A stretch of 64,000 nucleotides of DNA, from positions 17,563 to 81,562 of the forward strand of contig CALXRQ010000001.1 in assembly GCA_944390895.1 (NCBI GenBank). The letters run 5' to 3'. This DNA comes from an uncultured Alphaproteobacteria bacterium (GTDB taxonomy: Bacteria; Pseudomonadota; Alphaproteobacteria; RF32; CAG-239). A program made the position numbers and the translations under genes. The notes under the pieces were generated by a model that was given only the letters and a program-made list of their open reading frames with translations, ran no database searches and was not told where the DNA came from. Position 1 is the first letter of the stretch; every line of letters starts with the position of its first letter. Below, piece after piece: positions 1-64,000 of this stretch.

Positions 1-66
1 GGATTCGCTGAAATCCGCAAAAAAAAGGCTGAACAATGTTCAGCCCTTATTAAAACGGAGATTCCT

Positions 67-543
67 CTAGTTTTCCTGCTGGCTCTTGCGCGCGTTGTAC
101 ATCGCCACAAAATCAATCGGATTAATCATAAACGGCGGCAGACCGGCGTTCATTAAAGAGGTGGTAATGATATTGCGTGCAAAAGGAAACAGCATCCGCG
201 GAATTTCTACCAGCAAAACCGGTTCAATATGCTCTTGAGGCACATTAAGCTGTACCACGCCGGCATAAGTCAGTTCCAAAACAAACAGTTTCTTGCCCGG
301 AATATCGCCGTTAATGGTAAAAACCAGCTCAACGTTGTAAAAATTCTCTTCCAGACGACCGGCATTAACGTCAACGTTGATGTTAATGTCCGGATTTTGT
401 TTCACTTCGTTAAAAATCTGCGGCGCAAAAGGAATTTCCAAGGACAGATCCTTAATGTACTGATTGTTGATAACAATCGGCGCTGCCTGTCCCTGATTGC
501 TTCCGTTATTTTCGTTTTCAGGTTTTTTATTGTCCTGTTCCAT
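67..543 (-). CDS. secB: Protein-export chaperone SecB
   Basis: ORF 67..564 has SecB-like sequence (NNQYIKDLSLEIPFAPQIF, LELTYAGVV, LFPFARNII). Start moved to ATG 543 because GGGAGA lies 6 nt upstream. Confidence 0.9.
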   Translation of the reverse strand: MEQDNKKPENENNGSNQGQAAPIVINNQYIKDLSLEIPFAPQIFNEVKQNPDININVDVNAGRLEENFYNVELVFTINGDIPGKKLFVLELTYAGVVQLNVPQEHIEPVLLVEIPRMLFPFARNIITTSLMNAGLPPFMINPIDFVAMYNARKSQQEN

Positions 544-714
544 AGATAATCTCCCGATTTTCATATTAATTGCATTTAATTTAATAGTTATACTGAAAAA
601 AACTACAGGTCAATTATTTAGATGTTTTTTAATATATTTAATTTATATTGATATAATCTTTGAAAATCCCTATATTATAGCTTGTAAAAATGTTTAACAG
701 GAAAGATTTCGCAT

Positions 715-1392
715 ATGATAGCACAATATTTTGACATAATTGTCCTCTTGCTTGTTGTCGTTGTAATCTACCAGCGCCTGAAAGGGCTGTTGGGCACACG
801 TCCCGAAGGAACGGAAAGCCGCAAAATCAGCGATGAAGACGCCGCCAAAATTTTTGACATCATAATGAAAGACGCCCAAAAGGAAATCGAAGCCGAGAAA
901 ACCGAAAACCCGACAGAGCCAAAAGCCCCGGAAGAAGCCGTCAACCTCACCGAAGAAGAAAAAATATTCCGCCGCATTCCCGGTTTTGACAAAGAAACCT
1001 TTCTTAACGGCGCCAAACGCGCTTTCGAAATCATTCTCGAAGCGTTTAACAAAGGCGATACGGAAACGCTCGAAATGCTGGTCAGCAAAAATCTGCTCAA
1101 AAAGTTTCAGGCCGTTATCGAACAACGCCGCAGCGAAGGCATAACTTCAGAAACAGATTTCATCGGCTTTGACGAAACCGAAATTCAAAAAGCCCAAATC
1201 ACCAAAAACGACATTGCCGCCATTACGGTCAAATTTGTCTCTCAGCAGGTCAATATGCTTAAAAATGCCGAAGGATGCGTCATTGAAGGCGACGAGCAAT
1301 ACATACAAAGCATCACCGATGTCTGGACTTTTGAAAAATCCCTGACTTCCACCAACCCCAATTGGCTATTGGTATCGACGAAAAAACAATGA
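715..1392 (+). CDS. Tim44-like domain membrane protein
   Basis: N-terminal TM helix followed by a Tim44-like C-terminal domain (FLNGAKRAFEIILEAFNKGD ... WTFEK ... NPNWLLV). The secB/mltA neighbourhood is typical of Alphaproteobacteria. Confidence 0.8.
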   Translation: MIAQYFDIIVLLLVVVVIYQRLKGLLGTRPEGTESRKISDEDAAKIFDIIMKDAQKEIEAEKTENPTEPKAPEEAVNLTEEEKIFRRIPGFDKETFLNGAKRAFEIILEAFNKGDTETLEMLVSKNLLKKFQAVIEQRRSEGITSETDFIGFDETEIQKAQITKNDIAAITVKFVSQQVNMLKNAEGCVIEGDEQYIQSITDVWTFEKSLTSTNPNWLLVSTKKQ

Positions 1393-2546
1393 TTCAGCGT
1401 TTCCTGAAAATATTTTGCATCTGCCTGTTTCTCGTTTCCTGCGGAGAAAAGGAACAAGAAGAAAAAAACGCTTCTTCAGGTCTGGAACTGGTAAAAGCTG
1501 ATTTTTCGGATCTAAAAGGCTGGAAAAACGACCGGCTGTCCGACATTGTTCCGGCCATTGAAAAATCATGTTCGAAAATAATCACTCAAAAATCCGAATT
1601 TTTAGGCAGCGCCGAAATAAAAATTCCGACCAAAAGTTATGCCGACATCTGCTTAAAACTGCTGAAAAGCCCCAAAACGGACATCAAAAAATTCATCAAA
1701 AGCAACTTCACGCCTTATCTCGTAAAATTCAACAACTCTTCTCAGGGCAAATTCACCTCCTATTACGAGGCCGAACTTCATGCTTCCAAAACGCCGGACG
1801 AAAAATACCGTTATCCGATCTACGGGCGTCCGAACGACATAATTGAAATAAACCTGCATGATTTTGATAAAAACCTGCCGAACAAAAGATATGTCGGCCG
1901 GATTGAAAACCAAAAGCTGGTTCCTTATTACACCCGTAGCGAAATTGAAAACAACGGTATTGATGCCCCCGTCATTCTCTGGTCGGACAGTTACATAGAC
2001 ATCTACATCATGCAAATTCAGGGTTCGGCCGTCGCCACCCTGACCGACGGTTCCAAAGTGCGTATCGGCTATGCGGAAAACAACGGCCGCGACTTTAAGG
2101 GTATCGGCAGCATTTTGCTGGAAAAAGGCCTGTTAAAACCGGGCCAGACATCCATGAGCCACATAAAAAAATGGCTGAAAGAAAACATTGACGCATCAAC
2201 CGTTCACATGAACGAAAACAACCGCTACGTCTTTCACCGACTGATACAATCTCCCGGTCCGATCGGCGCTCAGGGCGTTCCGTTGACCGCCGGTCGCAGC
2301 CTTGCCGTAGACAAAGCCTATATTCCGCTGGGTGCTCTGTTATGGCTGGAAACTTCAGGTCCTGACCGGCAGCCTATAAATAAAATGGTTGTGGCTCAGG
2401 ATATCGGCGGCGCCATCAAGGGAGCCGTTCGCGGCGATTATTTCTGGGGCAGCGGCGGCGATGATATTCTCGATCTGGCCGGAAAAATGAATTCCGCCGG
2501 ACAATATTACATTCTTTTGCCTAAGAACATGGAGATAAAACAATGA
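1389..2546 (+). CDS. mltA: Membrane-bound lytic murein transglycosylase A
   Basis: Lipoprotein signal with lipobox (CLFLVSC). MltA/3D-domain motifs (AQDIGGAIKGAVRGDYFWGSG). Start set to ATG 1389, which gives an ATGA overlap with the upstream stop; the ORF track starts at 1362. Confidence 0.88.
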   Translation: MIQRFLKIFCICLFLVSCGEKEQEEKNASSGLELVKADFSDLKGWKNDRLSDIVPAIEKSCSKIITQKSEFLGSAEIKIPTKSYADICLKLLKSPKTDIKKFIKSNFTPYLVKFNNSSQGKFTSYYEAELHASKTPDEKYRYPIYGRPNDIIEINLHDFDKNLPNKRYVGRIENQKLVPYYTRSEIENNGIDAPVILWSDSYIDIYIMQIQGSAVATLTDGSKVRIGYAENNGRDFKGIGSILLEKGLLKPGQTSMSHIKKWLKENIDASTVHMNENNRYVFHRLIQSPGPIGAQGVPLTAGRSLAVDKAYIPLGALLWLETSGPDRQPINKMVVAQDIGGAIKGAVRGDYFWGSGGDDILDLAGKMNSAGQYYILLPKNMEIKQ

Positions 2547-3031
2547 AACACAGCCGCGCCGACAGTCTTACTTTCCATGCTTTGCAAAAAGCAGTAGAAC
2601 AGGACAAACTGCGCATCTATCTGGACTACGGCAAAATAAACCGACCCGGCTCGCCGATTTACAATCCCTGGGAATGCCTGCTGCCGATTTTGCTGCCGGT
2701 TCTACTCGGACTCATACTCATCGTAAGCGTCGGCGTTTTGTTCGGCTTGCTGTTCATTGTCGCCATGATTATGGTATATTCCGCTTATTTCAAAAAGAAA
2801 CTCTACCGCATCGTCATTGAACGCACAAAAAAATATCTGGTATCGGGACTGGACAATTGCGAACAGCTATGGAACTTCGGCGGTATTGTTCTGGTCAATG
2901 CCGAAAACAAAAAAATCGGCTGCGTTTCGCCGGAGGGAGACTGGAAAGAGTTTGTCGTTCTTAATTTTTCAGACTTGATGATAGATAAAAAAGAAGAAAC
3001 CGACCATGCCGAAAGAAAAACCAAAGCCTAG
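2543..3031 (+). CDS. Hypothetical membrane protein (two adjacent hydrophobic helices)
   Basis: 162-aa ORF with an ATGA overlap with mltA. Hydrophobic stretch LLPILLPVLLGLILIVSVGVLFGLLFIVAMIMVY. No recognisable domain. Confidence 0.6.
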   Translation: MKHSRADSLTFHALQKAVEQDKLRIYLDYGKINRPGSPIYNPWECLLPILLPVLLGLILIVSVGVLFGLLFIVAMIMVYSAYFKKKLYRIVIERTKKYLVSGLDNCEQLWNFGGIVLVNAENKKIGCVSPEGDWKEFVVLNFSDLMIDKKEETDHAERKTKA

Positions 3032-3548
3032 CTCCGAAGATCTGAGCTTCTGGTCGGAACTGACCAAAGACGTCACGAAAACAGAACAACCGCTGTTGAT
3101 AGAAAAAGTGCCGTCGGTTCTGCCCGAAATCCGCAATTCCGTTAACCCGCAGCACGTTTATACCGGCAACGCCTTAAACGCGCTTGACATCGGCGCCGCC
3201 CCGGATATAGACCGCAAAACGGCCGAGCGTTTCCGCCGCGGAGAATTCAAAATAGAACGACGGCTCGATTTGCACGGATATACGGAAGACCAGGCTTACG
3301 AAGCCGTCGAAAACTTTGTAAAAAACGCCTACCTGCAGGGATTGAGATGCATATTAATCGTCACCGGCAAAGGACGTCCCCATCCCGACGATGATCCGTT
3401 CGTCATTCGCGGTGTTTTAAAGGAAAAAGTCCCGCAATGGCTTAATAATCCTGTTTTAAGACCTCTTATTTTAAGCATTTCCTATTCGCGCCCGCAAGAC
3501 GGCGGGGAAGGCGCCTTGTATGTCCTTTTGCGCCGTAAGCGCGGCTGA
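3006..3548 (+). CDS. Smr-domain protein
   Basis: C-terminal Smr domain (LDLHGYTEDQAYEAVENFV, ILIVTGKG, GEGALYVLL). Confidence 0.85.
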   Translation: MPKEKPKPSSEDLSFWSELTKDVTKTEQPLLIEKVPSVLPEIRNSVNPQHVYTGNALNALDIGAAPDIDRKTAERFRRGEFKIERRLDLHGYTEDQAYEAVENFVKNAYLQGLRCILIVTGKGRPHPDDDPFVIRGVLKEKVPQWLNNPVLRPLILSISYSRPQDGGEGALYVLLRRKRG

Positions 3549-3551
3549 CTT

Positions 3552-4268
3552 TCATTCTGCCGGTTTTTCCTGTTCGCCGACATACCACAGCGCCCCTTTT
3601 ATCTTGGCCGCCAGAAAATCCTTATGCGCCTGCAAATCTGCTTCCGAAAGAGCAAAATGACGGGGCTCTCTGAATTTGCGTTCAATTTTTCCCGTCGTAA
3701 AAAGATCTGCTGCCGAAGATGTCTTTTTTTCTTCAAACATCATGGTCGGCTCCTGTCCGCCGATCAGCTGCAGATAAACTTCGGCCAGCAGTTCGGCGTC
3801 AAGCAGGGCGCCGTGTTTGGTACGGTTTGAGTTATCCACGCCGAAACGTTTGCACAAAGCGTCAAGATTGACTCTTGAGCCGGGAAACATATTGCGTGCA
3901 ATTTCCAGCGTATCAACCACCCGGTCCCAGCTGAATTCAGGTTTATTTAACGCCTTCTGCTCATAATTGCAGAAATTAATATCAAAAGAGGCATTATGCG
4001 CGACCATAACGGCGTCTTCGCCGACAAAAGCCAGCCAGTCGTCCACAATCTGGTCAAATGTCGGAAAATCTTTCAAAAACTCATAGGACAGCCCGTGCAC
4101 TTTAAAAGCATCTTCGGGAACGTCGCGCTGCGGATTGATATATTGGTGGTAAACCTTACCGGTCGGCAGATGGTTAATCAGTTCAACGGCGCCGATTTCA
4201 ACCAGACGGTCGCCTTTCGGCGCGTCAAAACCGGTTGTTTCCGTATCAAATACAATCTCCCTAACCAT
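3552..4268 (-). CDS. dnaQ: DNA polymerase III epsilon subunit (3'-5' exonuclease)
   Basis: DEDDh exonuclease motifs (VFDTETTGFD, AHNASFD, HGALLDAELLAEVY). Confidence 0.93.
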   Translation of the reverse strand: MVREIVFDTETTGFDAPKGDRLVEIGAVELINHLPTGKVYHQYINPQRDVPEDAFKVHGLSYEFLKDFPTFDQIVDDWLAFVGEDAVMVAHNASFDINFCNYEQKALNKPEFSWDRVVDTLEIARNMFPGSRVNLDALCKRFGVDNSNRTKHGALLDAELLAEVYLQLIGGQEPTMMFEEKKTSSAADLFTTGKIERKFREPRHFALSEADLQAHKDFLAAKIKGALWYVGEQEKPAE

Positions 4269-4848
4269 TGTTTTCCAACCCTTCTATAATATTTAAAATA
4301 TCCACTTTCAGCAAATTCAGCGGCACATCCGTATCGATAACCGCATCGGCCAAATCCGCTTTGGCTTTTTTGTTCATCTGCACGCTGTTGATCTTTTCAA
4401 AATGTTCGGCGCTGACGTTATCCCTTTTCATAACCCTCTGCTTTTGAATATCGTCAGCCACGTCGGCCACAATTATAAAATCGCAGTATTTATCCCATCC
4501 CATTTCAAACAGCAAAGCCACATCCAAAAAAAACAAATCGTCGCAGACCGCATTGCGGCGAATGACTGATTTTAGCTTTTCCTTCAAAAAAGGATGTATT
4601 AAAGCTTCCAGTTTTTTCAGTTTTTTATTGTCGTCAAAAACCAGATTGCGCAGCTTTCTTTTGTTAAAAATGCCGCCGTCGGCCGCTTCGGGAAAATTTT
4701 TGACAATGGTTGCAATAAAATCCTTCTGAAAATACAAGGCCCTCACCCATCCGTCAACGTCAAACACACTGTAACCCAAGGCTTTGATAATCTTGGCAAT
4801 AGTTGTCTTTCCGCAGCCGATAGAACCGGTTATTGCAATAAGTTTCAT
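4261..4848 (-). CDS. coaE: Dephospho-CoA kinase
   Basis: MKLIAITGSIGCGKTT P-loop at the N-terminus. Start placed at ATG 4848 rather than the longer ORF start at 4914. 8-nt overlap with dnaQ. Confidence 0.9.
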   Translation of the reverse strand: MKLIAITGSIGCGKTTIAKIIKALGYSVFDVDGWVRALYFQKDFIATIVKNFPEAADGGIFNKRKLRNLVFDDNKKLKKLEALIHPFLKEKLKSVIRRNAVCDDLFFLDVALLFEMGWDKYCDFIIVADVADDIQKQRVMKRDNVSAEHFEKINSVQMNKKAKADLADAVIDTDVPLNLLKVDILNIIEGLENNG

Positions 4849-4932
4849 TGTTTGTACCTTAAAATGACGACAGCCCCTTGAAAAAAAATCTTCAGAGCCT
4901 AAATCATATATCAATTCAAACGGTTACCCCAG

Positions 4933-4964
4933 TTATTAACAGCTCGTTAACTTTCTGTGCATAA
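4933..4964 (+). repeat. Composite repeat copy 1: TTAA-N7-TTAA (4936-4950) followed by TGTGCATAA (4956-4964)
   Basis: ttattaacagctcgttaactttctgtgcataa. Near-identical to copy 2, with a 3-nt indel. Confidence 0.7.
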
Positions 4965-5171
4965 CTGAACCTCTGTCTGCATTTATACAATTTTATCGGC
5001 GCAAAACAAATTTATATATATAAGTTATATACAAGTTAATAACTTAAATTAACATAACAAAAAAGCGTGGATAAATTCTTTTATCAACAAAAGCCGCAAA
5101 AAAAACTTTGCCGCAATAGCCGCTTGAAAAAGAATCAAAAAAGGAATCCGTCTGATTTTTGATTCACAAAC

Positions 5172-5200
5172 TTATTAACAAACCGTTAAACTGTGCATAA
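5172..5200 (+). repeat. Composite repeat copy 2: TTAA-N7-TTAA (5175-5189) followed by TGTGCATAA (5192-5200)
   Basis: ttattaacaaaccgttaaactgtgcataa. Same orientation as copy 1 and 239 bp downstream of it. Confidence 0.7.
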
Positions 5201-5371
5201 AATTCGGTATAAAAATTAATACACAGGATTCACCGCGATTCACTATCAACTACTAAATTTTAAAAATTATATATTTAGCCCTGCGGGGCTGTGAATAAAA
5301 CGTCGGGTTCATACCCAAAATTTACATACCGGAAAGATAAATTAACTCTCCCTGGTTTTGTCAAAACTTTA

Positions 5372-5400
5372 TTGACAAAATTGAAATAACATAATATAAA
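5372..5400 (+). promoter_or_regulatory. Putative sigma70-type rho promoter
   Basis: TTGACA (5372-5377), 17-nt spacer, TATAAA (5395-5400). The -35 element is embedded in the inverted repeat TTTTGTCAA-N7-TTGACAAAA (5356-5380). Confidence 0.4.
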
Positions 5401-5491
5401 TTTTCCAACTTACCGATTACAGTTAACAAATAACGCTTAACAAAAGTTTAATCCCTTAAACTTATTCCCAATATACTATCTCAAGGTTAAT

Positions 5492-6745
5492 ATGAATTTA
5501 AAAGATCTAAAACAGAAATCTCCTAAAGAACTGCTCACTGAAGCTGAAGATTTAGGCATTGAAGACGCTTCTTCCATGCGCAAACAAGACTTAATGTTTG
5601 CCATTTTGAAAAAAGTTGCCAGCGAAGACAACATTATTTACGGTGAAGGTACAATCGAAGTTCTGCAAGACGGCTTCGGTTTTTTACGATCCAGCCAGTC
5701 AAACTATCTTGCCGGACCTGATGACATTTATGTTTCGCCTTCTCAGGTTAAAAAATTCGGACTCCGCACCGGCGATACCGTAGAAGGAGAAATCCGCGCG
5801 CCGAAAGACAATGAACGCTATTTTGCCCTGACGAAAGTCAATCGCATAAACTTTGAAGATCCCGAACTATCCAAACTCCGTATTAACTTTGATAACCTCA
5901 CGCCTCTTTACCCCACTGAAAAATTAGATTTTGACATTATCTGCGGCGACAAAGATTATACGACCCGTGTCATTGATCTAATTGCTCCGCAGGGTAAGGG
6001 CCAGCGCGGATTGATTGTGGCGCCGCCGCGTACGGGTAAAACGGTTATGCTGCAAAACATTGCGCATGCAATTGCAACCAATCATCCGGAAGCTTACCTT
6101 ATGGTTTTGCTTATTGACGAACGTCCGGAAGAAGTAACTGATATGACGCGCTCCGTCAAAGGCGAAGTCATTTCATCCACTTTTGACGAACCGGCCGCCC
6201 GCCATGTTCAGGTTGCTGAAATGGTTATTGAAAAAGCCAAACGTTTGGTTGAAACCAAAAAAGACGTCATTATCCTGTTAGATTCCATCACGCGTCTCGG
6301 TCGTGCTTACAATACTGTTATCCCTTCTTCGGGCAAGGTTTTGACCGGCGGTGTCGACGCCAATGCCCTGCAGCGTCCCAAACGACTGCTTGGTGCCGCT
6401 CGCAACGTTGAAGAAGGAGGGTCTCTGACCATTATTGCTACGGCTCTGATTGATACCGGTTCCCGCATGGATGAGGTTATTTTTGAAGAATTCAAAGGCA
6501 CCGGCAACTCCGAAATCATTTTAGACCGTAAACTGACGGACAAACGTCTGTTTCCGACCATTGACATCACCCGTTCCGGCACGCGTAAAGAAGAACTGCT
6601 GGTTGATAAGGCAACCTTGTCCAAGATGTGGGTTCTGCGTCGCGTTCTGATGCAGATGGGCATGACCGACGGTATGGAATTCCTGCTGGATAAGTTGAAA
6701 CAAAGCAAAGACAATCAGGATTTCTTCAATACTATGAATTCTTAA
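5492..6745 (+). CDS. rho: Transcription termination factor Rho
   Basis: Rho N-terminal and cold-shock-like RNA-binding region (GFGFLR), Walker A (APPRTGKT), and a highly conserved C-terminal ATPase. Confidence 0.97.
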
Positions 6746-6749
6746 AAAG

Positions 6750-6783
6750 AAAAGCTCCTTACTAAAGGAGCTTTTCTTTTTTT
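6750..6783 (+). terminator. Intrinsic terminator after rho
   Basis: Stem aaaagctcctt / aaggagctttt with loop acta, followed by a T-run. Confidence 0.8.
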
Positions 6784-7012
6784 GCCGGATAATAATAAAA
6801 ATAGATTTTTTTTATATAATACATTTTGAGTTGTGAAAAAACGAGTCCGAAATTTGCCCGTACAAAAGAAATTTGCCAGGTAGATGATAAATGTGTCATA
6901 AAAAAGGCTTTACCCTCTCCTGAGTCAAAAAATAGCTGTTTTTGCAGAGTCGCTTTTAAATGTTGCTTTCATTCTACAATCTTATTATAAAAAATGCGTA
7001 AGGAGAAATTTT

Positions 7013-8356
7013 ATGACAGCTGAAACCATTTATGCTTTATCCACGGTTTACGGAAAGTCGGGCGTTGCCGTTATCCGCGTTTCCGGACCTTCGGCTTTGC
7101 AGGCCGTTGCGCAAATGACGGATATTGACGTTTCCGTCATAAAACCGCGTTATGCTTATTTTTCTAAAATTAAAGACGTTGATTCACGTGAAACATTGGA
7201 TCAAGGTCTGGTTTTATATTTTAATGCGCCGAATTCTTTTACCGGAGAAGACATTGTCGAGTTTCAAACCCACGGTTCCAAAGCAGTCATAAATTCACTG
7301 ATGGACAATTTAAGCCGACTGCCGGACTTTCGTCTGGCCGAGCCCGGAGAATATTCAAGACGGGCTTTTTACAACGGCAAGATGGATTTGACCGAGGCCG
7401 AGGGCTTGGCTGATCTGATTGATTCGGAAACAACCGAACAGCAAAAATATGCTATGCGCCAAATGGAAGGAGGTTTGAAAAACCTTTACGAAGACTGGCG
7501 TGCGCGGCTGGTAAAAATTCTTGCTTATTTGGAAGCCTTCATTGATTTTCCGGAGGAAGAGATTCCTTCATCTGTTATTGCCGATATGAAAAACACCGTA
7601 TTTAAACTTGAAGATGAGATAAATCAGCACCTGAACGGTGATTCAATCGGCGAACGTCTGCGAGAGGGGTTTAGGGTTGTCATCGTCGGTTCGCCCAATG
7701 CCGGAAAATCAAGCCTGCTTAATGCCATTGTTAAAAGGGATGCCGTAATTGTGTCTGATGTTGCCGGCACCACCCGCGATGCCATAGATGTCCATTTGGA
7801 TTTAAATGGTTATCCGGTGATGTTTACCGATACGGCCGGTCTGCGGGAGACCGAAGAGGAAATAGAAAAGAAAGGCATCGACATCGCCTATTCCAAAATT
7901 CATGACGCTGATTTGGTCATTTGTTTGTTTGACGCATCGCAAGACAATGTTCAGGTCTTTGATAAAATTAGAAATTCATTTAAAAACAAAGCTCTGTTTG
8001 TTGCCAACAAAAGCGACAAACTCTCGCCCGATCAATGCTCTAATCTAAAAAAATCCGGTTGTCTGGTCATTTCTGCCAAATATAAAGAAGGCGTTGACGA
8101 TCTTTTGCAAAAAATCGGAGATAATATAAAAGAACGTTTTACTTCCAACTCGAGCTTGTTGATTACCCGCCGCCGCTATCGCGAAGCTTTGAAAGATGCT
8201 GTCGACAATCTGCGGGCTTTCGGTTTTGACAAAGAAATTGAATTGACCGCCGAAGACATAAGACTGGCGGCTCGTGCTTTGGGAAAAATAACCGGCCGTA
8301 TAGAGGTGGACGAGGTTTTGGATAAGATTTTCGGAGATTTTTGTATCGGAAAATAA
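7013..8356 (+). CDS. mnmE: tRNA modification GTPase MnmE
   Basis: G-domain (GSPNAGKSSLLN, DTAG), C-terminal FCIGK motif, strong SD (AGGAGA). Confidence 0.95.
   Translation: MTAETIYALSTVYGKSGVAVIRVSGPSALQAVAQMTDIDVSVIKPRYAYFSKIKDVDSRETLDQGLVLYFNAPNSFTGEDIVEFQTHGSKAVINSLMDNLSRLPDFRLAEPGEYSRRAFYNGKMDLTEAEGLADLIDSETTEQQKYAMRQMEGGLKNLYEDWRARLVKILAYLEAFIDFPEEEIPSSVIADMKNTVFKLEDEINQHLNGDSIGERLREGFRVVIVGSPNAGKSSLLNAIVKRDAVIVSDVAGTTRDAIDVHLDLNGYPVMFTDTAGLRETEEEIEKKGIDIAYSKIHDADLVICLFDASQDNVQVFDKIRNSFKNKALFVANKSDKLSPDQCSNLKKSGCLVISAKYKEGVDDLLQKIGDNIKERFTSNSSLLITRRRYREALKDAVDNLRAFGFDKEIELTAEDIRLAARALGKITGRIEVDEVLDKIFGDFCIGK
7180..7195. promoter_or_regulatory. parS-like site (15/16 match to TGTTTCACGTGAAACA)
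   Basis: TGATTCACGTGAAACA inside mnmE. Confidence 0.7.
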
Positions 8357-8425
8357 TCGTGCTCATATGTTAAAGGCGGCGCTTTGATTAAGAAGTGTCG
8401 TCTTTTTTATTTGTCAATTTGTCTA

Positions 8426-8454
8426 TTGACCTTGACATATCCTTGTGTTATAGT
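8426..8454 (+). promoter_or_regulatory. Putative promoter of orphan gene 8505..8954
   Basis: TTGACC (8426-8431), 17-nt spacer, TGtTATAGT extended -10 (8446-8454). Confidence 0.4.
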
Positions 8455-8504
8455 TCATATCAGTCGTTAATTACTTATATACTATCACTAAAAAATTATT
8501 AAAA

Positions 8505-8954
8505 ATGAGAAAGCTTAGCACGGGAATCAGTTTTCTGATTTCCAAAAATCTCCAACCGCTTCCGGAAGAAGAATTGTTTGAGATCATCATGGATCAAAAC
8601 TACTTTGGCAATGATCATCTTGAGATGTTGTTTTACGACCGGAAAACATTGAAACAGTTGGCTGAAGACGTAAAAGAGTTTGTCAGCCTGTTTGAGAACC
8701 ACAGTCAGAGCTTTCCTGTTTTGCTCTTGATTGAAAATTCTGACGCAAAGTTGGAAAAGCTGGAAACCATGCGCGGCAGTTATATTGCTGCCGTTGAAGA
8801 TTTCGTCGGCATTTACCGAAAAGGAAAAATTTATGACAACTACCTTGAAGCTTTGCTGCTCTTGTCTTTGGCGTACCGCTGTCCGGAATATTTTTCCGAA
8901 AGCGTTGTTGCTGCGCTGTTGAATTACTGCTCGCACGCCGGAATCTGGTTCTAA
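8505..8954 (+). CDS. Hypothetical protein (orphan, 149 aa)
   Basis: Balanced amino-acid composition. Bracketed by its own promoter-like element and an intrinsic terminator on the + strand. The overlapping minus-strand ORF 8499..9026 looks like an antisense shadow. Confidence 0.55.
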   Translation: MRKLSTGISFLISKNLQPLPEEELFEIIMDQNYFGNDHLEMLFYDRKTLKQLAEDVKEFVSLFENHSQSFPVLLLIENSDAKLEKLETMRGSYIAAVEDFVGIYRKGKIYDNYLEALLLLSLAYRCPEYFSESVVAALLNYCSHAGIWF

Positions 8955-8980
8955 TAAAATTAATTGATCTAATCTGGAAA

Positions 8981-9016
8981 CACTGTCAAATTGTCTGATT
9001 TGGCAGTGTTTTTTAT
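8981..9016 (+). terminator. Intrinsic terminator after orphan gene
   Basis: cactgtcaaa / tttggcagtg stem (one G-U pair) followed by TTTTTT. Confidence 0.7.
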
Positions 9017-9252
9017 TGAAAGTCATGTTCGGCTTAAGTGGCTCCGAGTCCTTTTGCCCCGGTTCAAAATCATATCCATACCTGACATTGTCGTGGTTTT
9101 ATAGTCTTCTTTTTGCGTCGATACCTGACAAAACGCCGTTGAATCTCCTGTTTTTACGGCGTTTTATTTATCTTCCGCCATTAAATCCTTGCTAACTTTT
9201 ATTTGTTAAGTTATACCAGAGAAAAATTTGCACAATTTAAGGCTCTGATATA

Positions 9253-11100
9253 ATGAATACAAACTATGACGTAATTGTCGTCGGCGGCGGTCACGCCGGA
9301 TGCGAAGCCTGTGCGGCAGCGGCCCGTATGGGCGCCAAAACGGCACTGGTCACACATCATATTGATACCATCGGCGCAATGTCCTGCAATCCGGCCGTCG
9401 GCGGCTTGGGCAAAGGTCATCTTGTCCGTGAAATAGACGCTTTGGACGGCCTGATGGGACGGGTAATCGACAAGGCCGGCATACAGTTTCGTATGCTTAA
9501 CGCATCGAAAGGTCCGGCTGTGCGCGGTCCGAGAGCTCAGGCTGATCGAAAGCTTTATAAACGTTATATGCTTGAGGCTTTGCGCGCTCAAAAAAATCTT
9601 GATATTATTGAAGCGGCCGTTGAAGGATTGATGGTCAAGGGCGGAAAAGTTGAAGGCGTTATCTTGGCAGACGGTGTTCAACTGCTTGCAAAATCTGTAA
9701 TATTAACGTCGGGAACCTTTCTGAACGGCATAATGTTTGTCGGTCACCAAACCTCGGTCGGCGGTCGTATCGATGATGTCAGTTGTACCGGAATAACACC
9801 GTATTTAAAGTCTTTGGGCTTGAAAGTAGGCCGTCTGAAGACCGGAACCCCTGCCCGTTTGAACGGCAAAACCATTCATTGGGAAAAGTTGGCCGTCCAA
9901 GACGGAGACAATCCGCCCCAGCCGTTTTCTTATCTTACTGAAAAAATCAGCAATCCGCAGATTAAATGTTTTATTACTCATACCAATGAACATACCCACA
10001 AGATTATTCGTGACAATTTTGATAAGTGCGCTCTGTTTTCCGGGTTGATTACCGGTATCGGTCCGCGCTATTGTCCGAGTATTGAAGATAAACTGGTTAA
10101 ATTTGCCGATCGTACCAGTCATCAGATTTTTTTGGAGCCTGAAGGATTGGATACCGATGTCGTCTATCCGAACGGAATTTCAACTTCGCTGCCGGCAGAC
10201 GTTCAGGAAGCTTTTATCCATACCATGGAGGGTTTGGAAGACGTTGAGATCCTTAAATATGCTTATGCCATTGAATATGATTATGTTGATCCGCAGGAAC
10301 TGGACAGTCGACTTGCCGTCAAAAAAGTTCCGGGGTTGTTTCTGGCCGGACAGATTAACGGAACTACGGGCTATGAAGAAGCGGCGGCCCAGGGTTTGAT
10401 TGCCGGTATTAACGCAGCTTTGGCGGCAAACGGTCAAAAACGTTGTTTTACGGTTGACCGCAGTGAAGCATATATCGGCGTTATGATTGATGACCTGATA
10501 ACCAAAGGCGTTGACGAACCATATCGTATGTTTACCTCTCGTTCCGAATATCGTCTGTTTTTACGGGCGGACAATGCCGATTGGCGCCTGACCGAAAAAG
10601 GATATGAAATCGGCTGCGTCGGCGAATACAGATACAGTGTATTTAAAGCTAAAAAAGCCCAAATAGAATATTATCGCCGCCTTTGTGAGGAACTTTTGAC
10701 CTCCCCGAAAAATCTTGAAACTTACGGCATAAAGGTAAAAAGCGACGGTACCAAACGTACGGTTTTTAATCTGATGTCTTATGACGACGTTTCACGTGAA
10801 ACAATTGTCCGTATCTGGCCGGAACTGAAAGATATGCCCGAGGTTGTCTACGAAGCGATTGAAATAGAGGCGCGCTATGCCGGCTATATCAAACGACAGT
10901 TGGCTGATATAGAAATTTTTAAAAAAGACGAAAACCTTAAAATTAAAGAAGATATAGATTATTCAAAGATCGGCGGACTTTCTCGCGAAATGGTCGCCAA
11001 GCTGTCCAAGGTTCGTCCGTCCACCATCGGCGAAGCCTCCCGCATTCCGGGCGTTACGCCGGCGGCAATTACTGCCGTTCTGGGATATGTCAAAAGGTAG
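9253..11100 (+). CDS. mnmG: tRNA uridine 5-carboxymethylaminomethyl modification enzyme MnmG (GidA)
   Basis: N-terminal FAD fold ([14 protein letters not shown]) and a conserved GidA core and C-terminal domain. Confidence 0.97.
10788..10803. promoter_or_regulatory. parS-like site (15/16 match)
   Basis: CGTTTCACGTGAAACA inside mnmG (encodes DVSRET). Confidence 0.7.
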
Positions 11101-11752
11101 TCCGATGAATATGCCGTTTCCGAGCCGTTCCGAAGCCGTTGATTTTTTTGAATGGGTTATTGCCGAGCGCAATAAAACGCCGTATCCTTTCAGAGACGAC
11201 ATGGAAGACACTTTTCGCCGTCATTGCCACGGTGTCGCAATCATAGCGGAAACAATTGCTTCCAAAACACCGTATTTAAACGCTGATCTGGCCTATGTTA
11301 TGGGGTTGCTGCACGATTGCGGGCGCATTGTCGACGAATATGCTACCGGCGATTATCATGGCGTTGTCGGATATCATCTTTTATGTCAAAAAGGATGGCC
11401 GCAGCTGGCAAAAATTTCCGTCACGCATAACTTTGTCGATAAAGATTTTGATATTGAACTTATGCCGCATCCGCGCAAAGATATGATATTTTGCAAAAAC
11501 TACCTGACGACAGTTGAATATGACGACTATGATCGCTTGCTGCAGTTGGCGGACGCGGTGAACAATCTGGGAAACAACTGCACGGTCGAGCAGCGTTATC
11601 GGAGCATTGCCGTGCGTTATAATGTCGCATATGATGAGCTGCTTTCCGTGATTGCCTCATACAATAAAATTAAACGTCATTTTGACGAGCTGTGCCGCAA
11701 AGACGTATATGATCTGATCGGCGTGAAAACGGAACGATTTACTAAAATTTAA
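11087..11752 (+). CDS. HD/HDIG-domain metal-dependent phosphohydrolase
   Basis: H...HD signature (RRHCHGVA ... GLLHDCGR) with later His/Asp residues. Start 11087 overlaps the mnmG stop; the alternative ATG at 11105 follows AAGG. Confidence 0.7.
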
Positions 11753-11795
11753 TCTCGTCTGTTATATTTTACATTTGAAATAATGGAGATATTGA

Positions 11796-13217
11796 TTGAC
11801 TGAAAACTTTTTTATTCCCGAAAAATTAACCGTAAACGGCGGTCGTCCCGCTCAGGGACATATAAAAATCAGCGGCGCCAAAAATTCGATTCTGGGTTTA
11901 ATGGCAGCATCGCTGTTGACAGATGAACCTGTTATCTTAAACAATGTTCCTTATATTACCGATGTTTTGGAAATGGGACAGATTATGCAGGACATCGGTG
12001 TCGACGTGAGTTTTAATCCGCGGGAGCGTCGGCTCCGTCTTCACGCCGCAAAAATCGGCAAAAACGTCATTTCGCATCAGGCGGCCAATTTCAGAGCAAG
12101 TTACTATCTTTGGGGTTCGCTGCTGGCGCGTTTCAAACGCACCGGCGAATATAACAATCTGCAGGTCTGCCTGCCCGGCGGCTGTTCCTTTGGCGGCAAG
12201 CGACCGACTGATTTTCATGAAGAACTGATAAAAAACGTTTTTGGTGCTCATGTTGCGGTCGAAAGCAAAGACAATGACAAATATTCTTATTTGTCATTTA
12301 CGCTGCCGTCTGCCGAACCTGACGATTTGTGTCCGGTTTATACCACGGCCAAACCGTCCCATGGCGCCACGTTTCACTGGCTTTTGTCCGTTGCCGGATC
12401 CAATCAGCTGAAGATGATGTATAATGCCTCTTTGGAACCTGAAGTTTCAAACTTGATTAATATGCTGCAAAACATGGGATTGGGGCTGATGGGTAATGAA
12501 CGTACCGGCCTGATTTATGACGGCAAAAATACCGGTCTTTTGCACGGAATAGAATTTTCGGTTATTCCCGACCGTCTGGAAGCGGCAACCTATGCTTTGT
12601 TGACCTTGTCAACGCGGGGTGAAGTTCAATTGGAGGGAATCAATTTTGAGCATTGCAGTCCCTGGATCGGCCAGCTGACCAGAATGTTTGATAAGGGTAT
12701 ATATTTTTCTCCTGATTTGACTAAATTGAATCTGGATTTTAGGAACAGAAAAAAATTTGATGGTTTTATCATGCAGATGTCTCCTTTTCCGGGCTTTGAA
12801 ACCGACTTGCAGCAGATTTGGACGCCGGTTTTGGCTCAGGCTCAAACCTCTTCCGTGATTTCAGATATGATTTGGCCCGGCCGGTATGCGCATTTGGCCG
12901 AGCTGGCAAAATTCGGTCTGGAGTTTGATTATCATCAGTTTGACGTTGTCTGCGGACAACAGGCCAGTGCCAAAAACCTCTACGTCAATATTCATCCTTC
13001 GTCCCTGCACAGCGGAGAAGCCAAAGGAACCGATTTGCGCGGTACCATGTCGGTAATTTTGGCCGCGGCAACGGCCGAAGGCAAAAGCGTTGTCAATGAA
13101 CCAAGTTTTGCCCTCCGCGGTTATCCTGACCTGCTGGAAAATATGCAAAAACTGGGAATAAATATTACAGCTTCGGCAAATGGCAGAGAAATCCCTGCCC
13201 TGCCAGGAATAAAATAA
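11796..13217 (+). CDS. MurA-family enolpyruvyl transferase, divergent (473 aa)
   Basis: Conserved MurA motifs: ISGAKNS, FRAS, the LPGGCSFGGKRPTDFH catalytic Cys loop, IPDRLEAAT, FETDLQ, DLRG. TTG start 7 nt after GGAG. Longer and clearly more diverged than typical MurA. Confidence 0.75.
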   Translation: MTENFFIPEKLTVNGGRPAQGHIKISGAKNSILGLMAASLLTDEPVILNNVPYITDVLEMGQIMQDIGVDVSFNPRERRLRLHAAKIGKNVISHQAANFRASYYLWGSLLARFKRTGEYNNLQVCLPGGCSFGGKRPTDFHEELIKNVFGAHVAVESKDNDKYSYLSFTLPSAEPDDLCPVYTTAKPSHGATFHWLLSVAGSNQLKMMYNASLEPEVSNLINMLQNMGLGLMGNERTGLIYDGKNTGLLHGIEFSVIPDRLEAATYALLTLSTRGEVQLEGINFEHCSPWIGQLTRMFDKGIYFSPDLTKLNLDFRNRKKFDGFIMQMSPFPGFETDLQQIWTPVLAQAQTSSVISDMIWPGRYAHLAELAKFGLEFDYHQFDVVCGQQASAKNLYVNIHPSSLHSGEAKGTDLRGTMSVILAAATAEGKSVVNEPSFALRGYPDLLENMQKLGINITASANGREIPALPGIK

Positions 13218-13218
13218 T

Positions 13219-14034
13219 ATGCAGGATTTTACTTATCATACCCATAATAACAATTTTAACTTTTTTGACGGTCATAACAGTGCCGAGGAAATGATTTCCC
13301 GTGCCGAAGAAATGGGGTTCAAAACCATTGGCGTTTCCAATCACCTCATTTGGCACCCTAATGTCGATACTTCGCACGAACCTATGTTTTTGGCTGATAT
13401 TGACAAGGCAATTGACATTCATAAGCGCAGTATTGATTTAATCCGTGAAGTAGGCAGCCGCCACAAAATTAATGTTCTGGTTGGCGCAGAAGCCGATTTC
13501 TTTCAGTCGGCAGAGTGGCGCCGTGGCTTTGAACGGCTTCAAAAAGCGCTGGATTTTGATTATCTTATCGGTACCAATCATTTTGTTATGAATAAGGATG
13601 AAAGTTTTATCTGTAACCTTTATCATCTCAAATATCTTCCCGCCGATTTTGATCGGGACTTTTTGGCCGAATGTATTCGCGGCCATTGGCGCAATGTCGT
13701 CGAATCCATCAACAGCGGTTATTACGATTTTATGGCGCACCTTGATTATTGCGTCATCAAAATTCCCGACAAGCCGGAATATGACGAGTACCGCTGGCAG
13801 ATTATCGAGGCGCTGGATAAACGCAAACAACCCTTTGAGGTCAACACCAGCGGCTATAACCGTATCAACGAGCAGCACCCCAATACCTGGATGTTGAAAG
13901 AACTGTGCAAACGTCGGGTCCCGACCTTAATCAGCGACGACGCGCATCACGTCGAGCAAATCGGCCAACATTTTGAGCGGGCCGAAAATCTGTTAAAAGA
14001 GCTCGATTGTCAGGTTCGTTTTTCTCTCGAATAG
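13219..14034 (+). CDS. PHP-domain phosphoesterase (histidinol-phosphatase-like)
   Basis: N-terminal YHTHxxxxxxxDG motif and later His/Asp ligands (SNH, AHLDY, SDDAHH). Start lies 1 nt after the MurA-like stop. Confidence 0.75.
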   Translation: MQDFTYHTHNNNFNFFDGHNSAEEMISRAEEMGFKTIGVSNHLIWHPNVDTSHEPMFLADIDKAIDIHKRSIDLIREVGSRHKINVLVGAEADFFQSAEWRRGFERLQKALDFDYLIGTNHFVMNKDESFICNLYHLKYLPADFDRDFLAECIRGHWRNVVESINSGYYDFMAHLDYCVIKIPDKPEYDEYRWQIIEALDKRKQPFEVNTSGYNRINEQHPNTWMLKELCKRRVPTLISDDAHHVEQIGQHFERAENLLKELDCQVRFSLE

Positions 14035-14164
14035 TTCAAAAACAGATTCAAAAAACGTTGTCTAACCTATTGTAAAAAGATTCTTTTCTATTTGTTGTAA
14101 AATATGTGTTTATAACTCGGGTTTTTGTGTTTTAAATAATTTTCAAAAATTATATAAATATTTT

Positions 14165-14779
14165 ATGAAAAATTTTATGGACACATATAATGTTTCACGT
14201 GAAACATTTGACCGTTTGAAAACCTACGAAGCCTCTCTTTTTGAATGGCAGAAAAAATTCAATCTGGTCAGCAATGCATCGTTGAGCGACTGCTGGAATC
14301 GCCATTTTCTTGATTCTGCCCAGCTGATAAAATATATTCCGCAAACGGCGCGTATAATGTATGATTTCGGCTCTGGCGCTGGTTTCCCGGGTATGGTGCT
14401 GGCAATTATGCTCAAAGAAAAAACACCGTATTTAAAAGTGCGGCTGATTGAAAGCATTAGAAAAAAGACACTGTATTTAAAAACTGTTGCCGAACTGACG
14501 CATACGGATGTTGAAATTGTTAACGACCGCATTGAAAACATAAAAGTCGAAAAGGCCGACGTTATCACCTCGCGTGCTATGGCGTCCTTAAAAGAACTTT
14601 TGGCCTATACCTATAAATTTTGCAAAAAAGAAACCGTCTGCATTTTTCCGAAAGGTAAAAAATATGCCGAAGAAATTTCGGAAGCCCGCAGGCAGTGGAA
14701 TTTTAATGTGGAAATTTTTGCCAGCGAACAAAGCGACGAGGGTAAAATTTTAATTATAACCGATCTGAATAAGAAATAA
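14165..14779 (+). CDS. rsmG: 16S rRNA m7G527 methyltransferase RsmG (GidB)
   Basis: SAM motif DFGSGAGFPG; conserved position before parAB. Confidence 0.93.
   Translation: MKNFMDTYNVSRETFDRLKTYEASLFEWQKKFNLVSNASLSDCWNRHFLDSAQLIKYIPQTARIMYDFGSGAGFPGMVLAIMLKEKTPYLKVRLIESIRKKTLYLKTVAELTHTDVEIVNDRIENIKVEKADVITSRAMASLKELLAYTYKFCKKETVCIFPKGKKYAEEISEARRQWNFNVEIFASEQSDEGKILIITDLNKK
14191..14206. promoter_or_regulatory. parS site (perfect 16-bp palindrome TGTTTCACGTGAAACA)
   Basis: Exact match inside the 5' end of rsmG (encodes NVSRET). Confidence 0.85.
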
Positions 14780-14790
14780 GGAGATAATAA

Positions 14791-15570
14791 ATGCCAAGAA
14801 TTATTGCCATCGCAAACCGCAAAGGCGGCGTCGGAAAAACCACCACGACGGTCAACGTTGCCACCGCCATGGCCGCCGCCGGAAAAAAGGTTTTGGTAAT
14901 TGATTTGGATCCGCAGGGCAATGCCTCAACCTCAATGGGCGTAAACAAGCGCGGCCGTATGAACTCCTCTTATGAAGTTTTGATTGGCGAGGCCAAATTA
15001 TGTGAATCGATCGTCTGGACCGAAATTCCGAATTTTTCGATTGTTCCGTCGTCGCCGGACCTGGCCGGTGCCGAAATTGAACTGGTCGACGTTGAACACC
15101 GGGAGTTTGCTTTAAAAAATGCTCTCGCCTCAGATGCCGTCAATTATGACTATGTGCTGATAGACTGTCCGCCATCTCTTAACCTGATAACGATTAACGC
15201 TCTTGTTGCGGCCAATGCCGTCATCGTTCCTCTGCAATGCGAATTTTTGGCTTTGGAGGGTATAACGGATCTGATTCGCAATATTAACCAGATTAAACGC
15301 AAATTCAATCCCGAGCTTGAATTGCAGGGTGTTGTTCTGACCATGTATGATAAAAGAAACAATCTCAGCCAGATGGTTGAAGACGATGTCAGAAACTTTT
15401 TCGGTAAAAAGGTTTATCAGACGGTTATTCCGAGAAACGTCAGAATCTCCGAAGCGCCGTCGCACGGCAAGCCGGTGCTGATTTATGATTTTAAATGTCC
15501 GGGTTCTCAGGCATATATCAGCCTTACCGGAGAAGTTTTGAAAAGAGAAAAGGAATTGATGGCATGCTAG
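14791..15570 (+). CDS. parA: Chromosome partitioning ATPase ParA
   Basis: Deviant Walker A (NRKGGVGKTT); strong SD. Confidence 0.96.
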   Translation: MPRIIAIANRKGGVGKTTTTVNVATAMAAAGKKVLVIDLDPQGNASTSMGVNKRGRMNSSYEVLIGEAKLCESIVWTEIPNFSIVPSSPDLAGAEIELVDVEHREFALKNALASDAVNYDYVLIDCPPSLNLITINALVAANAVIVPLQCEFLALEGITDLIRNINQIKRKFNPELELQGVVLTMYDKRNNLSQMVEDDVRNFFGKKVYQTVIPRNVRISEAPSHGKPVLIYDFKCPGSQAYISLTGEVLKREKELMAC

Positions 15571-16538
15571 AAGAAAACAAAAGAAAAAGCCTCGGCCGCG
15601 GTTTGGGCGCTCTGCTCGGCGATGAAGATTTGGATTTGGCCGATTTAAATGAACCGGCTCGTTCGCATGCTTCGCCAAAAAATGCTGATTTTATCCCCAT
15701 CTCCGACATTGTTCCGGGCAAATACCAGCCCCGCACCGAATTTGATGCCGAAGCACTGGATTCGCTGGCTGAATCCATCAGGGAAAAAGGGGTTTTGCAG
15801 CCCCTGCTCGTTCGGCGTCAGGGCGGAAAATATGAGTTAATTGCCGGCGAAAGAAGATGGCGGGCGTCAAAAATTGCTGGACTTGATAAAGTTCCTGTTA
15901 TAATAAAGGAACTGAACGACAAAGAAGTTCTTGAAGTCGCGTTGGTTGAAAACCTGTTGCGCGAAAACCTGTCCGCCATTGAAGAGGCCGAAGGCTTTCA
16001 GCGTCTGATTAACGAGTTTTCCCACACGCAGGAAGCTTTGTCGCAGATCGTCGGCAAATCGCGCAGTCATATCGCGAATATGCTGAGATTGTTAAATCTG
16101 CCTGAAGAAGTTCAGGCTTTGGTAAAGGAAGGCAAACTTTCCGCCGGTCATGCCCGCGCTCTGGTCGGTTTGGACAATGCCATGAGCCTTGCCAAAACTA
16201 TTATTGAAAAAGACTTGAACGTCCGCCAGGTAGAAGAGCTGGTAGCCAAACAGAAAGAACCGAAAAAAGAAAAAGCGCCCAAGGCAAAGGACGAAGACCT
16301 TGAGAGCATAGAAAAAGATTTGAACCGGGAGTTGGGACTCCGTATCAAAATCACGCCGAGCAAGCAGGGCGGCGGCAAAGTCGTATTGCAGTATGCTTCC
16401 GTTGCCGAGCTTGATATGATTATTGAGATTTTGGAACAAAAACGGAAAAATGAATCCCAGCCTGCGGTTAACGCTGTATTTAAAACTGATTCTCCGGTCG
16501 CGGGCTCGGAAAAGTTTTCAATAAAAGTCGTAGATTAA
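15564..16538 (+). CDS. parB: Chromosome partitioning protein ParB
   Basis: SLGRGLGALL box, ParB box (LIAGERRWRAS), HTH. Start set to ATG 15564, overlapping the parA stop. Confidence 0.95.
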   Translation: MLEENKRKSLGRGLGALLGDEDLDLADLNEPARSHASPKNADFIPISDIVPGKYQPRTEFDAEALDSLAESIREKGVLQPLLVRRQGGKYELIAGERRWRASKIAGLDKVPVIIKELNDKEVLEVALVENLLRENLSAIEEAEGFQRLINEFSHTQEALSQIVGKSRSHIANMLRLLNLPEEVQALVKEGKLSAGHARALVGLDNAMSLAKTIIEKDLNVRQVEELVAKQKEPKKEKAPKAKDEDLESIEKDLNRELGLRIKITPSKQGGGKVVLQYASVAELDMIIEILEQKRKNESQPAVNAVFKTDSPVAGSEKFSIKVVD

Positions 16539-16555
16539 TTTAAGAGAGATATAAA

Positions 16556-16804
16556 ATGACCATTTTGGAAAATATGTTAAAAAGATGTTCTGAAGCAGGT
16601 TATGCCACAACACCGAACGTAGAAAAAATTGCCAAAGCCAAAACCATGATGTTTGGCGAAAAAGAATGGCAGCGCTGCCCCTGTGATGGCAACAACGAAA
16701 AGCGCTATTGCATTTCGGAAACCTGCCGTCAGGATATTGAGCGCGATGGCATTTGTCATTGCCATTGCTACTGCAAAGCTGCTGATACGCAAGCGGCAGA
16801 ATAG
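16556..16804 (+). CDS. Ferredoxin-thioredoxin reductase catalytic-subunit-like small Cys-rich protein
   Basis: CPC ... C..C ... CHC Cys pattern (QRCPCDGNNEKRYCISETCRQDIERDGICHCHCY), recalled from the FTR beta family. Confidence 0.55.
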   Translation: MTILENMLKRCSEAGYATTPNVEKIAKAKTMMFGEKEWQRCPCDGNNEKRYCISETCRQDIERDGICHCHCYCKAADTQAAE

Positions 16805-16822
16805 CAGGTTTTTTGTTTGAAA

Positions 16823-16851
16823 GGGCAGGGGATAAACCTCTGCTCTTTTTT
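16823..16851 (+). terminator. Intrinsic terminator
   Basis: 9-bp stem gggcagggg / cctctgctc (two G-U pairs), then TTTTTT. Confidence 0.6.
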
Positions 16852-16868
16852 GGTTTTTAAGGAAAAGA

Positions 16869-17171
16869 ATGCTGATTTTTGTAAAATATCTGTTTTTGGC
16901 TCTGGTCAGTCTCGGCATATTCGTTTTAGCCGTGTTTGATGTCGATGCCAAAGAGCTGTTTTGCAAAGGCGGAATAATATTGGCATTTATCGTTGGCCTG
17001 CTGCTTTTGAATTTCTTTGCCAAAATAGCCTGGAAAATACTTGTTTTCATCATTATCACGGCCTTGCTGCTGTTTTGTCTTAATTATTTCGGTCTGCTGG
17101 AAGTCAGCGCGTCTGGCCTTAGCCGCTTTTTTAACGACATTTCACCGATAAAGGAAAACGTCGCAAAATAG
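16869..17171 (+). CDS. Hypothetical small membrane protein (100 aa)
   Basis: Three hydrophobic helices. Resembles the N-terminal membrane region of the next gene. Confidence 0.55.
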   Translation: MLIFVKYLFLALVSLGIFVLAVFDVDAKELFCKGGIILAFIVGLLLLNFFAKIAWKILVFIIITALLLFCLNYFGLLEVSASGLSRFFNDISPIKENVAK

Positions 17172-17303
17172 TCTTTCGTCTGCGCAATTATATTCTTCGG
17201 CTGTTTTTGCGGCGGTAACCATATATTTACCAAAAAATAATATTGTCAGAAATATATTATAGGCTAATATAAAAATATCAGATAAAATAGTGGGAAGATA
17301 AGG

Positions 17304-18335
17304 ATGGCTTTTCTTAAAAAAACTCTGACGGCTCTGGGTGCTTTTTTCCTGATTCTCTGGGGCGGCGCCGGAACTCAAAGCAATAATATGCTGCTGCAGG
17401 GCGGTGGTTTTATCGGTTTGATTATCGGTCTGGTCGTTTTATATATCTTTGTCAAAATGGCTTGGCGGGCAATGGGTTGCCTGCCTTCTTTGCTGATTAT
17501 AACCGGTATTTTTGCTTTTATTCTCTATGCCATCGGCGGTTTCAGCAACGGCGTAACCGGCATTATACCAACCATGCGTGCTTTTCTCGGACAACAGCCT
17601 GCTGCCGGCGTTTCTCAGGTTCCGCAGGGAACGTTCAGTCTCATAGATGAAGACGATATAGATACGGAGGCTGTTGAGATCAGCGAAGAATGTGCCGGCG
17701 AATGTCAGGAAGCCGTGGCCCGCGCTCAGGCTGAATTTGCGCAGCAAAAGAGAATGCAGGCGCAAAATGTACCGGAACAGTCTGCCGGAACTTTCAGTAA
17801 ACTGATGGGATCTTTTGGTGGAAAATCGAAGCCTCAGGCCAGTCTCAATCCGGCTGATTATCCGGCTGTTTACGGCAGTGTCCGCGTTATAAACGGCGAT
17901 ACGTTGATGATGAACGGACATTATATCCGCCTGTTTGGCATTGATGCGCCTGAATCGGACCAAACCTGCGCCAACCGCAGCGGTCGTTCTTACCATTGCG
18001 GACGTCAGGCGGCAACCTGGCTGCGCGACTGGATAACCGACAACGAGCTTGAGTGCCGCATTATGCAGCAGGATGCACGCGGCAATATGGTCGGCGTCTG
18101 CTCGCTTGGACAATATGATCTTGGCGCCGCTTTGGTAAATGCCGGTTGGGCCGTGGCCTATACCAAATATACCGACATTTATATGCCCTATCAGGACAAC
18201 GCCATGAAACAGCGTGTCGGTCTTTGGCAGGGGCGTTTCTATATGCCGTGGGACTGGCGTGCCATCAAAGCTAAAAAACCGAACATCAAGGTGGTTAAAC
18301 CTAAAGTCAAACGCAACAGTATGTGGAATTTCTGA
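17304..18335 (+). CDS. Membrane-anchored staphylococcal-nuclease-like (SNase/thermonuclease) protein
   Basis: N-terminal TM helices. C-terminal SNase motifs (VINGDTLMMNGHYIRLFGIDAPES, ARGNMVGVC, LVNAGWAVAY, GLWQG). Confidence 0.8.
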   Translation: MAFLKKTLTALGAFFLILWGGAGTQSNNMLLQGGGFIGLIIGLVVLYIFVKMAWRAMGCLPSLLIITGIFAFILYAIGGFSNGVTGIIPTMRAFLGQQPAAGVSQVPQGTFSLIDEDDIDTEAVEISEECAGECQEAVARAQAEFAQQKRMQAQNVPEQSAGTFSKLMGSFGGKSKPQASLNPADYPAVYGSVRVINGDTLMMNGHYIRLFGIDAPESDQTCANRSGRSYHCGRQAATWLRDWITDNELECRIMQQDARGNMVGVCSLGQYDLGAALVNAGWAVAYTKYTDIYMPYQDNAMKQRVGLWQGRFYMPWDWRAIKAKKPNIKVVKPKVKRNSMWNF

Positions 18336-18340
18336 CGCAA

Positions 18341-18805
18341 ATGCAGGAAATTTGGAGTTTTTATTCCGCCGGTGAAGCGGACACGGTAAATTTGGGAAGA
18401 GCCTTGGCACAGGTTTCCGTCAAAGGAGACATCTATGCTCTTTTCGGAACTTTGGGAATGGGCAAGAGCGTCTTGTCGCGCGCCTTTGTTCAATATTTCC
18501 AGGGAGAAGTTGACGTGCCGAGCCCGACTTTTACGCTGCTCCAAACCTACGAAGCGCCCGACTTTGACATTTACCATTTCGATCTTTACCGTCTGAAAAG
18601 TCCGGACGAGATTTTTGAATTGGGAATGGAAGAGGCCATGTATAATGGCGTCTGCCTGATTGAATGGCCGGAGAAAATGGGCGCTTATCTGCCCAAACGC
18701 GCCATAACTGTTAAAATTACGCCGGAAGGTTCCGGACGCCGCTTTGCGTTTTTTGCGGAAGGTGCTGCTGCCGAACGTTTGTTGTCGCTGAAAGATAAAC
18801 TATGA
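18341..18805 (+). CDS. tsaE: tRNA t6A biosynthesis protein TsaE
   Basis: P-loop GTLGMGKS, PTFTL, HFDLYR. Start set to the second ATG, downstream of the upstream stop. Confidence 0.88.
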   Translation: MQEIWSFYSAGEADTVNLGRALAQVSVKGDIYALFGTLGMGKSVLSRAFVQYFQGEVDVPSPTFTLLQTYEAPDFDIYHFDLYRLKSPDEIFELGMEEAMYNGVCLIEWPEKMGAYLPKRAITVKITPEGSGRRFAFFAEGAAAERLLSLKDKL

Positions 18806-19218
18806 TTAATATTCACGGCTCCTGCCTGTCATACTATAACAAGGGGATTCTCATCCTCGGCAAATCCGGAACCGGAAAATCGGATTTGTGCCTGCGCATG
18901 ATTATGAACAAAGGAGCCAAGCTTGTTGCCGATGACCGGGTGGACATTTATGTCAGCGGCAGGGATTTGAAAGGCCGCGCCGTTTCAACCATTGCCGGTC
19001 TGTTGGAGGTGAGGGGGATCGGTCTGGCTAAGTTTGACTATCAGCGTTCGGCCAAAATAGCGCTGGTTGTTGAATTGGCAAAATCCCGGGCCGAAGTGGA
19101 AAGAATGCCTGAACCCGAATATTTTGAACATGAAGGAGTCAAAGTCAGAAAAGTCAAACTCTATCCTTTTGATATTTCGGCGCCGGATAAGATTATTCTC
19201 GCCCTGTCCCAAAAATAG
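18802..19218 (+). CDS. hprK: HPr kinase/phosphorylase, short alphaproteobacterial form
   Basis: Walker A (GKSGTGKS) and LLEVRGIGL. ATGA overlap with tsaE. Confidence 0.85.
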   Translation: MINIHGSCLSYYNKGILILGKSGTGKSDLCLRMIMNKGAKLVADDRVDIYVSGRDLKGRAVSTIAGLLEVRGIGLAKFDYQRSAKIALVVELAKSRAEVERMPEPEYFEHEGVKVRKVKLYPFDISAPDKIILALSQK

Positions 19219-19231
19219 GGCGCGTTTTTTT
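19200..19231 (+). terminator. Possible intrinsic terminator after hprK
   Basis: cgccct / agggcg stem followed by a T7 run. Confidence 0.45.
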
Positions 19232-19363
19232 ATTTGCAGATCGTCGCTGCGTCAAAGCCCTGCCGCGGTTTGATTTTTTCTGTGATTGAGTGTGATTAGT
19301 CGGTTGATTTATTGGGGCGTTCGCTTTAAGATGTAACAAAATAATTTAATAGGAAGAAAAAGT

Positions 19364-20155
19364 ATGCTTGTCCGTCCGATACAAAAATTTTTAAGAAAAC
19401 TGGGGCAGCCCCTGGTAACGTTTTTCTCGCGTCTGGGAGAATTGTCTTTGTTCGTTGCCCGCTCGGTATATAATTGTTTTACCCCGCCTTTTTATCTGAA
19501 CAATATCTGGCGTCAGCTGGTTGACATCGGTTTCTATTCTTTGCCGGTTGTAGCCCTGACGACAATTTTTGCCGGTATGGTTATTGCTCTGCAGAGCTAT
19601 TCGGGTTTTTCTCGTTTCGGCGCGGAGAGCGCGGTAGCTTCAGTCGTCCTCATTTCGGTAACCCGTGAGCTGGCGCCGGCTTTGTCTGCTCTTATGGTTG
19701 CCGGCCGCATCGGCGCTGCCATGGCAGCCGAAATCGGCACCATGCGCGTTACCGAGCAGATTGACGCTTTAACCACGCTTTCGACCAATCCGTTCAAATA
19801 TCTGATTGCCCCGCGCGTTATCGCCAGCGTCATCGTTTTGCCGGTTTTGGTCATGATCGGCGACGTCATCGGCATTTTCGGCGGTTATGTCGTCGGCGTT
19901 TATCAGCTTGGTTTTAACCCCGCCAACTATATCAAATCCACAATTGACAATTTGCAGGCGCTGGATATTACCACCGGTCTGGTTAAAGCCGCTGTGTTTG
20001 GTTTTATCATTGCCGTCATGGGCTGCTATAACGGATATAAGTCTAAAGGCGGCGCTCAGGGTGTCGGCGACGCGACTACCAATTCGGTTGTGTCTTCGTC
20101 TATTCTGATTCTTATTTTCAACTATATCATTACCGGTATGTTCTTTTCAAAATAA
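19364..20155 (+). CDS. mlaE: Phospholipid ABC transporter permease MlaE
   Basis: MlaE-type polytopic permease (LTRELAPALSALMVAGRIGAAMAAEIGTMRVTEQIDAL). Confidence 0.9.
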   Translation: MLVRPIQKFLRKLGQPLVTFFSRLGELSLFVARSVYNCFTPPFYLNNIWRQLVDIGFYSLPVVALTTIFAGMVIALQSYSGFSRFGAESAVASVVLISVTRELAPALSALMVAGRIGAAMAAEIGTMRVTEQIDALTTLSTNPFKYLIAPRVIASVIVLPVLVMIGDVIGIFGGYVVGVYQLGFNPANYIKSTIDNLQALDITTGLVKAAVFGFIIAVMGCYNGYKSKGGAQGVGDATTNSVVSSSILILIFNYIITGMFFSK

Positions 20156-20176
20156 GCGGCTTGGAGAAAAAATAAT

Positions 20177-20941
20177 ATGAGTAATCCTAAAATAAAAATC
20201 ACCAATCTTCACAAAGCTTTTGGCCGCAAAGTTGTTTTGGACGGAATTGATTTGGAAATCGCCGAAGGCGAGTCTTTGGTGGTCATCGGCGGTTCCGGTA
20301 CCGGAAAGTCGGTTTTGATTAAATGTATTCAGGGTATCTTAACCCCGGATAAAGGCTCCATTCTGGTTGACGATCAGGAAGTTGTCGGCGTCAGCGAAAA
20401 AGAAAAGGAATTGCTGCACTCCAAAATGGGAATGCTGTTTCAGGGCGGCGCCTTGTTTGACAGCTTGAGCGTCTGGGAAAACGTTGCTTTCGGCCTGATT
20501 GAAAATCAGAATATGGAACGCAAGGCCGCCAAAATGGAAGCAATCCGCGTTTTACGCCAAGTTGGTCTGGCGCCTGACGTGGCTGATTTGTCGCCGTCCG
20601 AGCTTTCCGGCGGTATGCAGAAGCGCGTCGGTCTGGCGCGGGCTATTGCCACGCGTCCGGAAATCATCTTTTTTGACGAACCGACTACGGGGCTTGACCC
20701 GATTATGTCCGATGTTATCAACGATTTGATTATTGAATCCGTTAAAGGCCTGGGCGCAACGGCTCTGACCATCACGCATGATATGGCTTCCGCCCGCAAA
20801 ATTGCCGACCGCATCGCCATGCTTTATCAGGGCAAAATCATCTGGCAGGGCACGGTTAAGGAAATGGATAAGACCAACAACGAATATGTCAGACAGTTTA
20901 TCAACGGCAGTTCTCAGGGACCGATTAAAGTGGAGGTATAG
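20177..20941 (+). CDS. mlaF: Phospholipid ABC transporter ATP-binding protein MlaF
   Basis: Walker A (GGSGTGKS), signature (LSGGMQKR), Walker B (IIFFDEP). Confidence 0.9.
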   Translation: MSNPKIKITNLHKAFGRKVVLDGIDLEIAEGESLVVIGGSGTGKSVLIKCIQGILTPDKGSILVDDQEVVGVSEKEKELLHSKMGMLFQGGALFDSLSVWENVAFGLIENQNMERKAAKMEAIRVLRQVGLAPDVADLSPSELSGGMQKRVGLARAIATRPEIIFFDEPTTGLDPIMSDVINDLIIESVKGLGATALTITHDMASARKIADRIAMLYQGKIIWQGTVKEMDKTNNEYVRQFINGSSQGPIKVEV

Positions 20942-20943
20942 CC

Positions 20944-22314
20944 TTGGCTAAAAAGGGGACGGATTTTGTTTGTCAGAACTGCGGCGCCGTTTATCCCAAA
21001 TGGCAGGGTAAATGTGATGCCTGCGGCGAGTGGAACACCATCGTTGAAGAAAAAATCGGCGGCGAGGGTTTTTCCAATCTGACCCCGAAACATAAAGGAA
21101 AAATCATTGATTTTGTTCCGCTGGTCGGCTCTCAGGAAAAACTGGAGCGTCTGACCACCGGCATTAAAGAATTGGATCGTGTCTGCGGCGGCGGTTTGGT
21201 TCCGGGATCCGTCATTTTGGTCGGCGGCGACCCGGGTATCGGCAAATCAACATTGCTTTTGCAGGCCTGCGCCAAAATTGCCTCTCTGCCGATAAATCCC
21301 GAGGTTTATTATATTTCCGGCGAGGAGGCCATTGATCAGGTTCGCATCCGTGCCAAAAGACTCAAACTTGAACATGCGCCGGTCAATCTGGCCAGTGCCA
21401 CCGACGTCAAAGACATTATCACCACGCTTGAAAAATCCAATGCCGATGTGGTGATTATCGATTCTATCCAAACCATGTATCTGGAAGAGGTTGAATCGAC
21501 GCCCGGCAGCGTCACGCAGGTTCGCGCCTGTTCCTATGAATTGATTAAACTTGCCAAACGCAAGGGATTTACGCTGTTTTTGGTTGGTCATGTCACCAAA
21601 CAGGGAGCCATTGCCGGTCCGCGCGTTTTGGAACATATGGTGGATACCGTACTTTATTTTGAAGGCGAGCGCGGCCATCATTTCCGCATTTTGCGGGCGG
21701 TTAAAAACCGTTACGGCGCCACCGACGAAATCGGTGTTTTTGAAATGCAGGATCAGGGATTGGTTGAGGTTGAAAATCCTTCGGCGCTGTTTTTGGCCGA
21801 ACGTCAGGGGAATATTTCCGGTTCCTGCGTTTTTGCCGGCGTAGAAGGTTCTCGTCCGGTTTTGGTGGAAATTCAGGCTTTGGTCAGCCCCACCGGTTAT
21901 TCCAGCCCCAAAAGGGCCGTCGTCGGCTGGGATTCCAACCGTTTGGCAATGGTTTTGGCGGTTTTGGAAGCCCGCTGCGGAATGAACCTGAGTTCGCAGG
22001 ACGTATATCTGAACATTGCCGGCGGTTTGCGTATCAGCGAACCGGCTGCCGATTTGGCCGTGGCAATGGCTATCATTTCATCACTGCACAACAAGCCGCT
22101 GCCGCATGATATGGTCATCTTCGGCGAGATCGGACTTTCCGGTGAAATTCGCGCTGTTTCGCAGCCGACTTCGCGTTTAAAAGAAGCGCACAAGCTTGGT
22201 TTTTCAAGCTGTATCATTCCGCCGACCCACAACAAAGACAAAAAGCCCAACAATACAGATATGACCGTTTATGAAATCGGCAATGTCCAGCGGCTGATTA
22301 ACTGGTTTAACTGA
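20944..22314 (+). CDS. radA: DNA repair protein RadA
   Basis: C4 zinc finger (CQNCG..CDACGEW), Walker A (GDPGIGKST), KNRYG motif, Lon-like C-terminus. TTG start. Confidence 0.95.
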   Translation: MAKKGTDFVCQNCGAVYPKWQGKCDACGEWNTIVEEKIGGEGFSNLTPKHKGKIIDFVPLVGSQEKLERLTTGIKELDRVCGGGLVPGSVILVGGDPGIGKSTLLLQACAKIASLPINPEVYYISGEEAIDQVRIRAKRLKLEHAPVNLASATDVKDIITTLEKSNADVVIIDSIQTMYLEEVESTPGSVTQVRACSYELIKLAKRKGFTLFLVGHVTKQGAIAGPRVLEHMVDTVLYFEGERGHHFRILRAVKNRYGATDEIGVFEMQDQGLVEVENPSALFLAERQGNISGSCVFAGVEGSRPVLVEIQALVSPTGYSSPKRAVVGWDSNRLAMVLAVLEARCGMNLSSQDVYLNIAGGLRISEPAADLAVAMAIISSLHNKPLPHDMVIFGEIGLSGEIRAVSQPTSRLKEAHKLGFSSCIIPPTHNKDKKPNNTDMTVYEIGNVQRLINWFN

Positions 22315-22332
22315 AATTAAGGAACGCCTTCC

Positions 22333-23112
22333 ATGCAGAATTTGAATAATTTGGATATTGTCATCTTGATTATCGTCGGTATTTCCGCGCTTATCGCGCT
22401 TGGCCGCGGACTGATAAAGGAGGTTCTTTCCATTGTCGGCTGGGTTCTGTCGGTTATAGCCGTTATTTATCTTCTGCCTCTGGTCAACCCCTTTATGTCC
22501 GAACACATCGAAAGCCCGGCCATGGCGGCGGTTGTCAGTTCTTTTTGCATTGTTATTGCATTTTTTATCGTCTGGATACTGCTCACCGGCAGCCTGATCG
22601 GAAAAGTCCGCAAAAGCAAGCTGAGCGGCCTGGATCGTGTTTTAGGCTTGTTTTTTGGCGTTTTCCGCGCTTTTTTGCTGGTTGTGCTGTTTTATATCCT
22701 TATCAACTGGATGGTTCCCAAAGACAAGCAGTCCGAACTGCTGACGGAATCAAAATATTTTAACATCGCCGGTTCATTTGCTCAACCGATTGAAGCGCTG
22801 ATTCCGGAGTCAACGCTGGAAAAGATCAGGGAAAAGAGCCGTCAGGTCAGCGGAGAGGAACCGGTCGAAGAAGATGACGGCAAACCCAAAACCGATGTCG
22901 ACGTTTTGTTTGAAATGCTGGCTCAGCCCAAAGTCGCATCCAAGAAAAAAACAGACAAGCCTGTAGCCGTCATTAACAATGATTTTGCGAACAAAGCGCT
23001 GGAAAAGAAACGCGCTGAAGAGAAAAAAGAAGAAAAAAAGCCGGAAGAAAAAGGTTATAACGAACATGAACGCGATAATTTGGATCGCCTGATCGAAACA
23101 ACCGTTGAATAG
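22333..23112 (+). CDS. cvpA: CvpA-family membrane protein with charged C-terminal extension
   Basis: Four TM helices typical of CvpA, followed by a K/E-rich tail. Confidence 0.8.
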   Translation: MQNLNNLDIVILIIVGISALIALGRGLIKEVLSIVGWVLSVIAVIYLLPLVNPFMSEHIESPAMAAVVSSFCIVIAFFIVWILLTGSLIGKVRKSKLSGLDRVLGLFFGVFRAFLLVVLFYILINWMVPKDKQSELLTESKYFNIAGSFAQPIEALIPESTLEKIREKSRQVSGEEPVEEDDGKPKTDVDVLFEMLAQPKVASKKKTDKPVAVINNDFANKALEKKRAEEKKEEKKPEEKGYNEHERDNLDRLIETTVE

Positions 23113-23115
23113 TCA

Positions 23116-23142
23116 AAAAGCCCTCTGAGAAGAGGGCTTTTT
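23116..23142. terminator. Bidirectional intrinsic terminator between convergent genes
   Basis: gccctct / agagggc stem with loop gaga, flanked by A- and T-runs. Confidence 0.75.
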
Positions 23143-23166
23143 ACCATTTTGCCGCCGGGAGAGAAG

Positions 23167-23730
23167 CTACGGCGCCAAAGTTTTTATCCATTCCGCAAAA
23201 GAAGGATAATTGGCGCAGAAAAATCCTTTGCCGTTGAGAATGCTTTGATAGCTTTCGCAGCGGACAATTATTTCTTCGGGAATAAAGTTCCTTTTCAGCA
23301 GCTTGTCCTGCATTTTGTCCCAGTTTTCGGCCCGAATGACATAATATCCGCACTCGCTGCAAAAGTCGCCGGTCAGTTCCAGTAAAATCGGCAGATGCGT
23401 AATGACGTGAACATGCTGAACCTTTCTTTCCCTGCCGTGAAAGACAATTTGCCCGTAAAGCTTTTCAACAAAGTCTTTCAGCTGAGCGGAAGACATACAG
23501 TCCAAATCCGGATTGTCATGCAGCTCCGGCAGAAAAAGCAGCGGTGCCCGCAAAACCAGATTTCGTATCTGTGCCGTAATTTCGGCCCGCTTGACTGAAG
23601 AACTTAAAACCAGAGCCGGTCCGTATTGCAACAGGTCTTTGCCTGAAAAATAAGCGGCAAGCATACTAAGCGGCGTAATGCCGGCGTTTTCATCCATAAT
23701 TCCGTGCCGGCCTAATGTTATCGTTACCAT
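23167..23730 (-). CDS. Histidine phosphatase superfamily protein (SixA-like)
   Basis: N-terminal RHG motif (TLGRHG) and a second His in VITHLPIL. Confidence 0.55.
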   Translation of the reverse strand: MVTITLGRHGIMDENAGITPLSMLAAYFSGKDLLQYGPALVLSSSVKRAEITAQIRNLVLRAPLLFLPELHDNPDLDCMSSAQLKDFVEKLYGQIVFHGRERKVQHVHVITHLPILLELTGDFCSECGYYVIRAENWDKMQDKLLKRNFIPEEIIVRCESYQSILNGKGFFCANYPSFAEWIKTLAP

Positions 23731-23806
23731 AGTTTGATAGTTTTAGAGAATTAATAATCGCTTGTCGTTTCTGCAATTAACACAGATTTTTAATCTTTTC
23801 AACCGC

Positions 23807-23830
23807 AAAAAAAAGCAGGCTTTCGCCTGC
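23807..23830 (-). terminator. Intrinsic terminator after recR
   Basis: On the minus strand: GCAGGC-GAAA-GCCTGC followed by T8. Confidence 0.8.
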
Positions 23831-23848
23831 CTGATGAAAAATACCGCC

Positions 23849-24442
23849 TTACAGAAGCTTTCTTGAATTGAGTGCCAGCTGAATTGTGCCCTCGTCCATA
23901 TAATCAAGTTCCGCCCCCATCGGAATACCCTGCGCCAGGGTGGTTATTTTGGCCCCTGAGTCCTTGAGTCTGGAAACCAGGTAATGAGATGTAATCTGAC
24001 CGTCAACCGTTGCCGGCAGAGCTAAAATGACCTCTGTAATGCCTTCTTTAGCGATTCGCTCGGCCAAAGCATCAATGTTCAGGTCTTCCGGAGCAATGCC
24101 GTCCAGAGCGGATAATATGCCGCCCAGCACATGATAACGTCCCTTAAAGAAAGAGACCCTTTCCATGGCCCATAAATCGGCCACGTCCTGCACCACGCAC
24201 AGCGTATGCGGTTCCCTGACCGGAGAAGCGCAGATGGAACAGGGGGAGGTAGTGTCATAATTGCCGCAGATCTCACAGGTTTTGATGTTTTCGGCCACCT
24301 GAGACATCGCTTCAATCAACGGCAGCATCAAAGTTTCCTTTTTCTTAAGCATTTGCAGCACAATCCGCCGCGCCGAACGCGTTCCCAGCGACGGCAGCTT
24401 TGCCACCAGCTTGATAAGTTTTTCAATATCCTGTCCGGCCAT
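23849..24442 (-). CDS. recR: Recombination protein RecR
   Basis: C4 zinc finger (CEICGNYDTTSPCSIC) and Toprim domain. Confidence 0.96.
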   Translation of the reverse strand: MAGQDIEKLIKLVAKLPSLGTRSARRIVLQMLKKKETLMLPLIEAMSQVAENIKTCEICGNYDTTSPCSICASPVREPHTLCVVQDVADLWAMERVSFFKGRYHVLGGILSALDGIAPEDLNIDALAERIAKEGITEVILALPATVDGQITSHYLVSRLKDSGAKITTLAQGIPMGAELDYMDEGTIQLALNSRKLL

Positions 24443-24451
24443 GGTTTGCGC

Positions 24452-24772
24452 TTAAAAGGGAAGCTTCAGACCCGGAATGTTGATTCCGCCGGTAGCGCTG
24501 GAAATTGCATTGTTCAGATTGGATTCGACTTTGGTTTTGGCGTCATTGTAGGCCGCCATGATTAAATCTTCCAGAATGTCGGTTTCATCCGCATTGATTA
24601 AAGACTTGTCAAGCGTGATTTTTTTCATTTCAAATTTGCCGTTTAAAGTCACGCTGACCATTCCGCCGCCGCTGGTGCCGCAAACTTCTTCCTGAGCGGC
24701 CTTTTCCTGAGCTTCTTCCATTTTTTTCTGCATCATTTGGGCTTGTTTCATAATCCCTTGAATATTCATCAT
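24452..24772 (-). CDS. ybaB: Nucleoid-associated protein YbaB/EbfC
   Basis: Conserved dnaX-ybaB-recR synteny. Sequence MMQKKMEEAQEKAA...V.G.SGGGMV. Confidence 0.93.
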   Translation of the reverse strand: MMNIQGIMKQAQMMQKKMEEAQEKAAQEEVCGTSGGGMVSVTLNGKFEMKKITLDKSLINADETDILEDLIMAAYNDAKTKVESNLNNAISSATGGINIPGLKLPF

Positions 24773-24774
24773 GG

Positions 24775-26484
24775 TTATAAATCCTCGTCAAAATAAGTTT
24801 CGTTGTCTTCACTTGGGGCGTTGCCCTCTTCTTCGTCAAGTTGTTTGATTCTGGTTAACGTTTCGATTTTTGAGCCCTTAAATTCGGCTAAAATCGCCTT
24901 AACCAGCGGATATTCCGAAATACTGCGCTTGTTGGCCTCGGTTTCGGCGTTTTCCTTGGCGGCCAAAGTCTGTCCGACTGCGCCGCGGATAGTCTCTATT
25001 TTCCAGTTTTTGCCGGTTGCGTCAGCCAGTTCCTTATGCAGATTCAAAATAAAATCATTGGAGATTTTATCCGAAATCGTCATTTTTATCAGTCCGTCGG
25101 CAAATTCTTCAACGGCAATGTCGTTTTTGATAGAATAAGCCAGCAGGATTTTGCGGTTTGCTTCAAAATAAGCAGCCATCTCTTCCGGAGAATTAAAGCT
25201 GACTTTGCCGTGCCGCTGTTCCTGATTTTCGCTTTCGGCCAGCGCTGCGGCATGGCTCAACGGAATGGTTGTCGGACATTCGGCGGCGTTTTGAGCCGCT
25301 GACAGGTTTAAATTAGAGTTTTTTTTTACGTCGTTCAAAATTTCGAAAGGCGTTGGCAGGGAGGCTGAATATGCGATTCTGATAAGTATCATTTCCAGAG
25401 CGTCAATCTGAACCGGCGCCATCGCCAGTTCGCTGATGCCCTTAATCATCATTTGCCAGATTTTGGACAAGACCGCAATTGAAATCGTGCCCGAAAGTTT
25501 TTTGCAGAGCTCTTTTTCGCTTTCGGCCAAACTGTCGTCTTCCGCTGAAGACGGAACGATTTTGGCTTTGGCGATCATGTGGGTGATATTAACCAAATCC
25601 TGTAACAGCGTAGTCGGATTGGCGCCGTTTTTGTACTGTTCGTCGAGTTTGTTCAGAACCTCGTCAACTTTGCCCTGCACCAAAGCCTCAAACAGTTCGA
25701 AAGTCTGGTTGCGGTCGGCCAGACCGATCATATTTTTAACAATATCGGTTTTAACGATTCCCGAACTCAGCGATATGGCCTGATCCAGAAGCGACAAACC
25801 GTCGCGGCAGGAACCGTCTGCCGCCTTGGCAATAATTTGCAATGCCTCGTCTTCGGCTTGCAAGCCTTCTTTGGCAATAATGTTTTTGAAATGGTTAAAC
25901 AGCGTGTCTATCGTCAATCGCTGCAAGTCAAAACGCTGGCAGCGTGACAGAACCGTTACCGGAACCTTGCGGATTTCGGTCGTGGCAAAAATAAACTTAA
26001 CGTGTGACGGCGGTTCTTCCAGAGTTTTCAAAAGTGCGTTAAAAGCGTTTTTCGAAAGCATATGGACTTCGTCGATGATATAAACCTTGTAACGAGCATT
26101 GGTCGGCTTGTAACGCACGCCGTCCAAAATCTCGCGGATGTCGTCAACGCCGGTTCGCGATGCGGCGTCAAGCTCCAGCACGTCAATATGCCGTCCTTCG
26201 GAAATGGCTTTGCAGTTGTCGCAGATTCCGCAGGGCTTGATGGTCGGGCCGCCGTGGCCGTCTTTGCCAGTACAGTTCAGTGCCTTGGCAATAATGCGGG
26301 CCGTCGTAGTTTTTCCGACGCCGCGGATGCCGGTGAGAATATAGGCATGATGAAGGCGGTTGTTTTTAATGGCATTGGTCAAAGTCTGCACCAGCGCATC
26401 CTGCCCGAGCAAGTCGTCAAAATTTTGCGGGCGGTATTTTCTTGCCAGTACAACGTATTGATTATCTTTGTTTTCTTCAGCCAT
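24775..26484 (-). CDS. dnaX: DNA polymerase III subunit tau (gamma/tau)
   Basis: ARKYRPQNFDDL, Walker A (GIRGVGKTT), zinc module (CGICDNC), LSRCQRF. Start set to ATG 26484, because the longer ORF-track start (26583) would run through ffs. Confidence 0.95.
   Translation of the reverse strand: MAEENKDNQYVVLARKYRPQNFDDLLGQDALVQTLTNAIKNNRLHHAYILTGIRGVGKTTTARIIAKALNCTGKDGHGGPTIKPCGICDNCKAISEGRHIDVLELDAASRTGVDDIREILDGVRYKPTNARYKVYIIDEVHMLSKNAFNALLKTLEEPPSHVKFIFATTEIRKVPVTVLSRCQRFDLQRLTIDTLFNHFKNIIAKEGLQAEDEALQIIAKAADGSCRDGLSLLDQAISLSSGIVKTDIVKNMIGLADRNQTFELFEALVQGKVDEVLNKLDEQYKNGANPTTLLQDLVNITHMIAKAKIVPSSAEDDSLAESEKELCKKLSGTISIAVLSKIWQMMIKGISELAMAPVQIDALEMILIRIAYSASLPTPFEILNDVKKNSNLNLSAAQNAAECPTTIPLSHAAALAESENQEQRHGKVSFNSPEEMAAYFEANRKILLAYSIKNDIAVEEFADGLIKMTISDKISNDFILNLHKELADATGKNWKIETIRGAVGQTLAAKENAETEANKRSISEYPLVKAILAEFKGSKIETLTRIKQLDEEEGNAPSEDNETYFDEDL
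25319..25327 (-). other. A9 homopolymer (candidate slippery site) inside dnaX
   Basis: GTA AAA AAA AAC at codons 386-389 of 569. The -1 frame reaches TAA after 2 codons and the +1 frame reaches TAA after 3. Confidence 0.45.
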
Positions 26485-26504
26485 TGATCCGAACTTCATT
26501 TGAA

Positions 26505-26600
26505 AATGGTGGAGGGTATTCAGCCTTGCTTTAACCGTTACGGCTGCTTCCTTCCGGACCTGACCGGATTGGCGGCAAAGCAACCCAAAACCCTCCGAGG
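26505..26600 (-). ncRNA. ffs: Signal recognition particle RNA (4.5S RNA)
   Basis: The minus strand reads GGTCAGGTCCGGAAGGAAGCAGCC, the conserved SRP domain IV motif. Terminal helix GGAGGGT / ACCCTCC plus internal pairings (TTGCTTT / AAAGCAA). Position upstream of dnaX matches many bacteria. Confidence 0.85.
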
Positions 26601-26650
26601 GATAATATCGCCGATTCTCAAGATTATTTCAAGCGATATTTTCAATTAAA

Positions 26651-28123
26651 TCAATTCCCGGGAATAACGATATTCATTTTCTCCAGTCCCTTGCGGATGC
26701 TCTCTCTTTCCTCATCCGTGGACAGATAGCGGTTCGGCTGGTTTTCTTCGTCGAGCGTATGTCCGTAAATCAGCGACTGGGCAATGGCGTTGTCCTTGCC
26801 GAAAATAAGCGGTGCTTTGTAAAAACGGTCTACCGTCATGTCCTGAAGCTTTGAGCCTTCGTCTGCCGGAGAGAATTTTTTCGGCGCTTCATCAATAACC
26901 GTGTCGCCGCCTTTTCTTACCTCGACAATATCCATGCTGTGCTGGTTGAAACCGTTTTCAAACAGACGGAACATACCGTTGATGCCGACATAACCGTCCG
27001 GATTGGTGATAATCGGCGTCAGATTTTGTTCGCTGCTCTGAGAAAGCGCGCTGGCCAGCGCCACGGCGTCATAAGCCAGCGAAAACAGCGCCTGCGGCCT
27101 CTCGCCGTAAACATAGGCGTATTTGTTGGCAAAATAATTGCTGTGGCTGCGGGACATGGCCGGATACCAGCTGCCGATAATGGTTGATTCGTTATTCAAC
27201 GCCGTATTTTCCCAAATGGAGGTTCCCAAAAATTTTACCTGCGGTGCAAAAACGTCATAATAGCCGAACATCGCTATTGCCGATTTAAGTTTTGCGCCGC
27301 TTTCGGGGATCAGCACCATATCAAAGTCAACGTCGCCCAGCGTATCAAAGGTGGAAGCTCTCTTCAAAGCGCGTTTGGACGCTTCATCACCTTGCGCGGC
27401 TTTGGATTCCAAAGCGTTTTTCATACGCTGCATACGGGCGCTGCGGATATTGTAATCGGTCATTTTTCGCAGAATGTCGGAAAAATCGGTGGTATTGGGC
27501 TGGTAGAAAGCAATTCTGGTAACGGTAACGTTGTTTTGTTGGGCGGTTTTTACCGCAGCTTTGGCAACGGCAATGCCGGTAGCGTTGTCCGGCAGCAAAA
27601 GCGCCAAACGCTTTCTTCCCTGATGCGCGGCATAAGAAACAATTCTGTTAACCTGCTCGTCAACCAGCAGACCCAGAGTATAAACGTTAGCTTCCAAAAC
27701 GGAATCCGAAGTCGAAAAGGCAATGACCGGAATGCCCTTGGCGGTTGTTGTCGGCGCGATGGCCTGAACCGAGGAACTTTTAAGCGGTCCGATAATCAGC
27801 TTTGCTTTTTGGTTCAGGGCGTTTTCAACCGCGGTTCTGGCGCCTTCCGGCGTTCCCTTGGTATCGTAATACTGCAAAATCAGATTGGGGTTTTTCAGGT
27901 CTTCCATGGCCAGCATCGTAGCTTTTTTCAGGCCTTGGCCGTATCTTCCGGCCTTACCGCTCAAAGGCAGCAGAACGCCGACCCGGAAATTGTTTGAAGA
28001 TCCGAAACTCAATTCCGAAATGTCGGTCGAAGAGGCGTCGCTCCCGCCGCTGGTCATGACCGGCGTGGACGAACACCCGATCAGGCTCAGGCAAAATATC
28101 AGAAGACTAAATTTTTTTAACAC
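26651..28123 (-). CDS. Periplasmic-binding-protein-fold lipoprotein, LpoA/LppC-like
   Basis: Lipobox (SLIGCSS) and a type I PBP (Leu/Ile/Val-binding-like) fold. Divergent from rsmI with yraN beyond it, as for E. coli lpoA. Confidence 0.6.
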   Translation of the reverse strand: MLKKFSLLIFCLSLIGCSSTPVMTSGGSDASSTDISELSFGSSNNFRVGVLLPLSGKAGRYGQGLKKATMLAMEDLKNPNLILQYYDTKGTPEGARTAVENALNQKAKLIIGPLKSSSVQAIAPTTTAKGIPVIAFSTSDSVLEANVYTLGLLVDEQVNRIVSYAAHQGRKRLALLLPDNATGIAVAKAAVKTAQQNNVTVTRIAFYQPNTTDFSDILRKMTDYNIRSARMQRMKNALESKAAQGDEASKRALKRASTFDTLGDVDFDMVLIPESGAKLKSAIAMFGYYDVFAPQVKFLGTSIWENTALNNESTIIGSWYPAMSRSHSNYFANKYAYVYGERPQALFSLAYDAVALASALSQSSEQNLTPIITNPDGYVGINGMFRLFENGFNQHSMDIVEVRKGGDTVIDEAPKKFSPADEGSKLQDMTVDRFYKAPLIFGKDNAIAQSLIYGHTLDEENQPNRYLSTDEERESIRKGLEKMNIVIPGN

Positions 28124-28205
28124 TTGCTTTTTATCCCAAATTTTTCGTATGCTGTAATAACTATCAGATTTAGTTTAAAAAAAGCCTAATGTAAAGAGAG
28201 AGATA

Positions 28206-29042
28206 ATGAAAAACGGCCTCTATATTGTCGCCACCCCGATCGGCAATCTCGGAGATATGTCTCCGCGTGCGGCAGAAACGCTGAAAGCGGCGGGTATAAT
28301 TGCCTGCGAAGATACCAGAGTCACCAAAAAACTGTTTTCTCTTTTGGGTATCGGCCTCAACAAAACCTTTGTCACTCTGCATGACCATAACGAAGAGGCT
28401 CAGTCGCAAAAAATCATAGATTTTATCAAAAACGGAGAAGTCGTCGCACAGGTCAGCGATGCGGGTTCGCCGCTGATTTCCGACCCGGGGTTTAAATTGA
28501 TTCGGCGCTGTCGGGAAGAGGGGCTTTATGTAACAACGCTGCCGGGCTGCTGCGCTTTGATTTGTGCTTTGCAGCTTTCGGGCTTGCCGACCAACCGTTT
28601 TATGTTTGCCGGTTTTATTCCCAACCGCGAAAAAGCGCGTCAGGATCTGTTTCGCCGTTACAAAAATCTGGATGCGACGCTGATTTTTTACGAAACGGCT
28701 TCCCGCATTGTCAAAACGCTGGTCGCGGCCGGAGAAGTTTTCGGCGGCCGCGACATGGCCGTTGCCAGAGAAATCACCAAAATGTATGAAGACTGCCGCA
28801 GCGGTACGGCGGCGGAACTGATTGCCCATTTTGAGGCCAATGAACCCAAAGGCGAAATGGTGCTGATGATTGCGCCTTCAGACGAGGAACTGCCGGTCGA
28901 TATTGACGTTGAAGCGCTTCTGCGGGAAAAAATGGCGGAAACCAGTCTCAAAAGCGCCGTAAAGTCATTGGTGGAAACATACGGTCTTAATAAAAACGAA
29001 GTTTATGAACTGGCATTGAGGATTAAAAATGAGCAACGGTAA
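28206..29042 (+). CDS. rsmI: 16S rRNA C1402 2'-O-methyltransferase RsmI
   Basis: LYIVATPIGNLGD, EDTR, SDAG.P.ISDPG motifs. Confidence 0.93.
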   Translation: MKNGLYIVATPIGNLGDMSPRAAETLKAAGIIACEDTRVTKKLFSLLGIGLNKTFVTLHDHNEEAQSQKIIDFIKNGEVVAQVSDAGSPLISDPGFKLIRRCREEGLYVTTLPGCCALICALQLSGLPTNRFMFAGFIPNREKARQDLFRRYKNLDATLIFYETASRIVKTLVAAGEVFGGRDMAVAREITKMYEDCRSGTAAELIAHFEANEPKGEMVLMIAPSDEELPVDIDVEALLREKMAETSLKSAVKSLVETYGLNKNEVYELALRIKNEQR

Positions 29043-29400
29043 TTCCGGCGGATATTGGGCGGAAACGGCCGCTATGCTTTATCTTTTGTTTAAGGGTTAT
29101 TTTCCGGTAGCCCGCAATGTGGTTACCGGCCGCGGAACCGGTGCCGGCGAGGTGGATTTGATTGTCCGCCGCGGCCGGTTGCTGGTTTTTGTCGAAGTCA
29201 AAAAAAGACGAAATCTGGAACGGGCCGCCTATGCAATTTCCGAACGTCAGAAACAGCGCATTATCCGCGGTGCCGAAGCTTTTTTGAAAAAACACCCGCG
29301 TTATGACGCTTTTGACATTCGTTTTGATGCGGTATTGGTCGAATTTCCTTTTCACATCCGGCACTTGACGAATGCTTGGATTTCTACGATGCTGATTTGA
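29029..29400 (+). CDS. yraN: YraN-family (UPF0102) endonuclease-like protein
   Basis: GEVDLI ... VFVEVK motif; synteny after rsmI. Confidence 0.85.
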   Translation: MSNGNSGGYWAETAAMLYLLFKGYFPVARNVVTGRGTGAGEVDLIVRRGRLLVFVEVKKRRNLERAAYAISERQKQRIIRGAEAFLKKHPRYDAFDIRFDAVLVEFPFHIRHLTNAWISTMLI

Positions 29401-30622
29401 CCAAAGGCACTTGGCTGAGCAGTTCTTCTCTGCCGAGGGTAAAGTTGCTGTCCATCCATTTTTCTTCCAGCTTGTCCAGAATGTCGCCGATGAGCCGGTT
29501 GTCTTCGATACTGCCTGTTTCCAGAATGTCTTTGCCCCGCAACGGAAACACCGGAATTTCCGTCGTATCGATGGAGCTGATGATTTCCTGATTGTTCGGA
29601 AGCAAAGTCGTTTGCAGGGCTTGTTCAATCAGCAGTTTGTTGAGCGCAAAGTCCTTGCCGAACTTGTAAATCATTCGGGCCAGTTTTTTTCTGTCGCCGA
29701 AATCAAGCAGACTTACCTTGTTTTCAGCCCAGCTGATAAAGTCGCCTTTCTGCTTTTTGCTGAACTTCATGCGGTTGGCCATGTTTTCGGCCAAGTCCGG
29801 ATCCGGATCGTACAGAACGAAAATTCTTCTCAGAGGACAGGGGGTTACCAGTCCCAAATTGACCTTTTTAATCAGAAAATCGAGTTTGTCATCATTCCTG
29901 ATGTTTGGCAGTACATACCCCAAAATATCGTTGTCGGAAATGATTTTGACCGTCTCGGCCGCTTTGGGAGTCAGCAGAATTTTGAAAAGTTCGTCACGGA
30001 TTCTTTCCATTGAAAGCGTTTTCAGTCCGTCTTTGTTTTCAATGCAGGCTTCCAGTGCTTTCCTGTCGATTTCGGTTTTGGAAAAGACGGAATAAAAGCG
30101 AAAAAAACGCAAAATGCGCAGATAGTCTTCCTTAATGCGCTGCGACGGAGAGCCGATAAAACGAACCACGCCTTTTTCCAGGTCGTCAATGCCGTTGTAA
30201 TAGTCGAAAACGTTGCCTTTTTCGTCGGCATAGACGGCATTTATCGTAAGGTCGCGGCGGGAGGCGTCAATTTCCCAGTCGGTCGTAAACTCGACTTCCG
30301 CATGCCGGCCGTCGGTTTTTACGTCTCGCCGCAGGGAAGTGACTTCCAAAATGTCGTTGTCTATCAAAACGCCGACCGTTCCGAATTTGATGCCGATCGG
30401 CACCGTCTTCAGGCCGTGTTCGTCACAGGCTTCCACCAGTTCTTCGGGAGACAGGTCCGTCGCCAGATCCAGGTCAAACCCTTTCAGCCCGGCCAAAGCG
30501 TCGCGCACGGCGCCGCCGACGAACCGCAGGACGCCGCCGTGTTCTTCAACGGCACGGAAAAGTTTTAAGATTTTTTTGTTAAGAATGAGCTTGTTTATAT
30601 CCAGATAATTGTCTCTAATCAT
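29384..30622 (-). CDS. cca: tRNA nucleotidyltransferase / poly(A) polymerase family protein (CCA-adding enzyme-like)
   Basis: FVGGAVRDAL ... DLDLAT head domain and RRD.T.NA motif. Confidence 0.85.
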   Translation of the reverse strand: MIRDNYLDINKLILNKKILKLFRAVEEHGGVLRFVGGAVRDALAGLKGFDLDLATDLSPEELVEACDEHGLKTVPIGIKFGTVGVLIDNDILEVTSLRRDVKTDGRHAEVEFTTDWEIDASRRDLTINAVYADEKGNVFDYYNGIDDLEKGVVRFIGSPSQRIKEDYLRILRFFRFYSVFSKTEIDRKALEACIENKDGLKTLSMERIRDELFKILLTPKAAETVKIISDNDILGYVLPNIRNDDKLDFLIKKVNLGLVTPCPLRRIFVLYDPDPDLAENMANRMKFSKKQKGDFISWAENKVSLLDFGDRKKLARMIYKFGKDFALNKLLIEQALQTTLLPNNQEIISSIDTTEIPVFPLRGKDILETGSIEDNRLIGDILDKLEEKWMDSNFTLGREELLSQVPLVKSAS

Positions 30623-30723
30623 TTCTCTAAGGTCCGTTTTTTTTAGAAATTAACAGTTTTTATAGATATTTCAAATATTATTATAAAAAATCGGTTTTTA
30701 TGTGAGAAAGTGAGTATGTAATC

Positions 30724-31242
30724 ATGAAAAATTTCTTATCTGCTGTATGTGTCGGCGTTTTTTGTCTGGCCAATGCCCATTCCGCGGGAGCCGTAGCTCC
30801 CAAGCTTCTGGGAGAATATGACGACTGGGTTGCCTACTATTATCAGGATTCCGCTGGCATAACCTGTTATATGGCCTCCACCCCGAAAAAAGACGAAGGT
30901 AAATATACCAAGCGCGGCGATATTTATACGGTTATCACCCATCGCCCGGCCGACAAGAGCTTCGACGTGATTAACATCAATGCCGGCTATACCTATAAAC
31001 CCGAGTCAAAAGTTGTCGTCAAAATCGGCAGCAAAACTTTTGACAAGCTGTTTACCAGCGGAGACAAGGCCTGGGCGACCAGCGATAAGACCGACAAGGA
31101 CATTGTGGAAGCCATGAAACGCGGCAGCCGCATGATTGTTCACGGAACCTCAAGCAAGGGCACAACCACCAAAGACACCTATTCTCTGGCCGGTTTTTCT
31201 CAGGCTTACAAAGCCATCAGCAACAAATGCAAGAAGAAGTAA
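30724..31242 (+). CDS. Invasion-associated locus B (IalB) family protein
   Basis: Signal peptide, then YDDWVAYYY..GITCYMAS and a C-terminal GF..AY..I..C pattern. Confidence 0.75.
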   Translation: MKNFLSAVCVGVFCLANAHSAGAVAPKLLGEYDDWVAYYYQDSAGITCYMASTPKKDEGKYTKRGDIYTVITHRPADKSFDVININAGYTYKPESKVVVKIGSKTFDKLFTSGDKAWATSDKTDKDIVEAMKRGSRMIVHGTSSKGTTTKDTYSLAGFSQAYKAISNKCKKK

Positions 31243-31243
31243 A

Positions 31244-32329
31244 ATGACGGAGAAAACGGAGCTCATTGGCCTTTCCAAAACCGAACTTGAAGCGGAAATC
31301 GCCCGTATCGGCGAAAAACCGTTCCGAGCCAAACAGGTTTGGCACTGGCTGTATCATCAGGGTGCGGTCGATTTTTCGCAAATGAGCAATTTAAGCAAAG
31401 ACTTGCGGCAGAAACTGGCGGAAAACTTTACCGTTACCCGTCCCAAAATTGTTGCCGAACAGGTTTCCGCCGACAAAACGCATAAATGGCTGCTGGAATT
31501 TTCGGACGGTCAGCGGGTTGAAACGGTTTATATTCCTGAAGAGGATCGCGGGACGGTTTGTATTTCCACGCAGGTCGGCTGTGCCGTCGGCTGCACTTTC
31601 TGTCATACCGGTTCGCAGAAAATTACCCGCAACCTGACCGCGGCTGAAATCGTTTCTCAGTTTATGGTTGCCAGAGACGCGTATAACGAGTGGCCGACCC
31701 CGACCGATGAAATTCGTTATCTGTCAAATATCGTGGTTATGGGTATGGGTGAACCGCTGCATAATGTTGAAAATACGTTTAAGGCTCTGAAAATTCTGTC
31801 GGATGGTGAGGGAATAGCCATTTCCCGCCGCAAAATAACGCTTTCCACTTCCGGCATCGTACCGCATATTCCCGAAGTTGCCAGTGAACTCGGGTGTCGT
31901 CTGGCCATCAGCCTGCACGGTTCCAATAACGAAATCCGTTCCCGGATTATGCCGATTAACAAGAAGTATCCGATTGAAGAAATAATGAAAGCCTGCCAGG
32001 AGTTTCAGAAACGGGCCGCAAACTGTCGGTACATCACGTTTGAATATCTGCTGCTCGACGGTCTGAACGATTCTCTTGAAAATGCGCGGGAACTGGTTGA
32101 ACTGATGAAAAAATATAAAATTGACGCCAAATTTAACCTCATACCTTTCAATCCGTGGCCGGGCTGTGATTATCGGCCGTCTTCGCGCAATCGTGCTTTC
32201 GCTTTTTCCAAAGAACTGCAAAAGTTTGGATTCGCGGCGCCGATCAGGGTCGCTCGGGGACAGGACATTTTAGCCGCCTGCGGTCAGTTGAAATCAAAAA
32301 AACAGGAAGACAAAGCCGGTGTTAAATAA
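31244..32329 (+). CDS. rlmN: 23S rRNA/tRNA A2503 methyltransferase RlmN (radical SAM)
   Basis: FRAKQVWHWLY and CAVGCTFC radical-SAM cluster. Start set to ATG 31244, just after the ialB stop. Confidence 0.94.
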   Translation: MTEKTELIGLSKTELEAEIARIGEKPFRAKQVWHWLYHQGAVDFSQMSNLSKDLRQKLAENFTVTRPKIVAEQVSADKTHKWLLEFSDGQRVETVYIPEEDRGTVCISTQVGCAVGCTFCHTGSQKITRNLTAAEIVSQFMVARDAYNEWPTPTDEIRYLSNIVVMGMGEPLHNVENTFKALKILSDGEGIAISRRKITLSTSGIVPHIPEVASELGCRLAISLHGSNNEIRSRIMPINKKYPIEEIMKACQEFQKRAANCRYITFEYLLLDGLNDSLENARELVELMKKYKIDAKFNLIPFNPWPGCDYRPSSRNRAFAFSKELQKFGFAAPIRVARGQDILAACGQLKSKKQEDKAGVK

Positions 32330-32347
32330 TGGGTACCGCTGTTGTCG

Positions 32348-32929
32348 TCAATAAGAACGGCCGCCGCGCTCGTATTGTCGGATTCGCACCCGTTGTCTCT
32401 GGCGCTGACGTTCATATTCGCGCTGGCGCCGTTCCCGTTCGCGGGCTTCTTCGGGTGTTTCCCTGTGATTGGAGTTAACTTCGCGCAGAGCGATGATTTT
32501 TTTCATCACCTCCTGCATATTGGGACCTTCGACCATGTTTCTGATTTGGTCGACGATGTTTTTGGGCGTCAGGCTTTGCTGTATCTGCTGCAAATCAAGC
32601 AACTGCTCGTTGGCCAGCACGTTGTTGATTTCCACTTCCAGGTTTTCGTCATAAAACTCTTCATCCTCGTCCGGATTGTGATTCGGCATTTTTTTTACGC
32701 TGCCGTGAATGATTTTGACGATATATTTTTTAAATTGCCGGACAACCAGTTTTATAAAATTCGGTTTGGTAACGACCTGATTTTTTGAAGCCCTCATCAG
32801 GGAAAAAAGCAGCAGGTTTTTCAGATATTTTTTCTGCGCCGGTTTAAGCGGAATATTGGTTTTTATTCCGTTTTTGACCATTGCCAGTATTTCCCGGCGT
32901 TCTTCTGCAAATTTTTCTTCTTCCGTCAT
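32348..32929 (-). CDS. Hypothetical protein with R/E/Q-rich C-terminal tail
   Basis: 193-aa ORF with protein-like composition. The competing + strand ORF 32342..32788 is F/L/V-rich and shadow-like. Confidence 0.5.
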   Translation of the reverse strand: MTEEEKFAEERREILAMVKNGIKTNIPLKPAQKKYLKNLLLFSLMRASKNQVVTKPNFIKLVVRQFKKYIVKIIHGSVKKMPNHNPDEDEEFYDENLEVEINNVLANEQLLDLQQIQQSLTPKNIVDQIRNMVEGPNMQEVMKKIIALREVNSNHRETPEEARERERRQREYERQRQRQRVRIRQYERGGRSY

Positions 32930-33055
32930 TGCTTTTCAATATATGGACTTTTCTTCTTTTTTTAGCACAAAAACGCCGTTGTCGCAATGATCTAATTGAA
33001 AAACTGATTATTATTTAAAAAATCTGAATATATCAACGAATTGAAAAACATTTCT

Positions 33056-33547
33056 TTATTCTGTATATGCTTTTTTTATTTGTTCGATATATGGCCTGAA
33101 GTATTCGACGGCTTTTTGATAGGCCTCTTTTTTGAAATATACGATTTCCCGCGGCGCATCTTCAAGTTCGGCCCACTTATAAGCCTTAAATTCAATTTCT
33201 TCGGGATGCGTTTTAAAGTCGATTTTAACATTGTCGTTGTTTAGTCTGAACAAAACGTAATGCTGGTTTTGCCCGACATTGCCGCTGTTTTTGAAACGGG
33301 TGGCAATCGCGCGCGGAAAATAATATTTGACGCCTTCCGGCATTTCCGCAACAAGCGTAACGTCGCAAATGCCGGTTTCTTCCCTGAGTTCGCGGCCGGC
33401 GGCGTCCAAAACGCTTTCGCCGGAATCTATGCCGCCCTGAGGAAACTGCCAGTCATATCCCTTTTGATTGGCTCTGGCGCACAACAGAACTTTTCCTTCG
33501 GAATTGCAAACGATAATGGCGACGGTTTCTCTGAACTTCTCGATCAT
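33056..33547 (-). CDS. rppH: RNA pyrophosphohydrolase (Nudix)
   Basis: Nudix box (GGIDSGESVLDAAGRELREETGI). Confidence 0.88.
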   Translation of the reverse strand: MIEKFRETVAIIVCNSEGKVLLCARANQKGYDWQFPQGGIDSGESVLDAAGRELREETGICDVTLVAEMPEGVKYYFPRAIATRFKNSGNVGQNQHYVLFRLNNDNVKIDFKTHPEEIEFKAYKWAELEDAPREIVYFKKEAYQKAVEYFRPYIEQIKKAYTE

Positions 33548-34710
33548 TCTTCTACCACGGTATTGGAAAGAGGAACCAACGCAAAAGGCCGCTCAATGGT
33601 TGTTATGTTTTGTTCTTTCATTTCTTCATAGCTGAGTTGCGGTGAAAAGGTTTTGAACCATTCGCTCAATGCGGTAATGACCACCGGTTTCGGAGTTGCC
33701 GCAATAACGACCAGCCCGTTGTTTTGAGCAATGCGTTCTGCCGCCGTCAGCCGCTGCGCAAGACTTTCCCTGTCAAAACCGTCGTCAATGACAATATCTG
33801 CTTTTTTACGAGCCAGTCCGGGTACGCTGATAGTGTTTATTTCATTGTTGGAAGTCGCGTCAACCATCAATACGCCGCGGTTTTTCAACTCTTGCAAAAT
33901 CTTTTCCAGCTGTTCCCGCGTATCTTGGTCGGCAATGCCGTCGTTGACGATCATTCCGCCGATGGCCCCTCCCGGAGCCAGCGCTTTTTTCAACCGTTCA
34001 AGGTTACCGGCAAAATCAAGCGTCAGACTCATGGCCAGCGGGCCGTTGTCCGATTTCAGCACGTCTCGGGACGCCAGCAGCAAGTCGGTGTATGTTTCGT
34101 GTCCGGCCGTGCGGGCTTCTTTTATTCTGGCGGCAGCGTCAACCGCATAAGGAGAAAAAGACAGCGCAACCTCGGAAGGCATGGCCGTAATGGCTGCGTC
34201 CGTTACTCCTTTGTCCAGTCCTATGTTTTTCAGCACCACCGCAACGCGATAAAATTTAGGCTGAACTTCGGCTTGCCTGCCGTATCTGACCCATGGTTTC
34301 TGTCCGTCTGAACCGATTTGGGGCAAAAGCAGACTGTCTTCTTTCTCCACCAGATTTCCGTCCGGTTCTATGACCGGCAGAGGCGCTTGGCCTTTAACCG
34401 CCGGCAGTCTGGAAACAATCGGTATTATGTCCAACAAATCGTCAACCGTTTCTATCTTTTTCTCGACTTTTACAGGCTTATGGATGTCTTTTGCGGATTC
34501 CTGCCGTGAAGATGTTTTGGTGTTTTTGTCGGGAAGCGTCAAAATAAATTTGGGCGATTGATTTTTCTTGTCAAACATGATCTTGTCGATTTTTGAAAGA
34601 TACTGCGGCGCGCTTTTCTGTGAGGCGGAAAAATATCCGGCCAGCAAAACGACCGCTGCCGTAAGCAAAATCAAAATAACTAAATATTTTTTCTTTTTGA
34701 CGCTTTGCAA
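33544..34710 (-). CDS. Divergent polysaccharide deacetylase (YibQ-like) with N-terminal anchor
   Basis: TM anchor and C-terminal YibQ-like region (ALSFSPY, GHE, GMIVNDG). gpmI-envC-yibQ synteny as in E. coli. Confidence 0.7.
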   Translation of the reverse strand: MQSVKKKKYLVILILLTAAVVLLAGYFSASQKSAPQYLSKIDKIMFDKKNQSPKFILTLPDKNTKTSSRQESAKDIHKPVKVEKKIETVDDLLDIIPIVSRLPAVKGQAPLPVIEPDGNLVEKEDSLLLPQIGSDGQKPWVRYGRQAEVQPKFYRVAVVLKNIGLDKGVTDAAITAMPSEVALSFSPYAVDAAARIKEARTAGHETYTDLLLASRDVLKSDNGPLAMSLTLDFAGNLERLKKALAPGGAIGGMIVNDGIADQDTREQLEKILQELKNRGVLMVDATSNNEINTISVPGLARKKADIVIDDGFDRESLAQRLTAAERIAQNNGLVVIAATPKPVVITALSEWFKTFSPQLSYEEMKEQNITTIERPFALVPLSNTVVEE

Positions 34711-34728
34711 AAGGCTTCCCTCCGCTTG

Positions 34729-36024
34729 TTACTTCACAGGTTTCTGATAAATGCTCAGTGCCTTGACCAAATCGACGGCACGAGCCAGCTGATAGTCTTT
34801 TTTGAGTTCGTCGTCGACAGCCGTTTGCTTGTCTTCTTTCTTGGCAATCGCCGCATCGTTTTTCAACGCATTTCCGAATTCTGCTTCGCTGAAGTTGACA
34901 CCTTTGTCGATTTCTTCAACCTTTGCCGGTTTTACTTCCACGTCGGGAACAATGCCTGTTGCCTGAATCGAACGGCCGGACGGCGTATAATAACGAGCCG
35001 TCGTCAGTCTCATGGCGCCGTATTTTCCGAGCGGAATAACCGTTTGAACCGAACCTTTGCCGAAAGTTTTTTCACCGAGGATAACGGCTCTCTGATGGTC
35101 TTGCAGGGCACCGGCCAAAATTTCGGAAGCGGAGGCGGAACCGTCATTAACCAAAACCACAATCGGCAGGCCTTTGGCAATGTCGCCGGGTTTGGCATTG
35201 TATTTTACCGTATCTTCGGGATTTTTTGAGCGGGTGGAAACAATTTCTCCTTTATCGAGGAACAAATCCGAAACGCTGACCGCCTGATCAAGAAGACCGC
35301 CGGGATTGTTGCGGACGTCAATGACAATGCCTTTCAAGTCGCCTTTAAGTTCTTTTTGCGCTTTGTTAAAGGCTTTTTCAATCATCTTGTCGGTATCTTC
35401 ACTGAAAGAGGTAATGCGGATATAGGCAACGTCTTTGCCTTTCACGCCGGATTTTACCGACTGAATTTTTATTTCTTCTCTTTTGAGCGTAACGTCAAAC
35501 GGTTTTTCATTAATGCGGCGGATGGTCAGTTTGACTTTAGACCCTACCTTGCCGCGCATTTTGTCAACGGCATCGTTCAGGCTCATGCCGACCACCTGTT
35601 CGCCGTCAATGTTGGTTATATAGTCGCCGGGCTTGAGACCGGCTCTGGAGGCCGGCGTGTCGTCAATCGGAGAAACGACTTTAACCACGCCGTTTTCCAT
35701 GGTAACCTCGATTCCCAGTCCGCCGAACTTGCCTTTGGTCTGCTCGTTCATATATTTAAAACTCTGTGCGTCCAGATAACTGGAGTGCGGGTCTAAAGAT
35801 ACCAGCATGCCGTTGATTGCGGATTCGATCAATTTTTTGTCGGAAACGTCTTCCACATAAGAAATTTTTGCCCGTTCCATGACCTCGCCGAACAGGTTCA
35901 GCATTTCATAAGTGTCGGCAGCTTCTTCTTTGGGAGCTTTTTTGCTTTCGGCGGCAAATGCCGGTGCGAAGCAAATCATGGCGGCCATCAGTGACGCTGT
36001 AAAAATTGTCGTTTTTTTCATCAT
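34729..36024 (-). CDS. ctpA: Carboxy-terminal processing protease (S41)
   Basis: PDZ domain plus S41 catalytic region (VLVNDGSASASEILAGAL, K in TFGKGSVQ). ATG 36024 is preferred over the GTG at 36042. Confidence 0.92.
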   Translation of the reverse strand: MMKKTTIFTASLMAAMICFAPAFAAESKKAPKEEAADTYEMLNLFGEVMERAKISYVEDVSDKKLIESAINGMLVSLDPHSSYLDAQSFKYMNEQTKGKFGGLGIEVTMENGVVKVVSPIDDTPASRAGLKPGDYITNIDGEQVVGMSLNDAVDKMRGKVGSKVKLTIRRINEKPFDVTLKREEIKIQSVKSGVKGKDVAYIRITSFSEDTDKMIEKAFNKAQKELKGDLKGIVIDVRNNPGGLLDQAVSVSDLFLDKGEIVSTRSKNPEDTVKYNAKPGDIAKGLPIVVLVNDGSASASEILAGALQDHQRAVILGEKTFGKGSVQTVIPLGKYGAMRLTTARYYTPSGRSIQATGIVPDVEVKPAKVEEIDKGVNFSEAEFGNALKNDAAIAKKEDKQTAVDDELKKDYQLARAVDLVKALSIYQKPVK

Positions 36025-36054
36025 GTCTTTAATCCCTAACACACTTTCGTTTTT

Positions 36055-64000: not shown

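Follow-up and report, generated by a model that had tools for sequence, protein, structure and literature searches.

The chromosomal origin of Caulobacter crescentus (Cori) and that of Rickettsia prowazekii are reportedly situated, from the work of Marczynski, Brassinga and co-workers, in the intergenic region between hemE and a DUF299/COG1806 gene. In Alphaproteobacteria, the origin is found at hemE/DUF299 within a rho...hemE / maf-aroE-coaE-dnaQ cluster, with parAB ~8-12 kb off (PMC2818188, PMC1914354, PMC6393856, PMC4741004, Azospirillum preprint). In Azospirillum sp. B510 and Magnetospirillum AMB-1 the genes are ordered rho-hyp-hemH-hemE / ori / hyp-maf-aroE-coaE-dnaQ; parAB is close by and the GC skew shifts (PMC2818188, Kaneko et al. 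2010). This printed cluster agrees with the outer synteny cited in the initial annotation of the DNA studied here. The oriC of Azospirillum contains six DnaA boxes and stands ~12 kb from parAB (Azospirillum preprint). A precedent for the replacement of a boundary gene is provided by the predicted origins of Wolbachia, Ehrlichia and Anaplasma, in which COG1253 takes the place of COG1806 (Ioannidis et al. 2007, PMC1914354).

We analysed a window of 64 kb, meaning the whole stretch of DNA examined, from an uncultured gut alphaproteobacterium in which coaE and rho abut. The gap that separates them (643 bp, 69% A+T) is the longest intergenic region of the window, the runner-up being rpsT-dnaA with 530 bp, and on computational grounds it very probably constitutes the DnaA-dependent oriC of this organism. 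As coaE-rho is the usual alphaproteobacterial origin site minus its normal flanking genes, the prediction is sound but unsurprising. The locus comprises the following elements:

3552-4268, minus strand: dnaQ, downstream of coaE
4261-4848, minus strand: coaE, left boundary gene (TIGR00152, E=1.5e-39), ATG start at 4848
4849-5491: coaE-rho intergenic region, predicted chromosomal origin plus rho promoter and leader
5492-6745, plus strand: rho, right boundary gene (NF006886, E=3.9e-207)
7180-7195, 10788-10803 and 14191-14206: three parS sites, matching TGTTTCACGTGAAACA with 0-1 mismatch (0.03 expected)
14791-16538: parAB
61675-63117, minus strand: dnaA (TIGR00362, E=2.9e-167)

The initial annotation had described 4915-5491 as the longest non-coding stretch; its rank stands, and its left limit moves to 4849 because translation of coaE probably starts with the ATG at 4848 (MKLIAITGSIGCGK) and not that of the TTG-extended ORF. 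All ORFs inside the gap are of 32 aa or less. An Rfam search of the gap gave no match at the gathering threshold, nor at E<=1, so its conservation is not explained by a known small RNA or leader family, and a tRNA scan of the whole window found zero tRNAs. The gene order is secB, timA, mltA, smr, dnaQ(-), coaE(-) / rho, mnmE, mnmG, HD, murA-like, PHP, rsmG, parA, parB ... radA, cvpA, and gene identities and strands bear out the divergence of dnaQ-coaE from rho...cvpA that had been read from the sequence, as well as the location of the parS sites, 2-9 kb away on the rho side of the gap. As had also been stated, hemE, RP001 (DUF299/COG1806), maf and aroE are all missing from the coaE/rho junction; furthermore, neither the hemE nor the DUF299 family appears in the Pfam lists of the relatives' 20-kb loci. 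The dnaA-dnaN-recF genes occupy the minus strand (59156-63117), with rpsT preceding dnaA, and the dnaA start lies ~57.6 kb from the gap, in line with the 57 kb first estimated. No box cluster had been seen directly upstream of dnaA, and indeed the rpsT-dnaA intergenic region (63118-63647) contains zero DnaA-like 9-mers; one box is present at the dnaA-dnaN junction.

The gap itself carries an array of DnaA-type boxes, whose conservation was assessed by aligning related gut species assembled from metagenomes (CoaE identity 49-95%):

4933-4941, plus strand: box a, TTATTAACA; TTATnnACA exact in 25 of 26 aligned species; overlaps a TTAA-N7-TTAA site
4956-4964, minus strand: box b, TTATGCACA; exact TTATNCACA; TTATnCACA in 29 of 29 species
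5025-5033: box c, TTATATACA, inside the A/T block 5005-5060; within one mismatch of TTATnnACA in 26 of 29 species
5066-5074, minus strand: box d, TTATCCACG; within one mismatch of TTATnnACA in 26 of 28 species
5081-5089, plus strand: box e, TTATCAACA; within one mismatch of the pattern in 21 of 28 species; diverges from box d, with which it is paired
5160-5168, plus strand: G-box-like 9-mer, TGATTCACA; one mismatch from TGATCCACA
5172-5180, plus strand: box g, TTATTAACA; within one mismatch of the pattern in 26 of 28 species; overlaps the TTAA-N7-TTAA at 5175-5189
5192-5200, minus strand: box h, TTATGCACA; exact TTATNCACA; within one mismatch of the pattern in 25 of 29 species
5217-5225, plus strand: box i, TAATACACA; within one mismatch of the pattern in 27 of 29 species
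5290-5298, minus strand: box j, TTATTCACA; exact TTATNCACA; TTATnnACA exact in 23 of 27 species

Six 9-mers in the gap differ by one mismatch from TTATCCACA or TGATCCACA (at 4956, 5066, 5081, 5160, 5192 and 5290). All of them had been listed initially, and only the placement of TGATTCACA, given as 5159-5167, needs correction to 5160-5168. They represent 6 of the 25 DnaA-like 9-mers of the window within 1% of its sequence, and any other 577-bp window of the 64 kb holds two at most. Among the other intergenic regions of at least 200 bp, rpsT-dnaA included, DnaA-like 9-mers are absent, with rho-mnmE (6746-7012) credited with one box. The three exact TTATNCACA matches of the 64 kb are all inside the gap; a perfect TTATCCACA box occurs nowhere in the window, and several relatives carry some.

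The divergent coaE/rho junction is kept in every related locus whose contig spans it, that is in ~30 species. By blastn, the core of the gap can still be aligned at 67-68% CoaE identity, when the neighbouring intergenic regions tested no longer align. The conservation of the boxes, which had been proposed as a check, is borne out for nine positions, each lying within one mismatch of TTATnnACA in 21-29 species out of the 26-29 relatives aligned per box. Box b is the most conserved element of the gap and forms an inverted repeat with box a. The 9-mer TGATTCACA at 5160 is kept in the closest relatives only, the box pattern with at most one mismatch being found in 7 of 27 species. Pooled base frequencies over the boxes are T.98 T.91 A.95 T.94 N [A.47/C.51] A.97 C.90 A.99; position 5 is free, each of the four bases occurring at 21-29%, and conservation is 90% or more at positions 1-4 and 7-9, which gives the clade consensus TTAT-N-(A/C)-ACA. 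Judged from these alignments, the clade box is the canonical TTATNCACA grammar with position 6 relaxed.

Both A/T tracts pointed out initially are present in the sequence, and the array is accompanied by further elements:

5005-5060: A/T-rich block, candidate DNA unwinding element by its low stability and conservation
5255-5277: second pure A/T tract, conserved across the clade in the conservation profile
5278-5291: G+C-rich hairpin, AGCCCTGCGGGGCT, separating the A/T tract from box j; unchanged in the four closest species
5266-5295, minus strand: promoter-like site TTCACA-18-TATAAT, directed leftward into the box array; a consensus match only, at 11 of 12 positions
5372-5400, plus strand: probable rho promoter TTGACA-17-TATAAA, then a leader of ~90 nt

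Within the first block, 5012-5052 ranks second for low stability among all 41-mers of the 64 kb (in-silico estimate, dG -37.0 vs a mean of -56.0, sd 4.8), and ~45 nt of the block are identical in the four closest species, with flanks that diverge. The segment 5238-5278, which contains the second tract, belongs to the ten 41-bp segments of lowest stability in the 64 kb (dG -39.7). Across the clade the hairpin is ~50% conserved. Box j overlaps the -35 hexamer of the leftward promoter-like site, and both hexamers of the rho promoter are conserved in nearly all of the 29 profiled species.

Two additional motif types are enriched in the gap:

4936-4950, 5175-5189, 5437-5451 and 5487-5501: TTAA-N7-TTAA (CtrA-type) sites, the only four in the 64 kb
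5132-5241: cluster of five GANTC sites, at 5132, 5144, 5161, 5227 and 5237

Three of the CtrA-type sites fall in the gap, against 0.24 expected from composition-matched simulations (P=0.002), and the fourth is located at the start codon of rho; boxes a and g are each overlapped by one such site. In relatives their density reaches 3.0/kb in the gaps vs 0.14-0.27/kb in other intergenic regions (11- to 20-fold), and with 11 of 29 species missing them from their gaps they are not conserved across the clade. The first TTAA half-site is part of the TTATTAACA box itself, and the second half-site at box g is 60-70% conserved. As for GANTC, five sites are observed in the gap vs 0.87 expected (P=0.002), with a range of 0 to 7 in relatives. 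The gap contains no exact match to the IHF consensus WATCAANNNNTTR, no W-box (TCCCCA) and no GATC site. A search of the window and of the retrieved loci of relatives yielded no CtrA homologue; an OmpR-type protein encoded at 52767-53396 shares only 25% identity with CtrA, and an adenine methyltransferase at 55238-56161 scores 128 bits vs the cut-off of 830 of the CcrM model. The label 'Caulobacter-type' given to this origin thus fits its chromosomal position but not the Caulobacter-specific regulatory features: the G-box-like 9-mer is limited to the closest relatives, W-box and IHF consensus were not found, and the CtrA-type sites are absent in part of the clade.

Strand composition is also consistent with an origin at the gap. 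The cumulative GC skew of the window has its minimum at ~5-7 kb, and across relatives GC3 skew rises stepwise at the gap, with origin polarity, for genes of either orientation. Pooling gives a GC3 arm effect of +0.138 (95% CI 0.117-0.158) that does not depend on gene orientation, for species that are related and have many genes in common and so are not independent samples. The step is asymmetric, with ~-0.25 on the left, where the arm is sampled over 5 kb in the window and 10 kb in relatives, and ~0 to +0.05 on the right; the orientation-corrected GC3 skew of the window is near 0 for 58 kb rightward. AT3 skew changes sign in the window; between 5.5 kb and 64 kb, AT3 and total GC skew both indicate that the leading strand is the plus one. 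At the local scale, with 5-10 kb sampled leftward, the skew check proposed initially did not refute an origin at the gap. The minimum of cumulative skew falls outside the gap, 2.5-6 kb to its right, in 10 of 22 loci. Keto skew was set aside, its cumulative minima over 20-kb loci being too noisy for use. Furthermore, four species show a small inversion of rho-gap-coaE-dnaQ relative to mnmE..parB, after which all genes still read away from the gap, and in two loci (L032 and L037) the genes newly on the rho arm show positive GC3 skew in both orientations.

DnaA-box clusters also exist at non-origin loci, as exemplified by datA and DARS in E. coli, and the gap could accordingly be a secondary DnaA locus, serving titration or reactivation (datA-/DARS-like) or DnaA control of rho and/or coaE, with the origin located by dnaA or outside the window. 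The conserved rho promoter, the leftward promoter-like site over box j and a right arm nearly without replication-type GC3 skew would all fit such a role. We nevertheless find it very unlikely: an origin at dnaA itself was rejected, with no box in rpsT-dnaA, a single one at dnaA-dnaN and a skew polarity that, from 5.5 to 64 kb, is the reverse of what it would impose, and the skew step of origin polarity is located at the gap in both gene orientations. In addition, nine conserved boxes and a conserved unstable A/T block exceed the needs of known titration sites, the parS cluster adjoins the gap, and coaE-rho corresponds by synteny to alphaproteobacterial origins that have been mapped or predicted. 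The rho-mnmE region (6746-7012) was likewise discarded as an origin; it is A/T-rich and unstable, but has its one box only and is interrupted by extra genes in relatives.

That the gap would be nothing but a long regulatory region (rho promoter and leader, coaE promoter), its TTATnnACA motifs being bound by a transcription factor other than DnaA, appears highly improbable. Genes for rho often have long autoregulated leaders, the promoter hexamers are conserved here, and position 6 of the boxes is A as often as C, unlike the canonical TTATNCACA. Yet the conserved positions with a free position 5 form the pattern of a DnaA box, three boxes are exact TTATNCACA and several relatives have perfect TTATCCACA boxes; moreover the 370-bp span of the boxes is mostly upstream of the rho promoter, and the skew step, the A/T block and the synteny with known origins would be left unexplained. 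We give practically no credence to the possibility that the cluster is a chance product of A/T-rich intergenic DNA. Although the motifs are themselves A/T-rich, like the gap, first-order Markov simulations of the gap yield 0.23 boxes vs the 6 observed (0 of 2000 runs reached 6), and across ~29 species the box density is 8.3/kb in the gaps vs 0.31/kb in other intergenic regions and 0.33/kb in those with at least 68% A+T. The simulations, this background density, which had been suggested as a possible refutation, and the conservation of box positions in ~29 species already contradict chance. Overall, the reading of the locus as an origin is supported by computation.

If the coaE-rho gap is the origin, DnaA would bind about nine TTAT-N-(A/C)-ACA boxes over ~370 bp (4933-5298), most of them forming inverted pairs (a/b, d/e, g/h, i...j), and the complex would open an A/T-rich stretch within the array, with 5005-5060 as the best candidate and 5255-5277 as the second. 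Forks would then exit both ways, co-directional with coaE-dnaQ on the left and rho-mnmE-mnmG...parAB on the right, and the three parS sites would be replicated early and handled by ParAB. The ancestor was presumably the alphaproteobacterial locus rho-hyp-hemH-hemE / ori / DUF299-maf-aroE-coaE-dnaQ, whose inner genes were lost, making rho and coaE the present boundary genes. In this species, a CtrA-like regulator could compete with DnaA via the TTAA-N7-TTAA sites over boxes a and g, and transcription from the rightward rho promoter and the leftward promoter-like site could aid opening, as is reported for hemE Ps in Caulobacter. A more ambitious reading would join these elements: the origin would be a compact mobile rho-ori-coaE-dnaQ module that lost both classical boundary genes and was repeatedly flipped relative to mnmE-parAB, and which, with CtrA-type sites over DnaA boxes and an internal leftward promoter in part of the clade, would confer Caulobacter-like gating of initiation (CtrA competition, possibly transcription through the origin) on never-cultured gut anaerobes, this gating having been gained or lost within the clade. 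We hold this combination to be rather unlikely.

The prediction provides a precise origin coordinate and a clade DnaA-box consensus, TTATN(A/C)ACA, for widespread uncultured gut Alphaproteobacteria. The coordinate may be useful for rotating and checking assembled genomes, for metagenomic growth-rate estimates from origin-to-terminus read-depth ratios, and as a starting point for replicating vectors. It would also mean that the alphaproteobacterial origin stays put despite the loss of hemE and DUF299, its usual locator genes, so that hemE-based search rules would miss an origin at coaE-rho. The understanding of origins in general is unchanged.

Among described systems, E. coli oriC resembles the gap by its array of several boxes, in both orientations, next to an A/T-rich unwinding element (a candidate here), by the TTATNCACA box grammar and by DnaA dependence (predicted here). 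It differs by its flanking genes and by the GATC/SeqA system, for which the gap has no GATC, and the A/T block is at the edge of the array in E. coli but within it here. The in-silico features used for Wolbachia, Ehrlichia and Anaplasma are found here as well, namely a site cluster unique among intergenic regions >300 bp, raised A+T, a conservation higher than that of other intergenic DNA and a local skew shift; however, those origins still abut hemE, whereas both classical boundary genes are lost here.

With Cori and the R. prowazekii origin, the gap shares rho-mnmE-gidA-gidB-parAB on one side and coaE-dnaQ on the other, a size of ~400-650 bp, several DnaA boxes with an A/T-rich block of ~40 bp, TTAA-N7-TTAA sites of which some lie over DnaA boxes, promoters within the origin and parS within ~8-10 kb; GANTC sites number five in Cori and five in the gap. 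Unlike these origins, the gap is devoid of the defining boundary genes hemE and DUF299 and likewise of maf and aroE, has no exact IHF consensus, belongs to a clade in which 11 of 29 species have no CtrA-type sites, and stands ~57.6 kb from dnaA. Its boxes are of the TTATN(A/C)ACA type, whereas those of Caulobacter are G-boxes (TGATCCACA) and low-affinity W-boxes. Some of the assembled relatives carry record labels such as Azospirillum-like or Rhodospirillales. Compared with Azospirillum (sp. B510 and A. baldaniorum Sp245) and Magnetospirillum AMB-1, whose oriC is likewise predicted, the genome is much smaller and more A/T-rich, as judged from related contigs of up to ~1.9 Mb, and five or six inner genes are gone, with rho and coaE directly flanking the predicted origin.

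We predict with considerable confidence that the coaE-rho gap is the replication origin (oriC) of the window's organism; the prediction is a good one and the kind of feature an ordinary one. The coaE start is most likely the ATG at 4848, so that the gap extends from 4849 to 5491; its 643 bp (69% A+T) form the longest intergenic region of the window and contain no ORF over 32 aa. All six DnaA-like 9-mers listed in the initial annotation are present, but one coordinate was off by one, TGATTCACA lying at 5160-5168. These six (of 25 in the 64-kb window) compare with 0.23 expected in first-order Markov simulations of the gap, none of 2000 runs having reached six, and the canonical TTATNCACA is matched exactly three times in the 64 kb, each time inside the gap. 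Likewise, the four TTAA-N7-TTAA sites of the 64 kb are all counted to the gap, the fourth being at the rho start codon; in the simulations, this motif is expected 0.24 times against 3 observed (P = 0.002) and GANTC 0.87 times against 5 (P = 0.002). The gap contains neither GATC nor a W-box, nor an exact match to the IHF consensus.

Features of the gap and its surroundings (window coordinates)
Left of the gap: secB (minus), timA, mltA, an unknown ORF, smr, dnaQ (minus), coaE (minus)
5255-5277: second pure A/T tract, conserved across the clade
5278-5291: G+C hairpin AGCCCTGCGGGGCT, shared without change by the four closest species, with partial conservation clade-wide
5295 to 5266, leftward: promoter-like TTCACA-18-TATAAT, overlapping box j (5290-) and pointing into the box array
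5372-5400, plus: predicted rho promoter TTGACA-17-TATAAA, conserved in nearly all species
Right of the gap, all plus: rho, mnmE, mnmG, HD-domain gene, murA-like gene, PHP-family gene, rsmG, parA, parB and, further on, radA and cvpA
7180, 10788, 14191: parS sites
59156-63908, minus: rpsT-dnaA-dnaN-recF

Gene identification bears out the names initially given to the genes around the gap, and the three parS sites to its right are real (0.03 expected). Three genes (11087-14034) separate mnmG from rsmG, neighbours in the classical gidA-gidB order; they encode HD-domain, murA-like (281 bits, just under the cut-off of 297), and PHP-family histidinol-phosphatase-like proteins, and the set differs among relatives. 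The rho-mnmE spacer, 267 bp in the window, is also variable, with an additional 247-aa ORF in the 95%-identical relative (loci L001/L005, 7316-8059) and three additional genes (HAD hydrolase, N-formylglutamate amidohydrolase-like, and amidoligase) in the group of the CoaE relative P0061 (locus L002, 4611-7741). Between polA and gyrB, a 1165-aa ORF (43913-47410, minus) has no Pfam match at E ≤ 1e-8.

The nearest public genome is the human-gut assembled genome MGYG-HGUT-04400 (CoaE identity 95%), and about 30 more species-level relatives are uncultured gut Alphaproteobacteria of humans, mice, ruminants, and rabbits, the records of some carrying the labels Azospirillum-like or Rhodospirillales. 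Wherever the contig of a related locus extends across the coaE/rho junction, the divergent junction is present; the gaps measure 346-643 bp, and each contains 1-6 DnaA-like 9-mers and 3-8 TTATnnACA elements. Pooled over loci, the density of the 9-mers is 8.3/kb in the gaps, well above the background frequency envisaged in the initial annotation as a possible objection: intergenic DNA elsewhere in these loci has 0.31/kb, or 0.33/kb when restricted to regions of at least 68% A+T. Furthermore, blastn still aligns the gap core at 67-68% CoaE identity, while none of the neighbouring intergenic regions align. Conservation of the boxes holds for nine positions in a 34-sequence alignment (4933+, 4956-, 5025+, 5066-, 5081+, 5172+, 5192-, 5217+, and 5290-) but not for the G-box-like TGATTCACA, retained in the closest relatives only. 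The 239 aligned boxes read T-T-A-T at positions 1-4 and A-C-A at positions 7-9 (each 90-99%), with all four bases at position 5 (21-29% each) and only A or C at position 6; this corresponds to the DnaA-box pattern TTATNCACA with a relaxed position 6. The contigs of 4 of the 37 related loci (L024, L025, L026, and L030) stop within the gap, at 79-452 bp from coaE on its upstream side; this is a place where assemblies tend to break.

Of all 41-mers in the window, the second least stable lies in the A/T block at ~5005-5060 (dG -37.0, the mean being -56.0 and the sd 4.8). The four closest species share ~45 nt of the block without change, with differing flanks; we take it as a candidate DNA unwinding element. 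The second A/T tract is followed by the hairpin, which is the spacer of the leftward promoter-like site, and then by box j.

Cumulative GC skew of the window reaches its minimum at ~5-7 kb. Skew at third codon positions (GC3) was split by chromosome arm and gene orientation, in the window and 29 loci, which separates replication from transcription effects: the arm effect is +0.138 (95% CI 0.117-0.158, bootstrap over loci; left arm covered up to 10 kb) and the orientation effect is small. In 2-kb bins over the same left-arm range, both orientations place the step exactly at the gap, and its local polarity is that of an origin, not of a terminus. The step is asymmetric, the coaE arm being at about -0.25 and the rho arm at about 0 to +0.05; in the window, corrected GC3 skew is near zero over the 58 kb right of the gap and AT3 skew flips from about +0.2 to about -0.13. 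Among loci with a rho arm over 5 kb, only L023 has strongly negative overall GC skew there (-0.21), which points to a rearrangement of recent date or to a join made in assembly.

Four species (loci L025, L026, L032, and L037; compare window 3552-16538) carry rho-gap-coaE-dnaQ as a module turned round with respect to the mnmE-mnmG-...-parAB block. In them the block follows dnaQ, and it and all other genes continue to read away from the gap; this is as expected of small inversions symmetric about the predicted origin. In two of the four, L032 and L037, the mnmE-parB block is once more neutral in skew on the arm it now occupies and the new rho-arm genes are clearly positive in GC3 skew in both orientations; part of the skew asymmetry travels with the block. 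Unlike other gap-flanking genes, this block (window 7013-16538 and relatives) has GC3 skew near zero on either arm. Repeated flipping across the origin might be the cause, but it does not explain why corrected skew is flat between 16 and 64 kb of the window.

The main rival, that the gap is a non-origin cluster of DnaA boxes or a DnaA-regulated promoter region, appears improbable in view of the skew step at the gap, the conserved unstable A/T block, the synteny with the alphaproteobacterial origin cluster, the parS sites nearby, and the lack of boxes near dnaA. On this last point the initial annotation was right: the window's other intergenic regions of at least 200 bp contain no DnaA-like 9-mer, the 530-bp rpsT-dnaA region (63118-63647) included. 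The latter contains GANTC four times and has stretches rich in G+C; it probably serves as a long promoter and leader of dnaA.

Among relatives, TTAA-N7-TTAA sites reach 3.0/kb in the gaps against 0.14-0.27/kb in other intergenic regions, and two of the window's own sites overlap boxes a (4933+) and g (5172+). Since the TTATTAACA box itself includes the first TTAA half-site, the motif is absent in 11 of 29 species, and a CtrA gene was not found in the window or the relatives' loci, CtrA control of the gap in the window's species is possible, not established. An OmpR-type winged-helix protein (52767-53396, plus; 209 aa), whose N-terminal half has no receiver-domain match, is 25% identical to Caulobacter CtrA and hence not its orthologue. 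A solitary beta-class N6-adenine DNA methyltransferase (55238-56161, minus; PF01555 at 2e-49) reaches 157 bits with PRK11524, whose cut-off is 292, and 128 bits with the CcrM model, whose cut-off is 830; GANTC may or may not be its target.

In Caulobacter (Cori) and in Rickettsia, the origin is flanked by hemE and a DUF299/COG1806 gene and contains DnaA boxes, five CtrA sites, an IHF site, five GANTC sites, an A/T-rich region, and internal promoters (PMC1914354, PMC6393856); the predicted origins of sphingomonads and Azospirillum are likewise at hemE (PMC4741004; Azospirillum preprint). For Azospirillum sp. B510 and Magnetospirillum AMB-1, Kaneko et al. 2010 described rho-hyp-hemH-hemE / ori / hyp-maf-aroE-coaE-dnaQ (PMC2818188). 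Minus its inner genes, this cluster gives exactly rho / coaE-dnaQ, which bears out the synteny given in the initial annotation. The gap is the positional homologue of the classical alphaproteobacterial origin, now bounded by rho and coaE instead. It differs from the Caulobacter/Rickettsia origin in having no exact IHF consensus and from the strict hemE/DUF299 class in its boundary genes, which places it outside that class, but it is alike in outer cluster, parS distance, and general architecture. The predicted Wolbachia origin provides a precedent for the replacement of one boundary gene (PMC1914354).
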